From positions 1 through 12,443 of the forward strand of contig JBNKBE010000041.1 of NCBI GenBank assembly GCA_050287085.1: a stretch of 12,443 nt of DNA, written 5' to 3'. Positions 1 to 12,443 of the stretch are shown piece after piece (position 1 is the stretch's first letter; each line of letters begins with the position of its first letter). The position numbers and the translations under genes were made by a program. The notes beneath the pieces are model-generated. The model did not search any database. It had not been told where the DNA came from and saw nothing but the letters and a program-made list of their open reading frames with translations. This DNA is from Polyangiaceae bacterium (GTDB taxonomy: Bacteria; Myxococcota_A; Polyangia; Polyangiales; Polyangiaceae).

Positions 1-16
1 ATTTTCGTTGCTGCAT
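1..16 (-). CDS. Probable start of a gene running off the left edge (MQQRK...)
   Basis: Minus-strand ATG at 16 preceded by GAGGA (26-30) with a 9-nt spacer. Only 5 codons are visible. Confidence 0.45.
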
Positions 17-256
17 TGGTGGATTTCCTCGGCCTGTAGTCCCTTTTGGGGTGTCCACCAAACCGGGGTAACTTCAAGAATTTAGAACTGCGGTGGTCGA
101 CGCTTGCCTTGTAGCGTGACCATGCGCACCTAGCGTAACCCCGCGCCGAAATGCGGTGTCCAACTTGAATGACCCTCGGGGAGTTCGAAACAGTGGCGGC
201 AATGGCCCAGCTCCATTCGACGAAGTTTTTTGGCGCCTTCGACGCCCCGTGCCCAC

Positions 257-1042
257 TCATTCAGTTCGTAGAAGCAGCGCTTGTCCAGTCGGGAGATGGA
301 TGAGCGGAGCCTGGACTTGTGCTACATATTCGTCCACGGCCAGGCGCGCACCTGGACAAGCTTCGGAACCGTAGTCATCACACAAGAGGATGCCCCCGTT
401 GACCAGCCGGGGGTAGAAGAACTGAAGACTTGCGAGTGATGGGGCGTACAAATCCACGTCGACGTGTACGAAACAGAAAGTGCGGTCTGCGACTTCCGCA
501 AATCGTTCTGGAATCCATCCTGGGTAGAGATGAAGTCGCGGCACCGCTGCGAGGTTGTCTCTAACGGTTTCCCACTCTGCCGCCATTTCGCCAGCCTTGA
601 AGCGATGAGTTCGCCTACGGCTGGGGATGTCGACGGCCATTGGCTCGGAGAGCCCCATGAATGAATCGAATCCGTGATGACAACGTCCGTCACGAAGTGT
701 AGCCGTGGCCGTCAGATAGCTCCCAAGCCCCTTCCAGACGCCGCACTCCGCAGTGTCTCCCGGAAGGTGGCGGGTTGCTCGCGCTGAGCTGTACAGCGTG
801 AACGCTCGCGCCTCGACGTCAGTCACGGGTCCTGGAAAACGCTCCAGCAGTGCGTTGAACTCCTCGTCGTGCATCCAGGCGAGATTGCGGTTGTACATTC
901 TCAACCCAGCACGCCTCGCGAGGGCGCTCAACAGGTCATGTCGCGCTTCGTAGCGGTGACGCTGGTTCCCTGCGAAACTGAAGCCAACGTTCTTGAGCAG
1001 GCGCAGCATGCGACGGCCGGTTGCGTCAGAGAATCTAGGCAT
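257..1042 (-). CDS. TylF/MycF/NovP-family SAM-dependent sugar O-methyltransferase (about 261 aa)
   Basis: Motifs ECGVWKG, GFDSFMGL, GWIPERF, FVHVDVDLY and DDYG...CPGARLAVDE. The ATG at 1042 overlaps the GT10 stop (1035-1037) by 8 nt, which supports it as the true start inside the 257..2059 ORF. Confidence 0.88.
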   Translation of the reverse strand: MPRFSDATGRRMLRLLKNVGFSFAGNQRHRYEARHDLLSALARRAGLRMYNRNLAWMHDEEFNALLERFPGPVTDVEARAFTLYSSARATRHLPGDTAECGVWKGLGSYLTATATLRDGRCHHGFDSFMGLSEPMAVDIPSRRRTHRFKAGEMAAEWETVRDNLAAVPRLHLYPGWIPERFAEVADRTFCFVHVDVDLYAPSLASLQFFYPRLVNGGILLCDDYGSEACPGARLAVDEYVAQVQAPLIHLPTGQALLLRTE

Positions 1043-2059
1043 TGGCGCTTGCCGTGGCAGGCTCTGCGAGCGCGAGGGCTCTGCGTGCCCAATGACCCCA
1101 GGTGAAGCGCTCCCCCTGCGGGGAACGGAGGAATCTAACGGCCGCTTCGCGGTACGCGCGCTTCTCTTCGTCACCCATTGAGCGAAGACGCTCGAGCACC
1201 AACGCGGGTGGTAGGGCTTTGCAATCGACGTAACAGTCGTCCGGGACTGTTTCGCCGAGATAGGTGCCACCGCCCCAGTACAAGGGGATGGTTCCACAGA
1301 GTAGAGGCTGGATGAGTTTTTCCGTGATGTCGCCGTCCTGGTCTGTGCTCTCGAAGGCGATTGTAAAGTCGTAGTGCCGTAGCGTTGAGAGCTTGTTCTT
1401 GCTTGCACCCATGAAACGAGGATGGGCGCGCCAGCCGTTTCGGCCTCGGTGTGGCGAAAAAAGCCGTAGACATCAGCCTGCCGCCCAAACGCTTCCGCCC
1501 AATTTCGACGCTGTGCGTTCAGCTCGAGGTCCTCCCGCTCGCAGTACCTGTTGATCAAGCAGACGCTTCCCGATTGTCGAAGGTTGCGGAGGCTTCGGAG
1601 TTGTCGTTCAAGTGCTCGTACGTGCCTTGCGCGCGACCCAGGGATCACGGGATAGAAAAGCCGACGATCGACTGCGGCATTAGAGAACAACATAGAGACC
1701 CGCGTGACTTCCGGGCGAACAAGGTTGTTGAGCGTCTCTTCAGTCAGATTCTGGGGAGGCTCGAGCGAGCAGTAGATGCGCTTTCGGTCGCAGCGTGCAA
1801 ACTCATCGGTACAGTAGTTGAGCGCCACCCACGTGCTCCAAGGCGCCGAAGAGCGAAAACGCGCAGCTCCGTGACTGAAGTGAAGGGGTGAACGATAGTG
1901 GTTTACCGCGTCTGGGATGTTCCGAACTCCGGTCAGCCTTACGCCGTCCTCCTGAGGTGAGCGAGCTGCGGGCAGCAGCGCGAGATTCTGAGTGAGGTCT
2001 CGTGCTCGCGCCCAGCGCAGTTGTTCCCACACAGCCTTTGAAAATTCCGCGGCGGTCAT
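1035..2059 (-). pseudogene. GT10 (alpha-1,3/1,4-fucosyltransferase-like) gene split by a single frameshift; could be a sequence error, a pseudogene or a slippage site
   Basis: The N-terminal part reads from ATG 2059 to ...ADVYGFF. The -1 frame is open below a TGA at 1473-1475 and reads ...NGWRAHPRFMGASKNKLSTLRHYDFTIAFESTDQDGDITEKLIQPLLCGTIPLYWG, the GT10 motif. Adding one base gives 341 aa with coupled overlaps at both ends. Confidence 0.8.
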
Positions 2060-3195
2060 GGATGGTCACCTTGGCACCTGGGACTGAGCAGTTCCAGGTA
2101 GGTCGATTCCAGCTGTTCGGCGGCCTCTAGCCATGACCGCTGTTTCACTTGCTGCCTGGCGGCGGCACCGATGCGATCGCGCTCGAGCTTGGAGAGCTGG
2201 CAGAATGCCTGCAGGCCCTCCACCATCTCTCTTGACGTGGAGCAATCCCAGAGCTTCCCCAATTCTCCCCCGACCAGCAACTCTCGGTGTGCGGGGATGT
2301 CGCTTGCTAAGATGGGCAGTCCGGCACTCATCGCTTCCATGACGGCGATTGGTAGGCCTTCAAACTCCGAGGGCGTCACGAACCCAAACGCATTGGTCAT
2401 CAGAGCCCATTTTTTCGCGCCGTGCACGCTTCCTAGGCAGAGTACATGTCTAGAGTTTCGCCGAACGACCTCCTCGGCGTACTTGTCCTCCGGGCGACCA
2501 GCGCCCACGATCACGAGCTTCAGTTTGAGGTTTGCCCGTTCCCTGACCTGCTCGAAAGCGTCAATGAGCTGCATCGGGCGCTTGTTGGCTTCCAACCGAG
2601 CAACAAAGAGCAAGTATTCACCCGGTTCGACATTCCACTCAGCATCTAGACTTGTGCCCAGTGTGGGTGCCGTACAGACGCCGTTTGGGATCGGAGTCGT
2701 TTGGCAGCCTCGGGCGGCGTAGTGCTCGAAGAGATGCCGGGCGACAACGACCGTGGTGTGCGAAAGATGGAGAGCGCAGCATTCACCCAGTCTGAGCAGG
2801 GCCACGCTGAGGCCACCCCATCTTGCGGCTCGGTAGTCGAAACCGTGAATCGTGCAGACTACTTTACAACTCCCAAGGCGTGCGAGTGGAACCACCAATG
2901 CGGGCCCCATGCAGTGATAGTGGAGAACATCGAAGTCGCCGCGAAGTGCACGGAGGGTGGAGGTGAGCGCATGGACCAGTGCGTCCATACGTCCCGACGT
3001 TCGGCGATGCGAAGTCACGATTTGGACACCATCGACCGAATGGCGCCTCACGTTGTGGGGGGCATACCACCACCGACTGAATACAGTGACGTGATGGCCC
3101 CGATGGGCGAGTTGTCTTGCCAACTCATCAACGTGTTGCTCGACTCCACCCCAAGTTGCAGGGAACCCCTTCTGTCCGATAAAAGCGATTCGCAT
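2056..3195 (-). CDS. GT4 (GT-B) glycosyltransferase
   Basis: MRIAFIGQKGFPATWGGVE start, TIHGFD, IPNGV, FVARLEANK and PSEFEGLPIAVMEAM (E-x7-E), ASDIP. ATG 3195 is preferred over the track's TTG 3240. The stop overlaps the next ATG (ATGA, 2056-2059). Confidence 0.92.
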   Translation of the reverse strand: MRIAFIGQKGFPATWGGVEQHVDELARQLAHRGHHVTVFSRWWYAPHNVRRHSVDGVQIVTSHRRTSGRMDALVHALTSTLRALRGDFDVLHYHCMGPALVVPLARLGSCKVVCTIHGFDYRAARWGGLSVALLRLGECCALHLSHTTVVVARHLFEHYAARGCQTTPIPNGVCTAPTLGTSLDAEWNVEPGEYLLFVARLEANKRPMQLIDAFEQVRERANLKLKLVIVGAGRPEDKYAEEVVRRNSRHVLCLGSVHGAKKWALMTNAFGFVTPSEFEGLPIAVMEAMSAGLPILASDIPAHRELLVGGELGKLWDCSTSREMVEGLQAFCQLSKLERDRIGAAARQQVKQRSWLEAAEQLESTYLELLSPRCQGDHP

Positions 3196-3252
3196 CGTTC
3201 CCGGGGCTGGAGCGTTGCCAGCGTTGGCGTATCGTGACAATAGCCTTGTCGC

Positions 3253-4449
3253 ATGCGTCTGCTCTTGCTAAGCAAGTTTGGGTCGGCTCGCGGCGGGGCA
3301 GAGCGATGCTTCAGGGATCAGGTTCGTTGGTTCAGAGAAACCGGCCATCCGGTGGCGGTGGTCACGCAAACTGGTCCTAGCGAGGAAGATCCACCCGGCA
3401 CGCGCTTCGACGTACGACCGGTCGACTTTCGTTCGACGTTGCGCGAGGGAGTCGTGGGTGTCGAACGCATGTTCTGGTCCTCCGAGGTCGCTCGAGCCGT
3501 GCAACGAGCAGTTGCCACCTTTCGCCCGCACGCGGCGATCGTGCACAACACCTATCACCATCTGGGCCCAGCGATTCCGCGCATGCTCCGTCGACTCAAT
3601 GTTCCGACACTGATGTTCGTACACGACCACAAGCCGGTCTGTCCGGCGTATTCCGCGTGGCGAGCCGGGCGTGTCTGTCGCGAATGCAACGGGAGGCGCT
3701 TCTATCGGGCTGCTTTGCATGCATGCGGTGGTTCGACAGCCCACGGAGTTCTGCTTGCGGCCGAGTCCTACTGGCAGCACTCGATGCTCAGGACCTACGA
3801 CGACATCGAAGAGTATGTCGTGCCAAGCCACTACATGGCTGCTGCTTTGGCCGAAGGCGGTCTGAGGGGGAAAGTGAGCGTTGTTCGCAACGCCGTTGAG
3901 CCGATCTCGGGCGCACCCAATCGCGATGGTTTCGCTGTAGGGTTTTATGGTCGTCTTACCCCCGAAAAGGGTGTGGACACGCTTCTGGATGCAGCAAAGC
4001 TGTTGCCGGAGGCCACGTTTCGCATCGCGGGAGAGGGGCCGGCGAGGTTGAGCCTCCAGGAGCAGACGCGGCGCTTGCAACTCCGCAATGTCGAGTTTGT
4101 TGGCGACCCTGGACCAGATGGGCTGTCCGCAGAGTTTGGAAGGTGGCACGTCTCCGTCGTTCCGTCCGTTTCCCCAGAAAACTGTCCGTACGCCGTCTTG
4201 GACGCGTTCCGGTTTGGTGTCCCAGTAGTGGGAACCGACGACGCTGGCATTCGAGAGCTGGTGAGCGACCGCGGCTTGTTATTTCCACGCGGGGACCATC
4301 GGTCGCTGGCCGCGAGCATTCGTTTGCTCTTACAGGACTCGAGCGTGCATGAGCGGTGCGCGAGGCGCGGCTTGGAATTGGTCGACATGGAATGCCGACC
4401 AGAGACCCACATCAAACGCGTGCTGGAGCTGCTCCAAGCCAGGCTTTGA
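3253..4449 (+). CDS. GT4 (GT-B) glycosyltransferase with a Cys-rich insert
   Basis: GGAER, HDHKPVCP...CREC...C, VVPSHYM, VVRNAV, FYGRLTPEKGV, IAGEGP and PSVSPENCPYAVLDA (E-x7-D variant), GVPVVGT. Confidence 0.92.
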   Translation: MRLLLLSKFGSARGGAERCFRDQVRWFRETGHPVAVVTQTGPSEEDPPGTRFDVRPVDFRSTLREGVVGVERMFWSSEVARAVQRAVATFRPHAAIVHNTYHHLGPAIPRMLRRLNVPTLMFVHDHKPVCPAYSAWRAGRVCRECNGRRFYRAALHACGGSTAHGVLLAAESYWQHSMLRTYDDIEEYVVPSHYMAAALAEGGLRGKVSVVRNAVEPISGAPNRDGFAVGFYGRLTPEKGVDTLLDAAKLLPEATFRIAGEGPARLSLQEQTRRLQLRNVEFVGDPGPDGLSAEFGRWHVSVVPSVSPENCPYAVLDAFRFGVPVVGTDDAGIRELVSDRGLLFPRGDHRSLAASIRLLLQDSSVHERCARRGLELVDMECRPETHIKRVLELLQARL

Positions 4450-5542
4450 CTCGCCCGGCGACTTTGCTCAACACTTCTCGTTCCACTCGCGCGCCTGGCG
4501 GTAAATCCCAGCTACACCTCATGAAGTCAGGGAACCCCGCTAGCCGAGTGGACAATCGCCGTCCCGCGCTCAGGCGTGCGTAGTGGCAGAGGTGTCGCGG
4601 CATCAACCCCAGCAGCTGACTGTACCTGGTTGTACAGACATACTCCAACCGCTCCCCCACACCGACGGCGGTGCTCTGAAGCAGCTCAAGTACGTTGTCC
4701 GGAATTGGCTGCGCTAGGCGAGCGGCGAGATACTCGAGGGCAATCCGTGAGGTCAGGCACAGGCGGTGTCGCTGCGCGATACAGACGAATCGGTCCCAGT
4801 CTATGGAAGAAGCGCGCTCCAAGACGGTGCTAGCGTCGACGAGCCAGCGTACTGGAGACACGTGGGAAAAGGCGACGCCGTGGACGACGGTATGGAAGAG
4901 CTGCTCTGCTGGGGCCAGCACGCGGCTGCGCACGCCTTCGCAATGGGCCTCGAGAGCGGTATCCCAGGCCCAGTCCTCGTCCACACTGCAACTCTGGAGC
5001 AAAGGGCGCCAGTGGAGATCGATCTCGAGCGTACTCCGCTTGAACGGCGAGCTATGACGAACCAAAAGAAGCTGCTCGTCCCATGGGGAGTGAGGCGCGA
5101 AGCCGTTTGCGCACAGCAGTTCGGCGCCCGCCTTCGCCTGATCGGCTCTCACCAAGATGTCGACGTCGCTCATGGGCCTCAGGCCCGGTGTGCTCGCGTA
5201 GTGGCATTCCAGAGCTGCGCCCTTCAATAGCAATGTGGATATGCCAGCCTGTTCGAGTAGCTCTACGACCGCTGCTGCGCTCTTGAGCCGCTGCCGCGTA
5301 TGGACCCAGGCATGTTTTCTGAGTCCCGCAAGCCGCCCATTCTGCGGATAGGTCAGACCTTGTCGTGAGAGGTTGGCGTGGACGGCGGGGAGCAGGCGGT
5401 GACAGCCCGGACCGATGGCGTCCAGCGGGTTTTGGCTTATCCATCCTTCAAAGGCCACGGCCGCGCGCGCGTCCGGTAGGATTGCCGCACGAAGTAGCAG
5501 TAGCTCATCTGCGGTCGGCCACGAGGTTGCGACGGATCTCAT
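4412..5542 (-). CDS. Nucleotidyltransferase family protein (NTP_transf_5-like)
   Basis: LLLKGAAL...Y....LRPMSDVDILV (DxD), EIDLHW and H...HG......RWLVD. ATGA overlap with the upstream GT2; 38-nt convergent overlap with the plus-strand GT4. Confidence 0.88.
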   Translation of the reverse strand: MRSVATSWPTADELLLLRAAILPDARAAVAFEGWISQNPLDAIGPGCHRLLPAVHANLSRQGLTYPQNGRLAGLRKHAWVHTRQRLKSAAAVVELLEQAGISTLLLKGAALECHYASTPGLRPMSDVDILVRADQAKAGAELLCANGFAPHSPWDEQLLLVRHSSPFKRSTLEIDLHWRPLLQSCSVDEDWAWDTALEAHCEGVRSRVLAPAEQLFHTVVHGVAFSHVSPVRWLVDASTVLERASSIDWDRFVCIAQRHRLCLTSRIALEYLAARLAQPIPDNVLELLQSTAVGVGERLEYVCTTRYSQLLGLMPRHLCHYARLSAGRRLSTRLAGFPDFMRCSWDLPPGARVEREVLSKVAGRVKAWLGAAPARV

Positions 5543-6201
5543 CGGGGACCCATTCGCTTGAGTTCAAGACTTCGCTTGGCGACCCGAAAGTAGTCTCCGC
5601 GACGCATCGACTGTAACCGCCCGAGGTTGTTGGCATGGATTCGCCGCTCCAAACACACCTGGTCAATTACCGTCTCTTGCATGCCTAGTTCGCGACAGCG
5701 GACCAGAAAGTCCATGAAGTCTCCCAGATGGAGGGTGGCGTCGAAACGCCCGACGCGTTCAAAACTCGAGCGCCGCATCAGCATCGTTCCGGGGAGGCGC
5801 CCGGGGCGAGGTGGGCCCAGTGTTTGGAAGGTCGGGGTGTCCTGAAACTCTTGTACCCATCCGTAGACGGCGTCGACGTGTGGTGACGCGTCCATCGCGG
5901 CAAGCTGCGCCTCGAGTTTGCCGGGAGTCCAATGATCATCGGCGTCTAGGCCCGCCACGAACTCCCCACGAGCCAAGGCGTAGCCCTCGTTCCGCGCCGC
6001 CGCTGCACCCCGATGGGGTACGCGCACCACCCTGACCGGGAACTTGGCGGCCACTGACCGAGTTCGGTCCGTCGACCCGTCATCTACGACGATGGTCTCG
6101 ATGTTAGGGATCTGCCTCTCGAGGATGCTGACGAGAGCTTCCTCCAAGTACAGCTCTGCGTTGTAGGCAGGAACCACGACGGTGACCAACGGTTGGCTCA
6201 T
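5539..6201 (-). CDS. GT2 (GT-A) single-domain glycosyltransferase, 220 aa
   Basis: LVTVVVPAYNAE, VVDDGSTDRT, AARNEG, LDADDHW and RRIHANN. ATGA overlaps at both ends. Confidence 0.93.
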   Translation of the reverse strand: MSQPLVTVVVPAYNAELYLEEALVSILERQIPNIETIVVDDGSTDRTRSVAAKFPVRVVRVPHRGAAAARNEGYALARGEFVAGLDADDHWTPGKLEAQLAAMDASPHVDAVYGWVQEFQDTPTFQTLGPPRPGRLPGTMLMRRSSFERVGRFDATLHLGDFMDFLVRCRELGMQETVIDQVCLERRIHANNLGRLQSMRRGDYFRVAKRSLELKRMGPR

Positions 6202-6866
6202 GTCGCCCGCCTCCGCTGCAACGAACGGTGCAGTGCGTCAAACATGCCGAGCTCAGCGACGCTTTTGCCTTTGGTCATGTTTTCTTCGTGCAGGCGATAC
6301 TGCAGAAAGACTGCTGGGTGGCGTCGCAGCTTGGCGCCCCGCTGTCGCAGTCGAGCGATGAAGTCGAGATCTTCGCTGCTTGCGAGCTGCTCGTCGAAGT
6401 AACCGTCTTGTTCAACGACGCCGCGTCGGAAAACGAAAGAACCCAGGTTGACCCGATAGTGAGGTGTCACGAGATGAGGTTGAATGTGACCGGGACCGGC
6501 TAGCGCAAGACGAACGCGTCCTTGCACGATCTCGAGCGCCTGGTCCTGCTCCAACTCCGAGCAAGCGTGCCGAAGTGCCTCTGGTTCCCAAAGGTCGTCA
6601 ACATCGAGAAAGGCGATTCCTTCGCCAGTGGCGGCGTTCAATCCCGTGTTTCTTGCCGATGCTGGTCCGCGCCGAGGCTGGTGTAACAGGCTCACTTCCA
6701 GCATTGGATACCGCGGCAGTTGCTCAATCGCGGCGGAAGTCCCGTCGGTACTTCCGTCATCCACGAAGATGAGCTGTCGAACTTGGGCTTGGGACCGCAC
6801 CGTCGATACGCACGAATCTATGAAACGCGCCCCATTGTGGACTGGAACGATCACGGATAACCTCAT
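6198..6866 (-). CDS. GT2 (GT-A) single-domain glycosyltransferase, 222 aa
   Basis: MRLSVIVPVHNG, VDDGSTDGT, ARNTGL, FLDVDDLW, FDEQLASSEDLDF and YRLHEEN. ATG 6866 overlaps the kinase TGA (ATGA). Confidence 0.93.
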   Translation of the reverse strand: MRLSVIVPVHNGARFIDSCVSTVRSQAQVRQLIFVDDGSTDGTSAAIEQLPRYPMLEVSLLHQPRRGPASARNTGLNAATGEGIAFLDVDDLWEPEALRHACSELEQDQALEIVQGRVRLALAGPGHIQPHLVTPHYRVNLGSFVFRRGVVEQDGYFDEQLASSEDLDFIARLRQRGAKLRRHPAVFLQYRLHEENMTKGKSVAELGMFDALHRSLQRRRAT

Positions 6867-7921
6867 CGCGCCCCGCCTACGAGCGACTCCAGCAGCTCGC
6901 AAAGGACGGCCGCGCTGCCTGGCGCGTTGACCGTGTAACATCGGGTGTGTCGGACGAGTTGCGCGCAGAAGCTGAAACTCGACGCGCCGAGGCCGGACGT
7001 CTGAAAAATCGAGCTGGGCGCGAGCGCGCGAAGAAGCATGGCTTTGCTACAGGGGCTGACGCCCGCCGTGCCTTCGATTCGGGTGGGCAGGACGAGCCCG
7101 ACCACTGGTGCGCAACGGGCCGATCCAGCCACACTCGGGAATCTGAGGATGACCTTGTTGTCCTGCGGGCGCGGAGGCTCTTGGGCTAGCGCTGTGAGGT
7201 CTGGGAGGAAGCGTCGCAAGTGATTCAGTTCGAGCTTGGCGGTGTTGTAAACGCCCCAGACCACGGGCGGCTTCCCGGGTGGCAACTGCACGATGCAATT
7301 GTCGTCACCGAGGAATTGAAGCGATCCTGCTGCACTCAGCGCAGCGCTGCTCTTGCCACTGCCCCCGGCGCCGACCAACAGCACGGCGCCTCGCGGGCCA
7401 GCGACCGCTCCGACGTGTAACGATTCAGCGCTCCACTCTCGGACGGCCCACGCGATTAACGTTCGCAGCGGGGCCGCCCGCTCGTAGTTGGGCAGCGTCT
7501 CCAACGAACGAGCCCAATAGTGGCCCGAGCGCTTTGTACTGTCGTATGCCGACAAGGTGTGGGCGTCCAGGTTGTACGCGGTGCTATAGCGGTCCTCATT
7601 GAAGCCGCGAATTTCCCCGCGGGGACCGATGTCGCTGCTGGACCAGGGTGAATGCATGTCGCCTAGCGGCGCGCGGTTTCCCCAAACGAAAATGTTGGCG
7701 TCCGGCGCTGCTGCAGAAGCACGCTCGATCGACCAAAAGGAAGACGTCAACAGCTCGGCAATTGACGCGTCTGCGAAGGTCAGTCGTATCCGGCGTTTGC
7801 AAATGACCAGGTCGGCTTGGTGCGCTGCGCTGTGGAGCTGCTGCTGCCTCGACGCTTCCAAGTCAGCGAAGAAGCGGGGACAGTCCGGCCGACATGGGAT
7901 CGCGTCCGCGACAGAGGCCAT
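6863..7921 (-). CDS. HPr kinase-related (HprK-like) P-loop serine kinase, about 352 aa
   Basis: LHVGAV (His motif), Walker A GAGGSGKS and FLGDDNC (Asp pair) appear in HprK order. ATG 7921 lies 7 nt past the PqqD stop; the track's 8020 start would overlap PqqD by about 90 nt. Confidence 0.85.
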   Translation of the reverse strand: MASVADAIPCRPDCPRFFADLEASRQQQLHSAAHQADLVICKRRIRLTFADASIAELLTSSFWSIERASAAAPDANIFVWGNRAPLGDMHSPWSSSDIGPRGEIRGFNEDRYSTAYNLDAHTLSAYDSTKRSGHYWARSLETLPNYERAAPLRTLIAWAVREWSAESLHVGAVAGPRGAVLLVGAGGSGKSSAALSAAGSLQFLGDDNCIVQLPPGKPPVVWGVYNTAKLELNHLRRFLPDLTALAQEPPRPQDNKVILRFPSVAGSARCAPVVGLVLPTRIEGTAGVSPCSKAMLLRALAPSSIFQTSGLGASSFSFCAQLVRHTRCYTVNAPGSAAVLCELLESLVGGAR

Positions 7922-7928
7922 GGACAGC

Positions 7929-8402
7929 CTACTCTGTTGAAGCGGCCGGTCGCTGGTGGGGCCACCCTCGGTCGTCCACGTCGTGGACGGGATCCAAAGC
8001 GAGGTAGTCTTGCATGTCATCTAACGTCTCGAGGATCGGAGGTGCGAAGTCCGACTCGGGCCCCACTGACACTGCGTCCTCCTCTGGGGTGCCTTCCCAA
8101 CACGTGATGAGCTCTTGTTCCAACAGCGAATGGATGAACGCTTGGATGTCACTCGTTGCGTCCGGGACGAACGCCGCGCAGATTCGTTCGACGCTGAGCC
8201 CGCGATCCAGCCACTCCCAGATTTGCACCCCACAGCCCTGAACCCCGTGGTAGCGCCCCGTCGCAAAGTTGATGATGACAAGCTCGCCGTCGATCAGCTG
8301 CTCCGACACCTGCGGTCTGGCGATCCGGAATTGACCGTCAAGACGCCTTTGTCGACCGACATCCGAGTTGCATGCTCGATCTTCTGAGACCTCGACCATC
8401 AC
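7929..8402 (-). CDS. PqqD-family / RiPP recognition element (RRE) protein with acidic linker and C-terminal peptide tail
   Basis: Residues about 25-100 fit the RRE pattern: VSEQLIDGELVIINFATGRYHGV (three strands), GVQIWEWL, SVERICAAF and DIQAFIHSLLEQELI (three helices). The tail is FAPPILETLDDMQDYLALDPVHDVDDRGWP.... The start is GTG 8402 or ATG 8399 and is uncertain. Confidence 0.85.
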   Translation of the reverse strand: MMVEVSEDRACNSDVGRQRRLDGQFRIARPQVSEQLIDGELVIINFATGRYHGVQGCGVQIWEWLDRGLSVERICAAFVPDATSDIQAFIHSLLEQELITCWEGTPEEDAVSVGPESDFAPPILETLDDMQDYLALDPVHDVDDRGWPHQRPAASTE

Positions 8403-8467
8403 GCGAGGGATCTACTGCAATCGCTTTCAAAATGCACCCGGGTCATTTGATTAGTCGCCGTCAGCGG

Positions 8468-8497
8468 GCCCCCGACCGGGGAGACCCCGTCGAAGGC
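8468..8497 (-). promoter_or_regulatory. GC-rich hairpin in the divergent intergenic region, upstream of the pqqD-like gene
   Basis: The minus strand reads GCCUUCGAC-GGGG UCU CCCC-G-GUCGGGGGC: 13 bp including two G-U pairs and one bulge. Function is unknown. Confidence 0.35.
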
Positions 8498-8681
8498 ATT
8501 GACCCAAACCAGGTGACTAGAATGTGACGAGTGCTGGTTGTCCTACGGACGAGCTGGGAACAACTGGCGGTTGCAGCGCCTAGGAAAAGGTGGTTGGGTC
8601 TCGACGGTGAATCACGTTCAAGGAGCGTCTAGTCTGCAGCTCGCCGACGCACGCCCGTTTTCGGTGGGCTAGCCACAGCGG

Positions 8682-11069
8682 ATGAAGCGTCGGGGGTGTT
8701 CATCGTCCAGTCATCGAGGCGCGGTGTTGCTTCTCGTGGCGGTGTCCAGCTTGGGGCTTCTGGCGCGCACCGTAGGGGTTTGGCGGGTCGTATTCGACGG
8801 CGACGTCGTGCGGCTGCTGGGCGCCGACTCGTACTATCACTTGCGCCAGGCCCTGTTCTGTGTGCGGCATTTCCCCGAAGTCCAACGTTTTGATACCGGG
8901 ACAAACTTTCCGCTTGGTGAAAACAACCACACTGCAGGGCTCTACGATTGGTTCAGCGGTTTCGTTGCGTTGACGCTCGGTGCTCGCGGTGCCCCGGATG
9001 AAGCGATCGTGCCGTGGGTGCTGTCACTCTCTGGCCCCATATTTGCCATGCTGGCTTTCGCTGGTCTGCTCCTGCTGGCAAACCGGGTTTTCGGGTATCG
9101 CTCTTCCGTTTGCACGAGCCTGCTTCTCGTTGCCTATCCCGGCGAGTTTCTGGAAAAATCTAGTCTTGGGTTCGCAGATCACCATGTGCTCGAAGTCTGT
9201 TGCGTGGTGTGGGGCCTGCAGGCTTGGACGAGGCTTTCACGCCGAACGGGGGCAACGGGAGCCTGGCGTCCTGCTGTGTTGGCAGCACTCCCTTGGTGGC
9301 TGCTCGCGTTGAGTTGGAATGGAGCGCCGCTCTATCTTGCAATCTTGCTGGGATCGGTGGGCGCCTCAGCCGTTTGGCGCGCGGACGCGGACGCGGACGC
9401 GGACGCGGCAGCGCGAAGGGCATTGCTGGCAAGTGCTAGTCTCGCCCTCGGCCTTGGGACCCTCCTACTGCTCCCCGGTGCCGTGCCGTGGGTTGAAACC
9501 CATTGCTTCTCCGTCCTCATCTCACTGGGATTAGCCCTTTGGGTTTTGACGTGGCCGCGCCTCGCCCCGCTGCTGCCGCGCAGCTCCTTTGCTCGATGGT
9601 CCTTGATGGGCGGTCTTGGCGGCGCTGCGTTGCTAGGCCTGTCCTACTCAGCCCCCGAAGCGTTCGCCCTCGCTTTTTTGCCCAAGACAGCGCTGGTGGC
9701 TGAACAAGCGAGCCCCACTTTACTCGAAATTTGGGGACTGCTCGGACCTTCCCCGGTGCTGGCGCTGTGGGCGTTTGCGGGCTCCTTGGCGGCAAATCCC
9801 AACCGGCACGCAGAGGCCCGGGTGTTCGTGTGTGTGTTCGCACTTGCGGTCGTGCTGCTTTGGGTCGTCACGGGGGACTATGGGTATCTTGCCGCGGTAT
9901 TGGTCGCGCTCCTTGGGGGCAAGGGGCTGAGCTCGATCGTTGCTGCCGTGAGCCAACGCGCTCCACGTCTTGCGCCGATTCGCAACCAAGCGCTGGCCTT
10001 GCCGGTGATGTTGGGTGCGTTCGCGCCCCTTGTAGAGCCATGTTTCCTAGATCCCGCTGCGGCGAAAGCCATGCTGATGGTGGACGACGCGTGGGCCCAG
10101 GCCCTGCGCTGGGTCGAGAGCAACAACCCTGGGCCGAACCTGGACACGCTCAGCGAAGCGAAACCCGGTGCCGATTTCGACTATTCCGCGGGACCGCCTG
10201 GGATCCTGAGCATGTGGGACTACGGCAACGCGGTCGCCGCTCTTGCGCGCCGGCCTGTGGTGGCGAGCCAAAGGACATCGTGGCTCGCCTCGGATGTGTT
10301 CCTCGCCACGTCGTCCGCGGAAGCGTTGCGATTGCTGGCCCACCGCGCCAGCCCTGGGGAGTCGGTGAGTCACGTAATAGTGGACTCGCGGACGATGACC
10401 ACCGGATTCGTCGGCCTCCTGGGAATCGCGCATCGGAGCTCAAATGAGTTCGTCTCGATCTCGCAAGACGGGCGACCCCGCTTCGATGAGCGCTTCCACC
10501 GCACACTTGGAGCACTGCTACTGGAGCGCGGGGGATCGACGGTGGGCAGGTTTCGTTTGGTCTACGACTCGCCCCAGCAAGACTATGTCTTTCAACGGGG
10601 GTATCGATCCCAATCCGGAGAACTTCTTGTCCAGCTGTCGCGCGCGGCTGCTGGTTCACCCGGCCAGAACGTTAGCTTTTCGGAGGCCCTCGCGGCTGTG
10701 GGAGTCGAGCACAACCCGGCGACCTACGACGAGTTACTGGTACCGAGGGTCCGAGTTTTCGAGGTCGTCCCCGGCGCCGTTTTGGTGGGTCAAACCTCGC
10801 CAAAGGCGATCGTTCACGCCATTGTGGGGGTGCGCGGGCAGGGGCTGCCACGGCGTGCGATTGGGTATTCGGCTGACGCCGACGACACAGGGGCGTTCAG
10901 AATCCAGGTCGCGCAGGCGACGGGCACAACAACAAGCGATACTGTCCGTACCGATTCGTACTACCAGATCTTCGTGCAAACCGCCTCTGGCAATACGCCA
11001 TGGATGCGCGTGCGGGTTCCGTTGAGCGCCGTTCTCGAGGGGCGCGAGCTGTCACTCGCTTCGCCCTGA
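8682..11069 (+). CDS. STT3-family oligosaccharyltransferase, archaeal AglB-like
   Basis: GADSYYHLR, FDTGTNFPLG, GFADHHVLE, many hydrophobic helices, LVAE (TIXE-like), SMWDYGN (WWDYG-like), FRLVYDS and VRVFEVVPGA, followed by a beta-rich C-terminal domain as in long AglBs. Confidence 0.88.
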   Translation: MKRRGCSSSSHRGAVLLLVAVSSLGLLARTVGVWRVVFDGDVVRLLGADSYYHLRQALFCVRHFPEVQRFDTGTNFPLGENNHTAGLYDWFSGFVALTLGARGAPDEAIVPWVLSLSGPIFAMLAFAGLLLLANRVFGYRSSVCTSLLLVAYPGEFLEKSSLGFADHHVLEVCCVVWGLQAWTRLSRRTGATGAWRPAVLAALPWWLLALSWNGAPLYLAILLGSVGASAVWRADADADADAAARRALLASASLALGLGTLLLLPGAVPWVETHCFSVLISLGLALWVLTWPRLAPLLPRSSFARWSLMGGLGGAALLGLSYSAPEAFALAFLPKTALVAEQASPTLLEIWGLLGPSPVLALWAFAGSLAANPNRHAEARVFVCVFALAVVLLWVVTGDYGYLAAVLVALLGGKGLSSIVAAVSQRAPRLAPIRNQALALPVMLGAFAPLVEPCFLDPAAAKAMLMVDDAWAQALRWVESNNPGPNLDTLSEAKPGADFDYSAGPPGILSMWDYGNAVAALARRPVVASQRTSWLASDVFLATSSAEALRLLAHRASPGESVSHVIVDSRTMTTGFVGLLGIAHRSSNEFVSISQDGRPRFDERFHRTLGALLLERGGSTVGRFRLVYDSPQQDYVFQRGYRSQSGELLVQLSRAAAGSPGQNVSFSEALAAVGVEHNPATYDELLVPRVRVFEVVPGAVLVGQTSPKAIVHAIVGVRGQGLPRRAIGYSADADDTGAFRIQVAQATGTTTSDTVRTDSYYQIFVQTASGNTPWMRVRVPLSAVLEGRELSLASP
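9381..9408 (+). repeat. In-frame hexamer microsatellite (GCGGAC)x4 plus GCGG, encoding ADADADADA
   Basis: Read directly from the sequence; lies between two hydrophobic segments of the STT3 protein. Confidence 0.9.
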
Positions 11070-11110
11070 GGCGAACGAGACTTGGTGGCAGGCCTGCTGA
11101 GCTCCAAGGT

Positions 11111-12443
11111 CTACAGCGCCGTGTTGACGGGTAGACCGAGATAGGTGCAGCCGGGCGTGAGCCGCAACGCCTGGCGCGGGTTGGGCAAATCGGTCCGATT
11201 GGCGATCCATGAAAACCAGAGTTCTCCGTGGGACTCGCTCAGTTCCCCAAAATCGGTCGACGAAAATTCGTCCACCGGTGGTGCGTCCAAGAATAGCGAC
11301 GCGGGCTCGAACGCCGATCCGTCAAAAGTCATGACCTTGGCACCGAAGGGGTAAAGCAATCCAAGATGCAACTCCCCGTCCTCTGTCATGAGGAGTTGCC
11401 GCCCCGTGGCGACCGGGCTCGTGCCGTCATGGAGGATGTCAAACTCTGGGATGACCTCCGTTATTTCGCCCTCGGCGGAGACATGCGCCAGGGTTTGAAA
11501 GGGGCCGCCAAGAAAGCTTGCGCGCTGACGGTCCTCGAGGACCCAGACCCCGCCGTCATCGTCTACGGCTGCCGTCGACGCCAAAATGGGGAATTCATCG
11601 TCATCGATGGTCAGGCTCAGGAATCCGTCTTCCGGTACCCATGCGAGTGGAGCCCCGTCTGTATCGTGGCCGGTGAGCAGTGTCGCGTTGACCGCAGTCG
11701 TGATCCCGCTTCGCGGATTCGTGGAGATCGAGTACCCCAGGGGTCCTCCTAGGCCCGCTTCGCCGAAGTAGGTCATGCGTTGGAGCAACTCCCCATCGGT
11801 GCTCACGCGCATGCTGAATACGCCTTCGTCGTATGCATGCAGGGCAAAGGCCTCGCCGTCCCACTGCACGTCGGTGAGCACGGCAGTTGCCGGTACGACG
11901 CCGGGGTAGACCGCCACCTCGATCGCCGCTTCGGGATCATCGACGTCGCCGACGAGTGCGGCAATGGGGACCGTTCGCGCTTCCTCGTCGAACCACGAGT
12001 AGGCGATGATGAATCGCCCGTCAGGAGAAATGGCCGCCCCCTCCACGCGTTGATCTGCTGCGTCGACGTGTGCAGGGAAGACGTCGAGCTCTCGTTCCAC
12101 CATTTCACCAGTCTCTAGGGAGAACGTCTGGATCAGCGGGTACAGCCGGTGCCAAGAGGTCCGGGATGAGCCTTCGGGAATGGGGAGCACGTACGCGACC
12201 GCGGAGACCAGATGTAGGGAGTCTCTGCTGCGCATCGTCCCCCCCGGCACCCGGCTGAACGCCAACCAGCTTCGGCGTGGGTCCCCGTTTTTGGGGGGCG
12301 GCGCTGCAAATCGAGCGCAGTCGCCGTCCAGCATGGCGGTCGGATACGAGGCGTCCGTTGCGTCATCGTCCGTTGCGTCATCGTCCGTTGCGTCATCGTC
12401 CGTTGCGTCATCGTCCGTTGCGTCATCGTCCGTTGCGTCATCG
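11111..12443 (-). CDS. Hypothetical acidic, beta-rich (possibly propeller-like) protein with Asp/Thr-rich N-terminal linker; 5' end outside the window; probably exported
   Basis: The 11111..12334 frame stays open to the window edge and reads (DDATD)x6-ASYPTA-MLDGDC.... Blade-like segments include AAISPDGRFIIAY, DVQWDGEAFAL and VDDDGGVWV. Confidence 0.75.
   Translation of the reverse strand, partial: DDATDDDATDDDATDDDATDDDATDDDATDASYPTAMLDGDCARFAAPPPKNGDPRRSWLAFSRVPGGTMRSRDSLHLVSAVAYVLPIPEGSSRTSWHRLYPLIQTFSLETGEMVERELDVFPAHVDAADQRVEGAAISPDGRFIIAYSWFDEEARTVPIAALVGDVDDPEAAIEVAVYPGVVPATAVLTDVQWDGEAFALHAYDEGVFSMRVSTDGELLQRMTYFGEAGLGGPLGYSISTNPRSGITTAVNATLLTGHDTDGAPLAWVPEDGFLSLTIDDDEFPILASTAAVDDDGGVWVLEDRQRASFLGGPFQTLAHVSAEGEITEVIPEFDILHDGTSPVATGRQLLMTEDGELHLGLLYPFGAKVMTFDGSAFEPASLFLDAPPVDEFSSTDFGELSESHGELWFSWIANRTDLPNPRQALRLTPGCTYLGLPVNTAL
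12352..12443. repeat. Perfect 15-bp tandem repeat CGTCCGTTGCGTCAT, at least 6 copies, running off the edge
   Basis: Six identical units span 12352-12441, followed by CG. They encode DDATD on the minus strand in frame with the 11111 gene. Confidence 0.95.

Follow-up and report, generated by a model that had tools for sequence, protein, structure and literature searches.

The closest described relatives of the locus analyzed here are clusters in which an HprK-like kinase phosphorylates a peptide. In the LPP clusters of Bacillota, Y-16 of the precursor LppA lies 18 residues from phospho-S3 (PMC13381572), and in the Bsf lasso cluster of Bradymonas the distance from Y-17 of BsfA to phospho-S3 is 19 residues (PMC10368454). 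PsmN is required for the hexose on the pseudomycoidin phosphate (PMC6993621, PMC8498205). In the passages cited from these sources (PMC13381572, PMC10368454, PMC6993621, PMC8498205), the characterized kinases LppK, BsfK, PadeK and PsmK modify only Ser/Thr hydroxyls, and LppK refuses even Thr (PMC13381572).

Here, we analyzed a five-gene cassette in a window of 12,443 nucleotides (the whole stretch of DNA studied) from a Polyangiaceae bacterium. Its PqqD-like RRE protein carries a peptide resembling a leader plus a core, fused at the C terminus.

Gene order and enzymes of the cassette

Five minus-strand open reading frames occupied positions 4412..8402 in the order RRE, kinase, GT2a, GT2b and NTP_transf_5. 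A gap of 7 nt separated the RRE gene (8402-7929) from the kinase gene (7921-6863), and three ATGA overlaps joined the kinase, GT2a (6866-6198), GT2b (6201-5539) and NTP_transf_5 (5542-4412) genes, confirming the tight coupling described in a sequence-only reading of the window. The features are as follows.

7929..8402, minus strand: RRE (PqqD-family) protein with a fused leader/core-like tail, 157 aa (Pfam PqqD, AF2, Foldseek, alignment)
8097..8333, minus strand: RRE domain, residues 24-102; docking on the kinase is predicted to occur through its strands (residues 30-53)
8019..8048, minus strand: leader-like motif in cis, F119-x-x-P122-x-L124, with a predicted strand at 123-126
7959..8018, minus strand: near-invariant core-like segment D129-P148 (DMQDYLALDPVHDVDDRGWP)
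7992-7994, minus strand: codon of Asp137, candidate acceptor
6863..7921, minus strand: HprK/PEPCK-fold kinase, 352 aa (catalytic motifs, profile, model)
6198..6866, minus strand: GT2a, short soluble GT2 of a cassette-associated group, 222 aa (Pfam, identity, no hydrophobic 19-mer)
5539..6201, minus strand: GT2b, short soluble GT2, 220 aa (Pfam, identity, no hydrophobic 19-mer)
4412..5542, minus strand: NTP_transf_5 nucleotidyltransferase, 376 aa (Pfam, motifs intact)

The 3' end of the NTP_transf_5 gene overlapped a convergent GT4 gene. A divergent STT3-type oligosaccharyltransferase gene adjoined the operon; it was rejected as a member of the unit, being present in 0/160 other loci. A promoter and terminator scan gave nothing above shuffled sequences. 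No RNA data set was listed with this DNA, and the one DNA data set listed, which may be its source, showed no differences. No cassette-type ABC exporter was found in the window, and an ABC gene 11.5 kb away on the same contig scored 293 bits, versus 579-857 bits for 28/29 cassette members.

HMM searches agreed with the assignments made from sequence for PqqD (33 bits, cut-off 23.4), NTP_transf_5 (117 bits) and Glycos_transf_2, which matched both GT2a and GT2b. GT2a shared 43-47% identity with the five best cassette GT2s, and GT2b shared 31% with GT2a. The motifs of the nucleotidyltransferase (KG, R122, D126-x-D128 and DLHW) were intact. The proposed HprK identity of the kinase received no Pfam match: Hpr_kinase_C, the domain of canonical HPr kinase/phosphorylase, was not matched by the window kinase, and its relatives reached 22-27 bits against a cut-off of 33.3. 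TIGR04352 matched below its cut-off only, and a single-sequence PDB search with the kinase returned nothing. However, a 97-row profile of the kinase family matched solved HprK (E 3.5e-6), and the kinase model matched PEP carboxykinase (TM 0.57). H169, G187, G189, K190, S191, D206 and D207 were intact, and K256 was invariant in the family; among the 97 rows, H169, G187, G189, K190 and D206 were invariant, while S191 and D207 were each conserved in at least 90%. The family rows and the HprK alignment thus displayed the His, Walker A GxxGxGKS and Asp-Asp motif of the HprK/PEPCK-fold peptide kinases.

The tethered tail and its neighborhood across genomes

The Pfam PqqD match covered only residues 40-99 of the RRE protein. 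Its AF2 model (pLDDT 83) gave the lasso RRE TbiB1 as the best Foldseek match, and the best PDB matches were TbiB1, PbaB1, LppB and TfuB1. The protein is thus of the lasso B1/PqqD type, which recognizes YxxPxL, and it carries FxxPxL in cis. In the alignment, its first ~20 residues were an extension absent from relatives. Residues 119-148 comprised the FxxPxL leader-like strand and a near-invariant DMQDxLxLDP(I/V)HxVDxxGWP segment. The sequence-only reading had seen no cyclase, peptidase or free-standing precursor. Searches of the window and of its 22.9-kb contig found neither a lasso cyclase or B2 nor a precursor encoded as a free gene; in view of the fused tail, the lack of a precursor applies to free-standing genes only.

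Among 306 sequences, the leader-like motif retained P in 98%, F/Y in 95% and L in 89%, and it recurred behind each RRE of tandem-RRE proteins. The core-like segment was more conserved than the RRE itself (0.85 versus 2.0 bits in 19 kinase-led sequences), and the spacing from the aromatic residue to Asp137 was 18 in 299/306 tails. The stretch beyond GWP ranged from 3 to 77 residues. When RRE domains were searched without reference to the tail, it was present on 19/19 matches. RREs beside non-seed family kinases had the tail in 20/22 cases, or 21/22 once the locus was widened, the 22nd being cut by a contig end. In these tail-blind searches, a tailed RRE and a lasso B2 never occurred together: B2 lay beside the kinase in 0/27 family-kinase loci versus 16/38 distant-kinase loci, and no locus had both. 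The absence of B2 beside family kinases that have the tail suggests that the tethered peptide replaces a free precursor and its peptidase.

Six short matches considered as free-standing tails proved to be fragments of RREs whose start lay in the final helix or the linker, and thus gave no evidence of a split form, and a Tistrella plasmid match turned out to be tail-less RREs. In the ESM Atlas, the full RRE protein returned only PqqD-like clusters, and the tail alone gave no usable match. Literature and supplement searches, which covered few subscription papers, yielded no description of an RRE with such a fused tail; the tailed family likewise has no curated model and no description found in literature searches.

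A two-sequence profile at E 1e-10 gave a family of 3074 clusters (50% identity), of which the best 150 were inspected. RRE loci fell in 19 named phyla, and the tailed family includes cultured cyanobacteria, among them Oscillatoria sp. PCC 10802 and, on plasmid pCRI9333.04, Crinalium. The cassette proved to be conserved as a unit, as the earlier reading required: kinase, GT2 and NTP_transf_5 genes all flanked the RRE in 47/58 well-flanked loci, and the kinase was the next gene after the RRE in 77/115. Kinase-GT2 fusions were present in 9/58 loci, and there were three natural RRE-RRE-RRE-kinase proteins. An MsbA-type exporter was found in 26/58 loci, and sugar-handling neighbors of the 58 loci included GT4 (21), epimerase (15), SDR (10) and GlcNAc-2-epimerase-like (10) genes.

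We then considered lasso and peptidase genes. Scans of 76 cluster representatives and another 73 neighbors showed no recurrent peptidase; one M50 gene lay on the opposite strand. The SipW-like/LppS peptidase (TIGR02228) had no match in the own genome; it was matched in 13/44 genomes, none of the matches overlapping a cassette locus. No Asn-synthetase-like cyclase was found on the operon's contig, and the Asn synthase in 1/58 loci was of the glutamine-amidotransferase type. Pfam B2 matches overlapped two cassette loci, one ~10 kb off and the other in a separate PqqD-B2-kinase-NTase unit; no B2 matched in 26/43 cassette-bearing genomes, several of them incomplete. The absence of B2 by our own 15-sequence profile alone is soft because that profile missed the weak B2 of the own genome, but the Pfam searches back it. 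Inspection by eye of 69 loose matches among 2276 showed no small YxxP ORF that recurs in unrelated loci. A genome-wide search for lasso B2/C genes found a lasso set that is separate, split and on other contigs, and not cognate. Contig C4 holds its own tail-less RRE, the genome's only B2 match, a kinase and a nucleotidyltransferase, and a classical lasso precursor lies on contig C12. The genome also encodes many large secreted proteins.

Possible mechanism and its alternatives

The complex model docked the RRE on the kinase with a score of 0.86 versus 0.36 for the best of three controls, against a mark reached by 116/157 solved and 2/215 mismatched pairs, counts that are only roughly valid here. 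The runs had at least 64% of contacts in common and partner pLDDT of at least 74. Confident contacts included L127, D129, M130, Y133 and L134 of the tail and residues 185-186 of the kinase P-loop. Docking of the RRE on the kinase is thus predicted.

We give about an even chance to a reading in which the RRE protein stays uncut and serves as a scaffold that presents itself for phosphorylation, likeliest at Asp137, and for glycosylation. From these data, we infer the following order of steps and product. The PqqD-like protein would combine RRE and substrate on one chain, with the leader groove occupied in cis by its own FxxPxL strand. The sheet of the RRE would dock onto the C-terminal helices of the kinase, and the short helix D129-L134 would direct the invariant segment into the cleft of the kinase for phosphorylation, most likely of the Asp137 carboxylate, to give an acyl phosphate. 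The nucleotidyltransferase may then cap the phosphate or link it to a sugar, the role for which pseudomycoidin requires PsmN, and the sugar would be lengthened by the GT2s. Since no peptidase is conserved, the RRE protein is probably not cut, and could act in the cytoplasm as the scaffold or primer on which a small glycan is made, for hand-over to an MsbA-type exporter where one is encoded (about half of the loci). The phospho-glycosylation proposed earlier is still the simplest reading of the module, and the option of a protein-borne carrier is the one favored, but the tethered peptide had been missed. Several observations count against this explanation. Two genomes carry the RRE gene at another locus than the kinase-GT2-NTase block, some members have degenerate nucleotidyltransferase motifs (D126 kept in 50/64, D128 in 55/64), no cassette-type ABC exporter lies in the window, and D137-P148 had no confident placement in the complex model and a pLDDT of about 61 in AF2.

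The choice of residue is tentative, and Asp137, although the leading candidate, is doubtful. It lies 18 residues past the leader aromatic, with Asp where LPP has Ser, a match that may be chance as LppA and BsfA are two systems one residue apart. The Ser/Thr preference of the characterized kinases argues against it. Acyl phosphates are also labile. A stretch of 20 near-invariant residues is as compatible with a binding surface as with a substrate. The C-terminal Ser rule of the lasso kinases, which had been invoked, is inapplicable because the last residue is unconserved (Ser in 22/287) and Ser/Thr is conserved nowhere in the tail; a C-terminal Ser acceptor was rejected for the former reason. 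Thr at position 128 was rejected as a general acceptor, being Asp in the window protein and S/T in only 12/22, and His140 was weakened by its absence from a DPP variant (L275, P0004, P0006, P0026, P0029), which in one locus was paired with GT4 in place of GT2.

The main alternative, possible though somewhat unlikely, is that the RRE-tail stays unmodified and serves as an activator, assembly factor or pseudosubstrate, and that the enzymes make an NDP-activated sugar or polyol for a surface glycan; an NDP-activated small molecule was also the plainer alternative of the earlier reading. Asp137 would then mimic the phosphoserine of an ancestral precursor, locking the kinase, and perhaps the nucleotidyltransferase and GT2s, into a complex. 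The lack of a hydroxyl acceptor, the extreme invariance of the tail, the match of the kinase model to the whole of PEP carboxykinase, a small-molecule kinase, and the sugar-handling neighbors all fit this account. Fosfazinomycin also offers a precedent of a kinase-activated small molecule then used by a nucleotidyltransferase (PMC13622209). In the three RRE-kinase fusions, the kinase-adjacent RRE retains the D-L helix without Asp-Pro, but their first RRE still has one complete tail. Moreover, an RRE, an HprK-like kinase and the same nucleotidyltransferase family act on peptides in LPP, Bsf and pseudomycoidin, and the predicted tail contacts sit at the P-loop.

It is improbable that the cassette makes a true RiPP, in which a housekeeping protease would free the modified tail for export as a short linear phospho-glycopeptide. 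The YxxP-type motif, LPP-like gene set and frequent MsbA-type exporter suit such a product, and housekeeping proteolysis has been proposed for fosfazinomycin (PMC13622209). However, the loci lack a recurrent peptidase or SipW-like gene, the latter missing from the own genome as well, the length after GWP varies widely, and the core does not vary between phyla, in contrast to the very variable LPP cores described in PMC13381572. Very improbable is an autoinhibitory plug displaced by a free precursor or surface protein encoded elsewhere, the true substrate acting in trans. The lasso precursor on C12, the large secreted proteins and the adjoining STT3 gene speak for it, but a tail-less RRE and enzymes of its own come with the lasso set, most cassette-bearing genomes had no B2 match, neither a small YxxP ORF nor STT3 recurs, and invariance far past the leader strand would be left unexplained.

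As a serine for phosphorylation and an enzyme for cutting are both missing, the chemistry of the preferred scaffold reading may be new. For the HprK-like peptide kinase group, it would be new chemistry if the acceptor were Asp or the RRE a reusable carrier; if the pseudosubstrate account is true, a RiPP module has turned into an enzyme subunit. A rather unlikely extension is a widespread protein-primed glycan pathway, in which NTP_transf_5 and GT2s would build a sugar chain on an aspartyl acyl phosphate of the never-cleaved tail, the RRE being a recyclable soluble carrier in place of a lipid carrier. Since substrate and adaptor share one small soluble protein, the system is ready for in vitro tests of the role of NTP_transf_5 enzymes (PsmN, LppN) and of why RRE-kinase-NTase modules occupy polysaccharide loci.

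Comparison with described systems

The cassette would work like the tailoring module of LPP and Bsf but belongs neither to LPP nor to the lasso peptides. Borosin precursors also tether the substrate to a biosynthetic protein, with cores fused to an enzyme rather than an RRE. The family kinases stood apart from the sampled B2-linked kinases in a tree without BsfK.

The LPP clusters (LppA/K/B/S/D/N), as described in PMC13381572, share with the cassette an RRE of the discrete type, an HprK-like kinase, an NTP transferase as yet uncharacterized, no cyclase, an MsbA-like exporter in part of the cassette loci (26/58), a polysaccharide-locus context, and a YxxP-type motif followed by the key residue 18 positions further on. 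In contrast, the LPP precursor (YxxPxVLxHQxIxFETxxS, acceptor Ser3) is a free gene with a variable core and a SipW-like peptidase, LppS, whereas here the peptide is joined to the RRE, with Asp at position 19, residues other than FET at positions 14-16, an invariant core and no SipW-like peptidase; unlike LPP, the cassette has dedicated GT2s in a conserved unit and occurs in many non-Bacillota phyla.

The Bsf cluster (BsfA/B1/B2/C/K/N), in the account of PMC10368454, has an RRE-stimulated kinase, and BsfK (H148...D187) and the window kinase (H169...D207) have the H-G-G-G-K-S-D-D motif in common. The Bsf acceptor, Ser3, lies close to the leader-core junction, as does the candidate here, but Bsf has B2, a cyclase and a free precursor, and the cassette has none of these. 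The pseudomycoidin and paeninodin systems (PsmK/PsmN, PadeK), as reported in PMC6993621 and PMC8498205, share the kinase and a DxD-motif NTP transferase, but PsmK and PadeK need a C-terminal Ser that is absent here, and the cassette has GT2s in the unit and no lasso machinery. Fosfazinomycin (FzmZ/T/U), in the description of PMC13622209, and the pearlins (PMC9016710) likewise use a peptide as carrier rather than product, on a free peptide scaffold and with different enzymes.

The operon, its enzymes and its neighbours

The five ORFs of the minus-strand operon lie at the positions assigned by the sequence-only reading; a single gap of 7 nt separates two of them, and the other three junctions are ATGA overlaps. 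Pfam models matched the RRE (residues 40-99 only), the two GT2s and the NTP_transf_5 nucleotidyltransferase (NTase), which retains KG, R122, D126-x-D128 and DLHW. The kinase had no Pfam match, and its NCBIfam HprK-related match was below the cut-off. A 97-row family profile of the kinase aligned to solved HprK across the His, Walker A and Asp-Asp motifs, the residues of these motifs are invariant or nearly so in the family, and the AF2 model (pLDDT 90) resembles two-domain PEP carboxykinase (TM 0.57); together these results secured the identity of the kinase. In the Bradymonas lasso (Bsf) cluster, the BsfK motif is H148-G163-G166-G168-K169-S170-D186-D187, and the kinase has the same spacing but is one residue shorter ahead of the Asp pair (PMC10368454). 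A hydrophobic 19-mer is absent from all five cassette proteins.

Features of the window and of the same contig:
4412-8402 (-): the operon (RRE, HprK-like kinase, GT2a, GT2b, NTase)
8682-11069 (+): STT3/AglB-type oligosaccharyltransferase, divergent from the operon (TIGR04154, 221 bits, below the cut-off of 450), with DSYYH, DHH and MWDYG, a variant of WWDxG
257-2059 (-) and 1035-1412 (-): 600-aa ORF, GT10 fucosyltransferase-like, running on into a TylF methyltransferase
11111-12443 (-): protein with DDAT pentapeptide repeats, extending into an assembly gap
L011 (locus on the same contig) 1937-8398 (+): 2153-aa secreted-type protein with vWA, HYR, RTX calcium-binding repeats and CBM60

The STT3/AglB-type gene was ruled out as part of the cassette and is a local neighbour, since none of 160 related loci has it. 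The 600-aa ORF is apparently a GT10-like gene with a frameshift, its C-terminal domain being in another frame; the one contig compared, which may be the source of the window, has an identical sequence there.

The tail of the RRE protein and the kinase

The sequence-only reading overlooked a peptide-like tail: the RRE ORF extends about 55 residues beyond the domain. A variable linker is followed by F119-x-x-P122-x-L124, which is the RRE-binding motif type of lasso and linear polyphosphorylated peptide (LPP) leaders, and then by a core-like segment, D129-P148. A two-sequence profile matched 3074 clusters with E-values of 1e-10 or lower, and tail conservation was drawn from the best 150 of these. 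Among the 129 of 151 proteins sized 120-185 aa, D137, P138, G146 and P148 were invariant, while D129, H140, W147 and P122 were kept in 99%. AF2 placed a strand at residues 123-126 and modelled residues 131-150 at a pLDDT of about 61. The strand fits what a cis-bound leader would form, and we infer from the model that the tail may bind its own RRE.

In 19 RREs found through the kinase, the core-like segment was the most conserved part (0.85 bits versus 1.89 for the leader-like strand and 2.0 for the RRE domain). Several divergent members have lost FxxP and kept D-x7-D-P. In tandem-RRE proteins, the FxxP strand follows every repeat and the full motif is present once. The relatives P0008, P0015, P0021, P0003, P0025, P0014 and P0110 contain two or three RREs in tandem, every RRE having a cis leader-like strand to itself, and three of these proteins are kinase-fused.

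Since the two-sequence profile and the locus searches had the tail in the query, the searches were repeated blind to it. Used as the sole query, the RRE domain matched 19 further proteins, every one of which carries the tail. Searching with the kinase through samples from five phyla (201, 201, 301, 301 and 401 genomes; 5-11 candidates scored per genome) yielded, with nine seed loci excluded from the counts, 65 non-seed kinase loci, 27 at ≥160 bits and 38 distant. An RRE lay within 1.5 kb in 22 of the 27, and 20 of these 22 RREs carried the tail; a 21st tail appeared after its locus was widened, and the 22nd RRE runs off the edge of its contig. Among the remaining five loci, three have an RRE at greater distance. 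The lasso leader peptidase B2 was beside none of the 27 kinases, whereas the distant kinases had B2 in 16/38, the tail in 2/38 and both in 0/38. The 21st tail (L275, 5506-5934, -) is a DPP variant without the His and GWP, which also occurs in P0004, P0006, P0026 and P0029; its locus, the one seen for this variant, is rich in GT4 genes.

The modelled complex of kinase, ATP, Mg and RRE protein scored 0.86, versus 0.36 for the best control; the score mark was reached by 116/157 solved and 2/215 mismatched pairs, and these counts apply only roughly given the custom alignments and ligands. At least 64% of contacts were common to the runs, with partner pLDDT at least 74. Confident contacts joined RRE strands (residues 30-53) with kinase helices 292-324, and also involved the tail at residues 127, 129, 130, 133 and 134 and the kinase at residues 100-101 and, in the P-loop, 185-186. 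All 25 best contact pairs were RRE-strand pairs, and D137 onward was left unplaced. The model supports binding of the RRE protein to the kinase.

Spread of the cassette and lasso-like genes elsewhere

The cassette proved to be conserved as a unit across genomes. Of 160 loci, 58 (two pairs being duplicates) had flanks of ≥3 kb on the upstream and ≥6 kb on the downstream side, and 47 of the 58 held kinase, GT2 and NTase together. Singly, the kinase was found in 54, GT2 in 56 and NTase in 48, a few being lower-scoring paralogues, and an MsbA-type exporter in 26. The gene directly after the RRE was a kinase or kinase-GT2 fusion in 77/115 loci, and three proteins consist of three RREs fused to a kinase. 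The best 80 of at least 485 genome loci covered 19 named phyla, with 7 unlabelled. The distribution is patchy, since a close kinase occurred in just 1 of 200 other genomes sampled from the same phylum. Five RRE loci had no adjacent kinase; it lay elsewhere in four of these genomes, two of which have a kinase-GT2-NTase block without an RRE nearby. In two Anaerolineae genomes (L041, L046), the tailed RRE gene heads an ABC-importer/NRPS region and the block lies elsewhere. A quick kinase tree with long branches and two odd rows within the tail side (SH-aLRT 92, no bootstrap) was divided at its midpoint into one side with 56/56 tail-linked and another with 16/16 B2-linked kinases.

The operon had been described as having no lasso cyclase or peptidase in view. 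The whole-genome search found a split lasso-like set on two other contigs (C4, C12), away from the operon:
C4, ~223.5-232.2 kb (L010): lasso-like genes, with an HprK-like kinase flanked by an FG-GAP gene and tsf/rpsB, and an NTase in a Wzc/Wzy locus
C12, ~25.9-27.8 kb (L012 5889-7752): cyclase-like gene, then a YSKP-type precursor ORF

C4 carries a tail-less PqqD, a weak B2, the HprK-like kinase, placed as described for the bsf cluster, and a second NTase. The Asn-synthase-like gene of C12 scored 38.5 bits against a cyclase cut-off of 300 and precedes a classical YxxP precursor. Together these genes resemble a lasso system that is split between contigs and has an adaptor of its own. Similarity between the C4 and operon kinases is confined to the P-loop region. 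B2 had no match in 26 of 43 cassette-bearing genomes, several of them incomplete.

Possible role of the tail and comparison with known systems

Beyond position 128, none of the hydroxyl residues of the tail is conserved; position 128 is Asp in the window protein and S/T in 12/22 kinase-led tails, and the last residue is random across relatives. The spacing from the aromatic residue to Asp137 is 18 in 299/306 sequences. LppA has its RRE-binding Tyr at -16 and phosphorylated Ser at +3, the same spacing of 18 (PMC13381572), and BsfA runs from Tyr -17 to phosphorylated Ser +3, one more at 19 (PMC10368454). At this register, Asp137 is the sole conserved nucleophile, and Asp-Pro is kept in the DPP variant lacking His140. 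These observations favor the RRE protein as a self-presenting scaffold that would be phosphorylated by the kinase and stay uncleaved; the NTase may cap the phosphate or link a sugar to it, and the GT2s would extend the sugar. PsmN is needed for the corresponding step on pseudomycoidin (PMC6993621). We put the scaffold reading at about even chances, and Asp137 as the phosphate acceptor is a tentative, rather doubtful assignment.

Against the scaffold reading, the characterised kinases of this group act on hydroxyls, and acyl phosphates are labile. The conserved Asp137 could instead mimic phosphoserine in an RRE-tail that serves as an unmodified activator while the enzymes act on a small molecule, a possible reading to which we give clearly lower odds than to the scaffold. 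A released RiPP and a substrate supplied in trans fit less well than either. The former seems unlikely: the core-like segment does follow a leader-like strand, but no recurring peptidase was found among 76 cluster representatives and 83 further neighbours (73 scanned later, 10 earlier); SipW-like genes occurred in 13/44 genomes, with none in the source genome and none overlapping any cassette locus. The trans substrate appears more improbable still: no small YxxP ORF recurred across unrelated loci, as judged by eye.

The NCBIfam collection held no model above cut-off for the typical RRE-tail or kinase. Searches of the openly accessible literature, including parts of that on RRE-Finder, turned up no published account of the fused tail. 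The cassette lacks the SipW-like peptidase, free precursor and Ser of LPP clusters, and the B2 and cyclase of lasso clusters, so it belongs to neither class. It would work like the tailoring module of the LPP, Bsf and pseudomycoidin systems, and it is judged to be a real, widespread and uncharacterised variant of this module, with the chemistry proposed.

Follow-up and report, generated by a model that had tools for sequence, protein, structure and literature searches.

An RRE that very probably carries its own leader-like segment in cis, encoded beside an HprK/PEPCK-fold kinase and two glycosyltransferases

Results

Architecture of the RRE-leader-tail protein and its operon

In a 12,443-nt stretch of DNA from a Polyangiaceae bacterium (the window), a 157-aa protein comprises an RRE that is followed, within one ORF, by a leader-like segment and a strongly conserved tail. 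This arrangement is a real feature that lies far beyond chance, and the (F/Y)xxPxL segment very probably binds in cis to the RRE of the same chain. We favor the reading, at a rough probability of 0.48, that the self-loaded RRE would unite chaperone, leader and acceptor in one chain and serve as a carrier or primer that is modified in place at Asp137. The RRE-tail gene stands first in a tight operon found in many phyla, followed by the genes for a kinase, two small GT2 glycosyltransferases and an NTP_transf_5 protein, which is taken as PsmN/LppN-like by annotation and context. The features are:

7929..8402 (-): RRE-leader-tail protein, 157 aa; ORF with uncertain start, relatives align from about residue 21
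8100..8333 (-): RRE (PqqD/lasso B1 fold), residues 24-101, assigned by Pfam PF05402, solved relatives and fold comparison
8150-8148 (-): Asp85, the RRE position matching LppB D70 in the alignment
8049..8099 (-): variable linker, residues 102-118; 12-31 aa in the family, median 23
8001..8048 (-): cis leader-like segment, residues 119-134, (F/Y)xxPxL strand followed by DMQDxL helix
7959..8000 (-): conserved disordered tail, residues 135-148, with Asp137-Pro138 and the clade-specific H140 and GWP
7994-7992 (-): Asp137 codon
6863..7921 (-): HprK/PEPCK-fold kinase, His, P-loop and DD motifs intact
6198..6860 (-): small GT2 glycosyltransferase 1
5539..6201 (-): small GT2 glycosyltransferase 2
4412..5542 (-): NTP_transf_5 (PF14907) nucleotidyltransferase-like protein with SDVD motif

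Translation of positions 7929-8051 on the minus strand yields D-FAPPIL-ETL-DDMQDYLALDPVHDVDDRGWP-HQRPAASTE-stop, i.e. the C-terminus of the 157-aa ORF. Pfam detected PqqD at residues 40-99 (E 7.6e-8), and TbiB1 is the closest solved sequence to the RRE (E 2.6e-19). The RRE model superimposes on 5v1v with a VIA Z of 11.3 and an rmsd of 2.0 over 80 residues. It displays the three-strand, three-helix winged-helix fold of lasso B1-type RRE/PqqD proteins, and in structure comparison matches TbiB1 and TfuB1 as found in their leader complexes.

Conservation of the tail and its linkage to the RRE

Conservation was assessed in 130 single-RRE relatives out of 151 proteins, all representing clusters at 50% identity and retrieved with a profile that included the tail. 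The mean frequency of the top residue was 0.51 in the RRE, 0.58 in the leader-like segment (119-128) and 0.82 in the tail (129-148), as compared to 0.21 in the linker and 0.22 after GWP. Residues D137, P138, G146 and P148 were present in 130/130 relatives and P122, D129, H140 and W147 in 129/130. The comparison of tail with linker that the initial annotation had proposed as a check is thereby decided for the tail. Its statement that the tail recurs in other uncharacterised PqqD proteins was likewise borne out, as a large family was recovered by a tail-seeded scan of GTDB genomes and a profile search. Third codon positions were free to vary in 141 tails, so that selection acts on the protein. 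These freely varying synonymous codons ruled out a cause at the DNA or RNA level, such as overlap with the kinase frame or an RBS.

Since tail-seeded searches risk selection bias, loci picked through the kinase were used as a tail-blind test. This sample comprised 79 metagenome loci selected by kinase alignment, the kinase seeds being drawn from tail-selected loci. An RRE was present in 64 of the 79 loci, and in 63 of these 64 the tail was encoded in the same ORF. In the remaining one, which lies at a contig edge, the tail is encoded in a neighbouring frame, and tail-less RRE loci amounted to 0/64. Two loci carried the tail with no visible RRE, and 13 carried neither, 10 of which are cut off near the kinase start. 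In at least three kinase-picked loci (L147, L148, L165) more than 1.2 kb is available upstream of the kinase, and this DNA contained no RRE.

Two candidates for a split RRE/peptide form were dismissed: locus L106 represents a single frameshifted gene, and the sequence next to the tail in L189 is unrelated, which may reflect a chimeric assembly. A search of short proteins for such a form, which has low sensitivity, returned nothing. One locus, from the unpublished genome G562, entered none of the analyses.

Probable cis binding of the leader-like segment

The initial annotation had suggested that the leader is encoded in cis with its RRE. Structure prediction, covariation and the architecture of tandem proteins support this suggestion. 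In the AF2 model (123 sequences), a strand is formed by residues 123-127, whose block has a pLDDT of 92, and a helix by residues 130-135; pLDDT is 62-70 over the remainder of the tail. The corresponding strand block in a natural kinase fusion has a pLDDT of 94. The model agrees with the suggestion that FAPPIL adds an extra strand to the RRE, the pairing partner of this strand being inferred.

The motif Tyr is paired with Asp at RRE position 85 in 68/90 units, compared to 5/192 units for the motif Phe; 10/320 units with no Asp/Glu at 137, all of them second or third repeats of multi-RRE proteins, had been dropped. Among 78 RRE columns, position 85 gave the top covariation signal (p 1e-40; next other column 4e-6). 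This column aligns with D70 of LppB; in the LPP crystal structure, D70 forms a hydrogen bond with the leader Tyr, according to the available text of PMC13381572. The RRE tree requires at least 41 switches between Tyr and Phe. In the 8 supported independent pairs, the partner residue scored 5.1 for the same and 0.0 for the opposite direction; the sign test yielded a median p of 0.0625, above 0.05, eight pairs being underpowered and their direction consistent. Among the five Phe+Asp exceptions is the RRE protein of the window itself.

In proteins with 2-3 tandem RREs, the motif is mostly repeated after each RRE, and a single full tail is present. Tandem RREs (2-3 units) and RRE-tail-(RRE)-RRE-kinase fusions were observed in P0003, P0025, P0014, P0110, L073, L166, L180, L185, L187, L089 and L104. 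Computationally, the family is thus predicted to share the lasso B1-type arrangement, in which a (Y/W/F)xxPxL leader occupies the cleft between strand and helix.

Predicted docking of the RRE and leader helix on the kinase

The likely start codon of the kinase gene is the ATG at 7921, 7 nt past the RRE stop. By sequence, HPr kinases are the best solved relatives (E 7e-8), while the best fold match of the model is the two-lobed small-molecule enzyme PEPCK (E 1.2e-8, 412 columns). A kinase was detected in 75 of 80 tail-selected loci (79 tail-seeded loci plus locus L002) and is adjacent or fused in 67 of the 80. Ten RRE-kinase fusion ORFs, about 600-850 aa long, have the tail in an internal position, with Asp-Pro-x-His and Trp-Pro kept. 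A degenerate copy of the DMxDL helix, devoid of Asp-Pro-His, is kept in the last repeat just before the kinase.

The complex of the RRE protein and the kinase of the window was modelled using ESMFold2 and scored 0.86, compared to 0.00 for the best of 3 controls. This score reflects model confidence rather than a measurement, and the mark, reached by 116/157 solved and 2/215 mismatched pairs, is a rough guide here (own alignments, ligands). Contacts agreed between runs by at least 44%, and the partner pLDDT was at least 73. In the modelled interface, the RRE sheet and residues 127-134 face kinase helices 292-324 and residues 100-101 and 185-186. Confident contacts include L127, D129, M130, Y133 and L134 as well as the kinase P-loop residues 185-186. 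The model thus supports docking of the RRE and the leader helix on the kinase.

Residues 135-148 had no confident placement on the kinase in this complex. Ordering of the tail by the kinase was not borne out in the AF2 model of the natural fusion L089, in which the tail has a pLDDT of about 50, falling below 50 at fusion residues 116-123. The earlier idea that the tail enters the kinase active site therefore holds in part: the RRE and the start of the tail are modelled on the kinase, but DPVH..GWP is not confidently placed there and has a pLDDT of ~50 in the natural fusion.

Locus content and searches for a precursor and a peptidase

GT2 matches were found in 73 of the 80 loci, NTP_transf_5 in 60 and an ABC transporter in 20. 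At least two GT2 matches were present in 61/80 loci, overlapping frames possibly being counted. Other nameable recurring genes mostly encode glycosyltransferases and epimerases, plus SGNH-like and GGDEF proteins.

A search for a separate precursor in 159 loci returned 448 candidate small ORFs, fewer than in shuffled sequence (709 and 724), with no family conserved among them. The sole recurring small-ORF family among the matches listed is antisense to the kinase gene and was discarded. The remark that no separate precursor ORF is visible in the window thus extends to a precursor family across these 159 loci. No peptidase family was detected in the window (Pfam) or among gene clusters present in at least 3 of the 80 loci, two small clusters aside. 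A peptidase domain was not found in the scanned ABC protein, nor were clusters of macrolactam cyclases or B2 proteases found in the window or the clustered loci. A hydrophobic window above 1.6 occurred in just 1/130 proteins, indicating that there is no export signal. The initial annotation had taken the tail for a core peptide. The lack of a recurring peptidase family in the 80 loci and the internal position of the tail in 10 fusion ORFs speak against this, the latter suiting a tethered carrier or docking motif better than a C-terminal core.

Candidate acceptor residue

The His, Asp and Tyr residues of the tail and a terminal Ser/Thr had been named as candidate modification sites. However, Tyr133 is poorly kept, with Leu at that position in 107/130 relatives, and the C-terminal residue is Ser/Thr in only 14/125 proteins. 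In a sister clade of 12 units, the tail ends with DMxDLLALDPP and lacks His and GWP. Conservation thus ruled out Tyr133, the terminal Ser/Thr and His140 as general sites, while Asp137 is kept. Among six sister-clade loci examined, five encode kinase and NTP_transf_5 and four the GT2 pair; the sixth has Glu in place of Asp137 and no kinase in 11 kb. Sister-clade loci L217-L222, with a DPP(M/L)P tail, stem from Gemmatimonadota- and Acidobacteriota-centred samples, and their operon is mostly the same.

Beyond the leader, Asp137-Pro138 is common to both tail clades, and Asp137 is the one side chain kept. Asp occupies the register equivalent to Ser3 of LPP in 309/320 units, a partly circular count given that locus units were pre-filtered for [DE]P[PVI]. 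The spacing from the aromatic residue to this Asp is 19 in 304/309 units. In LPP, the leader motif places the phosphorylated Ser3 at position 19, as given in the available text of PMC13381572. Position 128 is Thr/Ser in 227/320 units and Asp in the window's protein; judged by sequence, this Thr/Ser could be an acceptor in many members.

Proposed mechanism and alternatives

In the favored carrier reading, the (F/Y)xxPxL motif would fold back over the ~20-residue linker into its own RRE cleft. This step is well supported and would be the counterpart of a lasso or LPP leader occupying the RRE in trans. According to the complex model, the RRE sheet and the DMQDxL helix would then dock on the C-terminal helices of the kinase, beside the P-loop. 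The disordered tail would be presented to the kinase and phosphorylated, most likely at Asp137, which is favored because it is the sole side chain beyond the leader kept in both clades and lies 19 positions from the aromatic residue, as does LPP Ser3. By analogy with PsmN, NTP_transf_5 and the GT2 pair might put a sugar on or through the phosphate, and locus-specific glycosyltransferases would extend the glycan. The protein would then act as a primer or carrier for glycan synthesis and not as the source of a variable secreted peptide. The chemistry is modelled on LppK and PsmK/PsmN; PsmN is required for hexose on the phosphate in the psm cluster, as reported in the available part of PMC6993621.

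Several points weigh against a carrier. The register match could stem from descent from a leader, the chemistry not being conserved, and D137-P148 is not confidently placed on the kinase and has low pLDDT in the fusion model. We know of no precedent for an Asp acceptor of the HprK/PEPCK kinase fold, and acyl phosphates are labile. Moreover, characterised relatives phosphorylate Ser, and LppK rejects S3T and S3Y (PMC13381572, available text). The fuller chemical version of the carrier reading, in which an Asp-phosphate formed by the kinase on the tethered tail is converted to an Asp-linked (phospho)glycan by the PsmN-like transferase and the two GT2s, possibly with Asp-Pro cleavage, is doubtful. 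A further analogy is ITIH3, in which Asp-Pro-His motifs self-cleave and can esterify glycans according to the available text of PMC8267560. If true, an Asp-linked glycan would represent a new protein-linked glycan-priming chemistry across many bacterial phyla.

An adaptor or activator role is a serious contender, albeit on the improbable side. Here, the tethered leader would permanently fill and stabilise the RRE and switch the kinase on, the tail would never be modified, and DPxH..GWP (or DPP.P) would dock GT2 or NTP_transf_5, the real acceptor being a sugar, a lipid or another protein. The tail has no conserved Ser/Thr/Tyr, hardly varies between phyla and lies internally in kinase fusions, and Trp/Pro-rich disordered motifs are typical docking sites. 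The degenerate DMxDL helix kept before the kinase in fusions lacks Asp-Pro-His, and the kinase model fits the small-molecule enzyme PEPCK best; in addition, LppB is insoluble when the leader is absent (PMC13381572, available text). However, such a role leaves unexplained why the register of Asp137 is fixed and coincides with that of the LPP phospho-site and why both clades keep Asp-Pro when everything after it is replaced, and an alternative peptide substrate family was not found in the loci.

A true RiPP precursor fusion is unlikely; in this scenario, the tail would be modified, detached either by self-cleavage at Asp-Pro or by a protease whose gene lies elsewhere, and set free as a cofactor-like compound or small phospho-glycopeptide. 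The scenario would agree with the leader and core register shared with LPP, with the ABC transporters in 20/80 loci and with the conserved cores that occur in RRE pathways, e.g. PQQ and mycofactocin; self-cleavage and glycan esterification at Asp-Pro-His in ITIH3 (PMC8267560, available text) would fit as well. Nevertheless, the clusters present in at least 3 of 80 loci include no peptidase family, an export signal is absent by the hydrophobicity count given above, the internal tail of fusions would need two cuts, and neither L106 nor the low-sensitivity short-protein search provided a true split form. Finally, it is very improbable that the motif binds in trans in a domain-swapped oligomer or only completes the fold of a relic RRE that plays no part in substrate handling. 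Neither covariation nor monomer models can tell cis from swapped, and the 12-31-residue linker permits both, but the strongest conservation (129-148) and the modelled kinase contact would be left unexplained.

Relation to known systems

The closest parallel is the LPP system (LppA/K/B/S/D/N) of Bacillota as described in the available text of PMC13381572, which likewise combines an RRE, an HprK-like kinase and an NTP transferase with no macrolactam cyclase. Polysaccharide-locus context, a YxxP leader, the Tyr-Asp recognition pair and the Ser3 register occupied here by Asp137 are shared as well. In the 80 loci, we found the kinase in 75, the NTP transferase in 60 and no cyclase cluster. However, LPP features a discrete RRE, separate precursor genes with variable cores, an SpI-like peptidase, a Ser acceptor and an MsbA-like exporter as core gene, and is confined to Bacillota in that text. 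In the present family, the leader is fused behind the RRE (63/64 RRE loci, with no precursor family), and the tail is near-invariant with no conserved Ser, core position 3 being Asp in 309/320 units. No clustered SpI-like leader peptidase is seen in the window or in clusters of at least 3 of 80 loci, two GT2s belong to the core, and many phyla are represented. Judged by these comparisons, the cassette would work like LPP and paeninodin tailoring, but fails to qualify as LPP with respect to discrete precursor, peptidase and Ser.

Phospho-glycosylated lasso peptide systems (paeninodin PadeK; pseudomycoidin PsmK/PsmN; PMC6993621, available part) share the B1-type RRE, the HprK-like kinase and the nucleotidyltransferase. 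In contrast to these, the present family has no cluster for macrolactam synthetase (C) or B2 protease, no separate precursor and no conserved C-terminal Ser. The NCBIfam families HPr-rel-A/B and SynChlorMet (TIGR04352/04353/04355, TIGR04248/04249) also pair a PqqD-family protein with an HprK-related kinase, but the kinases score 25-50 bits versus a cut-off of 200, i.e. below the HPr-rel-A and HprK-rel-B models, and the models span the RRE part only (73-88 positions). Borosin-type enzyme-precursor fusions similarly hold the substrate peptide in cis with its handling machinery. Borosins join the core to the catalytic methyltransferase, and this core lies at the C-terminus and is set free, whereas in the present family the peptide is attached to the recognition element, with a tail that may lie internally.

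An RRE with a cis leader would explain a large class of "precursor-less" clusters, which would be lost to precursor-ORF mining. The trio of RRE, HprK kinase and NTP_transf_5 sits in polysaccharide loci. Since candidate substrate, kinase, transferase and two glycosyltransferases are encoded in one compact operon, product and role of the trio are testable with five soluble proteins. LppN was inactive in the LPP system, and its authors suspect missing partners (PMC13381572, available text).

Distribution and genomic surroundings

A profile built from the protein and one homolog matched 11,877 cluster representatives at E<=1e-3, 3,074 at 1e-10 and 140 at 1e-30; the 3,074 include an uncounted share of ordinary PqqD proteins, and details rest on the best 150 of the 11,877 matches. 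The tail-seeded scan of GTDB genomes retrieved 79 loci, which by record titles derive from Actinomycetota, Acidobacteriota, Alpha- and Betaproteobacteria, Bacteroidota, Planctomycetota, Gemmatimonadota and others. Cultured carriers include Sphingomonas rustica (L092) and Emticicia aquatica (L080). Distribution is patchy, as only 2 matches in 301 genomes of the window's phylum reach over the tail. Viral contigs gave 51 pattern matches and no relatives, and plasmids 2 weak matches to the RRE only. Some genomes possess two RRE-tail gene copies, several with their own kinase: L055 (241-660, 9992-10411), L047 and L093/L097.

The cassette thus appears to be a widespread, apparently undescribed variant of the RRE/HprK/NTP-transferase system. 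A fused RRE-leader family was not found in the literature searched; the LPP and RRE-Finder datasets may list members. Likewise, no RRE with a fused leader of this type was found in the available text of PMC13381572, PMC12710340, PMC7470986, PMC6993621, PMC8267560 and PMC10352776.

The genome of the window harbors a second RRE, kinase and NTP_transf_5 system (G000:C4, ~220-232 kb; L190:4995-17181). There, a Wzc-like protein, NTP_transf_5, a tail-less PqqD and a distant HprK-like kinase are encoded around a 1351-aa FG-GAP protein. Within the window, an archaeal-type STT3/AglB-like oligosaccharyltransferase is encoded divergently from the RRE operon (8682-11069, +). It may use glycans made by the operon; its cluster does not recur in at least 3 of 80 related loci. 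An ORF with tandem DDATD repeats (11111-12443, -) runs past the window and has no Pfam or NCBIfam matches. Further along (L191:862-7395, +; C41 12861-19394), a 2178-aa surface-type protein with VWA, HYR, RTX repeats and CBM60, with an ABC transporter encoded after it, is a possible glycosylation target. Finally, a 600-aa ORF (257-2059, -) ends in a C-terminal TylF methyltransferase, and the overlapping frame 1035-1412 encodes a GT10 fucosyltransferase-like piece, which suggests a frameshifted or nested gene.
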